From Bacteroidota bacterium (GTDB lineage Bacteria > Bacteroidota > Ignavibacteria > UBA10030): DNA of 64,000 nucleotides. The notes below the pieces were generated by a model that was given only the letters and a program-made list of their open reading frames with translations, had not been told where the DNA came from and made no database searches. The DNA lies in NCBI GenBank assembly GCA_040901865.1, contig JBBDYD010000137.1, positions 13,089 through 77,088 of the forward strand, in the 5' to 3' direction. The first letter of the stretch is position 1. Every line of letters begins with the position of its first letter. The position numbers were made by a program, and so were the translations under genes. Positions 1-64,000 of this stretch are shown piece by piece.

Positions 1-77
1 TTTCCTCTCTTGCGGCCCTCTATCCTTCGCGGCGCGCCGGATCTTTGATACCTGTGGAGGCAATACGATGGGAGTAA
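1..77 (+). CDS. 3' end of an FtsX-like ABC permease (LolC/LolE/MacB family), truncated by the window edge
   Basis: Frame starting at nt 3 reads SSLAALYPSRRAAGSLIPVEAIRWE, then TAA at 75-77. This AALYPxxRA...PVEAxR tail is the typical C-terminus of LolC/E-type permeases. It overlaps the downstream ATPase start by 10 nt. Confidence 0.6.
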   Translation, partial: SSLAALYPSRRAGSLIPVEAIRWE

Positions 78-781
78 CACGGCGTCCGACTTTTGTCAAG
101 GGAGAAGGCCTTTGGAAGGAATACTCAACGGGAACGAATTTGGTCGTGGAGGTCCTGAAAGGGGCGGACATCGAGATCAAGCAGGGTGAAATCGTTGTTG
201 TCATCGGACCGTCAGGCTCGGGCAAGAGCACCCTTCTCCACATCCTGGGCGGATTGGATCATCCGACAAAAGGACTGGTCTCGGTGGGCGGACAGAATCT
301 CTTCACCCTCGGAGAGGAACAACGTTCATTGTTCAGAAACACGAAACTCGGGTTCATTTTCCAATTTCACCATCTTCTCCCTGAGTTTACCGCCCTTGAG
401 AACGTGGCGATGCCCGCGCTTGTCAAGGGAGAGCAGATGAAGCAGATCCGACTGCGGGCCGAGAGCCTTTTGCAGGAGGTCGGATTGGGTGACCGAACTA
501 CGCACAAACCCGGGGAGCTTTCTGGTGGTGAACAACAGCGTGTGGCGGTAGCCCGTGCGTTGATGAATGATCCGGTCCTGGTCCTTGCCGATGAGCCATC
601 GGGCAACCTGGATGAAGAGAATGGGGCACGACTACACAAGTTGCTGGTGGATCTTGCGAGACGAAAAGGCCTGACGGTGGTTTTTGCAACACATAATCCC
701 GACCTGACAAAACGTGGGGACAGGATTCTGCGCTTACAGGAAGGGAAACTCACGGCTGTGCGACATATGTCTCACAATTGA
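68..781 (+). CDS. lolD: ABC transporter ATP-binding protein, LolD/MacB-type
   Basis: Walker A GPSGSGKSTLLHILGGLD, signature LSGGEQQRVAVARAL, Walker B LADEPSGNLD. Follows a LolC/E-like permease fragment. Confidence 0.85.
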   Translation: MGVTRRPTFVKGEGLWKEYSTGTNLVVEVLKGADIEIKQGEIVVVIGPSGSGKSTLLHILGGLDHPTKGLVSVGGQNLFTLGEEQRSLFRNTKLGFIFQFHHLLPEFTALENVAMPALVKGEQMKQIRLRAESLLQEVGLGDRTTHKPGELSGGEQQRVAVARALMNDPVLVLADEPSGNLDEENGARLHKLLVDLARRKGLTVVFATHNPDLTKRGDRILRLQEGKLTAVRHMSHN

Positions 782-870
782 AGTGCGCTTGACTTTCTGG
801 CAAAAATGAATAGATTTCTAACCAGGTCGTGTCGACAGTATCTCCCCTGACTGTCGGCAATAAAACGGCC

Positions 871-905
871 AAGCCCGGCGTTTCCCCAACGCTGGGCTTT
901 TTGTT
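871..905 (+). terminator. Rho-independent terminator after lolD
   Basis: Hairpin aagcccggcg / cgctgggctt (one G-T pair) with a tttcccca loop, followed by tttttgtt. Confidence 0.6.
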
Positions 906-925
906 ACGGGAGAGAGGAAAGTCGA

Positions 926-1186
926 ATGTCAAAAGAAACGCAAAAGAAGAAAACCGTCGTGCACTCGCTTCCGCTCACGACACGGAATTATCAAATTCTT
1001 GGACTTGCCCTGCTTTGCATTGTTCTGGGATACATTGCGCTCTCTCAGGAACCTTGGGATGGAACACTACCACTTGTCGTTGCGCCCATCCTTCTGTTTC
1101 TCGGATATTGCGTTCTGGTTCCGGTCGCAATTCTCTACAGGCGGCGAGAGGAACAACAGCCAGCCGAGCCTGGGACCACAAGATGA
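926..1186 (+). CDS. Small two-helix membrane protein (DUF3098-like)
   Basis: 86 aa. Basic N-terminus MSKETQKKK, then two hydrophobic helices (ILGLALLCIVLGYIAL, LVVAPILLFLGYCVLVPVAIL). The pattern resembles small FCB-group membrane proteins; the family call is from memory. Confidence 0.5.
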   Translation: MSKETQKKKTVVHSLPLTTRNYQILGLALLCIVLGYIALSQEPWDGTLPLVVAPILLFLGYCVLVPVAILYRRREEQQPAEPGTTR

Positions 1187-1254
1187 GTGAGGCAGGGGGG
1201 AACGTATTTGACCCGGGGGACTGTTTCATGTACATTGGGTCACGAAACCGATAC

Positions 1255-1329
1255 GAGCGTGTAGCTCAGGGGTAGAGCATCTGCCTTTTAAGCAGAGGGT
1301 CGGTGGTTCGAGCCCACCCACGCTCACCA
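1255..1329 (+). tRNA. tRNA-Lys (anticodon TTT), CCA encoded
   Basis: Acceptor GAGCGTG/CACGCTC, anticodon stem TCTGC/GCAGA with loop CTTTTAA, T arm GGTGG-TTCGAGC-CCACC, discriminator A followed by CCA. Confidence 0.95.
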
Positions 1330-1418
1330 TGGAAAATTGTAAAGGAAAAATGGAAGATTGGGAAGTGACATCATGGATCTCCAATTTTTCTTTGCCAATT
1401 TCCGATTCCCAATGTTTT

Positions 1419-1502
1419 GCCCGGATGGTGGAACTGGCAGACACACCGTCTTGAGGGGGCGGCGCCCGAAAGGGTATGCGAGTTCAAGTCTCGCTCCGGG
1501 CA
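1419..1502 (+). tRNA. tRNA-Leu (anticodon GAG), long variable arm, no encoded CCA
   Basis: Acceptor GCCCGGA/TCCGGGC, anticodon stem CCGTC/GGCGG (one G-U) with loop TTGAGGG, long variable arm cgcccgaaagggtatg, T arm GCGAG-TTCAAGT-CTCGC. Confidence 0.9.
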
Positions 1503-1504
1503 CA

Positions 1505-2302
1505 ATGTCGAACAATAGAAGGAGTCCTCTAAGGATGAGACGAATAGTATCAGCGCTGGTAGGCATTTCAGTAATGTTTGCACTTGCTGTGGGTCAGTCA
1601 CCGCCGGATCCCAACGAGAATGTGGCAAAAAAGCTTTTCAACGAAGGCAATGATCTTTTCAAGGCCGGGAATTACACGGCTGCAATTGAAAAGTGCAAAG
1701 CCGCGCTGGCCCTCGCACAGGACTACCGCTACCAATATTTGTTGGGATTATCCTACAAGAACAGCAAGCAGTATCCTGAGGCAGTCGCTGCGCTGAAGGC
1801 ATCCATTGGACTCAACGGTGGATTCGCCGGGGCGCATAACGCTGTTGGCGGATTGTATTTGACTCGGGGCGAATTTGAGGAGGCGATTGGTTCATTTAAG
1901 ACAGCGCTGAAGGTTGATCCAAGACTTAAGCCGGCGCAAAAGGGGATATCGGAAGCGTACGTCGGTAAAGGGCAAGAGCTGATGGATCAGGGCAACTATG
2001 AAAAGGCGGGAGAACTGATTGACGAAGCCCTTCTGCAACACTCCGAAAATCCCAAGCTCTATCTTCTCGCGGCAAGAATCTACAATCGTTTGGAGCAGCC
2101 CGAAAAAGCGATCGATGTTGCTAATGAGTCCTTGAAGCAGAAAAAAGGAAGGTCAAAAGGAGCAGAGTATTTCGAAATCGGAGTGGCGTACAAGAAAATG
2201 AACGAGATTGCAAAGGCACGCATGGCGTTCGCTGAGGCCAGCAAAGATCCATCGTATAGCCGAAACGCTCAGTACGAACTCGAGGGCCTGAGAGGAAAGT
2301 AA
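1505..2302 (+). CDS. Secreted tetratricopeptide-repeat (TPR) protein
   Basis: The ORF track starts at 1358, but that extension runs through tRNA-Leu. The ATG at 1505 gives MSNNRRSPLRMRRIVSALVGISVMFALAVG, which is signal-like. Repeated A..Y..A...Y..AL TPR-like units follow. Confidence 0.75.
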   Translation: MSNNRRSPLRMRRIVSALVGISVMFALAVGQSPPDPNENVAKKLFNEGNDLFKAGNYTAAIEKCKAALALAQDYRYQYLLGLSYKNSKQYPEAVAALKASIGLNGGFAGAHNAVGGLYLTRGEFEEAIGSFKTALKVDPRLKPAQKGISEAYVGKGQELMDQGNYEKAGELIDEALLQHSENPKLYLLAARIYNRLEQPEKAIDVANESLKQKKGRSKGAEYFEIGVAYKKMNEIAKARMAFAEASKDPSYSRNAQYELEGLRGK

Positions 2303-2329
2303 CAGGTTGCGATGTACCTCAAAAGAGAA

Positions 2330-2358
2330 GGGACGAGACGGTTCGTCCCTTTTTTTTT
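2330..2358 (+). terminator. Rho-independent terminator after the TPR gene
   Basis: gggacga-gacggt-tcgtccc hairpin followed by a run of 9 T. Confidence 0.75.
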
Positions 2359-2372
2359 GATCCTGCGAAACC

Positions 2373-2978
2373 ATGAAACCAAGACAACAAAGAGAGCGGT
2401 TCGTTGTGATCCTGAGCGCCCTATACGCGGTCGGAAAAGGAAGGAATGTGGAATCCTGGCTGCCCTTCACGAGTGACTCCGTCCGCCCGGGACGCCGCTT
2501 TCTTGAGGAACTCTTCATTCACCTCTCATTGATTCTTGGATTTCCGACCATGATTGACGGATTGGAAAAACTATCACGGCTGTACCCGCCCAATTCACAA
2601 TTGCCTAAGAGCACCAATGCGCGCAACGGCCTTGCCATTCTTCGAAGAGTCTATGGTGATCAGACGAAAAAACTTCTGACGAATTTGCGCGCCCTTCATC
2701 CTGAACTGCCGGCATGGGTTGTGAAGGATGTCTATGGAAAAGTGTTCTCAAGGAGAGGAATGAGCCTGCGCGAACGTGAACTGTGCAATGTCGTCGTGCT
2801 TTCGTTTCAGAATCTCGAGAAACAGTTGCGATCGCATATCCGTGGAGCTCAACGAGCTGGCATGTCGTTGCCCGATCTGCGCAAAGCCTTGCTGTTGGCT
2901 CAACGGGTGACGGGTCGAAGGGAACTTCGGGCAATCGAACTTCTCCGTCCGGTTGTGTCTCAAAAGAAGAAGACGTAA
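2373..2978 (+). CDS. AhpD-like / carboxymuconolactone decarboxylase family protein (tentative)
   Basis: 201 aa, all-helical-looking. Segments EELFIHLSLILGFPTMIDGLEKL and LRERELCNVVVLSF resemble the CMD-family repeat. No catalytic CxxC seen. Confidence 0.4.
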   Translation: MKPRQQRERFVVILSALYAVGKGRNVESWLPFTSDSVRPGRRFLEELFIHLSLILGFPTMIDGLEKLSRLYPPNSQLPKSTNARNGLAILRRVYGDQTKKLLTNLRALHPELPAWVVKDVYGKVFSRRGMSLRERELCNVVVLSFQNLEKQLRSHIRGAQRAGMSLPDLRKALLLAQRVTGRRELRAIELLRPVVSQKKKT

Positions 2979-2998
2979 GTTCTCCTGACGCAGACCTC

Positions 2999-3271
2999 AT
3001 GCAAACAAGAGCCGTCATTATTGTCCGTGGTCTTGTTCAGGGAGTGGGGTTTCGCTACTACATTCGAAGGGCCGCTTCGTCCACCGGCCTTTCCGGGTGC
3101 GCGGAAAACCTGGTGAATGGTGATGTCAGGATCATTGCAGAAGGGGAACGAGGACTCATCGAGGATCTTGTTAAATCAGCCCGTATTGGCCCTCGAGGCT
3201 CCCATGTCGCCGGAGTGACCGTTGAGTGGGAACAGCCCAAAAACGATTTTCAGGGATTTGAAATCCGGTAA
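2999..3271 (+). CDS. acyP: Acylphosphatase
   Basis: Internal ATG of ORF 2783..3271. The 90-aa product has V.G.VQGVGFR (VRGLVQGVGFRYY) and NL.NG.V (ENLVNGDVRIIAEG) acylphosphatase signatures. Confidence 0.85.
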   Translation: MQTRAVIIVRGLVQGVGFRYYIRRAASSTGLSGCAENLVNGDVRIIAEGERGLIEDLVKSARIGPRGSHVAGVTVEWEQPKNDFQGFEIR

Positions 3272-3762
3272 TGAACTATAACGCACCGCGGATTGGTATT
3301 GGATATGATGTGCATCGATTTGCCCCCGGACGGAAATTGATCCTCGGAGGTGTTCGCATTCCGTCGGAAGAGGGTCTGCTCGGTCATTCTGATGCGGATG
3401 TTCTCCTTCACGCAGTGTGTGATGCACTGCTCGGTGCGGCCGCCCTTGGAGATATCGGGAAACACTTCCCTGACTCAGCGAGGCGATACAAGAATATTTC
3501 TTCTTTGACGCTGCTGAAGCAGGTCGCGGGAAAAATAAGAAAACGGAAGTACTTGGTTGGGAATATTGATGTCACGGTGGTCCTCGAATCCCCGAGGATC
3601 AGGCCATACGTTTCCCGGATGGAGAAAAACATCGGCCGATGCCTGGGTGTCCCGGCGAATCGAATTTCCGTGAAGGCGACGAGCAACGAAGGTCTTGGGT
3701 TCGCTGGTCGAAAAGAGGGATGCGCCGCTGTTGCCGTAGCCTGCCTTGTCTCGCTGGAGTGA
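3271..3762 (+). CDS. ispF: 2-C-methyl-D-erythritol 2,4-cyclodiphosphate synthase
   Basis: RIGIGYDVHRF and GHSDADVLLHAVCDALLGA motifs; typical size of 163 aa. Confidence 0.95.
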   Translation: MNYNAPRIGIGYDVHRFAPGRKLILGGVRIPSEEGLLGHSDADVLLHAVCDALLGAAALGDIGKHFPDSARRYKNISSLTLLKQVAGKIRKRKYLVGNIDVTVVLESPRIRPYVSRMEKNIGRCLGVPANRISVKATSNEGLGFAGRKEGCAAVAVACLVSLE

Positions 3763-3767
3763 CTTCT

Positions 3768-4406
3768 GTGGATTCCATCATCGAAAGCCTGCTTGCCATG
3801 AACCCTCTGTGGGTGTACTGCGCGGTGGCAGGTATAGCCTATATTGAAAATCTGCTCCCCCCGTTTCCCTCCGATGTGGCTATTGTTGCCGCAGCCTCCT
3901 TGATCGGATTCGGAACGATCGACTTTGTTGTACTCCTCGTCGTTGCCACGGTCGGCAGCACCCTCGGGTTCGTTACAATGTATCGTCTCGGCGACTGGTT
4001 TGGGGACAAGGTCCTCGAAACGGGGAAAATCCCCTTTGTTCCGATTGAGAACGTACATAAAGTCGAAACCTGGTTCCGCAAATACGGGTACTGGGTGATC
4101 GTCGTCAACAGGTTCCTGGCCGGAACAAGGGCCGTTGTTTCGTTCTTTGCAGGGATGTCGGAATTGTCCCTCTGGAAGACGACTATGCTGTCATTCGTAA
4201 GCGCCCTGATGTGGAATACCATACTTATATTCGCGGGAAAAGCGCTGGGGGACAACTGGTCGGAGATTGCTATTTACCTTGAAACATACAGCAAAGCAGC
4301 TACATTGGCCGTTCTCATGATTGCTCTCGTCGTCGTCGCGCGTTATTACTATAAAAATCAACAATCCCAGAAGACTACGGTCGGCACAAACGGCAAGAAT
4401 CCGTGA
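3768..4406 (+). CDS. DedA family membrane protein
   Basis: ENLLPPFPSDV and VNRFLAGTRAVVSFFAG motifs, multiple TM helices. Start placed at GTG 3768 just after the ispF stop; ATG 3798 is an alternative. Confidence 0.8.
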   Translation: MDSIIESLLAMNPLWVYCAVAGIAYIENLLPPFPSDVAIVAAASLIGFGTIDFVVLLVVATVGSTLGFVTMYRLGDWFGDKVLETGKIPFVPIENVHKVETWFRKYGYWVIVVNRFLAGTRAVVSFFAGMSELSLWKTTMLSFVSALMWNTILIFAGKALGDNWSEIAIYLETYSKAATLAVLMIALVVVARYYYKNQQSQKTTVGTNGKNP

Positions 4407-4990
4407 TGGAACTTCTGAACAGCCTAGATCGTGCAATGTTCTATTTTATCAATGGCACGATGCAAAACATCCTGTTTGACATCTCGATGCCGATTCTTAC
4501 CGATCTGAACAAGCAAATAGTCATACTCTTCTCGCTGGCAATTCTCCTTCTCTGGATGCTTGTGAGAGGAGGAGTCACGGGGCGATCGGCTGCGGTCCTT
4601 CTCATTGTGACTATTATCTTCAGCGACCAGCTCAACAGCTCGTGGATCAAGCACTTGTTCGAGCGGATTCGACCCTGTCACGCTTTGGAAGATGTGCATC
4701 TTTTGGTGAGTTGCGGGAGCGGCTATTCTTTTCCGTCTTCTCATGCCGTGAATAATGCCGCAGGCGCAGTCGTTCTTTCCTTCTTTTACCGAAAATGGAC
4801 ATGGGCATTCGCCGTCTTCGCAGGTGTCGTGGGGTTTTCAAGAGTCTATGTTGGGGCTCACTATCCCTTTGATGTACTTGGAGGATTTGTGCTCGGAGCC
4901 GGTTGCGCAGCGCTGGTTCTGATGGCATTCGTTTGGATTCGATCGTGGTGGACGTCCCGGACATCTCCGGAGGGAGAACCTTCGAAATGA
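4403..4990 (+). CDS. PAP2-family lipid phosphatase
   Basis: Acid-phosphatase motifs KxxxxxxRP (KHLFERIRP), SFPSSHAVNNA and SRVYVGAHYPFDVLGG; membrane protein. Confidence 0.8.
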   Translation: MMELLNSLDRAMFYFINGTMQNILFDISMPILTDLNKQIVILFSLAILLLWMLVRGGVTGRSAAVLLIVTIIFSDQLNSSWIKHLFERIRPCHALEDVHLLVSCGSGYSFPSSHAVNNAAGAVVLSFFYRKWTWAFAVFAGVVGFSRVYVGAHYPFDVLGGFVLGAGCAALVLMAFVWIRSWWTSRTSPEGEPSK

Positions 4991-6660
4991 ACACAATCGC
5001 TGAACGCTTGAAACACGCCGAAGTCCGGCGTTCGAACCTCCTGCTGGCAATTTCCTCAGGGGTATTGTTGGGGTTTGCATTCCCTCCATCACCTTTCTAT
5101 TCTTTCGCATATCTCGGACTTGTTCCATTCCTTTTTCTCCTGGTCCGGCTTGAGACCGTTGGGTCCGTCCTCCGCTATAGTTACTTGTCGATGGGAGTGT
5201 TTCACCTCATCACCCTTTATTGGGTCGGCGGTTTTACGCATTTGCGCGATCCGTATCTGATGATCTCCGGCGGTTTACTTCTTGTCATCCATCCAATGTT
5301 CTACTGGCTCCCGATTCTTGGCGGGTTCGTGATCCTCCGTCGATGGGGAGAGAAAGCATTCCTTGCCGCCTTTCCACTTTTATGGGTCGGTTTCGAGTTC
5401 AGTCATTCGCTCGGTGAGTTTTCATACCCCTGGCTCACCCTTGGGAACAGTCAGGCCTACGACACCAACCGGATTCAGATGGTCGAGTTTACGTCGGTGT
5501 ACGGATTGTCGATGCTGATTCTCGTTTTCAACGTTCTTTCGTTTGTCGTCATTCGTAATCTGACGAACAGAACATGGACGCCGCTTGCGCGACGGTCCGT
5601 TACAACGATTTCTCTGCTGGCCGTCTTATATCTCTTGCCGCTCATCTATGGAGTCATGAGAAAGGAATCTTTTGCCGTCAGCAGTGGGAAGACTGTGAAG
5701 GTGGGGATTGTACAGCCGAATATCGATCCCTTCGAGAAATGGGGAGAAGGATTTGAATCGAAATGGGAATCGTATGCAAGGCAGCTGAGCATCCTCTATG
5801 AGGAAACCCGGAGACTTTCTGCAGATTCACTCGACGTTGTTTTCTGGCCCGAAACCGCGATTCCGTTTTATATTCTCCTTCCTCAGAATGCGGAGTTCTA
5901 CAACCAACTCAAACATGAGGTCGATCTTGGTGGAACTCCGGTGTTCACCGGTGTCCCTGACGGCGTCTATCTCGATTCTGCCCATGCCACCCCGACAGCG
6001 AAGTGGATCCCGCAGGCCGGAATGTTTTTTGAAGGATATAACGCTGCCACACTGTTCAAGCCGTATGAGGGGATCGGGCCGGTGTATCACAAGGTCAATC
6101 TCGTGCCGTTTGCAGAGCGCGTCCCGTACGCAGAGACGATGACATTTCTGATTGAGGCGGTTCGATGGAGCGTCGGACTTGGAAGCTGGGGAAAAGGGAC
6201 CGAGCGGGTCGTATTTTCTCTCCCCACGCGTTCGGCAGACACTGTTCTTTTCTCGGGGATGATCTGTTACGAACTGATCTTTCCTGGTTACGTAAGGCAA
6301 CTTGTGGAGGAGGGGGCCGAGTTCCTCGTAGTTGTATCAAATGACAGTTGGTGGGGAAATACATCAGGCGCACGACAACTCTCTGCGACGACAGTACTCC
6401 GGGCTGTCGAAACCCGCCGCTGGATCGTCCGGTGTGCCAATGGAGGCATTTCCGGGATTATTGACCCATCAGGAAGGATGGTACAGGAAACAGAGATGTT
6501 CGAATCTGCAACGGTGAGCGGAATGGTACAGGCGGAACAAGGGAAAACATTCTATGTGCGTCATGGTGATATCCTGGGATGGGGAAGCCTTATCGGAGGA
6601 CTGATTGCCGTCGCGGCTGCATTGGCGGTTCCGGGCAGGAGAAGAGAAGGGATGCAATGA
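4987..6660 (+). CDS. lnt: Apolipoprotein N-acyltransferase
   Basis: N-terminal polytopic region plus a C-terminal nitrilase-like domain with VVFWPETAIPF, ICYELIFP (catalytic Cys) and VVSNDSWWG. Start at ATG 4987 (ATGA overlap with PAP2). Confidence 0.85.
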   Translation: MNTIAERLKHAEVRRSNLLLAISSGVLLGFAFPPSPFYSFAYLGLVPFLFLLVRLETVGSVLRYSYLSMGVFHLITLYWVGGFTHLRDPYLMISGGLLLVIHPMFYWLPILGGFVILRRWGEKAFLAAFPLLWVGFEFSHSLGEFSYPWLTLGNSQAYDTNRIQMVEFTSVYGLSMLILVFNVLSFVVIRNLTNRTWTPLARRSVTTISLLAVLYLLPLIYGVMRKESFAVSSGKTVKVGIVQPNIDPFEKWGEGFESKWESYARQLSILYEETRRLSADSLDVVFWPETAIPFYILLPQNAEFYNQLKHEVDLGGTPVFTGVPDGVYLDSAHATPTAKWIPQAGMFFEGYNAATLFKPYEGIGPVYHKVNLVPFAERVPYAETMTFLIEAVRWSVGLGSWGKGTERVVFSLPTRSADTVLFSGMICYELIFPGYVRQLVEEGAEFLVVVSNDSWWGNTSGARQLSATTVLRAVETRRWIVRCANGGISGIIDPSGRMVQETEMFESATVSGMVQAEQGKTFYVRHGDILGWGSLIGGLIAVAAALAVPGRRREGMQ

Positions 6661-7685
6661 TGATTGACCTGAGGAGTGACACGGTCACCAAGCCGTCGGA
6701 GGGTATGCGGACTGCGATGTCGCGTGCACTGGTGGGGGATGACGTCTTTGGTGAGGACCCGACGGTCAACCGCCTTCAGGAAACGATGGCGGAACTGCTC
6801 GGGAAGGAGGCCGCCCTGTTTACGCCGACTGGAGTCATGGCCAATCAGATTGCCATCCGTTGTCACACGCAACCCGGAGATGAAGTTATTGTCGAGAGGG
6901 ATTCGCATATTCTCAATTACGAAACGGGCGCGCCGGCTCTTGTCTCGGGAGTGCAATTGCTCCCAGTCCCGGGTGTGCGTGGGATTCCCGATGTGGATGG
7001 GATTGAAGAGGCGATCCGGCAGGATGCGTATTACCTTCCGCGAACATCTCTCATTTGCCTCGAGAATACGCACAACCGCGCGGGAGGCACGGTGTTTCCG
7101 TTGGAGACCATGCGGCGCATCAGGGATGTTGCATCGAGGAGACAGATTCGTGTGCATCTTGACGGAGCCAGAATCTGGAACGCCTGGGTTGCGAGCGGTG
7201 TTCACCCCCGTACGTATGCCGGGCTGGCGGATTCGATTTCCGTGTGTTTCTCCAAAGGACTTGGTGCTCCCGTAGGTTCACTCATTGCTGGAACCCGGTC
7301 CTTCATCGAACATGCCCGGAAGGCCAGAAAAATTCTGGGTGGCGGAATGCGTCAGGCAGGGATCCTTGCCGCCGCAGCTTTGTATGCCATCGAACATAAT
7401 GTTGAGCGCCTGAAGGAAGATCACGCAAACGCAAAAGCGTTTTCCTCTGCGGTGAATGAGACACTCAAGGGCAGAATACTTTGCTCAGATTCCGAAACAA
7501 ACATTATTATCATGGATATCGGCAGGAGCGGAAAACGACCCTCGGAAATGCTCTCTCTCCTGACGGATGCCGGAGTAGCACTGACGCAGGCGGGACCTGC
7601 TGCCTTACGCGCAGTCACTCACATGGATGTATCACGCGGTGATGTTCTCAAAGCCGCAGAGTTGATCGGAAAGGCGCTTCGGTGA
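6657..7685 (+). CDS. ltaE: Low-specificity L-threonine aldolase (PLP enzyme)
   Basis: IDLRSDTVTKP N-terminus and FSKGLGAPVGS PLP-lysine motif. Start ATG 6657 overlaps the lnt stop. Confidence 0.85.
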   Translation: MMIDLRSDTVTKPSEGMRTAMSRALVGDDVFGEDPTVNRLQETMAELLGKEAALFTPTGVMANQIAIRCHTQPGDEVIVERDSHILNYETGAPALVSGVQLLPVPGVRGIPDVDGIEEAIRQDAYYLPRTSLICLENTHNRAGGTVFPLETMRRIRDVASRRQIRVHLDGARIWNAWVASGVHPRTYAGLADSISVCFSKGLGAPVGSLIAGTRSFIEHARKARKILGGGMRQAGILAAAALYAIEHNVERLKEDHANAKAFSSAVNETLKGRILCSDSETNIIIMDIGRSGKRPSEMLSLLTDAGVALTQAGPAALRAVTHMDVSRGDVLKAAELIGKALR

Positions 7686-8161
7686 TGGAGCAAGAACGGT
7701 TCCAGAAAGAGTTATTCAGGCATGTGGCAGACCTCCAGGTCCGGAACTATGAGGTTGACTGGCAGGGAATTGTTCATAACGCCGTATACTTGCAGTACTT
7801 TGAGGTGGGTCGCGTGGAGTACCTCAAACAAATCGGTGCGGCGCTTGACCTCAACAGTGTTCGCGGACACAGCAAGGTTGTCCTTGTGAGAAATGAAATT
7901 GATTATCGAAGCTCTTTGACATTTGACGAAAAACTCCAGGTACACTCGAGGATTTCGACAATCCGCAATTCGAGTTTTCTGATGGAGGGGTTGTTGGTCC
8001 GGAAGGAATCCGGGCAACCTGTTTCCACAAATGTCGCCCACCACGTCTGGCTTGATCCCGTCACAAACGCCCCGCTGCGGGTCCCTGACACATTCAGAAA
8101 GCTCGTCCAGGCCTACGAAGGGGCACATTGCTCCATTACCTGGTCTGTGGACGAGGCATGA
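7682..8161 (+). CDS. Acyl-CoA thioesterase, 4HBT/YbgC-like hotdog fold
   Basis: VRNYEVDWQGIVHNAVYLQYFEVGRVEYL matches the D..G.V.N..Y...FE..R pattern of 4HBT thioesterases. Confidence 0.7.
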   Translation: MMEQERFQKELFRHVADLQVRNYEVDWQGIVHNAVYLQYFEVGRVEYLKQIGAALDLNSVRGHSKVVLVRNEIDYRSSLTFDEKLQVHSRISTIRNSSFLMEGLLVRKESGQPVSTNVAHHVWLDPVTNAPLRVPDTFRKLVQAYEGAHCSITWSVDEA

Positions 8162-9648
8162 CGACATTCGAGGAGTTCAAGGTCCTCTGTAACGGAGGCA
8201 ATGTTGTTCCGGTGTACGAGCTGTTGCCGGCAGACATGGAAACTCCTGTTTCGGTGTATCAATCGATCAGGAGTGAAAGCGCGTACTCGTTTCTACTGGA
8301 AAGCGTTGAAGGGGGAGAACACATCGCCCGGTATTCGTTCCTCGGGTTCGATCCATTCATGAAATGCACGGTGAGAGGAGACTCCCTTTCGATCGAGACA
8401 TTTCATGACGATGTCAGAGTCTTGCCGTCGCTCGTCAATCCCTCCGATCCACCCCTGGAATCGCTCAAGGTCCTGTTCAATCATATCCGGACGGTGAACA
8501 TACCGGGACTTCCGCGTCTGACAGGAGGAGCGGTTGGGTACGTAGGCTATGAATGCGTCTGCCTTGTCGAGGATGTGCCTTCTGCGCAGGAAGACGAACT
8601 TTCCATCCCCGACGCGATCTTGCTGTTCTACGACACGATTCTGGTTTTTGATAACCTGAAACGTCAAATCGTTCTGATTTCGAACGCCTATATTTCCGAT
8701 CCTTCAATGAGCGACATCTTGCTGAGGGAGGAATATGATAAAGCTGTTTCGGGGATTGTGCACCTGAAAAAACTCTTGCATGAACGTCCGGAACGGGCGC
8801 GATCCATCAACACGATCGTCGGCCCGTCGCTTCACGGGCTTTCGAGAGAAGAGTTTTGCTCGCTCGTTGACAGGGCGAAACAATATATTGTTGATGGAGA
8901 TGTTTTCCAGGTTGTCCTTTCGCAGCGCATTCGGCAGAAGGCGCACGTCGATTGGTTCGATTTATACAGAAACCTTCGAATGGTGAATCCGTCTCCGTAT
9001 ATGTATTTTCTGCATATGAACGATATGGCCATCATCGGGTCATCTCCCGAAATGCTGGTAAGAGTTGAGGAAAGGGTAGTCCAAACGCGGCCCATCGCCG
9101 GTACTCGCAGGCGTGGGAAAACCAAGGAAGAGGATGCTCAGCTTGAGAAAGAGCTGCTCAATGACGCGAAAGAGCGTGCTGAACATTTGATGCTTGTCGA
9201 CCTCGGCCGCAACGACCTTGGGCGTATTTGCGATTTCGGATCCGTGGAGGTCACGCAGCTCATGGGAGTGGAGCGATACTCCCATGTCATGCATATCGTT
9301 TCCAACATCCGGGGCACCCTCCGGAAGGAAGTGTCGCCCATCGACGCGCTCTTCGCGTGCTTTCCGGCGGGCACTCTCACCGGTGCTCCAAAAATCAGGG
9401 CGATGGAAATCATAGCGGAATGTGAACCCGTGAGACGTGGAATCTATGGCGGTGCTGTGGTGTACATCGATTTCTCGGGGAATCTGGATTCCTGTATTGC
9501 CATCCGCACAATCCTGGCAAAAGCGGATGAACTCTACTTTCAGGCCGGGGCGGGCATCGTGTTCGATTCCACCCCAGAACGCGAGTATGATGAAACCCTC
9601 GAGAAGCTCGGCGCGAACCTTCGCGCCCTGGAGATGCTCAGATCATGA
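8158..9648 (+). CDS. trpE: Anthranilate synthase component I
   Basis: [10 protein letters not shown]...RYSF (Trp-feedback LLES motif), [21 protein letters not shown]. Start ATG 8158 overlaps the upstream stop. Confidence 0.9.
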
Positions 9649-10214
9649 TTCTCGTTATTGACAATTATGATTCCTTCACGTACAACCTTGTTCAGTATCT
9701 CGGTGAACTCGGGGCAGAGCAAACCGTTGTTCGCAATGATGCCATCACTCTTGATGATGTTGAGCAAATGGCCCCGAGTCATATTGTCATTTCTCCTGGT
9801 CCCTGCACACCCAACGAAGCGGGGATTTCCGTGGATCTCATTCGGCGATTTCATCGGGGGATACCCATCCTTGGCGTCTGTCTCGGACACCAGTCTGTCG
9901 GACAGGCCTTTGGCGGAAAGATCGTTAAGGCGCCAACGATTATGCATGGAAAAACCTCGGCTATTTATCATGATCAGAGTCATTTGTTCAAGGGCCTTCC
10001 TCGTCCATTCACTGCCACACGGTATCATTCCCTCATCGTCGAACGGGAGAGCCTTCCCCAAACACTTGTTGTTACCGCGTGGACGGAAGATGGCATAATT
10101 ATGGGATTGCGACATACAGAATCGCCTACGTTTGGCGTTCAATTCCATCCGGAATCAATAGCGACGGAGGGTGGAAAGGCTCTCCTGAAGAATTTCCTTT
10201 CCCAACGTCAATGA
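9645..10214 (+). CDS. trpG: Anthranilate synthase component II (glutamine amidotransferase)
   Basis: ILGVCLGHQ (catalytic Cys) and GVQFHPES (His/Glu); 189 aa. Confidence 0.9.
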
Positions 10215-10387
10215 CCAACCCATCGAGTTGTTTCGATGACGAGATATGACGTTTTTTTCCAACAAGGATGAACCTTCAGAAGCAGCGGAAATCATTGCAC
10301 GTTTCTATGAGAAAAAGGCGGTGACGAATTACTGACAAACCGCTTGCATCTTCCGACCGAAGTTCGTACCTTGAATCACCTTCAGAA

Positions 10388-10417
10388 ATAGCCCGACTGT
10401 AACGGGCTATTTTTTTT
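10388..10417 (+). terminator. Strong intrinsic terminator/attenuator 9 nt upstream of the rimP start
   Basis: Perfect 8-bp stem atagcccg/cgggctat, 7-nt loop actgtaa, then a 7-T tract. Only the + strand has the T tract. Confidence 0.75.
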
Positions 10418-10425
10418 GGATATCC

Positions 10426-10893
10426 ATGAACCTTCAGGAAATACGACCAACCGTCACCGAAACGGTCCTTCCGATTCTCTCTCAGCGTGACGCTTTTCTG
10501 GTTGACCTGCAGTTGCGCATGGAGCGAAAGTCTGTGGTTGTTCAACTTTTCGTCGACACGGATGATGGAATCACAATCCAACGATGCGCGGATCTTAGCC
10601 GGGAGATGATCGCTGTGCTGGAGAAGGAAAGAGTATTGGGAGACCATGGATTCCGGCTCGAAGTCTCCTCTCCGGGAATCGACCGGCCGCTGAAACTGTT
10701 GCGGCAGTATCCAAAGAATATCGGGAGGCGGTTCAAGGTCAGATTCAGGCAAGGGGCTGAAGAGAAAGAGATGTTGGGCGCCCTGATCGCGGTTCAAGGG
10801 AATCAATTGACATTTGAGGGCCCGTCCGCGGGCACAACGATTTCGATTCCGTTCGACGAGATCGTAGAATCAAGGGAAGAACTGCCCTGGTAG
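10426..10893 (+). CDS. rimP: Ribosome maturation factor RimP
   Basis: 155 aa, located directly upstream of nusA. LEVSSPGIDRPL motif is typical of RimP. Confidence 0.85.
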   Translation: MNLQEIRPTVTETVLPILSQRDAFLVDLQLRMERKSVVVQLFVDTDDGITIQRCADLSREMIAVLEKERVLGDHGFRLEVSSPGIDRPLKLLRQYPKNIGRRFKVRFRQGAEEKEMLGALIAVQGNQLTFEGPSAGTTISIPFDEIVESREELPW

Positions 10894-10924
10894 CAGGTTC
10901 CCGTCCACTTTGTTTGGAGGAGTA

Positions 10925-12559
10925 ATGAATCACGAAATTGTCGAATCATTTGCCCAAATGGTTCGGGAAAAAGGAATTGACAAAGACATCCTTGTCGGGA
11001 TTGTCGAGGACATTTTCGGCATGATGGTCCGAAAGAAATATGGACTGACGGCACGGTTTGAGGTTGTCGTCAACATGGAGAAGGGCGATATTGAAATCTA
11101 TCTCGAAAAAGATGTGGTGGAAACTGTCGAGGATCCTGCGGTACAGATCGCCGTCAAGGAAGCCCGGCAGCGGAGTGGCGAGGACCTCGACGCAGGCGAG
11201 GAATACGTTGAGATTATCCCGCTGGAGACCTTCGGAAGACGATTGGTTGTCAGTGCTAAACAGAATCTGAATCAACGCATTAAGGAAATTGAACGCGAAT
11301 CGATTTATAATGAATACTCCAGTTCGATCGGGGAGATTGTCGTCGGGGAGATTTATCAGATTCGCAAGGGAAAGGGGGAGATTCTGGTCATTCACAACAA
11401 GAACGAGTTGATTCTTCCTCGCAGTGAGCAGATCTATAAGGAGCGATACAAGAAAGGCGATACTATTCGCGCTCTTGTCAAAGAGGTGCGCAAAGGCGCC
11501 AGCAATCCGGTCGTGATTATTTCGCGCTCGGATCCCCAGTTTCTTATGCGGCTATTCGAAATCGAAATCCCCGAAATTTATGACGGGATTATTGAAATCA
11601 AGCGTATCGCACGAGAACCGGGCGACCGCGCAAAGGTCGCCGTGCTGTCGCACGACGACCGCATCGATGCCGTAGGGGCTTGTGTCGGAATGAAAGGCGT
11701 CCGGATCCATGCCATCGTTCGAGAATTGAACAACGAGAATATCGACGTGATCAACTACTCGGAAGACTCGACTCAATTCATTACGAAGGCCCTGTCCCCT
11801 GCAAAATTGAAGACTGTTGAAATCGATGTGGAAAACAAGAAGGCATCGGTGCTCGTCGCTGCTGATCAGGTTTCACTGGCAATCGGTAAGAACGGTCAGA
11901 ACGTGCGTCTCGCGTCGAAGCTCACGGGATTTGACATTCAGCTGATCAAGGAGGGCGGGGAAGAGGAAGATGAGTACGACATGGATCTGTCGGAGTTCCG
12001 CGAGGAGCTCGGTGATGTTCTCTTCCACAAATTCTTCGATGACAACTATAAAACGGCGCGCGATGTGCTCGATACCCCCAAGGAAACACTCGTGGAAAAC
12101 CTCGGGATTGAACGTGAAAAGATCGACAGTATTGTTGAGATGTTGAGGAAAGGACTTGAGGAGGCCGAGATTGAAGATGAAGAAGACGGCGCCGAAAGCC
12201 CGGCTGAAGCCGCGGCCGGGGAGGCCCCGGTCTCGGAAGAGAAAAAGGAGATCCCGAAAGAAGGCGACGAAAGCCCGGTTGAAACCACGGCTGATCAGGC
12301 CCCGGTCTCGGAAGAGAAAAAGGAGATCCCGGAAGAGGGTGACGAAAGCCCGGTGGAAACCACGGCCGAGCAGGCCCCGGTCTCGGAAGAGAAAAAGGAG
12401 ATCCCGGAAGAGGGTGACGAAAGCCCGGTGGAAACCACGGCCGAGCAGGCCCCGGTCTCGGAAGAGAAAAAGGAGATCCCGGAAGAACGAGATGAACCCA
12501 CAGGCGTACCTGAAGATCAACCTGAAGATCAGCCTGAAGATCAGAAGGATAAACAGTAG
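10925..12559 (+). CDS. nusA: Transcription termination/antitermination factor NusA with a repetitive acidic C-terminal tail
   Basis: GGAGG precedes ATG 10925. S1 region GEIVVGEIYQIRKG; KH motifs GACVGMKGVRIHAIVREL and AIGKNGQNVRLASKLTG. The C-terminus is a 25-aa repeat array. Confidence 0.95.
   Translation: MNHEIVESFAQMVREKGIDKDILVGIVEDIFGMMVRKKYGLTARFEVVVNMEKGDIEIYLEKDVVETVEDPAVQIAVKEARQRSGEDLDAGEEYVEIIPLETFGRRLVVSAKQNLNQRIKEIERESIYNEYSSSIGEIVVGEIYQIRKGKGEILVIHNKNELILPRSEQIYKERYKKGDTIRALVKEVRKGASNPVVIISRSDPQFLMRLFEIEIPEIYDGIIEIKRIAREPGDRAKVAVLSHDDRIDAVGACVGMKGVRIHAIVRELNNENIDVINYSEDSTQFITKALSPAKLKTVEIDVENKKASVLVAADQVSLAIGKNGQNVRLASKLTGFDIQLIKEGGEEEDEYDMDLSEFREELGDVLFHKFFDDNYKTARDVLDTPKETLVENLGIEREKIDSIVEMLRKGLEEAEIEDEEDGAESPAEAAAGEAPVSEEKKEIPKEGDESPVETTADQAPVSEEKKEIPEEGDESPVETTAEQAPVSEEKKEIPEEGDESPVETTAEQAPVSEEKKEIPEERDEPTGVPEDQPEDQPEDQKDKQ
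12182..12487 (+). repeat. 75-bp tandem repeat array (about 4 copies) inside the nusA 3' end
   Basis: Units start at 12224, 12299, 12374 and 12449 (period 75). Units 2 and 3 are identical at the DNA level. Unit 1 has a few substitutions, a degenerate half unit lies at 12182-12223, and the last unit is truncated. Encodes APVSEEKKEIPEEGDESPVETTAEQ. Confidence 0.95.
12509..12544 (+). repeat. 12-bp x3 microrepeat (PEDQ)3 at the nusA 3' end
   Basis: cctgaagatcaa cctgaagatcag cctgaagatcag. Confidence 0.9.
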
Positions 12560-12594
12560 TCGGCGAGAGGCGTTCGAAACAAAAAGAATGGCGC

Positions 12595-15237
12595 ATGGCT
12601 GAACAAGCAGAAAAAAAAGTCAAGGTTTACAAGCTCGCGACAGAACTCAACCTTTCGAGTGATACCCTCATTGAATTTCTGAACAAGAAAGGATTTGAGG
12701 TTAAGAATCACATGAGTTCTGTTACACCGGATATGCTCTCTGCGATCATGTCGCATTTCAAAAAGGAGAAGGATGTCGCCGAGCGGCACCAACGAAAGCT
12801 GAGGGATTTCCGTACTTCGCGGAAGAAGGAAGGTCCTGAGAAATCCGAAAAGAAATCCCGCGATGTGGTAGAGGCAGAGGAGGAGAAGGGATCGGAGGAA
12901 GCCAAAGTCGTCGAAGTGGCGGCCGAAACGACGGTTGAGGAGCCGAAACAGGTCCTGGAAGCGTCCGAACCGCATGTAGTGCCTAAAAAAGAACTGCTGC
13001 CGAGTCTTCCTTCAGAGATTGCCGTAACACCGGTGGCGGAGAAGCAGCCTGAACCCGAACTTGTGCCGGCATCAAGAAAGGCCAAGGCGAAGGGAAAGTC
13101 GGAATCTCCTTTGGCCGCGGCCGTGGCGCGTGGGTCCCGCGGACTGACGATCAAGGGGCGGATGGATCTCGTGCCAGCCAAACCAGATGCAAAGGAGACT
13201 GAAGAAGACGCAAAGAAGAAGAAAAAGAAGAAGAAGAAAATTCGTGACGAGGCAAAGCGTGGCAAGGATGTCGTTGTTCCCCAGGAGTCCGACGAAGCCA
13301 AATCGCGGAAACGAAAAAAGATGCGGCATGCAGCGGTAAGCGAAGCCGAGGTCGACAAGGCCATTCGGGCGACACTTTCGGAAACGGGAGACGAGCAGGC
13401 TGGCACACGTGCCACGTACCGGAAACGTAAGAAACAAGAGCGAGAGGAAGAGGAAGCGCGGATTCAGGAAGAGCTCGAGAAAGAGAAGACTCGCCTGCGT
13501 GTCACGGAGTTTGTGACGGTTGGAGAGCTTGCCGATCTGATGCGGGTCCCGGTGGCGGAAGTGATCCAAAAGTGCATGGCACTCGGAATGATGGTCTCCA
13601 TCAATCAACGAATGGACAAAGACACCATCACCCTGGTCGCGGATGAATTCGGATTACAGATTGAGTTCGAACAGGAGTTTGCTTCAGAAGAACTCGAAGA
13701 CAGGATTGACGATGTCTCCACTCTTACCGCCAGGCCCCCCGTCGTCACCATCATGGGGCACGTTGACCACGGAAAAACCTCACTCCTGGACCACATACGG
13801 AGCGCGAATGTGGTTGCCGGCGAAGCTGGTGGAATCACACAGCACATCGGGGCGTACGAGGTGACCCTCCCCCGCGGAAATCAGATTACGTTTCTGGACA
13901 CCCCTGGTCACGAAGCATTCACGGCAATGCGTGCCCGTGGCGCCCAGGCGACGGATATTGTCGTCCTGGTCGTTGCCGCAGATGACAGCGTCATGCCCCA
14001 AACCGTGGAAGCCATCAGCCACGCCCAGGCAGCGAATGTCCCGATCATCATCGCCATCAACAAGATCGACAAGGGGGATGCCAACGCAGATCGTATCCGG
14101 CAACAACTCTCGGAGAAGGGCGTCCTGGTGGAGGAGTGGGGCGGAAAATACCAGGCAGTCGAACTGTCCGCGCGGACCGGCAAAAATGTTGATCAACTTC
14201 TCGAAAGGATTCTTCTCGAAGCAGAGGTGCTGGATCTGAAGGCAAACGCTTCACGGCCAGCGCGCGGTATTGTGATCGAGGCGGAACTGGACAAGGGAAA
14301 AGGAATCGTCGCGACCGTTCTCGTCCAAAAAGGCAGTCTGCGTATCGGTGATTCGTTTATCGCGGGGGTCTGGAGCGGTCGTGTACGGGCGATGTTTGAT
14401 GAACGCGGAAACCGTGTGGAGGTCTCAAAGCCGTCACAACCTGCGCAGGTGATCGGTTTCGACGGGATCCCGCAATCTGGCGACCAGTTTGTCGTTCTCG
14501 AGGATGAACGCAAAGCGAGGGATATCAGCCTCAAGCGGCAGCAGCTGAAGAGGGAGCAGGATTTCCGCCAGCGTCGTATGATTACGCTGGACGATATCTC
14601 CCAGCAAATTCGCGAAGGACAGGTGAAAGACCTCCCGGTGATCGTGAAAGGGGACGTGGATGGATCCGTCGAAGCTCTTTCTGATTCACTCATGCGTCTT
14701 TCAACAGGGGAAGTCAAGGTCGTCGTGATTCACAAAGGCGTCGGGGCAATCTCTGAATCCGACGTCCTTCTTGCCGCGGCATCGAACGCCGTCATCGTTG
14801 GGTTCCATGTACGGCCCAACCTGAATGCGCGGAAGCTTGCCGAGCAGGAGAATGTGGATATTCGGCTCTATAGCATCATCTACGATGCCATCAACGAAGT
14901 AAAGAGCGCACTGGAGGGGATGCTAACTCCCTCGGTGTCTGAAGAGGTGCTTGCCACTGTCGATGTTCGGGAGATTTTCAAAGTCTCGAAGGTTGGAACA
15001 ATTGCCGGTTGTCATGTCAGAGACGGAAAGATCATGAGAAACAACCGGGTACGCCTCGTGCGCGATGGCCTTGTTGTCTTCGAAGGCACCATCTCCTCCC
15101 TGAAACGATTCAAAGACGACGTCCGCGAGGTTGAACAGGGATTTGAGTGCGGTATCGGCCTCGAAGGATTTAACGACGTTAAGAAGGGCGACAGCATCGA
15201 AGCCTTCAAAATGGTCGAGACAAAACGAAAGTTATAA
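12595..15237 (+). CDS. infB: Translation initiation factor IF-2
   Basis: G domain [25 protein letters not shown]. 880 aa with a charged low-complexity N-terminal half including a K9 run. Follows nusA. Confidence 0.97.
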
Positions 15238-15239
15238 CC

Positions 15240-15596
15240 ATGTCGGTTCGATCGGAACGAGTGGCCTCTCTGATCAAAGAAGAGGTCAGCATGCTGGTAC
15301 AGCGGAATTTCAGCATGGAAGAATACGGTTTTCTGACGATTACCGATGTCCAGATGAGCGCCGATTTGAAGAATGCGCGGATTTTCGTAAGCGTTTTTGG
15401 CGACGCTGCGAGAAAGGAAAAAAGCCTGGCGCTTTTAGAGGAGCAAAAGGGATTCATCCGCTCCGAACTCGCTCACGCTGTCCGGCTGAAGTTTACTCCG
15501 ACAATCGTTTTCGAGCTGGACGAGACACTGGATCGTGCGATGAATATCGAGCGGATCATCAACAAGATTCATAAAGAAGGGTCGGAGAAGGAATGA
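15240..15596 (+). CDS. rbfA: Ribosome-binding factor A
   Basis: 118 aa; RVASLIKEEVS N-terminus and conserved position between infB and truB. Confidence 0.9.
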   Translation: MSVRSERVASLIKEEVSMLVQRNFSMEEYGFLTITDVQMSADLKNARIFVSVFGDAARKEKSLALLEEQKGFIRSELAHAVRLKFTPTIVFELDETLDRAMNIERIINKIHKEGSEKE

Positions 15597-16339
15597 CCGT
15601 CAGCGTAGTGTCCCGGGGCGCGCACGAGCTTGATTGGAATGGACGAGGAGAGGTCCTCCTCGTTGACAAGTCTCCTGATTGGACTTCGTTTGACGTTGTG
15701 AAAAAAACACGCTCCCTTTTTGGCATTCAAAAGCTTGGTCATGCAGGTACGCTTGACCCCCAGGCGACAGGCTTGCTCATCCTTTGCAGCGGACCGAAAA
15801 CAAAAGAGATCGGAAGCTTCGCGGATTTGGACAAGTGCTATACCGGGACTATGGAGCTTGGAATTGTTTCTGCGAGTTTTGACGGAGAAACAGAGGTCAG
15901 TCGGCTTGCAGACCCCTCCAATATCACAGAGGAGTTGCTCCTGGCCTGCATTGCTGCATTTCGCGGAGAGTTACTCCAGACCCCACCGATGTACTCTGCA
16001 GTGAAATATGGGGGAAGACCACTGTACAAGTATGCCAGGGCCGGAAAAACAGTGGAACGGACCGCGAGAAAAATCACGGTTTCGGAATTTGAAGTAACGC
16101 GGTACAAGAACCCTCTGGTGGAATTCCGTGTCAGGTGTTCAAAAGGTACGTATATTCGCTCTTTGGTCAACGATATCGGTGAAAAGCTTGGCTGTGGTGC
16201 AGTGTTGCGTGTCTTGCGACGAACGGCAATCGGCTCGTACAAGGTGGATGATGCCATGACCATCGACGAATTGACCAACCTGCGGAATCAACTGGGGGAA
16301 TCGCCGAAGACCAATGCGGATAGCGCGGCAACTTCCTGA
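15593..16339 (+). CDS. truB: tRNA pseudouridine-55 synthase
   Basis: KLGHAGTLDPQATGLL catalytic Asp motif; conserved operon position. Confidence 0.93.
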   Translation: MTVSVVSRGAHELDWNGRGEVLLVDKSPDWTSFDVVKKTRSLFGIQKLGHAGTLDPQATGLLILCSGPKTKEIGSFADLDKCYTGTMELGIVSASFDGETEVSRLADPSNITEELLLACIAAFRGELLQTPPMYSAVKYGGRPLYKYARAGKTVERTARKITVSEFEVTRYKNPLVEFRVRCSKGTYIRSLVNDIGEKLGCGAVLRVLRRTAIGSYKVDDAMTIDELTNLRNQLGESPKTNADSAATS

Positions 16340-17291
16340 CGTCACGTTTGACAGGAATTCCATTGTCAGCGTGGGTTTTTTTGACGGTGTACACCGTGCG
16401 CATCAGGAAGTGATCCGGGAGGTCTCCCGAAGGTCGCTCGAGCGTGGCGGGAGAAGCGTCATTGTCACGTTCGATCCACACCCGAAACAAGTTCTCGGGC
16501 CGGCACCCAAGGACGTTCGACTTCTCACGACGCTGGATGAACGGACGGAATTGTGCCGGGGACTTGGCGTTGAGTTGTTGTTTGTCATCCCGTTCACCTT
16601 TGAATTTTCACGACAGACATTTCGGGAGTTCTACCTGAAGTATATCGTGAAAGGTGTTGGCGCGAGCGGAGTGATCGAGGGATACGACCATCACTTCGGC
16701 AGAGACAGAGAAGGCAGCATACAGGAGTTGCTCCAGATGGGCAGAGAATTTGATTTCTCGGTGATTGCGATGAAGCCGGTTACCGTGGGAGATGAGATCG
16801 TGAGCAGTTCTGCCATTAGAAATCACCTCCTTCAAGGTGATGTCGGGAGGGCGGCGGAACTTCTGGGCCGTCCGTACAAACTTACGGGTACCGTTGTCCG
16901 TGGAGATGGGCGGGGTAAAGCCCTCGGCTATCCAACTGCGAACATCGCACCCTCTTCTCCGATCAAAATGGTGCCGATGAACGGTATTTACGTCGCCATG
17001 GTTCACGTGAAGTCTTCCGTTTCGTACGGACTTGTGAGCATCGGTACGCGGCCGACGTTTGTGGAACACGGTGAGCGGAGAGTGGAAGCACATCTCCTGG
17101 GCTTTGATGGAGATGTATACGGAGCATCTCTCGATATCCAGTTCCTGAAGCGCCTGCGGGAAGAACGAAAGTTCGATACTCCGCGGGAACTGATTCGTCA
17201 AATGGACGCCGACAAGGAAGCGGGCACCCGTTTTATCCGCGAATACGAAAAAATACTACGGAAACCGTTGGCTGGAACAAGCCGCACATAA
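16314..17291 (+). CDS. ribF: Bifunctional riboflavin kinase / FMN adenylyltransferase
   Basis: [10 protein letters not shown] nucleotidyltransferase motif and [29 protein letters not shown] kinase motif. Overlaps the truB 3' end by 26 nt. Confidence 0.9.
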
Positions 17292-17319
17292 TCAAGTTCA
17301 AATATATAAAGGAGTTGCA

Positions 17320-17589
17320 ATGCCAGTCCCCAAGGAACAAAAACTTGAAATCGTAAAGAAATATGGAAAGAGCCCGAACGATACCGGTACGCCGGAGGTT
17401 CAGATCGCTATCCTGACAGCACATATCAATGCGCTCAGTCCTCATCTTGAACTTCACCGGAAGGATCACCACAACCGGTTGGGGCTCCTCAAGATGGTTG
17501 GTAAAAGACGACGGTTGCTTGATTATCTTATGAAAACGGACATCGGTCGTTACAGGACCATAATCCATGAACTCGAAATTCGCAAGTAA
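17320..17589 (+). CDS. rpsO: 30S ribosomal protein S15
   Basis: 89 aa; [11 protein letters not shown]-like [15 protein letters not shown] and [25 protein letters not shown]. Confidence 0.97.
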
Positions 17590-17620
17590 CGACACGAACT
17601 ATTAGAAAGAAGAAGAGACG

Positions 17621-19795
17621 ATGATGATTACCAAGCAAATCGAAATAGGCGGAAAAACGTTCACACTCGAAACCGGACGGCTTGCACGACAGGCCCACGG
17701 GGCAGTCATGGCCCGGTACGGAGACACCATGGTTCTCGCAACCGTGGTCAGTATGTATGAACCAAAAGAAGGCCTTGACTATTTTCCCTTGCAGGTCGAA
17801 TACCGCGAGAAGACAGCCGCCGCAGGGAAGATCCCTGGCGGATTCTTCAAACGTGAGGGCAGGCCAACAGAGAAGGAAATCCTCTCGTCGCGCCTGATCG
17901 ACCGCCCTATTCGACCGATGTTCCCCAAGAATTACTTCAACGAAACGCAGATTCTCGTCACCGTGTATTCTTCCGATCAACAGCACGACGGCGACGTCCT
18001 GGGAGCTTGTGCGGCCTCTGCTGCCCTCATGGTCTCGGATGTCCCTTTTGACGGGCCCATCGCTGAAGTCCGGGTCGGACGCGTCAATGGCGCCTTCATC
18101 GTGAATCCGACCTTTGCGGAACTCGCCGGAAGTGACCTCGATCTTATCGTGGCCGGAACCGACGACTCGGTTGTCATGGTCGAAGGCGAATCGCTTCAGG
18201 TATCAGAGGCGGATGTTCTCGCCGCACTTCGCTTTGCGCACGAACACATCAAAGCGCTGTGTGCGATCCAGAAGGACCTTGCCGCGGCAGTCAAAGTCCC
18301 CAAACGACCACTGGTCGAAGACGCGTTTCCGGATGGGATGGAAGCAGCCGTTCAGAAGCTTGCTGCAGACCGATTGAAGAACTTGAGCAGAACGATTCTC
18401 TCGAAGGAACAACGGTCGGCCGAAACGACCAAGGTTTATGAAGACACGAGAAAGGCGTTTGAGGAGCAATTTCCCGATTCGGCGGAATTGGTCAACGAAA
18501 TTCTCCACGACCTGGAAAGCGAATCCATGCGTTCCACGATTCTGTCCGAAGGCAAGCGGCTCGACGGGCGCGGACTCGCCGATATCCGCACCATTACGTC
18601 AGAAGTCGGAGTGCTCCCGAGAACTCATGGTTCAGCTCTCTTTACGAGAGGAGAAACTCAAAGTCTCACGTCTGTGACACTTGGCACGAAAACTGATGAA
18701 CAGATCCTTGACGGTCTGTTGCCGGAGACAACCAAGCGATTCATGCTCCACTACAATTTTCCTTCATTCAGCGTTGGAGAGGTTGGTCGGCTTGGAACGG
18801 GGAGACGCGAAGTGGGACACGGAAACCTGGCTGAACGGGCGCTTAAGAACCTCATGCCGCCGGAAACGGATTTCCCGTACACGATTCGCATTGTTTCCGA
18901 TATCCTCGAGTCCAACGGTTCTTCCTCCATGGCGACAGTCTGCGCCGGGACTTTGGCGCTTTTCGATGCAGGAGTTCCGCTCAAAAAGGCCGTGGCAGGT
19001 ATTGCCATGGGGCTTGTGAAGGAGAAAGACCGGATCGCAATCCTCAGTGACATTCTCGGAAACGAGGATCATCTGGGCGACATGGATTTCAAGGTTGCCG
19101 GAACCGGTGATGGGATCACCGCCTTACAAATGGACATCAAGATCAAAGGCATTTCCTTCGACATCATCGAAAAAGCGCTTGCCCAGGCACGTGATGGCCG
19201 CCTGCATATCCTGCACACAATGAATCAGGTGATGGCAAGTCCTCGGCCAGATCTCTCGCAATATGCTCCGCGACTGCAAACCCTGAAAATTCCTGTGGAT
19301 ATGATCGGTGCGCTCATCGGACCGGGCGGAAAGAACATCCGCCAGATCGTTAAGGATTCTGGTGCCGAGATCAACATCGAGGATGACGGCACGGTCACGG
19401 TTGCAGCAGTCGAGCGTGAGTCGGCGGATAAAGCAATCGCTGCAATTATGCGAATGACGGAAGCCCCGGAAGTGGGAAAAGTCTACCGGGCAACGGTGAA
19501 GAAGATCATGGAGTTCGGCGCATTTGTCGAAATTCTTCCCGGCAGGGAGGGGCTTGTTCATATTTCCCAACTCGATGTCAACCGTGTCAACAAGGTCGAG
19601 GACCTTGTGAAGCTCGGTGACCAGATCGATGTGAAGTTGATGAAGATCGATACTGAAGGCAGGCTGAGCCTGAGTCGCAAAGCGCTTCTGCCGGGCGGGG
19701 AAAATGCCCTGGAAGAGATGAACCGTCCACGAAAACCGAGACCCGACGGGCCTGGCAGGGACAGCAGGCGGCCGCAGGAATCCCGGCACCGCTAA
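17621..19795 (+). CDS. pnp: Polyribonucleotide nucleotidyltransferase (PNPase)
   Basis: Two RNase PH domains (ESNGSSSMATVCAG), KH (IGPGGKNIR) and S1 (GKVYRATVKKIMEFGAFVEI). Confidence 0.97.
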   Translation: MMITKQIEIGGKTFTLETGRLARQAHGAVMARYGDTMVLATVVSMYEPKEGLDYFPLQVEYREKTAAAGKIPGGFFKREGRPTEKEILSSRLIDRPIRPMFPKNYFNETQILVTVYSSDQQHDGDVLGACAASAALMVSDVPFDGPIAEVRVGRVNGAFIVNPTFAELAGSDLDLIVAGTDDSVVMVEGESLQVSEADVLAALRFAHEHIKALCAIQKDLAAAVKVPKRPLVEDAFPDGMEAAVQKLAADRLKNLSRTILSKEQRSAETTKVYEDTRKAFEEQFPDSAELVNEILHDLESESMRSTILSEGKRLDGRGLADIRTITSEVGVLPRTHGSALFTRGETQSLTSVTLGTKTDEQILDGLLPETTKRFMLHYNFPSFSVGEVGRLGTGRREVGHGNLAERALKNLMPPETDFPYTIRIVSDILESNGSSSMATVCAGTLALFDAGVPLKKAVAGIAMGLVKEKDRIAILSDILGNEDHLGDMDFKVAGTGDGITALQMDIKIKGISFDIIEKALAQARDGRLHILHTMNQVMASPRPDLSQYAPRLQTLKIPVDMIGALIGPGGKNIRQIVKDSGAEINIEDDGTVTVAAVERESADKAIAAIMRMTEAPEVGKVYRATVKKIMEFGAFVEILPGREGLVHISQLDVNRVNKVEDLVKLGDQIDVKLMKIDTEGRLSLSRKALLPGGENALEEMNRPRKPRPDGPGRDSRRPQESRHR

Positions 19796-19862
19796 CGGTC
19801 TCTTGGACTCTTGAGTTCCTTGCGGTCAGGTCCTTTCGTTCCGCATATTTTGTTTCACCGTT

Positions 19863-21143
19863 ATGGAAATTACACTCGGGCCCGCGAAATCCATCGTCGG
19901 TACATTTGACGTACCGGGGGATAAGTCGATTTCCCACCGGGCCCTCCTTGTTGCCTCCATCGCAGACGGAGTTTCTTCGTTGCATAATCTGCTCCAGGCA
20001 CAAGATCCCGAGAGCACGATACGCTGTCTCCGTTCATTGGGTGTCAAGATTACGCGAAACGGTGAGACTACGGAAGTGTACGGCCAGGGGCTGAACGGCT
20101 TCCGGCGGCCAACGGCTGATCTCGATGCCGGCAATTCCGGAACCACGATGCGGCTCTTGAGCGGTATCCTGGCCGGACAGCCCTTTGAATCGACCATCAC
20201 AGGCGACGAATCTCTCAGAAACCGACCGATGCAGCGGGTGGTGGATCCCCTGACCCGCATGGGGGCAGTGATCTCCTCCCAAAAGGGTAAACCACCCCTC
20301 ACGATTCAAGGCAAAAACCCTCTCGATGCGATCTCGCACACACTTCAGGTTCCGAGCGCTCAGGTTAAATCCGCCATTCTTCTCGCCGGTCTGTTTGCCG
20401 AGGGCGCGACAACTATCACCGAGAAAGTCATCACCCGCGACCACACGGAGCGATTGTTGAATCTTCCGGTACGCACGAATGAAGAAGGCAGAACCATCAC
20501 CGTAGTCGGTGGGACGAGAATCCCTCCTTTCACCATTGTTGTTCCCGGAGATATTTCTTCAGCCGTTTTTCTTATCTGTGCAGCGGCACTCGTTCCAGGA
20601 TCAGATATTGTCATCCGAAACGTCGGCCTCAACCCGACACGAACAGCCGTTCTTGGGATACTCACTAATGCAGGGCTTCAATTGTCTGTAGAGAGGACTT
20701 CGCATCAAGAACCCGAAGAATACGGTGACATTCGTGTAAAGTTTGGACCGGCCAGCCGGCCCATCGATCTCGACAGTGCGGTTGTTCCGCAAATCATCGA
20801 CGAGATTCCAGCGCTCGCTGTTCTCGCGGCCGCTTCCGGCGTGGAATGTTCTGTGCGGGGTGCAGGAGAATTACGGGTGAAGGAGTCAGACCGCGTTAGC
20901 CTGCTCGTGAGAAACCTGCGATCAATCGGCGTTCCGGCTGAAGAAGCAGGGGATGGCTTTTCGTTTGAGCGGGCCGTGATCACATCGGGTCGCGTTCAAA
21001 GCGGGGGCGACCATCGTATTGCGATGGCGTTCGCGCTTGCAGGACTCAGGGGGGGAGCCGAAATAACCATTGACGAAGCGGAGGCGAGCGAGATTTCATT
21101 TCCACACTATTGGGGTGTTCTAGAATCATTTCAGAAGCGTTAA
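19863..21143 (+). CDS. aroA: 3-phosphoshikimate 1-carboxyvinyltransferase (EPSP synthase)
   Basis: VPGDKSISHRAL, DAGNSGTTMRLLSG, ELRVKESDR motifs. Confidence 0.93.
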   Translation: MEITLGPAKSIVGTFDVPGDKSISHRALLVASIADGVSSLHNLLQAQDPESTIRCLRSLGVKITRNGETTEVYGQGLNGFRRPTADLDAGNSGTTMRLLSGILAGQPFESTITGDESLRNRPMQRVVDPLTRMGAVISSQKGKPPLTIQGKNPLDAISHTLQVPSAQVKSAILLAGLFAEGATTITEKVITRDHTERLLNLPVRTNEEGRTITVVGGTRIPPFTIVVPGDISSAVFLICAAALVPGSDIVIRNVGLNPTRTAVLGILTNAGLQLSVERTSHQEPEEYGDIRVKFGPASRPIDLDSAVVPQIIDEIPALAVLAAASGVECSVRGAGELRVKESDRVSLLVRNLRSIGVPAEEAGDGFSFERAVITSGRVQSGGDHRIAMAFALAGLRGGAEITIDEAEASEISFPHYWGVLESFQKR

Positions 21144-21159
21144 TTCCCGGGAGGCTTTC

Positions 21160-22290
21160 GTGGCTAGTGTGATCCTTCAAAATGTCAAAAAAGTATACGA
21201 AGATGGATTTGTTGCCGTTCATGGGATAAACCTGGAAGTCAAAGACAAGGAATTTGTTGTTCTCGTCGGTCCTTCAGGATGTGGAAAATCCACGACCCTG
21301 AGAATGATCGCGGGACTCGAAGATATCACCGAAGGCACTATAAGGATTGATGAGAGGGTCGTCAACGACGTTGCGCCTAAGGACAGGGATATCGCCATGG
21401 TCTTCCAGAATTATGCGTTATACCCGCATATGACGGTGTATGACAACATGGCGTTTGGCCTTACACTCCGAAAGTTCCCGAAGAAGGAGGTGGACGCGCG
21501 AGTCAGGGAGGCGGCTGCGATTTTGGGACTCGACAACTATCTCGACAAGAAACCGAAAGTCTTGTCGGGAGGACAGAGGCAGCGGGTGGCTGTGGGGAGG
21601 GCGATTGTGCGGAAACCAAAGGTGTTCCTCTTTGACGAGCCTCTTAGCAATTTGGATGCCAAACTGCGAGTGCAAATGCGGATGGAGATCTCAAAATTGC
21701 ACCGTAACCTCGGTGCGACGATGATCTATGTGACACACGACCAAACGGAGGCGATGACGATGGGCGAGAGGATCGTTCTGATGAAGGACGGCGTGGTACA
21801 GCAGATCGACACACCCCTGAAGATCTATGACCGGCCGGTCAACAAATTCACAGCTGGGTTCATTGGTACGCCAGCCATGAATTTTCTTGACGGGAGGATT
21901 ATTGGAAGGAAATCAGTCGGGTTTAAGGAAACCGGTGATGGGTTGTCGTTTACGGTGCCTGCAGCCATGCAGAAACTCCTGAACCCGTTCTCGGGGAAGA
22001 ACATGACCATGGGGGTCAGGCCGGAGAACATCTACCTGAAGTCCCGCTCAGCCGGTATTAAACGCCCGCTGACTCTTCGCGCAAACGTTGAAGCCGTCGA
22101 ACCAATGGGGAATGAGACGTACCTCTATTTTTCGACGAGGAAAGATGGAAGCCAACACGTTGCGAGAGTACGGTCATCGGAAGGATTTGCGGTGGGTAAA
22201 CCGGTAAATCTGTTGTTCGATCTTGAGAAGGCACATTTCTTCGATTCAGTCACTGAAATGGCCGTTTTGCAGACTGGAACGAAACGGTGA
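21160..22290 (+). CDS. Carbohydrate-type ABC transporter ATP-binding protein (MalK/UgpC/MsiK-like), no cognate permease nearby
   Basis: GTG start. GPSGCGKSTTLRMIAGLE, LSGGQRQRVAVGRA, and a C-terminal MalK-like regulatory domain (about 130 aa beyond the ATPase core). Confidence 0.88.
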   Translation: MASVILQNVKKVYEDGFVAVHGINLEVKDKEFVVLVGPSGCGKSTTLRMIAGLEDITEGTIRIDERVVNDVAPKDRDIAMVFQNYALYPHMTVYDNMAFGLTLRKFPKKEVDARVREAAAILGLDNYLDKKPKVLSGGQRQRVAVGRAIVRKPKVFLFDEPLSNLDAKLRVQMRMEISKLHRNLGATMIYVTHDQTEAMTMGERIVLMKDGVVQQIDTPLKIYDRPVNKFTAGFIGTPAMNFLDGRIIGRKSVGFKETGDGLSFTVPAAMQKLLNPFSGKNMTMGVRPENIYLKSRSAGIKRPLTLRANVEAVEPMGNETYLYFSTRKDGSQHVARVRSSEGFAVGKPVNLLFDLEKAHFFDSVTEMAVLQTGTKR

Positions 22291-22307
22291 CCTTTTCAGG
22301 ACTCTCT

Positions 22308-23951
22308 TCAGAGCCTGATAATCTGATGTTTGAACTTGTCGATGACCAATTCGCCGCGTAGCCAGCGGAGAAACTCGAGCCCGTACTTATTGAGGAAATG
22401 CAGGATATTAAGTTCCCGTTCCTGAAAATTCGAGCCGGGAAATACGTGGTTCGCAGCCTTTTCCACCTGTCGAATGGCGACTTCGTTCTGGCGTTTTTGA
22501 GCGGCAACCGTTTTTTGCCTGATCGCTTCGAGTTGAAAATCGATCTTACTCTTAGCCGTATCCAGCGCGCCAGCAAGGGTGGGATCAATCTTGATCAACC
22601 CGGCACGTAATGACTCAAGCGTTTCTGTTATCGACCCCCCAGTCCCCCCGAATAACTCCTCGAGTTTGACCGACGAGGAATGCTCAGCAACCCTCTGCTT
22701 CACCAATTCAACATCGCGGAAAAAATCGGAGAGGGACAACTGATATCTTGTGAAGACTTTCTCCACTTTTTCCTCCACGATTGACGCGCTTGCGCGTGGA
22801 TAGAGAACAGGTGCCGGAATACTGAACTCGGCGTAGACCGGTTTCAACTGGGCAAAATACGATAGTTCTCCCGGCCCGGCGACGTACGCGATGGTGGGGA
22901 GGAGCGAATCTTGACAAATGGGTCTGAGGACGACATTCGGACTGAAGAGTTCAGGTTTTTCATCCGTGAGTTTGATAAGTTCATCTTTCGTAAACTGTTG
23001 CCTGCTATTCTTCAATCCAAATCCTGTTGATTTTGGCTCGATAAGATAGCGTCCTGCGTTATGAAAGAGGAAAAGGTTCACCGGTTTTGGTTTAATCTGT
23101 GCGTGATATTGTTTTTCCACCTCTACGCTTTGGTCAACGACAAGCTGGCAGGTCCGGGGTGTTTGCTCTAATTCTTTCCGGAAAACCGGCGACAACAGTT
23201 TCTTGAGTTGCGGATCGTTCGGATTCAAAAACACGAGGCCGGAATCCTCGAGCAGGTCGTTCATGAGATGAACGAATGCCCGGTTAAAGGTCATTCCTTT
23301 CTGATAGGCGACGCGGAAGAGTTCCATGACCTTGGGGCGGAATTCTGTGGCAGGGAGGCTGTTTTCGAGGGTCTGAAAAAGGTCGCCGATGGATTCTTGA
23401 AATTCAATCTGTCCGACGGCCCCGGGATTGCCCGTCCTGATCTTTTCGCCCGGATCGTATGTGAGGGTGAGCAGATCGTTTGACTGGTTCAACATCTTGA
23501 CGGAACCGACTTCCTCGTAATCGTGATCTTCGCCTTCCAGCCAGAACACGGGGACGAAAACGAACTCAGGGTACTGCTCCTGTAGCTTTTCGGTCAGCTT
23601 AAGGGTTGTGAGGGTCTTGTAAATGGTATAGAGGGGACCGGTAAAGAGCCCAACCTGCTGCCCGGTGACAACGGCCAACGTGTTGTCATTGCTGAGGGCA
23701 TCAATGTTTGCGAGCGTCTTCACGCCGCAATGAAAATCGCGGTTTTGAATCGAGAGGACCCGGGCGACTTCTGAACGTGGAATGGTCCTTTTCGCAACGA
23801 GGTCCAGGGCTGCTTGCCAGTGTGCCGGATCCCGGAAATTCCATGTGTAGAATTTTTTTACTTTTTCGAAATCGTTGACATAGTCGATGAAGAGGGAGGA
23901 GAACGAGGAACCATTGGAAGGGAGATCGCTGTAGTCAATCCAATTCATCAA
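22308..23951 (-). CDS. bshC: Bacillithiol biosynthesis protein BshC (putative cysteine ligase)
   Basis: 547 aa. VVTGQQVGLFTGPLYTIYK and PVFWLEGEDHD closely match the YllA/BshC signature remembered from Bacillus subtilis. Coiled-coil-like C-terminus. Confidence 0.75.
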   Translation of the reverse strand: MMNWIDYSDLPSNGSSFSSLFIDYVNDFEKVKKFYTWNFRDPAHWQAALDLVAKRTIPRSEVARVLSIQNRDFHCGVKTLANIDALSNDNTLAVVTGQQVGLFTGPLYTIYKTLTTLKLTEKLQEQYPEFVFVPVFWLEGEDHDYEEVGSVKMLNQSNDLLTLTYDPGEKIRTGNPGAVGQIEFQESIGDLFQTLENSLPATEFRPKVMELFRVAYQKGMTFNRAFVHLMNDLLEDSGLVFLNPNDPQLKKLLSPVFRKELEQTPRTCQLVVDQSVEVEKQYHAQIKPKPVNLFLFHNAGRYLIEPKSTGFGLKNSRQQFTKDELIKLTDEKPELFSPNVVLRPICQDSLLPTIAYVAGPGELSYFAQLKPVYAEFSIPAPVLYPRASASIVEEKVEKVFTRYQLSLSDFFRDVELVKQRVAEHSSSVKLEELFGGTGGSITETLESLRAGLIKIDPTLAGALDTAKSKIDFQLEAIRQKTVAAQKRQNEVAIRQVEKAANHVFPGSNFQERELNILHFLNKYGLEFLRWLRGELVIDKFKHQIIRL

Positions 23952-24109
23952 GATGCAGGTGGTTGGTGAGTGGCGCTGTTGCTAAAGTGAGAATATACGT
24001 TATAGTGCGACGAGCCGCAAGAATTGACCGGTGGCCAGAAGAGACCGCTTGAGAATGGAATTCCTCAACAGTGAAAGGAAGAGACTCATAATCATTCTCG
24101 GATTTTTTC

Positions 24110-24138
24110 TTGACAAATCAGGGTTGCTTTCCTATATT
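24110..24138 (+). promoter_or_regulatory. Sigma70-like promoter for the respiratory supercluster
   Basis: TTGACA (24110-24115), a 17-nt spacer, then TATATT (24133-24138), about 55 nt upstream of the ferredoxin ATG. Promoter consensus for this lineage is unknown. Confidence 0.45.
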
Positions 24139-24193
24139 GTCTCTGTTATAACCGCATCTCACAATCCGATTCGAGGCTACGAACGCATCGCAC

Positions 24194-24520
24194 ATGAGCG
24201 ACATTCAAGGAACAGCATCTCAAAAGCCTGTGCCCGCCGCAATACCTCCTGTCAAGAAGAAGAAAAAATCAGCTATCATCGCGGTTGTTCATCCGGAAGG
24301 GTGTACCGGGTGTGAAGTCTGTATTGAGTTTTGCCCCGTTGATTGTCTCTACAAGGTTCCCGGACCCGAAAATCCGGAAGAACATGGGTACGTGAGCATG
24401 AATGGAATCGTCATTGTCGATGAAGAGGTCTGCATCGGATGTAAGCTCTGCGCAAAGTACTGTCCGTGGGAAACTATCGACATGGTCAAGAGGGTGGAGG
24501 AGTCTGATGTCGTTGCTTAA
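24194..24520 (+). CDS. 2[4Fe-4S] ferredoxin-type protein with a Lys-rich N-terminus
   Basis: Two CxxCxxCxxxCP motifs, CTGCEVCIEFCP and CIGCKLCAKYCP. No signal peptide. First gene of the Rieske/cytochrome b module. Confidence 0.85.
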   Translation: MSDIQGTASQKPVPAAIPPVKKKKKSAIIAVVHPEGCTGCEVCIEFCPVDCLYKVPGPENPEEHGYVSMNGIVIVDEEVCIGCKLCAKYCPWETIDMVKRVEESDVVA

Positions 24521-24577
24521 CCCTCCCGTGCATTGATTTCCGACTTCTGACAGAATAGACAATCGAAGGAATGCTTC

Positions 24578-25210
24578 ATGTCGGATCAGACAACTGAGAA
24601 TGTCCAAAAGGATACCTCGTCTTCGGGCGGGGCTGGACCAAAGACCACTCCTGTAATTTCTCAAACACCACTTCCCCGAAAACCCAAGCAGGACCGTCCG
24701 GCAGATCAAGACCCCGGGATCTGGCGCACGAATCGGCGCAATGTGCTTGCCGTGACTGGATGGATGGGCTTCTTAGGATTCATTATCATTTCAACTGTTG
24801 GCGCCCTCCGGTACATGTTTCCCCGTGTCCTGTTTGAGCCGCCGACAAAATTCAAGGCCGGTTTTCCACAGGATTTCATGATCGGTGAAGTGAGTGAAAA
24901 GTACAAAGACGAAAAACGGGTCTGGATTGTCCGGGAAAAAGAAGGGTTCTATGCATTGATTTCGATCTGTACTCATCTTGGATGCACTCCGCGTTGGCTC
25001 CCGGGCGATAACAAGTTCAAATGCCCGTGCCATGGGAGCGGGTTCTACAGAACGGGAGTTAATTTTGAGGGTCCGGCTCCCCGTCCCTTGGAACGCGCAT
25101 TTATTGGCATTGCAGACGACGGGCAGTTGCAAATTGACCGTAGCGTGAAATTCCTCTATGAAAAGAATGAGTGGGGAAGAATCGGTTCGTTTCTCCCCTA
25201 CACAGGGTAA
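24578..25210 (+). CDS. Rieske [2Fe-2S] protein of a cytochrome bc/b6f-type complex
   Basis: CTHLGC and CPCHGS boxes. Twin-arginine-like TNRRNVLAV followed by a TM helix. Confidence 0.9.
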   Translation: MSDQTTENVQKDTSSSGGAGPKTTPVISQTPLPRKPKQDRPADQDPGIWRTNRRNVLAVTGWMGFLGFIIISTVGALRYMFPRVLFEPPTKFKAGFPQDFMIGEVSEKYKDEKRVWIVREKEGFYALISICTHLGCTPRWLPGDNKFKCPCHGSGFYRTGVNFEGPAPRPLERAFIGIADDGQLQIDRSVKFLYEKNEWGRIGSFLPYTG

Positions 25211-25225
25211 CTCAGGAGTGCCAGC

Positions 25226-25999
25226 ATGGCATTGATGGAACAATTTAAAAAGTCGGAATTCTATAAATCAATTTTCCGGCATTCGTACCAGGACACACAG
25301 CGAAACCGGGCGCTTCAGATTGTCGATAACGTATTTCTCCATCTCCACCCCGTTCGCGTACCCCGCCATGCGACCAACATTGGTTTCACCTGGGGCATGG
25401 GAGGCATCACCTTCCTCCTGTTCCTTGTCCTGACAATCACCGGCGTGATTCTGATGTTCTATTACCGGCCGACAGCGCAGTATGCGTATGAGGACATGAA
25501 GTACCTCATGAACGACGTTCCGTTCGGTCCGCTGATGCGGAACATGCACCGATGGGCCGCGCACGCAATGGTACTGACGGTGATGCTTCATATGTTCCGG
25601 GTCTTCCTCACCGGCTCATACAAACCACCGCGTCAATTTAACTGGATGGTCGGAGTGATCCTCCTCGTTCTCACATTGCTGCTGAGTTTCTCCGGGTACT
25701 TATTGCCCTGGGATCAGCTTGCGATCTGGGCTGTCACTGTCGGAACGAACATGGCCCGCGCGACCCCGCTGCTTGGCCATGAAGGTCCGTTTGGACCAGA
25801 GCTCGGGATGCGGATTGACAACGATGTTCGATTCGTTCTCCTCGGTGGAACCGAGGTTGGCCCCCCAACCTTGCTACGGTTCTACGTGGGACATTGTATT
25901 TTTCTTCCGTTGATTGCCGTCATTTTCATGGCAGTTCACTTCTGGAGAGTGCGCAAGGATGGCGGCATCTCAGGACCTGAATCCAAAAAGAATTTCTAA
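25226..25999 (+). CDS. Cytochrome b6-like subunit (N-terminal four-helix half of cytochrome b)
   Basis: Heme ligands [15 protein letters not shown] (H-x13-H) and [16 protein letters not shown] (H-x14-H, the b6 spacing). The C-terminal [11 protein letters not shown] resembles the b6 ending. Confidence 0.9.
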
Positions 26000-26031
26000 T
26001 CCGCTGACCAAAAGCCCGGACCGGGAACCTC

Positions 26032-26934
26032 ATGGAACAATTTCTGGAAATCATCTCGAAGCCTGACAATATTCCGATTGTCGCGCTTCTGGTAAGCGTC
26101 ATCTTCTTCTCTTGGCTGGCATGGTCAAAAGCCCGCCGCAACGATGCATTGCCGGTTCCGCTGGAAGCGACAATGGATGACAAGGTGCAGGTGTGGCCCT
26201 ATTTGGTCCGCGTCGAGTTTCTTGCAACCATTGCCGTGATGGCCGTTCTCGTTTTATGGTCGGTGTTTCTTGATGCTCCACTTGAGGAACCTGCAAACCG
26301 AGCCTTGACACCAAACCCTTCGAAGGCTCCATGGTACTTTCTCGGCCTCCAGGAACTCCTGGTTTACTTCGATCCCTGGATTGCGGGCGTCGTGCTTCCA
26401 ACGCTCATTATCGTAGGCCTGATGGCGATCCCGTACATTGATATCAACGAAAAAGGAAACGGGTATTATACGTTTAAGGATCGCAAGTTTTCGATACTGG
26501 TGTTTGCGTTCGGATTTATCGTGTTATGGGTCGCTCTGATCGTCTTGGGAACTTTTATGCGCGGTCCGGGATGGAATTTCTTCCTGCCATGGGAAAAATG
26601 GGATCCCCATTATATCGGCGTTCTCACGAATGTGGATCTTTCGGAACTTCTGGGAATGCCAACGCGATTGCCTGACAACACGCTGAATCCCGCGGCTATG
26701 ATCTTTGGCGCAGTGGTTGTCATCGGATACTATGCCATCGGACCGATTTACTGGATCTTGAAGCGAAAGAACGAGTTGATGCAGAACCTGGGGGTTGTAC
26801 GATACGCGATCGTTTCGTTCCTCCTTCTGAGCATGGGAGGCGTTCTGATCAAAATCCTTCTGCGTCTTGCCCCGACTGCGCTCGGTATGAATCCTGTGAA
26901 ATATGTCTGGGTTACTCCCTGGTTCAACATCTAG
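26032..26934 (+). CDS. Subunit-IV-like C-terminal half of cytochrome b, with extra helices
   Basis: SKAPWYFLGLQELL aligns to the PEWYF...Q.L Qo motif region of subunit IV. 300 aa, so longer than a canonical subunit IV. Confidence 0.8.
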   Translation: MEQFLEIISKPDNIPIVALLVSVIFFSWLAWSKARRNDALPVPLEATMDDKVQVWPYLVRVEFLATIAVMAVLVLWSVFLDAPLEEPANRALTPNPSKAPWYFLGLQELLVYFDPWIAGVVLPTLIIVGLMAIPYIDINEKGNGYYTFKDRKFSILVFAFGFIVLWVALIVLGTFMRGPGWNFFLPWEKWDPHYIGVLTNVDLSELLGMPTRLPDNTLNPAAMIFGAVVVIGYYAIGPIYWILKRKNELMQNLGVVRYAIVSFLLLSMGGVLIKILLRLAPTALGMNPVKYVWVTPWFNI

Positions 26935-27059
26935 TGGTTCTTCAATTAAATAATCTTGTGTTTTCGAGAACGCGAGCACAAGTGGAAGCGGCACTAATGC
27001 CTTTTGAAAAAGCATTGAGTCTGGGCAAATGAAATTGATCGATCGAAGGAGTTCTCGAG

Positions 27060-29693
27060 ATGTTTGAGCAACGCTCTCGCATTCCGGTTGAACAGCGAAG
27101 CTACGGCCGATTTTACATTGCATTCAGCGCGATTCTGTTCCTCGGCACTGTCTGGGCTGTTTGGGATGAAGTGACGGTCCGTCGCCCGTGGAAAGATTAC
27201 CAGGAAGTGTTCTATGCAACGTTATACCAGCGGCTGGATTCACTAAAGCAAGCGGCGGTTTCGGAAATTGATTCCAGTGAAATTGCTGCCTTTGAATCCG
27301 CATTACGCGATGCGCAAGCAGCGTTGAAAACCGATGGATACCTTCAGGCCGCCGAGAAGAAGACGGCATTGCTGGGCGATCTGGAAAATGCAACCCGCGA
27401 ATGGCGATTTGCCAGAAGCAGGTCCGATGCTGCATACTACCAGTATCAAAAGACCGCCTTGTCTGGGGCGGACGCATCATCAGAAAAAGCAGAGGTGGAG
27501 CATCACGACGCACGGATTGCAGAATATGCTGCTGAGATGGCAAACCTGCAGGCACAGATTGCCGTTTATGATACGACAGTCAATATATACGTCGACGCTG
27601 TTCTCAGAGCAACGGCCGATCTTCGCGGACTCTATGTAGCAGCCGACGCCTTCAACTTGAAGCTTGAACTGGCTTCAAGGGCGCCTCGTGATATCAAACA
27701 AGTGATGTTGCCTGATTTCGAATATACTCCGTTCACAGAGATCAAAGCGCGTATCGACCGGTGTCAGACGTGTCACCTGGGCTGGGGGGAAAGCGTCATG
27801 GAGGATGCTCCCCAACCATTTACCAAACATCCGCTGCCAGAGTTGCTCGCAGTCCACAATCCGGAAACCTTCGGATGCACGCCTTGTCATCGCGGTCAGG
27901 GACCGGCCCTGACAGAGGGGTTTGCCCATGGTTTTGAGGACAAACATTGGGAAACACCAATCCTCAAAGGTGTCGAAACCTATGCGACATGCAATACATG
28001 CCATTCTGAAGAAACCGTCCTCAAACACGCGAAACCATTTACGAAGGCCAAACAAATCGTTCTGGAATCCGGTTGCTATGGATGCCATGAGATTAAGGGA
28101 TACACGAATCCTCCCAAAATCGGTCCCGTGTTGAACTCGTTGACCTCGAAAACAACGCCGGAATGGATCTATCGTTGGGTCAAGAATCCAAAAGACTACA
28201 ATCCGCACACGAGAATGCCGAATTTTGAATTTGGAGACAGCGATGCCGAGGCAATCACAGCGTATCTCGTGAAGATCGGACGAGAATCGGACTTCGCTCC
28301 GCAACGGTCCCGCGGCTCATTTGCTGGCGGAAGTGCGTCCCGCGGCAAGGAACTTTTCGAAACAGTTGGATGTCAGGCTTGCCACGTAGCAGGGGGATAC
28401 ACCGCGGTGCGGGATGAACGAGGGACAAGCTATGATGTTGCCCCGGAACTTACGCGCGTTGGCAGCAAGGTGACCGCGGACTGGCTCTTTGATTGGCTCA
28501 AGAATCCCCGCCATTACAATCCGACAACCAGAATGCCAAGCCTCCGCCTCACAGACGACGAAGCACGGAACCTTGTTGCATTCCTCGTGTTGCAAAAGGA
28601 CGAGCGAAGCCTGCCTCGGGTAACGCTTGACCTTGGAAGTCCGGAGAAGATCGCGCGCGGGGATGCTTTGATCCGTGAATTCGGATGCGCTGGGTGCCAT
28701 GAGATCAAGGGAATGGAGCGGGAGGGGAAAGTCAGTGTTGATCTTTCCGACTTCGGCAGAAAGAAAGTCGAGCAAATGGATTTCGGAAACACCCTGCCGC
28801 TCGGTAAGAATACGGATATTGAGTACCAGAAGAATGCGGATGGCACGGTATCGGTCAAGCACACCTGGGCTGGCTGGGTGAAGGGGAAATTGAACAATTC
28901 GAGATTGTACATAACAGAACGAATTGCGCAAAAGATGCCGATCTTTTCGTTTAATGATGAGGAAATAGCGCTGATCCGAACGTTTTTGGTCAGCATGACC
29001 CGAGATGCTCCGCTACCCACGTACCAACATGATTTTACAAAGCGGGTGAAGGACCTTGAAGCCGGGAGGCGACTGTCTGTACAGTATAATTGCATCCAGT
29101 GTCATTCGCTCGAGGATCGGGGAGCATTCATGACAGTGAAATACGAGGATCCCGGGCTCGGACCTCCTCCGCTTCCGGAAAGCCAGGGAGCAAAAGTGCA
29201 GGAACAATGGCTCCATAGCTTCCTCAGGAATCCGACGACCGTTCGCCCGTGGCTGAAACTCCGGATGCCGACGTTTCAGTTGTCCGACCAGGAAATCGGC
29301 ACAATCCAAAAGTACTTCCTTGCAATGTCAAATCAGGATTTTGTAATTCGGGACTATGCCGCCACGACTGTGGAAGCGAAGTACGCGAGCCCGGGGAGAA
29401 AGCTGTTTGAGCTCTATCAGTGCGCCAAGTGTCATCCCTCCGGCACGGCGGACCTGTCGGAACTTTCAGCTTCGGATCTCGCGCCGGACCTTTCGCTGGC
29501 GGCCTCACGTCTCAAGCCGGAGTGGATTGTTGAATGGATTATCGATCCCCAAAAGTTGCAACCGGGAACGCGCATGCCCACGTTCTTTTATGACGGAGAG
29601 GCACCCGATCAGGAAACGCTCGGCGGAGATGTTCGGGAACAGGCGAAGGCTTTGTCAGCTCACATCTGGAATCTCGGGAAACGAAATCGTTAA
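27060..29693 (+). CDS. Membrane-anchored octaheme c-type cytochrome (877 aa)
   Basis: AAGGAG SD. N-terminal TM helix YIAFSAILFLGTVWAVW. Eight CxxCH motifs: CQTCH, CTPCH, CNTCH, CYGCH, CQACH, CAGCH, CIQCH, CAKCH. Confidence 0.85.
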   Translation: MFEQRSRIPVEQRSYGRFYIAFSAILFLGTVWAVWDEVTVRRPWKDYQEVFYATLYQRLDSLKQAAVSEIDSSEIAAFESALRDAQAALKTDGYLQAAEKKTALLGDLENATREWRFARSRSDAAYYQYQKTALSGADASSEKAEVEHHDARIAEYAAEMANLQAQIAVYDTTVNIYVDAVLRATADLRGLYVAADAFNLKLELASRAPRDIKQVMLPDFEYTPFTEIKARIDRCQTCHLGWGESVMEDAPQPFTKHPLPELLAVHNPETFGCTPCHRGQGPALTEGFAHGFEDKHWETPILKGVETYATCNTCHSEETVLKHAKPFTKAKQIVLESGCYGCHEIKGYTNPPKIGPVLNSLTSKTTPEWIYRWVKNPKDYNPHTRMPNFEFGDSDAEAITAYLVKIGRESDFAPQRSRGSFAGGSASRGKELFETVGCQACHVAGGYTAVRDERGTSYDVAPELTRVGSKVTADWLFDWLKNPRHYNPTTRMPSLRLTDDEARNLVAFLVLQKDERSLPRVTLDLGSPEKIARGDALIREFGCAGCHEIKGMEREGKVSVDLSDFGRKKVEQMDFGNTLPLGKNTDIEYQKNADGTVSVKHTWAGWVKGKLNNSRLYITERIAQKMPIFSFNDEEIALIRTFLVSMTRDAPLPTYQHDFTKRVKDLEAGRRLSVQYNCIQCHSLEDRGAFMTVKYEDPGLGPPPLPESQGAKVQEQWLHSFLRNPTTVRPWLKLRMPTFQLSDQEIGTIQKYFLAMSNQDFVIRDYAATTVEAKYASPGRKLFELYQCAKCHPSGTADLSELSASDLAPDLSLAASRLKPEWIVEWIIDPQKLQPGTRMPTFFYDGEAPDQETLGGDVREQAKALSAHIWNLGKRNR

Positions 29694-29733
29694 TGGACCT
29701 TTTTTTTCATTTACATGAAGGAGTGCGAATACG

Positions 29734-30420
29734 ATGAAGGCAATAGGAATCGTTCTGTTGATTGTGGTGGTTGGGATTTCGACGATGTTTGCAGGCGACG
29801 TCACCGGAAAGGTCAAATTCGGTGGAACCGCGCCGAAGGCGGCAAGATTGCGAATGGACGCCGATCGGTTCTGCAAGGCCGCCCATAAAGCTCCCGTAAC
29901 AAGCGAGGAAGTAGTTCTGAACAAGAATGGCACGCTAAAAAACGTCCTCGTGTACGTCAAAGGGCCTGTGAGCGGAAAGTTCACAGCTCCAAAGGACAAG
30001 GCACTGTTTGACCAGCAAGGATGTCTCTATCTTCCGCATGTCCTTGGCGTTCAGACTGGGCAGCAGGTGGAAATACGCAATAGTGACAACACGCTCCACA
30101 ACGTGCACACCCAATCGGACAAAAATCCATCATTTAACGCAGGTCAGCCCATTAAGGGTCATAAGCTTACCAAAACGTTTGAAAAAGCCGAGACCTTTCG
30201 CGTAAAGTGTGATGTCCACTCGTGGATGGGTGCTTACATTGGCGTGTTTGACCATCCGTTCTTCGCGGTAACCGGGGATGACGGAAGTTTCACGTTAAAG
30301 GGAGTGCCTGCGGGAGAGTATACCGTTGAGGCGTGGCATGAAAAGTATGGTTTAAAAACCATGAAGGTCACCGTCCCGGCCTCAGGCAAGCAAACGGTGG
30401 ATTTCAGCTACTCCAACTAG
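29734..30420 (+). CDS. Exported cupredoxin (type-1 copper) protein with a C-terminal CarboxypepD_reg-like beta-sandwich
   Basis: Signal/anchor MKAIGIVLLIVVVGISTMFA. Candidate T1Cu ligands HNVH ... CDVHSWM (C-x2-H-x2-M, amicyanin-like spacing). C-terminal GDDGSFTLKGVPAGEYTVEAWHEKYG. Confidence 0.6.
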   Translation: MKAIGIVLLIVVVGISTMFAGDVTGKVKFGGTAPKAARLRMDADRFCKAAHKAPVTSEEVVLNKNGTLKNVLVYVKGPVSGKFTAPKDKALFDQQGCLYLPHVLGVQTGQQVEIRNSDNTLHNVHTQSDKNPSFNAGQPIKGHKLTKTFEKAETFRVKCDVHSWMGAYIGVFDHPFFAVTGDDGSFTLKGVPAGEYTVEAWHEKYGLKTMKVTVPASGKQTVDFSYSN

Positions 30421-30447
30421 CAGCCCACAGCACATAAGGAGCACACA

Positions 30448-32325
30448 GTGCAGAATGTCGCAACGGCGCCGCACCACGGTGAGGCTGCTCACCACGAAGA
30501 GCGCGCAAGTTTTTGGCGAACATATGTCTTCTCGGTCGATCACAAAGTCATCGGCATCCAGTACATGATGACAGGATTGATTTTTCTGTTTCTCGGCTTC
30601 ACACTGATGATGCTGATGCGATGGCAGATTGCCTATCCCACGAAGTCGATTCCGGGAGAATGGTTCACCCTCCTTCCCGGAGCAATTGCGCTAATCTCCA
30701 TAATTGTCGGATTGATAAGCAAACGGAAGCTCACGATTCTCTTCGGGGTTCTCTTTGGCGGAATCGCCTGGCTTGTTTGGTCCATGGTGTCCGACGAGAC
30801 GCTGTTTCCCCAAGGGATTATGCTTCCGGAGCTCTATAACTCCTTTGGCGCTATGCACGGAACCATCATGGTGTTCCTTGGGGTAGTCCCCATTGCAGTC
30901 GGTGGATTTGGCAACTATGTGGTTCCCTTGCAGGTCGGCGCTCCCGATATGGCTTTTCCGAAACTCAATATGATGAGCTACTGGAGCTATTTTGCCGGTG
31001 GCATCGTCATGTTGTCGAGTTTCTTTATTCCCGGAGGCGCGGCAAATTCCGGATGGACATCGTATCCTCCGTTGTCCGATATCGCAACCACCGGACAGAC
31101 TGTTTGGCTCTTCGGAATGGTATTCCTCATCACGTCGTCTCTCCTGGGATCCGTCAACTTCATTGTGACGATCGTCCAACTCAGAGCGAAGGGCCTGACG
31201 TTCATGCGGCTCCCGTTCTTTGTGTGGGCTCAGCTGGTAACTTCGTTTCTCCTTCTTCTTGCGTTTCCACCTCTTGAAGCCGCTGCGGTTCTTCAGTTAA
31301 TGGATCGCCTTGCCGGTACGAGCTTCTTTTTGCCGAGCGGCCTTGTGATCAGCGGACAGGTTCTCGATGTCTCGGGCGGTGGAAGCCCGCTCCTTTGGCA
31401 GCATCTCTTTTGGTTCCTTGCCCATCCGGAGGTGTACGTGCTGATCCTCCCGGCTATGGGAATCATAGCAGAGGTCATTGCCAACAATACAAGGAAGCCG
31501 CTTTGGGGATATCGCTCGCTCGTCTTCGCAGCTGTGTTTCTGGGATTCATGTCGTTTATCGTCTGGGCCCATCATATGTTCATGACAGGAATGGGAACGG
31601 TGATCAGCACGTTCTTTCAAACCACAACGATGATCATCTCCATCCCGTCAGTCATCATTCTGAGCGCTCTGATCATTTCCCTGTGGGGCGGATCAATTCG
31701 CTTTACGGTTCCAATGTTGTTTGCGGTCGCCTTTCTCCCCATGTTTGGTATTGGCGGACTCACGGGGCTTCCTCTCGGACTTGCGCCTACGGACATCCAT
31801 CTTCATGACACCTATTATGTCATCGGCCATTTTCACTATGTCGTGGCTCCTGGTACGATTTTCGCCCTGTTCGCCGGAATCTATTATTGGTACCCAAAAG
31901 CAACGGGAAGGCTGATGAATACCACGTTGGGAAAGATCCATTTCTGGGGTTCTCTTGCGTGTATGAATGGAGTCTTCTTTCCCATGTTAATCCAGGGGCT
32001 GGCTGGGGTTTCCCGGAGGTTATATGACGGCGGCGCCCAATATGCCCATGCACAGAATGTTCTCCAATGGAATGAAGTAATGTCGGTTTCCGCATGGCTT
32101 CTCGCAATTTTTCAATTGCCATTCATCTTCAACTTCTTCTGGAGCCTGAAAAAGGGGAAAGCGGTGGAATCCGACAATCCCTGGGGAGCTACGACACTCG
32201 AATGGCAAACACCAACGCCACCACCGCATGGGAATTTTTTAAAGGTTCCCGAAGTCTTTAGGGGCCCCTATGAATACAGCGTCCCAAATGCTCCGAAAGA
32301 CTTTCTCGCTCAGAACACTCCATAA
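30448..32325 (+). CDS. ctaD: Heme-copper oxidase subunit I (A-type cytochrome c oxidase)
   Basis: GTG start after AAGGAG. GNYVVPLQVGAPDMAFPKLN, AHPEVYVLILPAMG (helix VI Glu), HHMFMTG, HFHYV motifs. Confidence 0.95.
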   Translation: MQNVATAPHHGEAAHHEERASFWRTYVFSVDHKVIGIQYMMTGLIFLFLGFTLMMLMRWQIAYPTKSIPGEWFTLLPGAIALISIIVGLISKRKLTILFGVLFGGIAWLVWSMVSDETLFPQGIMLPELYNSFGAMHGTIMVFLGVVPIAVGGFGNYVVPLQVGAPDMAFPKLNMMSYWSYFAGGIVMLSSFFIPGGAANSGWTSYPPLSDIATTGQTVWLFGMVFLITSSLLGSVNFIVTIVQLRAKGLTFMRLPFFVWAQLVTSFLLLLAFPPLEAAAVLQLMDRLAGTSFFLPSGLVISGQVLDVSGGGSPLLWQHLFWFLAHPEVYVLILPAMGIIAEVIANNTRKPLWGYRSLVFAAVFLGFMSFIVWAHHMFMTGMGTVISTFFQTTTMIISIPSVIILSALIISLWGGSIRFTVPMLFAVAFLPMFGIGGLTGLPLGLAPTDIHLHDTYYVIGHFHYVVAPGTIFALFAGIYYWYPKATGRLMNTTLGKIHFWGSLACMNGVFFPMLIQGLAGVSRRLYDGGAQYAHAQNVLQWNEVMSVSAWLLAIFQLPFIFNFFWSLKKGKAVESDNPWGATTLEWQTPTPPPHGNFLKVPEVFRGPYEYSVPNAPKDFLAQNTP

Positions 32326-32339
32326 TTCCGGATACTTGC

Positions 32340-32930
32340 ATGCAAATTCCTTATACAGTTGCTGCCCGTCCTGACACGGGACTTCACAACTCCAAGCTGG
32401 GTATTTGGCTGTTTCTGGCTTCCGAAGTGATGCTGTTCGGGGCCCTCTTTTCGTCGTACATCCTCTTGCGCGTGGCCGCCCCCGAATGGCCGCATGGATC
32501 ACTGCTTCTGAATGTTCCTCTCGCATTCCTCAACACCGTTATTCTCATCGGATCGAGCGTGACGATGGTTATGTCCTGGGCATCGTTGATGATGAAGGAC
32601 TTTCAGAAGTACCGACGTTACATGGGACTGACAATCCTCTGCGGGTTCGGCTTTTTGATTGTCAAAGGCTTCGAATACACCGCAAAATTCTCTCATGGGA
32701 TCTTCCCGAGTGAGGACCTCTTTTACGCAACCTACTTCACGCTCACAGGGCTGCATGGTCTTCACGTCATCGGTGGGATTATCGTCAATACGTACTTCTG
32801 GGGACCCGGCAGCCGCATGTGGAAAACAGAACCCGAAAGATTCACAAACAGGGTGGAGGTGGCCGGGCTTTATTGGCACTTTGTCGATCTTGTATGGATT
32901 TTCTTGTTTCCCACTCTCTACCTTTTGTAG
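32340..32930 (+). CDS. ctaE: Cytochrome c oxidase subunit III
   Basis: 196 aa, five helices. LASEVMLFGALF, YFTLTGLHGLHVIGG and YWHFVDLVW motifs. Confidence 0.9.
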   Translation: MQIPYTVAARPDTGLHNSKLGIWLFLASEVMLFGALFSSYILLRVAAPEWPHGSLLLNVPLAFLNTVILIGSSVTMVMSWASLMMKDFQKYRRYMGLTILCGFGFLIVKGFEYTAKFSHGIFPSEDLFYATYFTLTGLHGLHVIGGIIVNTYFWGPGSRMWKTEPERFTNRVEVAGLYWHFVDLVWIFLFPTLYLL

Positions 32931-32938
32931 GAGAATCT

Positions 32939-33238
32939 ATGGAACACACCACCACCGAAGATATCAAGAAGCACGTTCGGAGCTACATTCTTGTTTTTGT
33001 TGCGCTTCTTGCTCTCACCGTGATTACAGTCGGAGTATCCTACCTGCACCTCAGCGTTGTGCCGGCGGTCATTCTGGCTCTTATGATTGCATCCATCAAG
33101 GGAGCACTTGTTGCTTCATATTTCATGCACCTGATTTCCGAAAAGAAGCTGGTATACTTCACACTGGTTCTCACCGCCGTATTTCTCATCACGCTCGTGG
33201 CTCTCCCTCTCCTCGGGTACCACGACAACATTGAATAG
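32939..33238 (+). CDS. Cytochrome oxidase small subunit IV (CoxD/CyoD-like)
   Basis: Internal ATG 32939 after GTAGGAG. 99 aa, three helices. HVRSYILVFVALLALTVITV and ALVASYFMHL are typical of the prokaryotic COX4 family. Confidence 0.7.
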   Translation: MEHTTTEDIKKHVRSYILVFVALLALTVITVGVSYLHLSVVPAVILALMIASIKGALVASYFMHLISEKKLVYFTLVLTAVFLITLVALPLLGYHDNIE

Positions 33239-33240
33239 CC

Positions 33241-33447
33241 ATGTCACTGAAATCATTTCATGTTTTCTTTATTTGCGCGTCGATTCTCTTTCTGATCGGA
33301 TTTGGCGCGTGGTTCCTTGTCACTGAGCCTGTATCTGCGAGGGCTATCAACGTTCTGGGAGGCTTGATGTGTTTCAGCCTTGCGGGCGGCATGGGGGTGT
33401 ACGCCGTACGGTTTCTGCAGAAGTTCAAATCTTTGACAAACCAATGA
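33241..33447 (+). CDS. Small two-helix membrane protein, unknown function
   Basis: 68 aa. Starts 3 nt after the subunit IV stop and overlaps the next ORF (ATGA). Hydrophobic segments FFICASILFLIGFGAWFLV and LGGLMCFSLAGGMGVYAV. Confidence 0.4.
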   Translation: MSLKSFHVFFICASILFLIGFGAWFLVTEPVSARAINVLGGLMCFSLAGGMGVYAVRFLQKFKSLTNQ

Positions 33448-33713
33448 ACAAACAACGTCTTCGGCGGATGGCAGCGAGGGCATTTTCGGATGCACTTCTC
33501 CTGATAGTGTTCGTTGAATCCCAGCTTCTGGCCTGCCCTGTATGCTATGGTGACAAAAATTCAGCGGAGGTGGAAGGAGCCCGTTGGGCCATTCTCTTCC
33601 TCTTAGGAGTGACCGGAACTGTCCTCAGCGGCGTTGTGGCCTTTGTGCTGCACGTCCGGCGCCGATCACGAAAGGCCCAGGATGGGACTGTCGATGTAAG
33701 AAGTTCAAACTAG
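33444..33713 (+). CDS. Small membrane protein with a periplasm-facing CxxC
   Basis: 89 aa from internal ATG 33444. N-terminal signal/anchor, ACPVCYGD motif, second helix WAILFLLGVTGTVLSGVVAFVL, basic tail. Confidence 0.4.
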   Translation: MNKQRLRRMAARAFSDALLLIVFVESQLLACPVCYGDKNSAEVEGARWAILFLLGVTGTVLSGVVAFVLHVRRRSRKAQDGTVDVRSSN

Positions 33714-33727
33714 GAGAGTCTTGATCT

Positions 33728-34669
33728 ATGAATGATTTTCTCGGTCTTCCCCTTGACGCTTCGGCTCACGGACCCGAAATCGATGCCATGATGGGAGTCA
33801 TCCATTGGCTGATGTTCGCCCTGTTCATTGGCTGGGGAATATTCTTTACGTATGTGCTCATTCGGTTCCGACGTTCCCGTCAAGCGTCAGCTGATTATGC
33901 AGGCGTGAAAAGCCACACGTCAACGTATCTTGAAATTGGTGTTGCACTCATCGAGGTTGTACTCATCATTGGTTTTGCCATCCCCTTGTGGGCAAAGCGC
34001 GTCAACGAGTTTCCACCCGACAGCGATGCCGTTGTTGTGAGGGTTGTTGCCGAGCAATTTGCCTGGAATGTCCACTACCCCGGCCCCGATGGGTTATTCG
34101 GACCAACAGACATTTCTCTCGTGAGTGCCGATAACCCGGTTGGACTCGACCGCTCCGACCTGGACGCGAAAGACGACATTGTGACAATTAACCAGCTCGT
34201 ACTGCCTGTTGGAAAACCGGTGATTGTACGGCTTAGCTCAAAGGATGTTATCCATTCCTTTGGTGTTCCCTTGCTGCGAGTGAAGCAAGATGTCATTCCG
34301 GGACAAGTCATTCCTGTATGGTTTGAGCCGGTTGAAACCACAGAACAGATTCAGTTGAAACTGGCGAGGCAGTATTCCCTTTACAATTCCATAGTCAATT
34401 TTTCCACCATGGTTGTTATGGAAGAATACGCCGGGAAGGATAGTACGGTGATTGCCCCGAAGGGCACCGTTTTGTTCCCCGATGTTGTCGATCAACTGCT
34501 TCAGGCAGGGTTCACCGAAGTGCTTGCCTCTCCCGAAACGCCAATGGAGATTGCCTGCGCGCAGTTGTGCGGGCTGGGACACTACCGGATGCGGGCATCG
34601 GTGAGTATAAAATCGATGGAGGAGTACCAGGCCTGGCTGGCAGAAGAGGCTTCTTACCTGCAACCGTGA
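33728..34669 (+). CDS. ctaC: Cytochrome c oxidase subunit II (CuA, no fused cytochrome c domain)
   Basis: Two N-terminal helices. CuA ligands DVIHSF ... CAQLCGLGHYRM. AGGAG SD. Confidence 0.85.
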   Translation: MNDFLGLPLDASAHGPEIDAMMGVIHWLMFALFIGWGIFFTYVLIRFRRSRQASADYAGVKSHTSTYLEIGVALIEVVLIIGFAIPLWAKRVNEFPPDSDAVVVRVVAEQFAWNVHYPGPDGLFGPTDISLVSADNPVGLDRSDLDAKDDIVTINQLVLPVGKPVIVRLSSKDVIHSFGVPLLRVKQDVIPGQVIPVWFEPVETTEQIQLKLARQYSLYNSIVNFSTMVVMEEYAGKDSTVIAPKGTVLFPDVVDQLLQAGFTEVLASPETPMEIACAQLCGLGHYRMRASVSIKSMEEYQAWLAEEASYLQP

Positions 34670-34689
34670 ACGATCGTGAGAGGTAGAGG

Positions 34690-34727
34690 AACTGCCTGCC
34701 TTTCCGGAGGGCAGTTTCTTTTTTTTT
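34690..34727 (+). terminator. Intrinsic terminator or attenuator between coxB and ctaA
   Basis: aactgcc ... ggcagtt stem followed by tcttttttttt, located 10 nt before the ctaA ATG. Confidence 0.6.
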
Positions 34728-34736
34728 GAGGATGCG

Positions 34737-35756
34737 ATGAACAAAGCTTTACATCGGTTTGCCGTCGTTACTGCGTGCTGTACCTTCCTGCTCATAGTAG
34801 CAGGCGGAATGGTGACAAGCACGGGATCTGGACTTGCGGTGCCCGATTGGCCCCTGTCGTACGGTCAGATCATGCCACCGATGGTGGGCGGCATCTTCTA
34901 TGAACATGGCCACCGTATGATTGCCTCATTTGTCGGGTTTCTTACGGTGATCCTTGCGTTCTGGCTGTGGAGGAGAGATCCCAGACGGTGGATGCGTGTC
35001 CTTGGGCTCATCGCCCTTACTGCTGTTATCATCCAGGGGATTCTTGGCGGTCTCACCGTACTCTATCTTTTGCCGGTGGCAATTTCCGTAAGCCATGCGG
35101 CCCTGGCGCAATCGTTCTTTTGTCTTACCGCCCTCATTGCACTCTTTACTTCACAATGGTGGTATAAGGCAACTCCTGTTCTTGAGGAATTGACTGCCCG
35201 CCGGGTTTTCCAAGCGAGTGTCCTTCTCGTGATTTCCGTGTTTCTGCAGTTGATTCTCGGGGCCGTGATGCGTCATACAGGCTCCGGGTTGGCAATCCCG
35301 GATGTGCCTTTTGCGTATGGCCAAATTCTGCCATCACTTGCCCCTGAGTCCCTGCAGCAGTATAATGACATCCAGATTAAGACTGATATGCGACTGGTGG
35401 CTGATGGTCCACTTACTGCTTTTCAGGTCGGAGTTCACTTTTTTCACCGCCTCTGGGCCTTGGCTGTTTTCGGGATTGCGATCTTTGCTTTTGTCCGGTT
35501 TCGCTCTGAATCGGGAATACCGGGCAGACTTCGTTTTCTTTCTGGAAGCATCCTATTCCTTGTGTTTGTCCAGATCGCTCTTGGCGTGCTCACCGTGCTG
35601 ACGCGCAAAAATGAAATTATGACGACAGTGCATGTTGCAACAGGGGCCGTCACACTCGTTGTGAGCGTCCTTCTTGTTCTGCATGTTGCGAAACTCGGGG
35701 GTGCGACGCTTTCCCGGTTTCCGTTGATTCGCTTCCGAAAGGAGGCTCTCGTATGA
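34737..35756 (+). CDS. ctaA: Heme A synthase (COX15/CtaA)
   Basis: VAGGMVTSTGSGLAVPDWPLSYG, YEHGHRM and further His-containing helices (FHRLWA, HVATG). Eight predicted helices. Confidence 0.85.
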   Translation: MNKALHRFAVVTACCTFLLIVAGGMVTSTGSGLAVPDWPLSYGQIMPPMVGGIFYEHGHRMIASFVGFLTVILAFWLWRRDPRRWMRVLGLIALTAVIIQGILGGLTVLYLLPVAISVSHAALAQSFFCLTALIALFTSQWWYKATPVLEELTARRVFQASVLLVISVFLQLILGAVMRHTGSGLAIPDVPFAYGQILPSLAPESLQQYNDIQIKTDMRLVADGPLTAFQVGVHFFHRLWALAVFGIAIFAFVRFRSESGIPGRLRFLSGSILFLVFVQIALGVLTVLTRKNEIMTTVHVATGAVTLVVSVLLVLHVAKLGGATLSRFPLIRFRKEALV

Positions 35757-36679
35757 ACGATCAAATCGCTTCGCGCATAAAAGAGCAACCAGCGATGGGG
35801 CGATCTGCAATATTGGATTTTATCGAGTTGATGAAGCCGGAACTCACAGGATTGTCCGTTCTCACTGCCCTCTGCGGGTATTATCTTGGCGCTGTGACGG
35901 TTAACGGCGTGGACTTTTTCCTGACCGGCCTTGGAACCCTTTTGCTTGGAGGGGGAGCGGGAGCATTAAACCAGTATGCCGAGCGCTCGTTTGATCTGCT
36001 GATGAAGCGTACCGAGCGGAGACCTCTGCCCGCAGGACGATTGAACCCTGACCAGGTGCTGTTCTTTGGGATACTCACCAGCACCGTGGGATTGCTCATC
36101 TTGTTCCTTGGCTTGAACGTCCTGACGGGGGTCCTCGGCGTTGCAACATTTGTTCTCTACTTGTTTGTCTACACTCCTCTGAAACGAAAGACCTGGACCG
36201 CCACGCTCGTAGGTGCGATTCCTGGTGCTCTCCCACCCGTGATAGGATGGACAGCAGCCGGTGGATCTTTGGACCTGTCAGCGGGTATCCTTTTTCTTAT
36301 CCTCTTCCTCTGGCAGATTCCTCACTTTCTTTCTCTCGCGTGGATGTATCGCAAAGATTATGCTCGTGCGGGATACAAAATGCTCACGGTCGTCGATGAG
36401 TCCGGTACAAGGGCGGCAATGCAGAGCCTTCTCTATTGTTCTGCCCTGATTCCCGCGGCGCTCGCTATGACTTTCGTTGGCACAACGGGAACGATGTATG
36501 GAATTGGATCCGTCCTCCTTGGTACTGCGTTCCTTCTGTTTGCTGTTCAGTTCCGAAAGTACACGCGCAAGTCATTGGGCGAACAGGTCCTCGTGAATCA
36601 GCATGCGCGTTTACTCTTCTTCGCTTCCCTGATGTACCTGCCAGCGCTCTTTTTTCTCATGACGGTCGATAAGGTGTGA
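35753..36679 (+). CDS. ctaB: Protoheme IX farnesyltransferase (heme O synthase)
   Basis: UbiA-family motifs NQYAERSFDLLMKRTERRPLPAGRL and YRKDYARAGYKML. Confidence 0.93.
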   Translation: MNDQIASRIKEQPAMGRSAILDFIELMKPELTGLSVLTALCGYYLGAVTVNGVDFFLTGLGTLLLGGGAGALNQYAERSFDLLMKRTERRPLPAGRLNPDQVLFFGILTSTVGLLILFLGLNVLTGVLGVATFVLYLFVYTPLKRKTWTATLVGAIPGALPPVIGWTAAGGSLDLSAGILFLILFLWQIPHFLSLAWMYRKDYARAGYKMLTVVDESGTRAAMQSLLYCSALIPAALAMTFVGTTGTMYGIGSVLLGTAFLLFAVQFRKYTRKSLGEQVLVNQHARLLFFASLMYLPALFFLMTVDKV

Positions 36680-37686
36680 AGAAACAACGCCGCCATGTTC
36701 CACAACCTGCATCGAAGCATCGCACCGCGGTCCCGGATCGTCCTGTTGTCAACATCACAAATCTTTCATATTCCTACCCCGGGCAATCAGCCCTCACAGA
36801 TGTCTCTATCTCCGTTTCCACGGGCGAACGTCTCGGTGTCCTCGGACCCAACGGGAGTGGCAAAAGTACGTTGTTCCGGATTCTTTCCACGCTCCTGCTG
36901 CCATCGGAGGGCGGCGTCGAGATCGATGGTATTGACATCTTACAATCTCCGGATGAGGGAAGACGACGCACGGGCATAGTGTTTCAATCCTCCGGCCTGG
37001 ATCCCAAATTGACAGTTGCCGAAAACCTTTCCTTCCATGGCCACTTTTATGGACTTAGCGGAGTCACTTTGGCCAACCGCGTTCATCACCTCCTCCAATC
37101 TTTTGGACTTCTGGAACGGAAGGATCATAGGGTCGAAATTCTCTCGGGGGGGTTACAAAGGCGAGTCGAGCTTGCGCGTGGTTTACTCCATAAGCCTGCC
37201 GTCCTTGTACTCGACGAGCCGTCGACCGGGTTGGATCCGGCGGCTCGGCTGGACTTCTGGCAGTTCCTTTCCCAATCCATGAAAGAAGGAGGGATGACGG
37301 TTCTTCTTACGACTCATCTGCTCGACGAAGCCGAACGCTGCGACCGCGTTGCTATATTGGATCGCGGAAGGATTGTCGTTTCCGGAACACCCGCAGAACT
37401 CAAAGCATCGCTCGGAGGCGACATTGTAGTCATCACCGCGTCAGACCCGCACCGCCTGGCAAAAAGAATCCGCAGGGAGCTACTCATAGACGGAACAGTG
37501 GTTGATCGGGAACTGCATCTCGAGACCAAAGATGGAGCCCGCCTCATTCCGAGACTCGTGAAGACTTTTTCAGCGTCAATGGAAGCCGTTACAATCAGAA
37601 AACCAGGCCTCCAGGATGTCTTTCTTCGCAAGACCGGACACCAACTCGGTGGAACCGAAAACGATGGAGAAGGGGGCCGGGGATGA
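36676..37686 (+). CDS. ABC transporter ATP-binding protein (ABC-2/DrrA/NosF-like)
   Basis: GTGA overlap with ctaB. GPNGSGKSTLFRIL, LSGGLQRRVELARGL, VLVLDEPSTGLD. Confidence 0.88.
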   Translation: MKKQRRHVPQPASKHRTAVPDRPVVNITNLSYSYPGQSALTDVSISVSTGERLGVLGPNGSGKSTLFRILSTLLLPSEGGVEIDGIDILQSPDEGRRRTGIVFQSSGLDPKLTVAENLSFHGHFYGLSGVTLANRVHHLLQSFGLLERKDHRVEILSGGLQRRVELARGLLHKPAVLVLDEPSTGLDPAARLDFWQFLSQSMKEGGMTVLLTTHLLDEAERCDRVAILDRGRIVVSGTPAELKASLGGDIVVITASDPHRLAKRIRRELLIDGTVVDRELHLETKDGARLIPRLVKTFSASMEAVTIRKPGLQDVFLRKTGHQLGGTENDGEGGRG

Positions 37687-38480
37687 ATGCTGCCTTGACG
37701 CTCGTGCGGCGTGAGGTGCTCCGATTTGGCCGACAGCGGAGCAGGATGATCGGGGTGATCGCATCACCCGTCCTGTTTTGGATTGTGATTGGCTCCGGCC
37801 TCAATAATTCGTTCCAGTATCCCGGTGGTCCACAGGACATGAGCTACCTCGAATATTTTTATCCCGGCACCCTGGTGCTTGTGGTTCTCTTCGCGGCGAT
37901 TTTCTCGTCGATATCGATCATCGAGGACCGGAATCAGGGATTTCTTCAGGCGGTTCTTGTCGCTCCCATACCGCGTGTAAGCATTGTCCTCGGAAAAGTC
38001 CTCGGAATCACAGCATTGGCGGTCTTGCAGGCTGGTATATTTCTTCTTGCCGCACCTCTTATCGTTTCGGGAGCAACGGCCGGGTCTCTTCTCCTTACGT
38101 TCCTGGTTCTTATCCTCGTCGCTCTTGGGCTCTCAGCTCTTGGCTTCTTGATCGCATGGTCCATGGATTCCACTCAAGGCTTTCATGCCATCATGAACCT
38201 CCTGCTTGTTCCCATGTGGTTGCTTTCCGGCGCCCTCTTCCCAGTGAGCGGCTCAGCACCTTGGGTCGCCGCGGTTATGAACTGGAATCCATTGATGTAT
38301 GGTGTCTCCGCTACGCGAAAAGCTTTGTACGGCGTCATCCCTGGTGTTAGCACGGAGCTCCCTTCATTTGGTACGTCGATCAGTGTCTTGGTTCTGTTTT
38401 GGATCCTCGTGGTTACATTGGCCGTCTTCAGAGTGCAGAAACGACAACGAAGCTCCAACCCCCGAAAGGCCGTATCATGA
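37683..38480 (+). CDS. ABC-2 type transporter permease
   Basis: ATGA overlap with the ATPase. Six hydrophobic helices, with the usual YLEYFYPG loop after helix 1. Confidence 0.75.
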   Translation: MNAALTLVRREVLRFGRQRSRMIGVIASPVLFWIVIGSGLNNSFQYPGGPQDMSYLEYFYPGTLVLVVLFAAIFSSISIIEDRNQGFLQAVLVAPIPRVSIVLGKVLGITALAVLQAGIFLLAAPLIVSGATAGSLLLTFLVLILVALGLSALGFLIAWSMDSTQGFHAIMNLLLVPMWLLSGALFPVSGSAPWVAAVMNWNPLMYGVSATRKALYGVIPGVSTELPSFGTSISVLVLFWILVVTLAVFRVQKRQRSSNPRKAVS

Positions 38481-38917
38481 CACCGATGATATTTCCGGAT
38501 GTGAACGCGTTGCTGAACTGCACGGCGTTTGTTCTCCTGTTATTCGGGCGTCGAATGATTGCAACCGGCCGCATTCAGGCTCATCGACGATTCATGATCA
38601 GCACATTTGGCGTTTCATGCCTCTTTCTCATATCCTACCTCACGTACCACGCCCTGTATGGCTCACAATCTTTTTGGGGAACGGGGTGGATTCGGACGGC
38701 CTACCTTGTGATTCTCGGTACCCATTCGGTGTGTGCGGTGGTAATTGTGCCCATGGCGCTCATCACACTGCGTCGAGGATTAAAACGCCAGGATGTGATG
38801 CATAAGCGAATTGCCAGATGGACGTACCCGGTGTGGCTTTACGTGTCGGTGACGGGGGTTGTGATCTACTTGATGCTGTATCAGCTCAGACCGGGGGGGG
38901 TTGACTCATTGACATGA
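38477..38917 (+). CDS. DUF420 (CtaM-like) membrane protein associated with aa3-type oxidases
   Basis: Internal ATG 38477 overlaps the permease stop. Four helices. FPDVNALLNCTAFVLLLFG, HRRFM and HKRIARWTYPVWLYVSVTGV patterns recall DUF420. Confidence 0.65.
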   Translation: MTPMIFPDVNALLNCTAFVLLLFGRRMIATGRIQAHRRFMISTFGVSCLFLISYLTYHALYGSQSFWGTGWIRTAYLVILGTHSVCAVVIVPMALITLRRGLKRQDVMHKRIARWTYPVWLYVSVTGVVIYLMLYQLRPGGVDSLT

Positions 38918-39722
38918 TTGTCGAGCGCAGTAACCTGGAGAGACGCCCCCTCACCTTTGAAGCCGTCTCTGTGACTTCCTGATGAGAGAGTTTTGCCGCG
39001 CCTATTCCTGTTCCCATATTTGATATGAGTGACAAGCCTGCCGTCCGAATTCCGGATTGAGTCGCAATGGTTAGTTCGGGCACCGTGGACATTCCCACCG
39101 CATCCACCCCAGTTCGCGCAAGCATTTCGATCTCCGCCGCTGTTTCGTAGCTCGGACCCTTCAGCCAGCAGTAGGTACCTTCCCTGAGGGATATGCCTTG
39201 TGAACGGGCGTTTTGCTGAAAATATTCCCTGATCTTCGGGTCGAGGATTCCAAGGTGCGAGGGTTTCCCGCTCGGGTTGGATGGAAGGGGGAGGAATGTC
39301 AGGTTGAGGACACCAGTGATGAGCATCAGATCCCCCGGATGAAAATTCCTGTTAACTCCTCCTGCAGCGTTGGTGACTATCAGCGAAGTTATTCCGAGTT
39401 GTATTGCCAGCCTGACGGGGAAGAGGACCGGATCGAGGTCACCTGTTTCGTAGAAGTGGACTCGCCCTTGAAAGACCACCAGCGGAATGGAATCGAAGCC
39501 GTTTTCGCTGATCGTGCCGAAAACAACCCGTCCGGAGTGACCCTCGACGGTTGATTGAGGATAGAACGGAATCTCTGATGCAGGGATTGGAATGGGGTTG
39601 CTCAACTCACCGGCAAATTCCCCCAAGCCAGAACCCAGAATGAGCCCAAGTGCTGGTTTGACAGGAAGGCGCTTCAGGACAGCTTGAGCAGCTCCTTGAA
39701 GACGGGTAGTCAGGTCAGGAAT
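38886..39722 (-). CDS. punA: Purine nucleoside phosphorylase (PunA/trimeric type); start codon apparently non-canonical
   Basis: STVEGHSGRVVFG, VTNAAGG, GPSYETAAE and GMSTVPE motifs. The conserved GLILGSGLG loop lies upstream of the only canonical start (TTG 39626). The frame is open to 39734, and ATT at 39722 sits 5 nt after GGAGG. Confidence 0.8.
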   Translation of the reverse strand: MPDLTTRLQGAAQAVLKRLPVKPALGLILGSGLGEFAGELSNPIPIPASEIPFYPQSTVEGHSGRVVFGTISENGFDSIPLVVFQGRVHFYETGDLDPVLFPVRLAIQLGITSLIVTNAAGGVNRNFHPGDLMLITGVLNLTFLPLPSNPSGKPSHLGILDPKIREYFQQNARSQGISLREGTYCWLKGPSYETAAEIEMLARTGVDAVGMSTVPELTIATQSGIRTAGLSLISNMGTGIGAAKLSHQEVTETASKVRGRLSRLLRSTIMSMSQPPPV

Positions 39723-39723
39723 A

Positions 39724-41082
39724 TCAGCCTCCGATCAGTATCCCCGCGATGGTCGCTGTAAGGAGCGTGGAGAGTGTTCCACCCAGGACCGCCCTTAGAC
39801 CCAGGGCTGCCAGATCCTTGCGCCTATGGGGTGCCATGGGGCTCAAACCGCCTATCTGAATCGCAATCGAGGAGAAATTGGCGAATCCGCAAAGAGCAAA
39901 TGTAGACATTGCAATTGCCTTCTCAGATACAAGCTTCCCCTCGGTAATCATCGTAGACATGTCCAGATAGGCAACAAATTCGTTTAGAACTACCTTTGTG
40001 CCAATGAGTGCTCCGAAGTTCAGTGCTTCAGCTGAAGGGACTCCAATAGCAAGAGCGAGGTATTGCAAAATAAGCCCCATGACGAGTTGCAGGTTCAACG
40101 GCTTTCCGTAGTGAGTCATCAAGACATCATTAAGCCCCAAGAACCCGCCAACCCATTCAAGAAGAAAATTGAACAATGCAATTAATGCTATGAATGCCAA
40201 TAACATGGCGCCAACGTTTAAGGCCAATTGGAGGCCATCCGCCGCACCACTGGCAGCGGCCTCGATGACATTTGATGCGTTCTTTTCAACCTTAACTTTG
40301 ACCGTCCCTTTCGTCTCAGGCTCCTCAGTCTCCGGATAAATGATCTTAGATATGAGAAGGGCGGCGGGAGCAGCCATAATGCTGGCTCCGAGAAGCTGTG
40401 CCGCGAAACGAACCTGTGCCTCGTTGATCCCGATGTTGTGCGCCTGAGAAAAGGCATATCCGAGCATTTGTACGTATGCTGCAAGGACTCCGCCTGCAAT
40501 CGTCGCCATTCCACCAGTCATAATCGTCAGGAGTTCGGATTTGGTCATGCCGGCTATGTATGGCCGGATCATGAGGGGCGCTTCTGTTTGGCCGACAAAG
40601 ATGTTCGCAGTATTCGACAATGACTCCGCTCCGCTGGTTCCCATCACCCTTGCCATAACCCAGGCCATCCCCTGAACGATCTTCTGCATAACTCCGAGAT
40701 AGTACATCACAGACATTAAACAAGAAAAGAAGATAATCGTTGGAAGTACTTGAAATGCAAAGAAAAATCCGATTGAGCTTGGGTTACCCGGACTAATGGC
40801 AAGAGTCCCGAAAATGAACTTCGCTCCTTCAGTCGTGAATCCAAGGATCACTACGAAGGCCTCCGCAATAGTTCCGAATGCTGCCTTCGGCCATCCAAGT
40901 GGGCCAAACACCTCTCCAAGTTCCGTTCCCTTGATGACGAGGATACCAAAAACTGCCTGTAAGGCCAGCCCTGTTCCTACAAGGCGCCAGTTCACTCTTC
41001 TGCGGTTGTTTGAAAACGACCAGGCAATCCCAAGGAGCACGGCGATTCCGAGAAGACCTTGAAGGAAGGAAAGGAGGGTCAT
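39724..41082 (-). CDS. nupC: Concentrative nucleoside transporter (NupC/CNT family)
   Basis: 452 aa, polytopic. FVGQTEAPLMIRPY and GGMATIAGGVLAAY are CNT-family signatures. Confidence 0.88.
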   Translation of the reverse strand: MTLLSFLQGLLGIAVLLGIAWSFSNNRRRVNWRLVGTGLALQAVFGILVIKGTELGEVFGPLGWPKAAFGTIAEAFVVILGFTTEGAKFIFGTLAISPGNPSSIGFFFAFQVLPTIIFFSCLMSVMYYLGVMQKIVQGMAWVMARVMGTSGAESLSNTANIFVGQTEAPLMIRPYIAGMTKSELLTIMTGGMATIAGGVLAAYVQMLGYAFSQAHNIGINEAQVRFAAQLLGASIMAAPAALLISKIIYPETEEPETKGTVKVKVEKNASNVIEAAASGAADGLQLALNVGAMLLAFIALIALFNFLLEWVGGFLGLNDVLMTHYGKPLNLQLVMGLILQYLALAIGVPSAEALNFGALIGTKVVLNEFVAYLDMSTMITEGKLVSEKAIAMSTFALCGFANFSSIAIQIGGLSPMAPHRRKDLAALGLRAVLGGTLSTLLTATIAGILIGG

Positions 41083-41102
41083 GGGCAGTCCTTTGGAAGT
41101 GC

Positions 41103-41678
41103 TTAATCGAGGGGTGGTTCAAAGCAATTGCGACACCGGGCTTCGTAGATATCCTTGGCGCCGATGAGAACACGGTCTTGCTGCTGTGTCTTCCGCTGCG
41201 TCCGATCCGCTGGATTTCCACACACAACGCAAATTGCGAGGGTCTTGGTTATATATTCTGCTACAGCAAGTAGTTGTGGAATCGGTTCGAAGGGTTTTCC
41301 ACGATAGTCCTGATCGAGCCCCGCAACTATGACCCGTCTGCCTTCGTTAGCGAGTTTCTCGCAAACTTCGACCAGATTGGCTTTGAAGAACTGTGCTTCG
41401 TCGACCCCGATTACCTGAGCATCACGTACCAAGGGGGGGATCTCATCCGCGCTATCTACAGGGTGTGAGGTGATCGATTGTTCGCTATGAGAAACTATAT
41501 GCTCCGCGCTGAATCTCGTATCAATCCGCGGCTTGAAGATTGCAACGTGCTGTTTGGCGATCTGGGCTCTCCGGAGTCTCCGAATGAGCTCTTCGGTCTT
41601 TCCGCTGAACATGCAGCCGCAAATGACTTCGATCCATCCGGTGTTTCTTGGGACAATATGTTGAGCCGATGTATCCAT
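41103..41678 (-). CDS. tdk: Thymidine kinase
   Basis: P-loop [21 protein letters not shown], zinc ribbon CVVCG...ARCRNC. Confidence 0.93.
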
Positions 41679-42088
41679 TATTTTCTTTTTACTGATCGGG
41701 CTAACATCTTGGAATCAAAGGCGATTGGCAGGAGGGACTTGAGTTTTAGCACCTTGGTTCTGGAGGATGACGAAAGCACGACATCGATATTGCCCGCAAG
41801 GTCCCACAGCACTTGTCTGCAGGCCCCGCAGGGCGGAGTCATTTCATTTCCGCTGGAGACAATTGCGATAGCCCGGAATTCGTTGTCCCCTTCGGAGATG
41901 GCTTTGAAGAGCGCCGTCCGTTCAGCGCAGATCGTTAGACTGTAGCTGCTGCTCTCCACGTTACAGCCCCGGTAGATTTTTCCAGAAGTCGTTAGAAGTG
42001 CTGCTCCAACCTTGAATCGGGAGTAGGGAGCATGGGCGTTCAATTGTGCTGCTTTTGCCGAACGGACGAGTGGATGGTAATTTGGCAT
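41678..42088 (-). CDS. cdd: Cytidine deaminase
   Basis: CAERTALF and PCGACRQVL zinc motifs; 136 aa. Confidence 0.9.
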
Positions 42089-42160
42089 GGGGCTCCCGGG
42101 GGTGCTTCAATGGCGGAAAAATATAGGGAACAATGGAGCGAAATGCAACGAAACGAGTTT

Positions 42161-43192
42161 CTAAAACGCGTCCAGCAATGCATTGAAAGGGTGGATCTTC
42201 AGCGTGCAAACACACTGATGGCACTCCTTCAGCCGATACGCCCGTACATCGGTTCTTGTTTCCCTGATCTCCGGTGTGTTAAGCAGATCCGGGAGCGGCC
42301 GCGATCTTACGTTCCCGAACGAGGGAAGGAAATAGCAAGGCAAAACATCTCCCGTTGAACTGATTACCAACGAAACAGACGGTGCGTTGCACTCGTTGCG
42401 TGGAAACGGAGAAATTCCCTGATGGGCTTCGAAATACTCAACCAGATGGATCATTTTTCCGGGAGTCTCAGCAATGAAATGGGTGAGAAATTCGGATTTC
42501 CGCTTTTGGAGCAAATCCTTCACCGATTCCCTGAATACCGCGCACTCTTCAGGATCCAAAAGGATGTCCACCGAAGGTGCAACAGGCCCGACTCGATCTC
42601 TGTGAAATGCATCTGATTGGACGTCCGCTGCGAGGAAGGAAAGCCTGTCGATTCCAAGCCCCTTCGCGAAAACGACCATCTCGTCCAGCTTTCTGAAATT
42701 CCGTCGTTGAACGACAAACCGGACGGAAAGAGATGGTTTGTTGGTGTTTCCGACCATCGCCTCAATACCCCTTACAATCTGATCAAAGCATTCTAATCCG
42801 CGTATCGAATTATGAGTCATGGCATCCGGCCCGTCAAGGGAGATGATGACCTCTTCGAAAAAGGGGAGGATTTCCTTCGCTCGTTTTTCAAGCAATAGCC
42901 CGTTGGTCAGAAGTGTTTGCCGGACACCGGTTCGCTCAGCAATTCTGCAGATTTCCAGAAAGTCTTTTCGCATGAGAGGTTCCCCACCGGAATAAACAAC
43001 GCGACGCAGGCCCATTTGCTGGAGATGCTTGAAAAGCTCCTTGTATTCATCAACAGTCATCTCGCTCGGAAGGGGATCGCGATATGAACAGGTCATGCAG
43101 CGAAGGTTGCAGCCGGCGGTCACGTAGAGAATGACGATCGGAAGAGAATGCGCCCGGGTGCCAACAGTATTCAGAAAGGCCCGATAGTTCAT
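42161..43192 (-). CDS. Radical SAM enzyme with a C-terminal SPASM/twitch-like Cys-rich domain
   Basis: CNLRCMTC (C28/C32/C35, CX3CX2C), SGGEPLM glycine-rich motif. The C-terminus has CNAPSVSLVISSTGDVLPC (CX12GX4C) and CHQCVC. Confidence 0.8.
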   Translation of the reverse strand: MNYRAFLNTVGTRAHSLPIVILYVTAGCNLRCMTCSYRDPLPSEMTVDEYKELFKHLQQMGLRRVVYSGGEPLMRKDFLEICRIAERTGVRQTLLTNGLLLEKRAKEILPFFEEVIISLDGPDAMTHNSIRGLECFDQIVRGIEAMVGNTNKPSLSVRFVVQRRNFRKLDEMVVFAKGLGIDRLSFLAADVQSDAFHRDRVGPVAPSVDILLDPEECAVFRESVKDLLQKRKSEFLTHFIAETPGKMIHLVEYFEAHQGISPFPRNECNAPSVSLVISSTGDVLPCYFLPSFGNVRSRPLPDLLNTPEIRETRTDVRAYRLKECHQCVCTLKIHPFNALLDAF

Positions 43193-43257
43193 TAAAGGCT
43201 TGTTTGTTTGTCCTTTGAGTCGAGGATGTCAGTCATTGAGCGGACAGGGCGCTGTTT

Positions 43258-44655
43258 CTAATAGAGTGATGAGATCTTGAAGGACCTGTAAATGAACTGA
43301 ACGGGCTCAGCAACAGAAGCTTCCCATCGTTTTCGCCCGAAAGGGTCGACCTCCACCAATCGCGGAACTCTGCCGTACGTAATAAACGTATGGCCACCTG
43401 GTAATCTCTGAGCGAACCCCAGTGCAGAAGAGTACAAAGGGGGTGTAGCACGGTATTCCCATACGAGAGTTGCCCGCTTCAGCTGCTCATCGAGGTGATA
43501 TTCCACGGCCCTGCTTTCCTGTGGGGATCGTCTGTTGCCGTTGTCAAAAAGGATAATATTCCTGTTCTCCAGGCGACGGATCCCATGCTGGTGCGAAAAG
43601 CCGTTGAAGGGATCGCCAACGAATTCAAACTCATTATTCTCCCCGCCAAGTCGCCAAACAATATTCCCCGAATTCGCATCGATTTGTGTTACCTCTTCGG
43701 TGTGTCGGAACGAAGCGAGGAGATTTCCGTCAACATCGATCTCGAGGGCATTGCCGTGCCAGGGATTGACATTCTGACCAAGGAGTGAAATGTTGTCTGC
43801 GGCATCGGTCACACTGAAGTGATCGAACGTGTTCCAATACAGAGGGACTGATTCCGGCCTGTAGTATTCTACCACAATCCCTTTTACAATCGCATTTGCG
43901 AGCCCCCCAAACTCCGACAGATCCATTTCGCGATATTCGATTCCGAACAAAACATGGGCATCTCCGTCGATCCGCAATTCATGAACATCGGTTTCCCGGT
44001 TTTCCCTTGCTTGATATGAGCGAACAATGGTCCCCAAAATATCCGCCTCATAAAATTGCGTTGCGTAACCGGGACGGGCAACACAGGCGGTGTAGTTTCC
44101 ATTCGGCTGTTTTTGAAAATCAATCACGGATCCTTCGAATCTTCGATACCAGAGTACATCGCCCACACTGTTAAAAATGACCCCATACGCATGAGCACCG
44201 GCACCTGTAAATCCGGCCATGACGTATCCCGGCGCCGGATTGTCGGATTCATGGATCACAAGTCGTGGCATATCGCTCGGAAGAGATCCCGTCGTAAAGG
44301 TGACGGAATCGCCGCTTCTTTCATGACCGTGTTGCGAGATTGCCACGGGCTTTGCCCAGTACGTTTTTTCCGGCTCCAATCCAAGGAGCGGAATTCGTAC
44401 CGCCTTGTTACCCACGGTCCTCAAGGGCGTGCGGAAATTCATGGACGTATCCGTCCCGTATTCAATTCTGACTGAGACCGCGTTATTGGTTCTGATCCTG
44501 CCAACTGCGCTGAGAATGTTCTCCGGGTTTCCCGATATGTTGAATTCCGTGATTTCCGGCGCGTCGATGGGATTTGAAATCTGAATACCGGTATCGCAAC
44601 CGAGCAGAATGAAAACGGAAACACCGGGGATAATAAACGCTCGAACGGTTGCCAC
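43258..44655 (-). CDS. Lipoprotein with arylsulfotransferase (ASST)-like beta-propeller
   Basis: Lipobox VFILLGC near the N-terminus. An FN3/Ig-like segment is followed by NPWHGNALEIDVDGNLLASFRHTEEVTQIDANSGNIVWRLGG and FSHQHGIRRLENRNIILFDNGN, which are typical of the ASST family. Confidence 0.65.
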   Translation of the reverse strand: MATVRAFIIPGVSVFILLGCDTGIQISNPIDAPEITEFNISGNPENILSAVGRIRTNNAVSVRIEYGTDTSMNFRTPLRTVGNKAVRIPLLGLEPEKTYWAKPVAISQHGHERSGDSVTFTTGSLPSDMPRLVIHESDNPAPGYVMAGFTGAGAHAYGVIFNSVGDVLWYRRFEGSVIDFQKQPNGNYTACVARPGYATQFYEADILGTIVRSYQARENRETDVHELRIDGDAHVLFGIEYREMDLSEFGGLANAIVKGIVVEYYRPESVPLYWNTFDHFSVTDAADNISLLGQNVNPWHGNALEIDVDGNLLASFRHTEEVTQIDANSGNIVWRLGGENNEFEFVGDPFNGFSHQHGIRRLENRNIILFDNGNRRSPQESRAVEYHLDEQLKRATLVWEYRATPPLYSSALGFAQRLPGGHTFITYGRVPRLVEVDPFGRKRWEASVAEPVQFIYRSFKISSLY

Positions 44656-44661
44656 GGTCGT

Positions 44662-46275
44662 TTACCTCGTTTCCTCGCTATTTCGGTTTCGGATACGGAT
44701 CAATGCAAACCTGGCTGGCGGTCGTCGGCCTCGAAGACGGGCAAGGAACGGTCGCAAATTCCAAACGAGGCCGTACGATGGGAAAAACATATCAACGGCA
44801 TACAACGCGCGGAGTTGATCAAGCCCGGTGAATGTCAGGTAACTGCCGGCAAATTCGCTTGTCAATGTCTCCCTTTCGTCGTGCGAAAAAGATTCGATTC
44901 TCTCTTTCATCATCGCTTCACCACTTTCCCCACTGCGATAAATAGGAGAATCAACAATATAGATGCATCCTTTCTGCTTCAACAGTGACATCATCTTCTT
45001 GATTGTTTCATAGGGATCATTCGCATAGTGAAGCGAAGCGTTAAAAATAATGACTTCAAAGGAGTGTTCCGCAAAAGGAAGGAAATCGAATTCCGCTCTC
45101 ACTAAGTTGAACCCGGGCTCCCCAATATCCCGTAACCGCTGAACAACGCCAAGCCCGTCCTCAGGATCCGTATTGGCATCAACGCCGGTAACGCTGTACC
45201 CCAAACGGGCCAGGCGAAGCGAGAGCCAGCAATTTCCGGCCCCAAGGTCGAGAATCTTTTGCGGATCAGTGTGGGTATCCTGAACCAAATGATCAATAAG
45301 GCAATCATAGGATTTGGCACGGATGGCCCACATATCCGAATGTTCGTTGCTCAGATCACGATAGGGAAGCTCATGGTAATAGCGCGGGTCTTTGTCTCCC
45401 CAACGCTCTTTTCGTCTTACCGATTGGTACGTGTTGAGAAACCGGCCGAGAATTGACTGACGGCTTGGGAGGATAAAATCCGGAATGCCATCAACGGTCT
45501 CAAAGAAGAATGATTCGTTTCTGCATTCCCATCCTCCCCGTGATTCCACCAGGGCTCCCCGACATGAAGGACAGTGGAGAATGTCATCCATACTTACGGA
45601 AGGTGTGAATTTGTAGACAAAGAAATCCTCAAAAAGCGTTTGGTGCTGATGAACACGCTGTGCCGTGAACTTGCACTCCGAGAACATTCTCAGAATGCGT
45701 TCGATATCAGCATCAGATGAGAGGATCAGCAGCAGATATCCCCCCGGTTTGAGGAATGCGGCGGCTTGTCGTGAGAATTCCTTGATGACGGACAAATTGC
45801 GTCCACCATAGAGGGCGGGATCGTCGGACGTGTTTTGCCGCTCGTCAAAATACGGGGGATTGAAGATAATCATGTCGAATACTTCGTGGGGGAGCGGATC
45901 AAAGAGAGAACCCTCCAGAACCCTTGTCGCGGAAGCGTATCCGTTCCGGCGAATATTCTCTGAAGCGCACTGGACCGCCTGCGGATTGATATCCGTTGCA
46001 GTCACACGGGCACCCTGACCGGCGGCCAAAAGGGCAAGAATCCCGGAACCGGTCCCCAAGTCGAGGACATGCTTTCCCCGAAGATCCAGAGAGGACAAAT
46101 ATCGAGCGAGGATCCTCCCACTCTTGAAAATACGCGGATGCATGACCGAAGGCTGGATCACAAACTCAAATCCGTTGTGGGATGTTGACACGGGCCGTTT
46201 CAGGCGGGCCCGGTAGAGGAGATTGAACGCAAGAAAATGATACGCAGGACGAAGAATTGCCGACAGGGATTTCAT
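44662..46275 (-). CDS. Fused double methyltransferase: NPPY-type MTase, Trm112-like linker, second class-I SAM MTase
   Basis: N domain VLDLGTGSGILALLAA plus IIFNPPYF. Linker LHCPSCRGAL...ETVDGIPDFILP. C domain ILDLGAGNCWLSLRLA ... IIFNASLHY. ATG 46275 is preferred over TTG 46284. Confidence 0.75.
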   Translation of the reverse strand: MKSLSAILRPAYHFLAFNLLYRARLKRPVSTSHNGFEFVIQPSVMHPRIFKSGRILARYLSSLDLRGKHVLDLGTGSGILALLAAGQGARVTATDINPQAVQCASENIRRNGYASATRVLEGSLFDPLPHEVFDMIIFNPPYFDERQNTSDDPALYGGRNLSVIKEFSRQAAAFLKPGGYLLLILSSDADIERILRMFSECKFTAQRVHQHQTLFEDFFVYKFTPSVSMDDILHCPSCRGALVESRGGWECRNESFFFETVDGIPDFILPSRQSILGRFLNTYQSVRRKERWGDKDPRYYHELPYRDLSNEHSDMWAIRAKSYDCLIDHLVQDTHTDPQKILDLGAGNCWLSLRLARLGYSVTGVDANTDPEDGLGVVQRLRDIGEPGFNLVRAEFDFLPFAEHSFEVIIFNASLHYANDPYETIKKMMSLLKQKGCIYIVDSPIYRSGESGEAMMKERIESFSHDERETLTSEFAGSYLTFTGLDQLRALYAVDMFFPSYGLVWNLRPFLARLRGRRPPARFALIRIRNRNSEETR

Positions 46276-46314
46276 GCAGTTCAATGGAACGGAATTATCG
46301 TAGGAGGAATGCGT

Positions 46315-47793
46315 TCAAAGCCCTTCGATCTCCGGCTGGCGGTACCGAAAGAGACGAAAGAGCAATCGTAGTTCCAGGGGATATGAATACATCTCGGCAT
46401 TGTACCTCCATCGCGTGACAAGGCGCAGCAACTCCCGCCTCTTCTCCGTAAGCCGAATATCTGTCACGGTCGGAAAGAACCCATTGAGGACACGCTCGAA
46501 ATTCTTGAACGTTGCGTAATGCCGGGGCTTCAGCCAGGGAATAACGGGAGTTTTCCTCAGATCAAAATCGTGCCATTTCGGATCGAGCCACTCGTCCAGT
46601 GTTTGCGGGAAACGGAATCCATATTGGCCGGCGAGCCGGAAAAGTTCGGATTCATCAAAAACCACCGGAGCGTACATATACATGATAATCTCCGCCCGCG
46701 GATTTATTTCTTTGATCTTCCGTATGAATCGGATATTCCGGTCAAAGTCCCTGTCAACGTCGTCGCTTGGGCTTCCAAAAACAAAGGAGAATTCCGGGAT
46801 AATGTTGAAACGCTTCAGCCTCTCGGCAAGCAAGAGGACTGTGTCAGGTGTCTGCGTTCCCCCCTTGTTCATTTGCTTCAGTGTATCTTCGGAAGCAGAC
46901 TCGGCGCCAAAGAAGATCATTTTCGATCCGCCCCGAGCCATCAAGTCAAGTGTCTCGTCCGAATAATCTAAAACCGTGTCCGGACGCCCTTCGCCCCACC
47001 AGGCGAGATTGCGGCCGATCAGCTTCGTGGCAACCTCATGTGTCCGCTTTTCGGATGTGAAGAAATTCTCGTCGAAAAACTCCACCGCATTGATCTGATA
47101 CCGACGCTTAAGTTCATCCAGGTCATTCACAATCGATTCTGCAGATTTTGGCAGCCAGCGTGCCTGATACACACTGGCGATTGCACAGAAACCGCAGAGG
47201 AACGGACACCCAAAACTCGAATAGTATGCCGCTGTCCTGGTGCCTAGTGAGGATTTCCCAATATAGCGTTCTCCCTCCACCTTGTCGTAGGGAAGCGGGG
47301 GGAGGAGATTCGGATCGCTTGGACTCCTCAAAGGATTCTGGATTACCTGTCCGTTTCTGCGGAACGAGAGCCCGGGAATTTCGCCGAGGCCCACTCGGCT
47401 ATTGTTCTCGAGCGTATCGATGAGTTCTACAAACGTCTTGTCGCCCTGTCCTCTGACAACATAGTCCACATATCCCGAGGTAAGGACAGTGCCGGCATGG
47501 AGAGTGGAAAAATATCCGCCCCAAATGATGGTAAGGTCGGGGAACCGCTGTTTGAGCCCACGGGAAATCGGAATGGCCTGCATCAATTGAGGCCCTGGCA
47601 TCACCGTAAGACCGAGATACTTGATCTCCCCGCGAGCAACGAGGGCCTCAAGATCTTTCAGGATATGCGGAACTAGGTTCTGGTCAAGGATCCTATAGGG
47701 ATACCTGCCCTCGAGAGCGGTCGCCACGAACATGAGCGAAAGCGGAAAGCGATGTTTCCAGCGGGCGCTTGTGGGATTGAGAAGAGCAATCAT
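46315..47793 (-). CDS. Class-B (B12-binding domain) radical SAM protein, copy 2
   Basis: N-terminal Rossmann-like region (FPLSLMFVATAL, VDYVVRGQGDKTFVELI) followed by FGCPFLCGFCAIAS (CX3CX2C). Confidence 0.8.
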   Translation of the reverse strand: MIALLNPTSARWKHRFPLSLMFVATALEGRYPYRILDQNLVPHILKDLEALVARGEIKYLGLTVMPGPQLMQAIPISRGLKQRFPDLTIIWGGYFSTLHAGTVLTSGYVDYVVRGQGDKTFVELIDTLENNSRVGLGEIPGLSFRRNGQVIQNPLRSPSDPNLLPPLPYDKVEGERYIGKSSLGTRTAAYYSSFGCPFLCGFCAIASVYQARWLPKSAESIVNDLDELKRRYQINAVEFFDENFFTSEKRTHEVATKLIGRNLAWWGEGRPDTVLDYSDETLDLMARGGSKMIFFGAESASEDTLKQMNKGGTQTPDTVLLLAERLKRFNIIPEFSFVFGSPSDDVDRDFDRNIRFIRKIKEINPRAEIIMYMYAPVVFDESELFRLAGQYGFRFPQTLDEWLDPKWHDFDLRKTPVIPWLKPRHYATFKNFERVLNGFFPTVTDIRLTEKRRELLRLVTRWRYNAEMYSYPLELRLLFRLFRYRQPEIEGL

Positions 47794-48656
47794 GTGGATT
47801 TGTTTTCTGCGGGACCAATTAAAGACCGAAGAGCCTCATCAACACCGATGAGGGCTTCATTGGAAGCAACAAGCCGCCGCAGGATGTCAAGTTCCAGAAC
47901 TGAATCATGGCCGAGACCGCCCGGGGAGATGCTCGATGTTCCGTCGCGGTTCCCCAAGGGGTGAAGTTCCGGACCGTTGGTTGAGAGATGGCCGCCGCCG
48001 TGGTAAAACGTCATACCGGTAACATTAACGTGTTCTGGCATGAATCCGAGGACATCGACCAGAGCAATGAACCCGGTCCTTCCCCAATTGCCATTCAGCC
48101 ATTTGATCAAGAGGGTGCTTGCGGTCGTGACAACGCGGAACCGTGTCTCTGGCACTTCGGCGGCAAGGAACCCGGCGAAGTTCTTGAGAACATCTCTGTC
48201 TTTCACTTCGCAGCGCGTTGCGGGATCTCCGTTCGGAGCATAGCTCAAACTGTTATTCGTGCAAACGACGCACTTCAATTTCGCTTTTCGGACAAAGTCG
48301 GTAAAACGGCGTCTGGCGAATCCACCCTCGAGGATGTTCTTACGAATGATGACCTGATTGCAGTACAGGACATCCGTCCGCGAGCCGATGTCAGCGGAAA
48401 GCGGCTTGGAATCTCTGAAATACTCAAACGCGTCATTGAAGCGGACAACGAGATCGTGCGAATCGATCCATTTCCCACGGCTCGCTCCGATTAGTGTTCG
48501 AGCAGGTCCGACGACCGCCACGCGTTTCTTCGCAAGGAGGCCTGTAAACGCCGGATCACGGTCCCAGGCCAACCGCCCGTCACGGATCATCTGCAATTCC
48601 AGGTCGGGAATAGCAGAGGGCCTGTGAGCATTCTGAGATACCGCCGAATGATTCAT
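47790..48656 (-). CDS. GT29 (eukaryote-type sialyltransferase)-like protein
   Basis: RVAVVGPARTLIGASRGKWIDSHDLVVRFNDA...DIGSRTDVLYCN resembles sialyl motif L. RTGFIALVDVLGFMPEHVNVTGMTFY resembles motif S. HDSVLE fits motif VS (H-x4-E). Recognised from memory of the consensus only. Confidence 0.5.
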   Translation of the reverse strand: MNHSAVSQNAHRPSAIPDLELQMIRDGRLAWDRDPAFTGLLAKKRVAVVGPARTLIGASRGKWIDSHDLVVRFNDAFEYFRDSKPLSADIGSRTDVLYCNQVIIRKNILEGGFARRRFTDFVRKAKLKCVVCTNNSLSYAPNGDPATRCEVKDRDVLKNFAGFLAAEVPETRFRVVTTASTLLIKWLNGNWGRTGFIALVDVLGFMPEHVNVTGMTFYHGGGHLSTNGPELHPLGNRDGTSSISPGGLGHDSVLELDILRRLVASNEALIGVDEALRSLIGPAENKST

Positions 48657-49510
48657 TGATGATCCCGGATTGTGACGGCCGTGTGGTTCCTTTGAAGAAG
48701 GACAAGATAATGATCTCCCATCCCGCGCAATAAGGGGAGTTTGCCAACACGAACATCCAGGCCGTCGAGCATTTTGCTTATCCTCGGTAATCGATTCCTG
48801 AAGGCTTGAGCATGCGGGGGAGGGCTGAAGAGGGAAAGTCCCCGAATCATGACCGGATCAAACCAGGGCGAGGCGATTGAGAGCAGTCGTCGGAGGGGAT
48901 GATAATGCACTTCAAATGAGTGTTGGTGGAATCCTGTTGCGCGCACGCCGGATTGAAATCGGCGGAATGCAGACCGGGGGCGCAAACGAGCAAGGCCTGC
49001 GCTGATCTCCCAAAAGCAGGCTCTGGGCATGACGACCCCGAGAAAGTATCCCTTCGGATGTATTGCTCTTGCAACACGAGCGAAAACTGGATCAAGCGAA
49101 TTGGAACAATTCAATCCTCCGAAATTCGAAAGGACAAGGTCAAACGTCCTGCTTCCCAATGAGGACAGGTCTTCAAAAGAGGAGACGAAGAACTCCGTTT
49201 TCAACCCCGGATTCCTGGACGATCGTTTTGCCGCCTGGTCTATCATGCCCGGTGAGACATCGACGCCGGTAATGGAATACCCATCGGCGGCAAGTGCGAG
49301 CGCATCGATGCCGACTCCGCAGTTGATGTCGAGGATTGACGAACCGTGGGGAAGTACGTCACGGATTGATTCATAAACGGTTGTTCGGATTTTCGCCGTG
49401 ACTTCGTTCTCGAACGTCGATTCAAAGATCGGTGCAATTGCACTGAACGCATCGGCAACATCGGTATGCTGGAAATCGGACTCAGGCATGGGTGGGGGAG
49501 GTGCGTTCAA
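48653..49510 (-). CDS. Class-I SAM-dependent methyltransferase
   Basis: Motif I ILDINCGVGIDALALAADG, motif II-like DLVLSNFGGLN; 285 aa. Confidence 0.8.
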   Translation of the reverse strand: MNAPPPPMPESDFQHTDVADAFSAIAPIFESTFENEVTAKIRTTVYESIRDVLPHGSSILDINCGVGIDALALAADGYSITGVDVSPGMIDQAAKRSSRNPGLKTEFFVSSFEDLSSLGSRTFDLVLSNFGGLNCSNSLDPVFARVARAIHPKGYFLGVVMPRACFWEISAGLARLRPRSAFRRFQSGVRATGFHQHSFEVHYHPLRRLLSIASPWFDPVMIRGLSLFSPPPHAQAFRNRLPRISKMLDGLDVRVGKLPLLRGMGDHYLVLLQRNHTAVTIRDHQ

Positions 49511-50969
49511 GCTCCTTCAAGGCCCGTAGGTGATGGGGGAGCGTGATGCCGTGAACCATCATGGAAGCCAGTATTTCGAGAGAACGCCGGTTGACGGAGG
49601 CAGGGCGGACCGAGAGGTCCCGGAGCGTTCTCATGCCCCTCCAAATCCTGAACCGCTTGTGAACCACGGTGTGGAGCACGTGGTAATACTGCCGGCTGAA
49701 CGCGGCCTGAACCATTGGGTCAAAGTCATCACTCGTTTCCCAATTTTGCTTTGCTCCTAATTGGGCTTTGACGCGATCGTAGAATTTCGTTCCAGGAAGC
49801 GGGTACGAGACAGAAATGCCAATTTCATCGGGTTCGAGCCGCCTGACCATGCAAACGGTTTTTTCGATGTCTTCACTGGTTTCACCCGGGTACCCGAACT
49901 GGAGAAAGAAACCAACCCGAATACCGGCATCGCGAAGCATCTCGGTCGCCTGCCCGATTTCCTCGACTGTTGTCCCTTTTTCCATCGCGTCAAGTATCTT
50001 CTGGGATCCGGATTCCGCTCCAACCCAAACCGTCTTGCACCCTGCAGTCTTCAGATGACGGATCGTGTCGTCCCGTAGCAGGAGATCCACGCGTGAGAGA
50101 CACTTGAAGGGTATCGCCGCTCCCTCTCTTTGCACAAGTTCAGCAAATTGTCCAATCCAGCCAGGCTTTAATCCAAATATATCGTCGGTGATCCAGAGGT
50201 GATCGGGATGGATATGGGTTTTAAGGAACTTCATCTCTGCAACGACGTTCTCCGAACTCCGGCTGTTATACACCTGGCCATACAATGGCTTTGAACACCA
50301 ATTACAATGGAAGGGACATCCGCGTGTTGTGGAAATATTGAGGGAAAAATACCCATGCCGCTCTTTCCATATGGCCCGATATCGCTCGATGTCCACCAGA
50401 TCCCAGGCAGGGAAGGGGATCTCGTCAAGGTTCTTTATCGGAGGGCGTCGTGTGGTCAGTACTACCTCGCCTGTTGAATCACGAAACGCCAGGCCTTTGA
50501 TTCCAGATGCATCTGTTCCGGATTTCCGGAGCAACAGCGTGCAGAGTTCTGCCAGAGTCTCCTCTCCTTCACCACAAAGCACATAATCCACGTTACGGGA
50601 AAGATATTTCTCTGCATGATCCGCCGAGTCTGAGCTAAACACAACGACCGTACAGTGTTTCTCCTTTGCATAGAAAGCGAGCTGAAGGGCCGCCTGCCGC
50701 ATTCTGCTCAAACACATCTTTGTCAAATAATTAAAGCAATCATCATAAATCACCACGATGCGTGGTGCCTGCAAGTTCAGGGCCGGAATGATTTCCGATT
50801 CCTGTTCTGAAAGCATCACATCATGGAGACCGACCGAGAATCCCTTGTTCCGGAGGTATGCCGCCGCGGTGATGGTGCCAAGCGGCGGATACGGCATGTG
50901 GGCCCGGAGCTCTTTGGGATCAAAATGGAGGAAGTAGGAATGCGTGAAAAGAATGTCGGTCATGACCAC
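49482..50969 (-). CDS. Class-B (B12-binding domain) radical SAM protein, copy 1
   Basis: YPPLGTITAAAYLRNKGFSV and DYVLCGEGEETLAEL in the N-terminal domain, then TTRGCPFHCNWCSKP (CX3CX2C) and GAESGSQKILD. Confidence 0.85.
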   Translation of the reverse strand: MVMTDILFTHSYFLHFDPKELRAHMPYPPLGTITAAAYLRNKGFSVGLHDVMLSEQESEIIPALNLQAPRIVVIYDDCFNYLTKMCLSRMRQAALQLAFYAKEKHCTVVVFSSDSADHAEKYLSRNVDYVLCGEGEETLAELCTLLLRKSGTDASGIKGLAFRDSTGEVVLTTRRPPIKNLDEIPFPAWDLVDIERYRAIWKERHGYFSLNISTTRGCPFHCNWCSKPLYGQVYNSRSSENVVAEMKFLKTHIHPDHLWITDDIFGLKPGWIGQFAELVQREGAAIPFKCLSRVDLLLRDDTIRHLKTAGCKTVWVGAESGSQKILDAMEKGTTVEEIGQATEMLRDAGIRVGFFLQFGYPGETSEDIEKTVCMVRRLEPDEIGISVSYPLPGTKFYDRVKAQLGAKQNWETSDDFDPMVQAAFSRQYYHVLHTVVHKRFRIWRGMRTLRDLSVRPASVNRRSLEILASMMVHGITLPHHLRALKELERTSPTHA

Positions 50970-51988
50970 TTCTCCGGCGCATCATCAAGTCCGAAGGCAG
51001 CGAGCCGTTTGGAATACTCCTGGAGGATCCGGGAAAGGAAATCACCGGCATAAGCGGTTGAGATCGACTCTTCTGTCCGGAACAGCTTGAGGAGTTTGTC
51101 CTCCGGCAAATGGAGGTAACGCTTTCGCCAGACGGCCCCCCACCATTGCATGAGTCGTTGGTCAAGACGATCTCCGAATGCACCCTTCAGAGGCAGTTCG
51201 AGAAACTTCTGAAAGAGACCTTGCGGTGGCGCCGCGACTCCTTCAGTGGAAACCGAGTGAATGTTGGGATAATATTCGCGGATCCAGGGATTAGAAACAG
51301 CGAGGCGGGAAAAGAAAGGAGCGTTGAACAAGGGTGTAAGCGTTGCAATCTCGAGGGCGATGTATCTGTTCTTTTCGGACACGGAGTAGTAGTCCTCTGC
51401 AATAAAGTGGTTCACGCAGAAAAATTTCTTTTGGTTCAACAAAAAAACTTTTTTGAAAAGGATGAGGATCGTTCGGGTAATCCAAACGCGTTTCGGCGCT
51501 GTCACGACCACAAGGTCGATATCTCCATCTTGAGAGACGACCCCCTTGGAAAGTTCTCCCGAAACCCCAAGTCCTCGGACAAAGGGACATCGTCTGATAA
51601 CCCACGCCATCGCTTTGGCGATTTTCATGAACCATCGCGCGCGCTGTTCGTTTAAACGCCGATCGACGACAGGATTCGTCTCGCTCTGCGAAAGATAATA
51701 CAGTCCCTGGTCCTCTCGCAGGAGTGCGGAAAGGGGTGGGTTCACGCACGCGTGATGAACTTCCGCGAGTGAGGTTGAATTGGAAGGAAGGTAAGTATAG
51801 ATTTCGTTGGAGCTCAGCGGGTAACGAAAAATATCGAAGTAGAGGATGGTCCTCAGCACGTCTCGTTGAAGTGGAGATGGTTCAGACAGCAAGAATGATC
51901 CTGACTCGTTGGCGGTCATTGGCCTATGATGGGAATTCCGGCGTGTGGAGAACCGATGAAAAAATGATACGAAAGAAACGATACGCAC
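50960..51988 (-). CDS. Hypothetical protein with a nucleotidyltransferase-fold (Pol-beta-like) motif
   Basis: GVSGELSKGVVSQDGDIDLVVV fits the G[SG]...DxD minimal NTase pattern. GTG start at 51988, or ATG at 51919 (MTANESG). First gene of the cluster. Confidence 0.4.
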   Translation of the reverse strand: MRIVSFVSFFHRFSTRRNSHHRPMTANESGSFLLSEPSPLQRDVLRTILYFDIFRYPLSSNEIYTYLPSNSTSLAEVHHACVNPPLSALLREDQGLYYLSQSETNPVVDRRLNEQRARWFMKIAKAMAWVIRRCPFVRGLGVSGELSKGVVSQDGDIDLVVVTAPKRVWITRTILILFKKVFLLNQKKFFCVNHFIAEDYYSVSEKNRYIALEIATLTPLFNAPFFSRLAVSNPWIREYYPNIHSVSTEGVAAPPQGLFQKFLELPLKGAFGDRLDQRLMQWWGAVWRKRYLHLPEDKLLKLFRTEESISTAYAGDFLSRILQEYSKRLAAFGLDDAPEKWS

Positions 51989-52029
51989 GCAATGTCAGAG
52001 GCCACCATCGAATGTGCCTGCACTGTTTC

Positions 52030-52058
52030 TTGTAACTCAATGGAGATTTCTCTATATT
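52030..52058 (+). promoter_or_regulatory. Candidate sigma70-like promoter ending 8 nt before the PASTA gene ATG
   Basis: TTGTAA (52030-52035), a 17-nt spacer, then TATATT (52053-52058). ATG is at 52067. Confidence 0.35.
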
Positions 52059-52066
52059 CGTGATGC

Positions 52067-52828
52067 ATGTTGACAATCCCACCAAAAATCCTTTCGTTTG
52101 GCAAACGCGGTCTTATTCTCTTTGGAATTCTATTGATTCTGTTCTTCCTGGTGGACAATATTGTGATGCCGCGGTATGTACAACAAGGGGAAACGACACA
52201 CGTTCCCGAGGTTGTAGGCATGGAGACGGAGGAGGCGTTGAGAATTCTTGCAGAGGCCGGCCTCGAAGGCAAGGAAGCCGAAATGCGGCCTGACAAGAAC
52301 TATCCCGAGGGTACGGTTGCTGCCCAAACGCCGCTTTCCGGGGCTGAAGTCAAGTTTGGTCGTGGAGTGTACCTGACGATCAGCGGGGGTGAGACTCTTG
52401 TGACCGTCCCATCCTTGCGCGGGCGGTCTTTGAGAGACGCCGTTCTCTCACTTGAGCGATTTGGCCTTAAGACAGGCGAGACAAAGTATCAGGTATCTAC
52501 TCAGTTCCCTGAGAATACCGTTATTGACCAATTCCCGGGGCAAGGTGCAAACGTCAAAAGTGGAACGCGGGTCTCGATCACCGTCAGCCAGGGCGCAATC
52601 GCTGATCGCGTTCCTGTTCCGAACGTCACCCGGAGAAGTCTTGGAGAGGCTGAGCGCCTGTTGCTCCAGGCAGGGCTCACGGTGGGTATTATCACCATGC
52701 AAGTGAATAATGATTTTCTCCCGAACACCGTGATCGATCAGTATCCCCGGCAGGGAACGTTTGCCGTTCGGGGAGAAGCGATTCAGTTGTTTGTCACCCA
52801 GCGGGGGGAACAACCCCTGGAGAACTGA
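52067..52828 (+). CDS. Stand-alone PASTA-domain membrane protein (three PASTA repeats, no kinase or PBP domain)
   Basis: N-terminal TM LILFGILLILFFLV. Three repeats begin VPEVVGMETEEALRIL, VPSLRGRSLRDAVLSL and VPNVTRRSLGEAERLL. Confidence 0.8.
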   Translation: MLTIPPKILSFGKRGLILFGILLILFFLVDNIVMPRYVQQGETTHVPEVVGMETEEALRILAEAGLEGKEAEMRPDKNYPEGTVAAQTPLSGAEVKFGRGVYLTISGGETLVTVPSLRGRSLRDAVLSLERFGLKTGETKYQVSTQFPENTVIDQFPGQGANVKSGTRVSITVSQGAIADRVPVPNVTRRSLGEAERLLLQAGLTVGIITMQVNNDFLPNTVIDQYPRQGTFAVRGEAIQLFVTQRGEQPLEN

Positions 52829-52830
52829 GC

Positions 52831-53505
52831 ATGCAGCGTGCAACCATTGCCCCTTCGATTCTCTCGGCCGATTTTGAGCGGCTGGGTGAGCAAATCCGGA
52901 TCATCGAACAGGCCGGGATTCAATCGCTCCATCTCGATGTGATGGACGGCCACTTTGTCCCCAACATCAGTTTTGGTCCGCCGGTGATTAAGTCCATCCG
53001 TAAGAAGACCTCGCTTGTCCTCGACACGCACCTCATGATTACAGACCCGGACCGCTACTTGGAGGCATTTCGGGAGGCTGGCAGTGACATCATCACCGTG
53101 CACCAGGAAGCCTGTACACACCTGCACCGCACCGTTGCACGCATTCACGAACTTGGAGCGAAAGCAGGCGTTGCGGTCAATCCGGCAACTCCGCTGAGTA
53201 CGATCCTGGAAATCCTCCCGGACATTGAGTTACTCCTCGTTATGTCCGTTAATCCAGGATTTGGAGGACAGCAATACATCAAGGGTTCGACGGAAAAGAT
53301 CCGACGCGCTCACGACTTGATTGTGGAATCAGGGAAACAGATCATCCTGGAGGTCGATGGCGGCATTGATCTGCGGACGGCTCCGCAGGCAGTCGAGGCC
53401 GGAGCGGGTGTGCTCGTTGCTGGAACGTCTCTCTTCGGAGCAACAGATCTCAGAAGCGCCATTCATGCCCTCACTCAGAGTTTTTCTTCCAACATTCCCG
53501 CTTGA
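52831..53505 (+). CDS. rpe: Ribulose-phosphate 3-epimerase
   Basis: PSILSADF, HLDVMDGHFVPN, MSVNPGFGGQ motifs. Confidence 0.93.
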   Translation: MQRATIAPSILSADFERLGEQIRIIEQAGIQSLHLDVMDGHFVPNISFGPPVIKSIRKKTSLVLDTHLMITDPDRYLEAFREAGSDIITVHQEACTHLHRTVARIHELGAKAGVAVNPATPLSTILEILPDIELLLVMSVNPGFGGQQYIKGSTEKIRRAHDLIVESGKQIILEVDGGIDLRTAPQAVEAGAGVLVAGTSLFGATDLRSAIHALTQSFSSNIPA

Positions 53506-54674
53506 ATGTGAACCTTGCCTTTGTCAACGCACGCCTTGTAACTCCTTTTCGCATCATCGAGCGCGGCACCCTCGTGACCGACGGTCCGACAATCGCGGAA
53601 GTTGGTTCGTCGGACGAGGTCACAATCCCTCCAGGCACATCGAGGATCGATGTCGGGGGAAACTGGCTCACCCCCGGTTTTGTAGACGTCCTTGTCCATG
53701 GAGGGGGCGGGTACGGATTTGCCGATATGAGCAAGGAGGCGCTCGATACCATATCAGAGTTCTTCTTTCGTCACGGAACCACCGGAATGCTTGCTGCACT
53801 GCACAGTAAGCCCGAGAAGGAAATGATTGCTGATGTTCGGAGAATTTCGGACTTCATTCAGAAGGGTCCAAAGAGTAATATTTGGGGAATTCATCTGGAA
53901 GGACCCTTCATAAACAGTGAGTACCATGGGGCAATGAAAACCGAGTACCTTTGGAAACCCGATCTGCCTGCATGGGATCGATTGTTCGGGGCAAGTAATG
54001 GAACAATTCGCCTTATGACCATTGCGCCCGAACTGCCGGGTGTCGAGGCCATCATGAGGGCAGCGGCACGTCACGGTGTTGTTCTCTCGATCGGCCATTC
54101 CAAGGCCTCGTATCAGGAAGTGCTGAATGCCATCGATAACGGCGCGGCACATGTGACGCACTTGTTCAATGCAATGCCTGTTTTTCACCACAGGAATCCC
54201 GGGGTCGTCGTCGCAGCCCTCCTCCATAACGAGCTGAAAATAGAACTGATAGCCGACGGCATCCATGTGCATCCCGCCGTGATGAAACTCCTTTACAATA
54301 TTAAAGGGGATGGCGGAATTGTCCTCATTACAGATGCAATCCGTGCAAGCGGAATGAAAGATGGTGAATATACCTTTATGGATCAGTCAATAGCCGTCAA
54401 GGATAAACGGGCCTATCTTGCTGACGGGACATTGGCGGGCAGTACCCTGACCATGGAGGAAGCTGTCAGGAACATGGTTCGGCTGGTTGATGTCCCCGTG
54501 ACAAATGCCGTCCGTATGGCTTCGTTTAACGGAGCGAAGGTCCTTGGTCTCTCGCATCGGAAGGGCATTCTGGCGGTGGGGAAGGATGCTGATTTGGTCG
54601 TCATGGATAAGGATTTCAAGGTTCGGATGACCGTCTTCGAAGGAATGGTTCGTTTTTCGTCTCCCGCTGAGTAA
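53502..54674 (+). CDS. nagA: N-acetylglucosamine-6-phosphate deacetylase
   Basis: GFVDVLVHGGGGYGF, HLEGPFIN, THLFNAM motifs. Confidence 0.88.
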   Translation: MNVNLAFVNARLVTPFRIIERGTLVTDGPTIAEVGSSDEVTIPPGTSRIDVGGNWLTPGFVDVLVHGGGGYGFADMSKEALDTISEFFFRHGTTGMLAALHSKPEKEMIADVRRISDFIQKGPKSNIWGIHLEGPFINSEYHGAMKTEYLWKPDLPAWDRLFGASNGTIRLMTIAPELPGVEAIMRAAARHGVVLSIGHSKASYQEVLNAIDNGAAHVTHLFNAMPVFHHRNPGVVVAALLHNELKIELIADGIHVHPAVMKLLYNIKGDGGIVLITDAIRASGMKDGEYTFMDQSIAVKDKRAYLADGTLAGSTLTMEEAVRNMVRLVDVPVTNAVRMASFNGAKVLGLSHRKGILAVGKDADLVVMDKDFKVRMTVFEGMVRFSSPAE

Positions 54675-54812
54675 CTCCCCGACATCCTCATATTTTTTCC
54701 AAAAAACCTCTTGACAGGGCGATCTTTATACCTTACCTTTATAAGGTCAAAAGGATATTCCGCCTTACTTATTTCGTCCCTCGCTGTTTATTTCCTTATT
54801 TAGTGCGCCTTC

Positions 54813-55268
54813 ATGGATGACATTGACGTTAAGATCCTCGATATCCTTCAAAAACAGGGAAGAACGCGTCGCAACGACCTGGCGGAACGAGTCAGCCTGT
54901 CCCTTCCGTCGGTCAGCGAGCGACTGAGGAAGCTTGAAGAGTCGCAAGTCATTATCGGATACTTTGCCAAGCTGGACCATAAGAGACTCGGAAAGGATAT
55001 CACGGCCTTTATCGTTGTCACCGTTGATTCCTCGAGGCATTTTTCGTCGTTTGTCGAGCACGCCCACACCGTCGATGAAATCCTGGAATGTCACGCAATC
55101 ACCGGAGATGGGACGCATCTCTTGAAAATCCGAACCGAGAATACCGGCAGCCTCGAGAAACTCCTCGCGAAAATTCAATCCTGGCAGGGAGTGGTCAAAA
55201 CCACAACAAGTATGGTCCTCTCCACAGCAAAAGAGACATTCAGAATAAAAGTCAGCAACCACAAATGA
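54813..55268 (+). CDS. Lrp/AsnC family transcriptional regulator
   Basis: HTH DDIDVKILDILQKQGRTRRNDLAERVSLSLPSVSERLRKLEE plus a C-terminal RAM/ACT-like domain; 151 aa. Confidence 0.88.
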   Translation: MDDIDVKILDILQKQGRTRRNDLAERVSLSLPSVSERLRKLEESQVIIGYFAKLDHKRLGKDITAFIVVTVDSSRHFSSFVEHAHTVDEILECHAITGDGTHLLKIRTENTGSLEKLLAKIQSWQGVVKTTTSMVLSTAKETFRIKVSNHK

Positions 55269-55295
55269 TCCACTCACACTAATCCGGGAGCACGT

Positions 55296-56738
55296 ATGGC
55301 ATCAGTGACAAAGACCAAATCGTCCACGGCTGTGGACAAAGTCTTTCAACTCATGAAAGACCGGGAGATAAAAATCGTTGATTTGAAATTCTGCGACATG
55401 CTGGGACAGTGGCAGCATTTTTCTGTGACCACGACGGAGTTTTCGGCCGAGACCTTTGAAGAGGGGATCGGATTCGATGGTTCAAGTATCCGCGGATTTC
55501 AGAAGATCCATGAAAGTGACATGCTGTTGTTTCCCGATCCGGAGTCGGCGTTTGTCGATCCGTTCACTGCTGTGCCGACGATGAGCCTCACTTGCGACAT
55601 TACGGATCCCCTCACACGCGAGAGCTATTCGAGGGATCCCCGGTATATCGCCCGCAAGGGTGAGGCCTATCTCAAGTCAACAGGGATTGCTGATACTGCA
55701 TTCTTCGGCCCTGAGCCCGAGTTCTTCATTCTCGACAACATCAGGTTTGATCAGAGCCATAATTACGGGTATTACTACATCGATTCCGTTGAAGGATTCT
55801 GGAACAGCGGCGCCAACGGCTCCCCAAACCTCGGCCACAAACCCCGCTACAAGGAGGGATATTTCCCCACAGCGCCGATCGACACTCTGCAGGACATCCG
55901 GACAGACATGGTTCTGACGCTCCAGGCTGCTGGTATTGCCGTCGAAGTGCACCACCATGAGGTCGCCACAGCTGGGCAAACTGAAATCGATATGCGTCGC
56001 GATACGCTCACCCGCATGGCGGATAATTACCTCGTGTACAAATATATCACGAAGAATGTCGCCAAAAAGCATGGGAAAACCGTAACGTTCATGCCGAAGC
56101 CGATCTTTGGAGACAACGGATCCGGAATGCACGTCCACCAAAGTCTGTGGAAAGACGGCAAAGCCCTCTTCGCGGGCAGCGGCTATGCAGGATTAAGCGA
56201 AATGGCGATGTACTATATTGGCGGGCTCCTCAAACATGCACCTGCGTTGTGTGCTTTGACCAACCCGACGACCAATTCCTACAAACGCCTCGTGCCCGGA
56301 TTCGAGGCCCCGGTGAATCTCGCCTATTCGCAGCGAAACCGGTCTGCGTCGGTGAGGATCCCAATGTATTCCTCGAACCCGAAAGCGAAGCGGATTGAAT
56401 TCCGTTGCCCCGACCCCACATGCAACCCCTATCTTGCCTTCACGGCACTCTTGATGGCGGGTCTTGACGGCATCATCAACAAGATCGATCCGGGAAAGCC
56501 GCTCGACAAGGATATCTATGACATGACTCCCGAGCAGTTGAGTGGTGTCCCCTCGACCCCAGGCTCGCTCGAGGAAGCACTCACCGCTCTGGAAAACGAC
56601 CATGAATTCCTCCTGCGCGGCGATGTGTTCACCGAAGATGTCATCAACAACTGGATTGAGTACAAGAGAACCAAGGAAGTGAAACCGATGGCCCTCCGGC
56701 CGCATCCGTTTGAGTTCATGATGTATTACGATGCGTAA
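55296..56738 (+). CDS. glnA: Glutamine synthetase, type I
   Basis: [13 protein letters not shown] beta-grasp, [24 protein letters not shown] and SVRIP motifs. Candidate adenylylation-loop Tyr in KDIYDM. Confidence 0.95.
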
Positions 56739-56762
56739 TTCTTCCTGATCGTTGGGATGGAC

Positions 56763-56792
56763 ATCCCGGCCTCGCACGGCCGGGATTTTTTT
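56763..56792 (+). terminator. Rho-independent terminator after glnA
   Basis: Perfect 9-bp stem atcccggcc/ggccgggat, 6-nt loop, then a 7-T tract. Confidence 0.85.
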
Positions 56793-56847
56793 GACCCTCT
56801 GCTTTATTGCTTTTCGAACCCCTTCTTGGTACTTTGAGGCACCCAGT

Positions 56848-57639
56848 ATGACCGCTCGCGATTACACCCGAATCAAGGTTTCTGTCGATCAGCGAATATG
56901 TTCCATCGTGCTTTCCAGGCCTGAAAAGCATAACGCCCTGGACGACGCAATGATTGACGAACTGTCGGATGCCTTCCTCGGAGCCCAGAAAAACCAAAAC
57001 GTCCGTGCAGTCATCCTATCAGGAGAAGGGGAGTCCTTTTGCTCAGGGGCCGACCTTGCCTATCTTCAGCAAATCTCACGATTCGATTTTCAACAGAACC
57101 AGGAAGATTCAGGCCGTCTCATGAATCTCTTCCTCCAAATCTATACGCTTCGGAAACCCGTCATTGCCCAAGTGCATGGGAACGCCCTGGCGGGGGGATG
57201 CGGCCTTGCGACGGTATGCGATATTGTGATTGCTTCAAGGGAAACGGCCCGCTTCGGGTACACGGAAGTTCGCATCGGTTTTATTCCGGCCATCGTGATG
57301 GTTTTCCTCGTTCGCAAAATTGGGGAATCGCGGGCGCGTGAGATGACGCTTCGGGGAACGGTCCTTTCGGCGGAGGAAGCGTTTCAGGTTGGACTCGTGA
57401 ATCATGTCGTGCCTGAAACCGAACTCGACGGTTTTGCCCAAAACCTTGCGCGCGAAATGGCCCGGAATTGCAGTCCGTCCTCCCTTGGGCTCATCAAGGA
57501 ACTTCTTGCACGCCTTCACGGAATGTCCACGTCCGATGCCCTCGACTATGCATCCAACCTCAACGCGCTGACTCGAATGACGGATGACTGCAAGAAGGGG
57601 ATTGACGCCTTCCTTAAGAAAGAACCCATCCGCTGGTGA
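56848..57639 (+). CDS. Enoyl-CoA hydratase/isomerase (crotonase) family protein
   Basis: The internal ATG 56848 avoids overlapping the terminator. RPEKHNAL and GEGESFCSGADL oxyanion-hole motifs. Confidence 0.85.
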   Translation: MTARDYTRIKVSVDQRICSIVLSRPEKHNALDDAMIDELSDAFLGAQKNQNVRAVILSGEGESFCSGADLAYLQQISRFDFQQNQEDSGRLMNLFLQIYTLRKPVIAQVHGNALAGGCGLATVCDIVIASRETARFGYTEVRIGFIPAIVMVFLVRKIGESRAREMTLRGTVLSAEEAFQVGLVNHVVPETELDGFAQNLAREMARNCSPSSLGLIKELLARLHGMSTSDALDYASNLNALTRMTDDCKKGIDAFLKKEPIRW

Positions 57640-58160
57640 GCGACCTCTCAAGCCATATTCGCTCTGTCCCGGATTTTCCGAAGAAGGGGATCATCTTCAA
57701 AGATATTACGACCTTACTCAAAGATCCCATCGCGTTTCAGACGGCAGTTTCCCTTCTGAAGGACCATTATGCTTCCACGCCCGTCGACAAGGTCATCGGC
57801 ATAGAATCCCGCGGGTTCATCTTTGGAGGAGCCCTTGCACACCTGCTCGGTGCCGGGTTTGTTCCGGCGAGAAAGCCTGGAAAGCTCCCCGCTCCAACGA
57901 TTCGACAGGAATACAAACTTGAGTATGGAGTTGACTGCGTTGAAATTCATGAAGATGCGATCCGGCCGGGCGATCGAGTCCTGATCCATGACGACCTTCT
58001 GGCAACCGGCGGAACCGCCGAAGCAACCTGCAGTCTCGTGAATCGAATGCAGGGATCTATTGTCGGCCTGTCGTTTCTTGTTGAATTGTCTTTCTTAAAA
58101 GGGAGGGATCGGTTGAAACCGCACAATGTCTTTTCTCTCATTCAGTACGATGCAGAATAG
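57636..58160 (+). CDS. apt: Adenine phosphoribosyltransferase
   Basis: PDFPKKGIIFKDIT and PRPP-binding VLIHDDLLATGGTAEA. Confidence 0.93.
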   Translation: MSDLSSHIRSVPDFPKKGIIFKDITTLLKDPIAFQTAVSLLKDHYASTPVDKVIGIESRGFIFGGALAHLLGAGFVPARKPGKLPAPTIRQEYKLEYGVDCVEIHEDAIRPGDRVLIHDDLLATGGTAEATCSLVNRMQGSIVGLSFLVELSFLKGRDRLKPHNVFSLIQYDAE

Positions 58161-58183
58161 AATTCACATTTATTTCAATTCGC

Positions 58184-58648
58184 ATGCTCAGTGCCGGTTC
58201 GGCAGCTCCCGACGTTCTCCTGCATCTCCATAACGGCACCTCGCATCGCCTCTCCGATCTCCACCGCGTGCAAAATGTCGTTCTGTATTTTTATCCGAAA
58301 GATTTTACGTGGGGATGTACGCGTCAGGCTTGTTCGTTTGCCGATCATTATCAGGACATCGTGTCACGCCAATCAATGCTGATCGGCATCAGTGCCGATT
58401 CAGTTGAGAGTCACCGGCGATTCGCAGAGCGGCATCAACTGCCCTTCCTGCTCGCCTGCGACGCTGACCTCGGTATTGCCCGGGCATACAACGCTTTGTC
58501 CTTCGGCTTCAGGCGTCTCAGAGTCACGTATGTCATCAATCGGCAGGGGATCATTCGAGGGGTTGTGCACCATGAAGTCATCGTTGAGAATCACTGGAAG
58601 TCTGTTTTGAAAATCCTTCAAGAAATTGAGCCACAGGGAAAAGAATGA
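58184..58648 (+). CDS. bcp: Thiol peroxidase of the Bcp/PrxQ peroxiredoxin family
   Basis: FYPKDFTWGCTRQAC peroxidatic Cys motif; 154 aa. Confidence 0.85.
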   Translation: MLSAGSAAPDVLLHLHNGTSHRLSDLHRVQNVVLYFYPKDFTWGCTRQACSFADHYQDIVSRQSMLIGISADSVESHRRFAERHQLPFLLACDADLGIARAYNALSFGFRRLRVTYVINRQGIIRGVVHHEVIVENHWKSVLKILQEIEPQGKE

Positions 58649-60021
58649 AAACGATCATAGAACCATTCAAAATCAAGAGTGTCGAGCCGATTGGGTTTAC
58701 GACGGTGTCGGAACGCGAATCCATTTTGAGAAAGGCATTCTACAATCCCTTTCTCATCAAGGCAAACGATGTGCTGATCGATTTGCTGACGGATAGTGGA
58801 ACATCTGCCATGAGTGCACGCCAATGGGCTGGAGTGATGGATGGGGATGAATCCTACGCCGGATCCAGAAGCTTCTTTCGGTTCGAAGAGACAATTCGCG
58901 CCCTTACAGGGTTCCGGTATATTATTCCCACGCATCAAGGCCGGGCAGCTGAAAAGATTCTATTTACGGTTACCGGTGGTCCCGGTAAAGTCATTCCCAA
59001 CAATACCCATTTTGATACGACGAGGGCGAATGTTGAGTACTCGGGAGCCGAGGCAGTCGATTTTCAGACGGCCGAGGGGAAACAGCCTGCACTGGTGGCA
59101 GACTTCAAGGGAAACATGGACACGAAGGCGTTGGAGCGTTTTATCGAAGAGCGCGGTGCACGAAATATTCCTCTCTGTATGCTGACGATCACGAACAATT
59201 CGGGCGGTGGCCAACCTGTTTCGATGGCAAACATCAGGGAGACTTCCCGAATTCTCCGTAAACATCGGATCCCACTCTTCCTCGATGCGTGCCGGTTTGC
59301 AGAGAACGCCTTCTTCATCAAAAAGCGCGAAAGGGGCTATGCCAAGAAGAGCGTTCGTCAGATAGCAAGGAAAATGTTTTCATACGCCGACGGATGTACG
59401 ATGAGCGCCAAAAAGGACGGGCTGGTGAATATGGGCGGATTTCTGGCCATGAATGACAAATCGATGGCTTGGAAGGCGCGGAACATTCTGATTGTCACAG
59501 AGGGGTTTCCGACGTATGGAGGCCTTGCCGGAAGGGACCTTGAGGCTGTTGCCCAGGGCCTGGAAGAGATTCTTGACGAACACTATCTCACATACCGGAT
59601 CCGGTCTGTCGAATACCTGGGAGAGAAGCTTGTTCAAAGTGGGGTTCCGATTGTCCTTCCGCCCGGCGGTCACGCCATCTATCTTGACGCAGCCCGTTTT
59701 GCATCCCATATCCCGGCACATCAATACCCGGGCCAATCGATTGTGTGTGAGCTATTCAGAAAAGGGGGGATCCGGTCAGTGGAGATCGGCAGTGTCATGT
59801 TCGGAAGGAAAGATGCCAAGACCGGAAAATTTATTCCGCCTCCCATGGAACTTGTTCGTCTGGCAATCCCCCGGCGCGTCTATACCCAAAGTCACATTGA
59901 CTACGTGATTGAGGTCATTCTGGATGTATTCGCCGGGCGCAAGAAGCTGAGGGGCTATATCATTACGGAAGAGCCGCCGGTACTCCGCCATTTCACGGCA
60001 AAATTCAAGCCAATGCGCTAA
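58645..60021 (+). CDS. Beta-eliminating lyase: tryptophanase / tyrosine phenol-lyase family (specificity unresolved)
   Basis: EPFKIKSVEPI, IDLLTDSGTSAMS, GDESYAGS, PLP-lysine region MSAKKDGLVNMGGF, LRHFTAKF tail. Parts resemble TPL more than TnaA, but I cannot assign specificity. Confidence 0.88.
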   Translation: MKTIIEPFKIKSVEPIGFTTVSERESILRKAFYNPFLIKANDVLIDLLTDSGTSAMSARQWAGVMDGDESYAGSRSFFRFEETIRALTGFRYIIPTHQGRAAEKILFTVTGGPGKVIPNNTHFDTTRANVEYSGAEAVDFQTAEGKQPALVADFKGNMDTKALERFIEERGARNIPLCMLTITNNSGGGQPVSMANIRETSRILRKHRIPLFLDACRFAENAFFIKKRERGYAKKSVRQIARKMFSYADGCTMSAKKDGLVNMGGFLAMNDKSMAWKARNILIVTEGFPTYGGLAGRDLEAVAQGLEEILDEHYLTYRIRSVEYLGEKLVQSGVPIVLPPGGHAIYLDAARFASHIPAHQYPGQSIVCELFRKGGIRSVEIGSVMFGRKDAKTGKFIPPPMELVRLAIPRRVYTQSHIDYVIEVILDVFAGRKKLRGYIITEEPPVLRHFTAKFKPMR

Positions 60022-60099
60022 GAAGAATTCTTAAGAAAAATCGTTGCATCCCAGACTCTAACTTCATACATTTTTTCAAGTCGAACTTTGGGATGTTCA

Positions 60100-60819
60100 A
60101 TGATCCGATGCCCCGCCTGCTCGTTTGAAAACGATGAATTTGCAACAATTTGCAGTAAATGCAGGGCATTTCTTCAGAACAGGATCCCAAACCTGAATTT
60201 TTTTGACACATCTTGGGGGATTCTCGAATCTCCTTTCAAAACGTTTAAGACCATCGGAATCGCTGAGCACAAGAACTACGCTCTATTTCTGTTTTGCTGT
60301 TTCGGCATTGCTATTTCCTTTACAGCGGCCTGGTTCTTGAAACTCGGTGTGTTCTTTGAAACCCTGCTGGATCTTATCCCGTTCACATTCGGCCTCGGAG
60401 TCATTCTTGGAGGCGTCTTTGCCATCGTATTGCCGGTTGTTCACCAAAAAGTTACAAAAGTCATGGGCGCGACTTCGCATGTTCGTCAATCATACGGAGT
60501 CCTTGCGTATTCGTTTGTCCCGATCCTGCTTTCCCTCATCCTCGTGCTCCCCATTGAACTGCTGACGTTCGGAATGTATATGTTCACATCGAATCCGCAT
60601 CCCGCCGTCATTAAGCCGGTGTCATACTATGTATTGCTCGGGTTTGATATCTTACTTGGAACGTGGGCTGTGGTCTTGGCCGTTACGGGAACCCGTGTTG
60701 TGCAGCGCGTTTCAGTCATCCGATCAGTTTTCGCAATCACGGTTCTCTTGGGAATTCTCGTTGCAGCACTTGCAGCCGGGGCGCCGGGTTTGATCGCGCT
60801 TCTTCCGAAATGGTACTAA
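60100..60819 (+). CDS. Membrane protein with an N-terminal zinc ribbon and a Yip1-like five-helix domain
   Basis: MIRCPACSFENDEFATICSKCRAF (CxxC...CxxC), then five hydrophobic helices. ATG 60100 is preferred over TTG 60088. Confidence 0.5.
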   Translation: MIRCPACSFENDEFATICSKCRAFLQNRIPNLNFFDTSWGILESPFKTFKTIGIAEHKNYALFLFCCFGIAISFTAAWFLKLGVFFETLLDLIPFTFGLGVILGGVFAIVLPVVHQKVTKVMGATSHVRQSYGVLAYSFVPILLSLILVLPIELLTFGMYMFTSNPHPAVIKPVSYYVLLGFDILLGTWAVVLAVTGTRVVQRVSVIRSVFAITVLLGILVAALAAGAPGLIALLPKWY

Positions 60820-60820
60820 C

Positions 60821-61201
60821 GTGGAATGGTCACGGACGGAATTTGAAGATGTTGTTCGTCAGGCTTTTGAAGCATTGCCAGACGTCTTTCGTACCAAAGT
60901 CGATAATGTCCAGATCGTTGTAGAAGAATATCCCTCGGAAGAGATCCAGAAGGACATGAAGGTGGGAAAACACAACTTGTTGGGACTTTACACCGGGGTG
61001 CCGCTCCCTCACCGGAACACGTGGTACGGCACAACCGCAACGGTTCCGGATGTGATCTACCTATTTCGGAAAAACATCGAGGCGAACTGTACTTCGAAAT
61101 CCGAACTGACGGAACGGATCACCGAAGTGCTACTTCACGAATTGGGTCATTACTTCGGCATGGACGAAAAACAGGTCCGCCGCGCATTACGAACCTCCTG
61201 A
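60821..61201 (+). CDS. Small zinc metallopeptidase-like protein (zincin, DUF1025-like)
   Basis: GTG start. HELGHYFG HExxH motif near the C-terminus, and LLGLYTG in the middle; 126 aa. Confidence 0.65.
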   Translation: MEWSRTEFEDVVRQAFEALPDVFRTKVDNVQIVVEEYPSEEIQKDMKVGKHNLLGLYTGVPLPHRNTWYGTTATVPDVIYLFRKNIEANCTSKSELTERITEVLLHELGHYFGMDEKQVRRALRTS

Positions 61202-61226
61202 AGAGGGGTCATACAGAAAGGCAATT

Positions 61227-61535
61227 ATGGCAAAAGTGATTCTGCAGATCTCGTATGAAATTGATGAGCAGCAACGAACGGAGTACCTTGATCTCGCCGC
61301 GAAAATGCGGAACCATTTCAAGGAAACGCTGAAGAAGGATTATTCGCTGTACGAGGTAAAGGGAAAGAAGAATTCTTTCGTGGAGCAGTACGTCTGCAAC
61401 TCGATGGAGGAATACGAGGCCCTGGAAGACGATCAGGACGAGAAAAGCGGGGAACTCGTCAACGAGCTTGAGGCCCTCCTCAAGAACGGAAAAGCCCGCT
61501 ATATCACGCTTGTTGAATCAGATTCTGGATCCTAA
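61227..61535 (+). CDS. Hypothetical small acidic protein
   Basis: 102-aa ORF with a plausible start and coding-like composition. No motif recognised. Confidence 0.4.
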   Translation: MAKVILQISYEIDEQQRTEYLDLAAKMRNHFKETLKKDYSLYEVKGKKNSFVEQYVCNSMEEYEALEDDQDEKSGELVNELEALLKNGKARYITLVESDSGS

Positions 61536-61541
61536 GCGGAC

Positions 61542-63341
61542 TTAATTGCGTCGCCCAATGGCAAGGTGAAAGGTCTTCGTTTCGTTTCCCCGCTTCACGA
61601 CGACATCTACTTCATCTCCCGGTTTATACTCGCCGAGTGCAAACGTATAGTCGTAGAGGTTTTTGATTTCAATCGTCCCGAACTTGACGATAATATCCCC
61701 CGCCTGTAACCCCGCCTTTGCTGCCGGGCTGCCGTCTGTCACGCCTGACAGTTTCATCCCATCGACCTGTTCGCCGAAATCCGGAATCGTTCCGGTGTAC
61801 GATCGTGCACGACCCTGACCACTCGCTGCCGGTTGGCGCGGTGCTTCCACGCGAACATACGCCGGTCGGTCAACGCCTCGATCGACATCCAGAGCAATCG
61901 ACGCTATGAAGTTCAGGATCGTTGTCATTCCTTCATAGTTGATTTTTTCCCAATCATCTGACGGCTTGTGGTAGTCGGAATGGAGGTCGGTGAAGAAATG
62001 GAAGACTGGCATACCGCTTCCGTAGAATGAGGAATGATCGCTCGGGCCAAATCCGTCTTTCACGAGTCTGAGATCGAGCGTGCTGTCGGCGTTGTGGCTT
62101 GTGACAAGTTGCTCGAATCCCGGTGAAGTCCCGATTCCATACACGATGAGTTTTCTGTTGTTCATTCGGCCAATCATATCCATGTTGATCATCGCCACTG
62201 ATTGATCCAGCGGGAGGAGGGGGTTTTTGACATACGCGGCAGAGCCGAGAAGCCCGCGCTCTTCGCCGGAAAACGCAATGAACAGTACACTTCGTCGAAG
62301 CTCTGACCGCCGGCTCGCCAACAACTCTGCAAGCTCAAGCAGGCCAGCGGTCCCTGAGGCATTATCGTCGGCACCATTATGAACGGCCAGCGTATCCGGC
62401 GAAAGTGAACCTGATCCCGATCCGCCCATTCCTAAATGATCGTAGTGCGCACCCACAATAATGGCCTCTTTTCGCAACTCCTTATCAGAACCTTCGAGAA
62501 ATCCGAGAACATTGGTACCGGTTTTCTGGACCTTCAAGACCTCGGTCGAAAGGGAAATGTGCTTTCCGGAAAGGAGGAAGGAGCGCGGTTTTTTGTTTGT
62601 ATTGATTTCCTGTTGAAGAGAAGCAATAGTGGCGGGACCTGTAAGACTCTCCGCTGCCTGCCTCGTCATCGTAACGGCCAAAATACCGGCGTCGCCCATC
62701 GATTGGTCATACGACAGTTCTGCGAGAATATCATTTTCAGCGTCAGCAGGTCCTGCGACAATAATGACCGCCTTCGCTCCTTTCTCTTTCGCTTTCGCCG
62801 TTTTGTACCGCAACGCCGCTCCCGGACCAAATTCGCTGTGTGGGTTGTCTCCGTCCGGATGATTCCGGAAGATCACGACGGCTTTCCCTGACACATCAAT
62901 TCCAGCATAGTCATCGTACTGCTTCTCGGGAAGCGAAATGCCGTATCCCGCAAACACCACCTCTCCTTCAAACGAACCTGTCGACGAAAAGCCCATCGGG
63001 CGGAATTCGCTATTCAGGACCAGCTGTTTTCGTAACTCCCCAACAGACAGGATCGCCATGTTGTTTTCGCCCAACGATACGCCGGCCGTAAAATCGAACT
63101 TCTGAAAATATCCTCCGCTTCCAAGACCCTTCAAACCAATTTCTTCGAAATGCTTTGCAATATAATCTGAGGCGAGCCGCTCACCCGCACTTCCTGTACT
63201 CCTTCCTGCGAGTTGATCCGAAGCAAGATAACGGATGTGACTCCGAAGCTCATCGACAGTGATCCCCGGTTTTCTCTGGGCGGTGGAGAGAGAGAGGCAG
63301 GTTACCGCCAAAAGAAGGACTCGTACGATTCTTGTGTCCAT
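61542..63341 (-). CDS. Secreted M28-family aminopeptidase with a PA domain and a C-terminal PDZ domain
   Basis: Signal peptide. AHYDHLG, GADDNASGTAGLLELA, FSGEERGLLGS and PSDHSSF zinc-ligand motifs. PDZ GSPAAKAGLQAGDIIVKFG. Confidence 0.8.
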   Translation of the reverse strand: MDTRIVRVLLLAVTCLSLSTAQRKPGITVDELRSHIRYLASDQLAGRSTGSAGERLASDYIAKHFEEIGLKGLGSGGYFQKFDFTAGVSLGENNMAILSVGELRKQLVLNSEFRPMGFSSTGSFEGEVVFAGYGISLPEKQYDDYAGIDVSGKAVVIFRNHPDGDNPHSEFGPGAALRYKTAKAKEKGAKAVIIVAGPADAENDILAELSYDQSMGDAGILAVTMTRQAAESLTGPATIASLQQEINTNKKPRSFLLSGKHISLSTEVLKVQKTGTNVLGFLEGSDKELRKEAIIVGAHYDHLGMGGSGSGSLSPDTLAVHNGADDNASGTAGLLELAELLASRRSELRRSVLFIAFSGEERGLLGSAAYVKNPLLPLDQSVAMINMDMIGRMNNRKLIVYGIGTSPGFEQLVTSHNADSTLDLRLVKDGFGPSDHSSFYGSGMPVFHFFTDLHSDYHKPSDDWEKINYEGMTTILNFIASIALDVDRGVDRPAYVRVEAPRQPAASGQGRARSYTGTIPDFGEQVDGMKLSGVTDGSPAAKAGLQAGDIIVKFGTIEIKNLYDYTFALGEYKPGDEVDVVVKRGNETKTFHLAIGRRN

Positions 63342-63342
63342 A

Positions 63343-64000
63343 TTATTCTATCCAATCAGCAATGAAAATGTTGAATTCATACCGGCCTTTTGCATTTCTA
63401 TCGGAGACAAAGACCAGTTGTTTGCCGTCCCGTGTGAACATCGGGAACGCGTTGAAACTTCCGCCGACGGTAATCTGTCGGACATTGGAACCGTCATCGT
63501 TGGAAACATACAGGTGAAACGTCCGGCCTTTCGGATCGTTCCGGTTTGAAGCATAGACTATGCGTTTGTTGTCCGGATGAAAGAACGGGGCAAAATTCGC
63601 ACTCTTCGTATCCGTCAACTGCCGACGGTTGCTTCCGTCGGCGTCGCAAATGAAGATCTCCATTTTGGTCGGGCGGACAAGCTGTTCCAAAAGGAGGGAC
63701 TTGTATTCGGACGCCTCGGCGCTGTCTATGTGATGATAGGCCCGATAGACAATTCGTTTTCCGTCCCAAGAAAAAAAGGCTCCGCCGTCGTACCCAAGTT
63801 GGTGCGTAATACGCCGGACGTTGGAACCGTCGATGGACATTGTATAGAGTTCGAGATCTCCATCCCTGGCGGATGTGAAAACGATCTTGTCGCCGACCGG
63901 AGAGATCGTGGCCTCGGCATCGTATCGGTCCGACGACGATAACACTTTCAGGTCGGATCCGTCAGCGTTGGCAGAGTACAGATCGTATGCATTCCAAACG
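63343..64000 (-). CDS. PD40/TolB-like beta-propeller repeat protein, 5' end beyond the window
   Basis: Repeats such as GDKIVFTSARDGDLELYTMSIDGSNVRRIT and NKRIVYASNRND. The frame stays open upstream of GTG 63945 to the window edge (..LYSANADGSDLKV..). Confidence 0.7.
   Translation of the reverse strand, partial: VWNAYDLYSANADGSDLKVLSSSDRYDAEATISPVGDKIVFTSARDGDLELYTMSIDGSNVRRITHQLGYDGGAFFSWDGKRIVYRAYHHIDSAEASEYKSLLLEQLVRPTKMEIFICDADGSNRRQLTDTKSANFAPFFHPDNKRIVYASNRNDPKGRTFHLYVSNDDGSNVRQITVGGSFNAFPMFTRDGKQLVFVSDRNAKGRYEFNIFIADWIE

Follow-up and report, generated by a model that had tools for sequence, protein, structure and literature searches.

The 64-kb stretch of Bacteroidota DNA analysed here (64,000 nucleotides from a member of the Ignavibacteria, called the window below) carries, within a run of radical SAM and methyltransferase genes, a gene whose product resembles the sialyltransferases of eukaryotes and viruses. 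This raises the question of whether the protein truly belongs to glycosyltransferase family 29 (GT29) and, if so, what such an enzyme does in that company. A preliminary description, made from the sequence alone, had reported a 288-residue open reading frame at 47790–48656 on the minus strand and quoted three sialyl segments from it; the frame is present, and the segments lie at residues 46–100, 193–218 and 250–262.

Family and fold of the GT29-like protein

In hmmscan the 288-residue product matched Pfam PF00777 (Glyco_transf_29) with 32.2 bits against a curated gathering cutoff of 23 (E 9.8e-8), the alignment being confined to residues 44–122, that is to motif L, and to model positions 55–130. 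The same model was matched individually by 39 of 40 family members. A family profile searched against the PDB found ST3Gal1, ST6Gal1, ST8SiaIII and ST6GalNAc2 at E 1e-5 to 3e-4, with no significant match there outside the GT29 sialyltransferases. The AF2 model (pLDDT 87.7, pTM 0.88) was compared with the PDB and a viral library by Foldseek and has the GT-A variant 2 fold: PDB matches 1–30 are all GT29 enzymes (E 8e-9 to 1.2e-5, TM 0.39–0.54, residue identity 13–19%), and the viral matches are GT29 proteins of giant viruses, herpesviruses, poxviruses and phages. The next relative after GT29 is an archaeal MptE-type HPPK at E 2e-3, a protein that is itself related to the sialyltransferase fold. 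Profiles of GT42, GT52 and GT80 gave no match at E ≤ 1 in hmmscan, and structures of Cst-II and GT80 are absent among the fold matches listed. The resemblance to GT29 that had been proposed is thus borne out by profile and by fold, GT29 alone is supported among the families compared, and no unrelated Rossmann family provides a better match.

The low identity to the solved enzymes, together with the weak result of single-sequence phmmer searches against the PDB (E 0.014 and above), could suggest a chance resemblance of motifs, a decayed gene, or a recent transfer from a eukaryote to a bacterium without integrated function. We consider this explanation highly improbable, and as far as computation allows it is refuted. 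Besides the PF00777 score above the curated cutoff, the motifs are strongly conserved among the 86 homologues found, gene order is kept across genomes whose GT29-like proteins are 44–62% identical, the gene is coupled in translation to its neighbours and at times fused to one, and its GC (0.547) and GC3 (0.599) are like those of the neighbouring housekeeping genes; in published phylogenies, moreover, bacterial GT29 proteins are placed basal to the eukaryotic ones (PMC5811610). Recent horizontal transfer from a eukaryote was rejected for the lack of compositional anomaly and for the deep synteny. The gene encodes a soluble protein that is a true bacterial representative of the sialyltransferase-like family GT29 (GT-A variant 2).

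Proteins of this kind are already known. In 2018 Petit et al. described GT29-like proteins from bacteria that carry motifs L, S, III and VS but have neither the cysteines nor a transmembrane domain (PMC5811610; reviewed in PMC10225777), and standard pipelines make the assignment as well, the NCBI name of the present protein being "glycosyltransferase family 29 protein" and its homologues being labelled GT29 by both NCBI and JGI. The preliminary description had therefore overstated how unusual a bacterial GT29 is, and nothing is overturned by the family assignment. The set of Petit et al. comprises 23 sequences from Alpha-, Gamma- and Epsilon-Proteobacteria only (PMC5811610), whereas the clade studied here comes from Bacteroidota/Ignavibacteria, Acidobacteriota, Myxococcota and Verrucomicrobiota, phyla outside the scope of that study; compared by description, the two sets are alike in being soluble, in carrying the four motifs and in having neither transmembrane domain nor conserved cysteines. 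The closest homologues outside the Ignavibacteria are from Acidobacteriota, at about 47% identity; there the genes are orphans with RidA-fusion proteins, kinases and proteases for neighbours, contexts that were set aside as uninformative. A neighbour-joining phylogeny supported terminal groups only and left the backbone without resolution. What is new is the genomic context of the gene.

Sialyl motifs and comparison with known transferases

Motif L spans residues 44–100 and aligns with motif L of ST3Gal1, ST6Gal1 and ST8SiaIII; its leading cysteine is replaced by valine, and G50, D68, R72 and N74 are invariant in an alignment of 40 sequences. The same alignment shows R193-T194-G195 to be invariant in the putative motif S, which occupies residues 193–218 (R193-T-G...MTF217) and in which wgRTGl is aligned to YPSTGI of ST3Gal1 within a co-linear HMM stretch that is individually non-significant. 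The consensus of motif III is (H/Y)-Y-(Y/F/W/H)-(E/D/Q/G). A motif III-like YHGGGH at residues 218–223, recognised at the level of pattern only, comes directly after motif S, as expected of motif III; the longer F-Y-H-G-G-G-H (217–223) is invariant, H219 and H223 among the 40 sequences included, and agrees with the consensus at three of its four degenerate positions. Motif VS lies at residues 250–262 with the pattern H250-x4-E255, both residues being invariant in the 40 sequences and kept in 21/21 locus-derived sequences, among them those of a subclade linked to CMP-sugar synthetases. The assignments of motifs S, III and VS draw on pattern, family conservation and the whole-domain fold alignment rather than on a residue-level superposition. 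H250, E255, R193-T-G, H219 and H223 are common to the CMP-synthetase-linked subclade, from which a CTNNS block (132–136) and an NRDG loop, both invariant in the protein's own subclade, are absent.

In GT29 enzymes the histidine of motif VS is known to serve as the catalytic base (PMC10225777), and by analogy H250 is the putative base here. No DXD motif is present in the protein, which fits a metal-independent inverting transfer from a CMP donor. With the eukaryotic and viral enzymes (ST3Gal1, ST6Gal1, ST8SiaIII and ST6GalNAc2) the protein shares the Pfam family, the fold (GT-A variant 2), motif L and the VS H-x4-E, and its R-T-G is a candidate counterpart of their motif S. It differs from them in its low identity (13–19%, TM about 0.5), in its own invariant CTNNS, TFYHGGGH and NRDG loop, and in being encoded within an operon of radical SAM (rSAM) and methyltransferase genes. 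It differs also in topology: the type II membrane arrangement is not seen, there is neither a signal anchor nor a transmembrane domain, and the positions of the cysteines that form the disulfide between motifs L and S are substituted in both sequence and alignment. These features suggest a cytoplasmic protein, and because no hydrophobic segment was found (maximum Kyte-Doolittle 19-residue mean 1.13) a soluble or cytoplasmic location is plausible; on the missing cysteines and the cytoplasmic location alike, the preliminary description agrees with the present results. Since the published bacterial GT29 proteins also lack both features, membrane anchor and disulfide are marks of the eukaryotic subgroup and not of the family.

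Two further groups are instructive for the donor. Plant GT29 members have been proposed as users of CMP-Kdo, as CMP-Kdo/Dha transferases for rhamnogalacturonan-II (PMC5811610; see also PMC11288761); by description they are like the present clade in belonging to organisms without sialic acid, and unlike it in being Golgi type II membrane proteins. Their proposed donor, CMP-Kdo, is also the CMP-ulosonate that a Gram-negative bacterium has most readily available. The GT42 enzymes (Cst-I/Cst-II) and the MptE/Maf-like proteins (PF01973), which use CMP-nonulosonate donors, are related to the protein in fold (GT-A variant 2 or sialyltransferase-like); they differ in that the protein matches neither Pfam family at E ≤ 1, the fold match to MptE HPPK being weak (E 2e-3) and Cst-II being absent among the fold matches listed.

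A radical SAM and methyltransferase island with an interchangeable glycosyltransferase slot

All genes of the island are on the minus strand. The first encodes a protein with a winged helix-turn-helix and a Pol-beta-type nucleotidyltransferase-like (NTase-like) part (50960–51988; translation probably begins at M24, near 51919). It has no Pfam or NCBIfam match, contains a GSx10DxD-like motif with D133 and D135 invariant, and its AF2 model (pLDDT 90.6) matches MNT, DrrA, AadA, ANT(4') and Tam41 weakly (E ≥ 0.014) and consistently. It is followed by a B12-binding radical SAM enzyme, here B12-rSAM-A (49482–50969; Radical_SAM plus B12-binding), which forms part of the conserved core, and by a class I SAM methyltransferase (48653–49510; Methyltransf_25/11). 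The latter overlaps the start of the GT29-like gene by an ATGA, and a second ATGA joins the end of the GT29-like gene to another B12-binding radical SAM enzyme, B12-rSAM-B (46315–47793); both four-nucleotide overlaps had been noted before and were read directly. Next come a 540-residue double methyltransferase (44662–46284; Pfam MTS plus Methyltransf_11), an arylsulfotransferase-like lipoprotein (43258–44655; PF05935 at 92.6 bits, with a lipobox-like N-terminus ...ILLGC) and a radical SAM/SPASM enzyme (42161–43192; Radical_SAM plus SPASM). The arylsulfotransferase-like gene had no tblastn match in any other fetched locus and was discarded as a part of the system, being an insertion specific to the window; its place is taken by a GT87 in L024 and L025.

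The order NTase-like protein, B12-rSAM, methyltransferase, glycosyltransferase, B12-rSAM, double methyltransferase and rSAM/SPASM enzyme is that of GT29-type islands in Ignavibacteria-type Bacteroidota, most of which are closed by the rSAM/SPASM gene (conserved in L007–L009, L011–L013 and L015). In sister genomes the GT29-like gene is replaced by GT9, GT4 or GT87. At the same chromosomal site (PASTA/Rpe ... Cdd/Tdk/NupC), loci L026, L027 and L028 carry orthologous B12-rSAM-A and methyltransferase genes followed by a GT9 with or without GT87 or GT4; the NTase-like gene is present in L027 and L028, is absent in L026, and also occurs in island versions that have GT9 or GT4 or are without any glycosyltransferase. 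Orthologues of B12-rSAM-A are 58–83% identical and occupy this site in all island variants; one is fused to a GT4 in L001, where it adjoins a Polysacc_synt flippase. B12-rSAM-B is 67–88% identical in most GT29-type loci (50% in L009) as against 39–50% in GT9-type islands, and its high-identity orthologues travel with the GT29-like gene. In two lineages (P0087 and P0088) the methyltransferase is fused to the GT29-like domain, the methyltransferase part being 42–50% identical to that of the window. The GT29-like gene thus occupies an interchangeable glycosyltransferase slot of an rSAM and methyltransferase island. The downstream Cdd, Tdk and NupC genes, which might have indicated recycling of CMP, are 60–93% identical across loci and flank every variant, including L027 with GT9 and GT4 and without a GT29-like gene; a functional link was rejected and the neighbourhood is treated as lineage synteny.

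The remote relatives of the modifying enzymes point in two directions. Among solved structures, MgmA, the glutamine C-methyltransferase of MCR, is the best relative for both B12-rSAM enzymes. The N-terminal domain of the double methyltransferase is of the HemK2/MTQ2 N-methyltransferase type, with an NPPY motif and 105.9 bits to TIGR00537 against a cutoff of 87; such domains normally methylate proteins. The C-terminal domain of this protein is a Methyltransf_11, and the relatives of the double methyltransferase in the PDB are PrmA, N6AMT1, HemK and GenN; a Trm112-like zinc ribbon between the two domains, suspected from a CPxC, was dismissed, this region being a linker without Pfam match. For the rSAM/SPASM enzyme the best PDB relative is BlsE, a cytosylglucuronate decarboxylase (E 2e-14). 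Deducing substrates from such relatives was abandoned, since sugar-acting (AprD4, BlsE, GenN, ANT) and protein-acting enzymes (MgmA, HemK, PrmA) are mixed among them.

These relatives nevertheless make it necessary to consider a protein or peptide as the target of the island. The GT29-like enzyme would then O-glycosylate a protein, as do the related Maf/MptE-like transferases of flagellin nonulosonic acid, while the B12-rSAM enzymes would C-methylate side chains, the HemK2-type enzyme would N-methylate amides and the SPASM enzyme, which weakly matches sactipeptide and other RiPP maturases, would cross-link or epimerise. The MgmA relationship and the HemK2/MTQ2 score above the NCBIfam cutoff agree with this proposal. 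We nonetheless regard it as unlikely, given that in sister genomes a GT9, GT4 or GT87 sits in the slot, that B12-rSAM-A is fused to a GT4, and that the remote rSAM and methyltransferase matches all fall far below equivalog cutoffs. There is also no free-standing conserved small open reading frame in or beside the island: a RiPP precursor was sought in 12 island-bearing loci, where intergenic gaps are ≤ 72 nt and the conserved small frames are antisense shadows of large genes only, and a RiPP cluster was for this reason rejected as the primary reading, although a precursor may be encoded elsewhere.

Donor, acceptor and proposed function

As the preliminary description had stated for the neighbourhood, genes for CMP-nonulosonate synthesis are not found near the GT29-like gene, and none for CMP-Kdo or CMP-nonulosonate synthesis is present in the whole 64-kb window. 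A link to CMP donors comes from distant members of the clade. In L021 (Puniceicoccaceae K14) a CTP_transf_3 cytidylyltransferase gene immediately follows the GT29-like homologue, in a locus that also contains GT4s, an MptE/Maf-like protein and a GFO/IDH/MocA oxidoreductase, and in L020 (Myxococcota) a CTP_transf_3 gene lies ~1 kb from the homologue. This adjacency is an indirect indication that the family may transfer a sialic or ulosonic acid from a CMP-activated donor with inversion. MptE-like genes (PF01973) accompany members of the clade in L019 and L021, the gene order in L018 is GT25-GT29-GT4-GT32, and distant fusions join the GT29-like domain to GT8, GT2 and KpsC/KpsS-type Capsule_synth domains.

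The island has its own NTase-like gene and no CMP-sugar synthetase, and a different chemistry may be imagined in which the GT29 fold transfers or hydrolyses a non-ulosonic intermediate tagged with a nucleotide by the Pol-beta-type NTase-like protein and methylated in this form by a B12-rSAM enzyme. Fom3, which acts on cytidylyl-hydroxyethylphosphonate in fosfomycin biosynthesis, is a precedent for methylation of a nucleotide-tagged intermediate. MptE HPPK, the second-best fold relative, shows that the fold supports non-glycosyl chemistry, and the invariant CTNNS block and NRDG loop, which the CMP-synthetase-linked subclade does not have, would also be in keeping with such a departure. We find it doubtful all the same: the occurrence of the NTase-like gene in islands with GT9, GT4 or no glycosyltransferase, and its absence from L026, mean that it is not specifically paired with the GT29-like gene; its fold matches are weak (E ≥ 0.014); and homologues that adjoin true CMP-sugar synthetases have the same catalytic His and Glu and the same motifs L and S.

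The reading that we favour with moderate confidence is a metal-independent inverting transferase of a CMP-ulosonic acid, either Kdo or a nonulosonate, that is encoded in the interchangeable slot of a methylating island and acts on an envelope glycoconjugate, which is then methylated. The comparisons above show homology, fold, conservation of the motifs, coupling and fusion of genes, exchange within the slot and, in distant clade members, linkage to CMP synthetases; which donor and acceptor are used, in what direction and order methylation proceeds, and that the product goes to the envelope, we infer as follows. The enzyme would bind a CMP-activated 2-keto-3-deoxy-ulosonic acid through motifs L and S, and the donor, which is probably not Neu5Ac, would be CMP-Kdo, made by Gram-negative bacteria for LPS, or a CMP-nonulosonate encoded elsewhere. 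With H250 as general base, an SN2-like inverting, metal-independent transfer to an acceptor hydroxyl would follow, releasing CMP. The island would consist of a constant part (the NTase-like protein, B12-rSAM-A and the class I methyltransferase) and a variable part (GT9, GT4, GT87 or the GT29-like enzyme, with additional rSAM and methyltransferase genes), and would build and methylate its product, the adjacent methyltransferase, which some lineages have as a fusion with the GT29-like domain, acting on the substrate of the GT29-like enzyme. Decoration of a cell-envelope glycoconjugate by the island is probable. As for its nature, a GT9 of the LPS heptosyltransferase type (WaaC/WaaF) occupies the same slot in sister genomes directly after the orthologous methyltransferase, which suggests a functionally analogous step, the glycosylation of acceptors that belong to one class, even though GT9 enzymes have an unrelated GT-B fold and an ADP-heptose type donor; going by GT9 family membership, the glycoconjugate is possibly an LPS-core-like glycolipid. 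Counting against the reading as a whole are the lack of a CMP-ulosonate synthesis gene in the window, the restriction of the Pfam alignment to motif L, the moderate TM-scores (about 0.5), the orphan setting of the Acidobacteriota homologues and the fact that MgmA, the best solved relative of B12-rSAM-A, modifies a protein; given the MgmA and HemK2-type relatives, the acceptor of the GT29-like enzyme may be a protein.

The literature searched contained neither a report of an enzymatically characterised prokaryotic GT29 nor a description of this cassette. Eukaryotic sialyltransferases are thought to descend from bacterial GT29 proteins, and the present clade extends the latter to at least four more phyla, in contexts that are informative: the methyltransferase fusion, the slot shared with GT9, GT4 and GT87, and the linkage to CMP-sugar synthetases, including that in a cultured Verrucomicrobiota isolate. 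Such contexts make the donor and acceptor of bacterial GT29 enzymes approachable by experiment. The uncharacterised island of B12-radical SAM and methyltransferase genes may itself make novel methylated envelope sugars. A more speculative idea, to which we attach a low probability, is a pathway not described before, in which the B12-rSAM enzymes would C-methylate, and the SAM methyltransferases N- or O-methylate, an ulosonic acid or a different CMP-tagged unit. Methylation would occur either on the nucleotide-activated donor or once the GT29-like enzyme has made the transfer, and would give a new class of heavily methylated acidic envelope sugar in Ignavibacteria. If true, a function would for the first time be assigned to a prokaryotic GT29, from which the eukaryotic sialyltransferases are proposed to have arisen.

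The GT29-like protein: family and fold

The window encodes, at 47790-48656 (-), a 288-aa ORF in which the segments quoted in the preliminary description as sialyl motifs L, S and VS correspond to residues 46-100, 193-218 and 250-262, respectively. The family-level reading proposed there was supported by profile, fold and motif conservation. In the Pfam search the protein scored 32.2 bits against PF00777 (Glyco_transf_29), for which the curated cutoff is 23 bits, with an E-value of 9.8e-8 and an alignment spanning only residues 44-122 (motif L), and the GT42, GT52, GT80 and MptE models gave no match to it at E ≤ 1. PF00777 was also matched singly by 39 of 40 homologues. When a profile of the family was searched against PDB sequences, only ST3Gal1, ST6Gal1, ST8SiaIII and ST6GalNAc2 were significant (E 1e-5 to 3e-4), and a weak co-linear stretch paired wgRTGl with YPSTGI at the start of motif S. 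For the AlphaFold2 model calculated from the 40-sequence alignment (pLDDT 87.7, pTM 0.88), Foldseek matches 1-30 in the PDB were all GT29 sialyltransferases (E 8e-9 to 1.2e-5, TM about 0.4-0.54); the next match was an archaeal MptE-type HPPK at E 2e-3, so that no unrelated Rossmann family fits better. Matches in a viral structure library were the GT29 proteins of giant viruses, herpesviruses, poxviruses and a phage.

The residues invariant in the family alignment are G50, D68, R72 and N74 in motif L, R193-T194-G195 in motif S, H219, G220-G222 and H223 in the region of motif III, and H250, S252 and E255 in motif VS, which has the pattern H-x4-E. Because profile, fold and conservation all lead to the same family, we consider the assignment sound, and the protein is almost certainly of GT29 type in both homology and fold. 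The predicted residue-level match of motifs S, III and VS to GT29 rests on pattern, conservation and the whole-domain fold alignment. Chance resemblance and recent transfer from a eukaryote to a bacterium were, at the computational level, ruled out by conservation, synteny and composition. The gene has a GC content of 0.547 and a GC3 of 0.599, like the neighboring housekeeping genes, and its product is devoid of a hydrophobic segment (top 19-residue Kyte-Doolittle mean 1.13).

The operon and its interchangeable glycosyltransferase slot

The surrounding 64 kb are core chromosome, encoding NusA, IF-2, PNPase, AroA, BshC, a cytochrome bc complex and cytochrome oxidase as well as nucleoside salvage functions, Rpe, NagA and GlnA; Kdo or nonulosonate synthesis or activation genes are absent from this entire stretch, as the preliminary description had it for CMP-nonulosonate synthesis genes in the vicinity of the gene. 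A multi-haem cytochrome c of 877 aa, with matches to Cytochrom_C, CBB3 and MtrC/MtrF-like domains, is encoded at 27060-29693 (+), immediately ahead of the genes for cytochrome oxidase.

The GT29-like gene lies inside a tightly packed operon, all on the (-) strand, that opens with a nucleotidyltransferase-like (NTase-like) gene (50960-51988), followed by B12-binding radical SAM gene A (B12-rSAM A, 49482-50969) and, directly before the GT29-like gene, a class I methyltransferase gene (48653-49510). Directly after it come B12-rSAM B (46315-47793), a 540-aa double methyltransferase (44662-46284), an arylsulfotransferase-like lipoprotein (43258-44655) and finally an rSAM/SPASM enzyme (42161-43192). 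Both 4-nt overlaps, read from the sequence, are ATGA junctions: the end of the methyltransferase gene (...CAA TGA) shares nucleotides with the ATG of the GT29-like gene, whose stop in turn overlaps the ATG of B12-rSAM B.

The NTase-like protein matched nothing in Pfam or NCBIfam. Its sequence shows a GSx10DxD-like motif whose aspartates are invariant, and its model (pLDDT 90.6) gave weak but consistent fold matches (E 0.014-0.4) to the Pol-beta-type nucleotidyltransferases MNT, DrrA, AadA, ANT(4') and Tam41. Its 89 homologues, mostly annotated as 'hypothetical', combine an N-terminal winged-helix-like domain with a Pol-beta-type nucleotidyltransferase core. These homologues are ~300-325 aa long, and the version annotated by NCBI at this locus has 261 aa; translation therefore probably does not begin at the GTG at 51988, and M24 (near 51919) agrees better with the family. 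The N-terminal domain of the double methyltransferase has an NPPY motif and scores 105.9 bits with the NCBIfam model of the archaeal/eukaryotic-type HemK2/MTQ2 protein glutamine methyltransferase, whose cutoff is 87; a CPxC-containing linker looked Trm112-like by eye but gave no Pfam match. The arylsulfotransferase-like protein has a lipoprotein-type N-terminus (...ILLGC) and is an insertion in the island of this genome only, its gene giving no tblastn match in the other fetched loci.

Gene order is kept in nine other Ignavibacteria-type loci, where the GT29-like protein is 44-62% identical by tblastn; none of them has the arylsulfotransferase-like gene, and two (L003 and L004) lack the rSAM/SPASM gene. 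The GT29-like gene is accompanied by a B12-rSAM B of high identity (67-88% in most loci) and by the double methyltransferase, usually together with the SPASM enzyme. Where PASTA/Rpe and Cdd/Tdk/NupC flank the same chromosomal site, related genomes retain orthologues of B12-rSAM A, at 58-63% identity, and of the methyltransferase, at 33-44%, the latter being followed by GT9 and GT87 in loci L026 and L028 and by GT9 and GT4 in L027; these assignments were checked (PF01075 at 84-103 bits). In L024 and L025 a GT87 occupies the position of the arylsulfotransferase-like gene. From this interchange at a single site it follows that the locus is a variable glycoconjugate island, in which the GT29-like protein is an interchangeable glycosyltransferase module. 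Viewed across the window (42161-51988, -) and loci L024-L028 and L007-L015, the hypervariable stretch from PASTA/Rpe to Cdd/Tdk/NupC in Ignavibacteria-type genomes has B12-rSAM A and the methyltransferase as constants, usually with the NTase-like gene ahead, and as variables GT9, GT4, GT87 or GT29-like genes, one to five extra B12-rSAM genes, and genes for an amidohydrolase, metallophosphoesterase or arylsulfotransferase. This island seems never to have been characterised as a unit.

The NTase-like gene is kept in L027 and L028 and missing in L026, and two loci of other Bacteroidota (L022 and L023) contain the NTase-like/B12-rSAM/methyltransferase core without any glycosyltransferase in the fetched 20 kb. 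We think it unlikely that the system carries out non-canonical chemistry on an intermediate to which the NTase-like protein attaches a tag, given that the gene for this protein has no specific pairing with the GT29-like gene. That the system instead modifies a protein or peptide would agree with MgmA being, among solved structures, the best relative of the B12-rSAM enzymes, with the HemK2/MTQ2-type domain and with the SPASM enzyme; however, a search of 12 island-bearing loci for a conserved small ORF found none and glycosyltransferases alternate in the slot, and we regard such a target as improbable.

In an Ignavibacteriae MAG (two assemblies, same site) the upstream methyltransferase and the GT29-like domain are joined in one polypeptide of 565 aa, and a second such fusion, P0088, comes from another lineage; their methyltransferase parts are 42-50% identical to that of the window. 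In L001 a GT4 is fused to an orthologue of B12-rSAM A (53% identity), in a cluster that also has a Polysacc_synt flippase. This fusion (L001:1-1192, on the 847-kb JGI contig Ga0669118_0000013) is 931 aa long, and so direct a link of glycosyltransferase and rSAM domain hints that a sugar is the target of radical methylation or of some other radical reaction.

Candidate donor and acceptor

In Puniceicoccaceae K14 a homologue (35% identity) is followed immediately by a CTP_transf_3 cytidylyltransferase, a member of the CMP-Kdo/CMP-NeuAc synthetase family, amid GT4s, an MptE/Maf-like protein, an FkbM methyltransferase and a GFO/IDH/MocA oxidoreductase. A Myxococcota contig (JANQEL010000078.1, loci L019/L020) has three paralogues, with CTP_transf_3 ~1 kb off and an MptE-like gene; one paralogue lies within a 577-aa fusion protein, B12-rSAM genes are also present, and taken together these genes resemble a rich locus for nonulosonate-type glycosylation. 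A Pyrinomonadaceae locus reads GT25-GT29-GT4-GT32, and in more distant fusion proteins the GT29-like domain is combined with GT8, GT2 and KpsC/KpsS-type Capsule_synth domains. In two metagenome loci of the Acidobacteriota-type clade (L005 and L006) an orphan GT29-like gene is convergent, with slight overlap, to one for a 407-488-aa RidA/Ribonuc_L-PSP protein; L016 (Acidobacteriota) may be a further case, the corresponding position there holding a 425-aa protein with no Pfam match. Motif L, R-(T/M)-G-F, TFYHGGGH and H-(D/N)-S-x-x-E are common to the distant members and the window's subclade; the CTNNS block and NRDG loop occur in the subclade only and may set specificity.

Gram-negative bacteria make CMP-Kdo for LPS. 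For this reason, and because plant GT29 members have been proposed to be CMP-Kdo/Dha transferases (PMC5811610), CMP-Kdo is by analogy a plausible donor without a local synthesis gene. What the analysis shows is homology, fold, conserved motifs, gene coupling and fusion, slot interchange and the linkage to CMP synthetases, whereas donor, acceptor, step order and destination are inferred. With H250 acting as its general base, the enzyme would catalyse a metal-independent, inverting, SN2-like transfer in which a CMP donor gives up an ulosonic acid to an envelope glycoconjugate. Since GT9 alternates with it in the slot, this acceptor is possibly LPS-core-like, an idea drawn solely from GT9 family membership. 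The B12-rSAM enzymes would C-methylate the glycoconjugate, and the SAM methyltransferases would methylate it at N or O. This specific model, a CMP-ulosonate transferase acting on an envelope glycoconjugate that is also methylated, is the one we favor, with some reserve.

Distribution among bacterial GT29 proteins

The rarity claimed in the preliminary description was overstated, as bacterial GT29 proteins are published and this exact protein (MEX2117099.1) already carries the GT29 name at NCBI, as do several homologues at JGI. The 23 bacterial sequences reported by Petit et al. 2018 have motifs L, S, III and VS but no TM domain or disulfide cysteines, and these authors argued for a bacterial origin of eukaryotic GT29 (PMC5811610). 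According to a 2023 review, those 23 come only from Alpha-, Gamma- and Epsilon-Proteobacteria (PMC10225777), whereas the present clade is found in other phyla: Bacteroidota/Ignavibacteria, Acidobacteriota, Myxococcota and Verrucomicrobiota, with one cultured strain (Puniceicoccaceae K14) and close homologues that are all metagenome-derived. The clade itself is rare, comprising 86 clusters in a word-indexed search, with members at 15 loci among ~186,000 species genomes; in an exhaustive search the number of representatives was 68 below E 1e-30 and 3770 below E 1e-3. A neighbor-joining tree resolved terminal groups only, including the CMP-synthetase-linked group at 97% bootstrap, over an unsupported backbone. 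No functionally characterised prokaryotic GT29 was found in the literature searched. The protein adds a further member to a kind already known, the bacterial GT29-like proteins, and its genomic context, with no earlier description in that literature, is useful for experiments.
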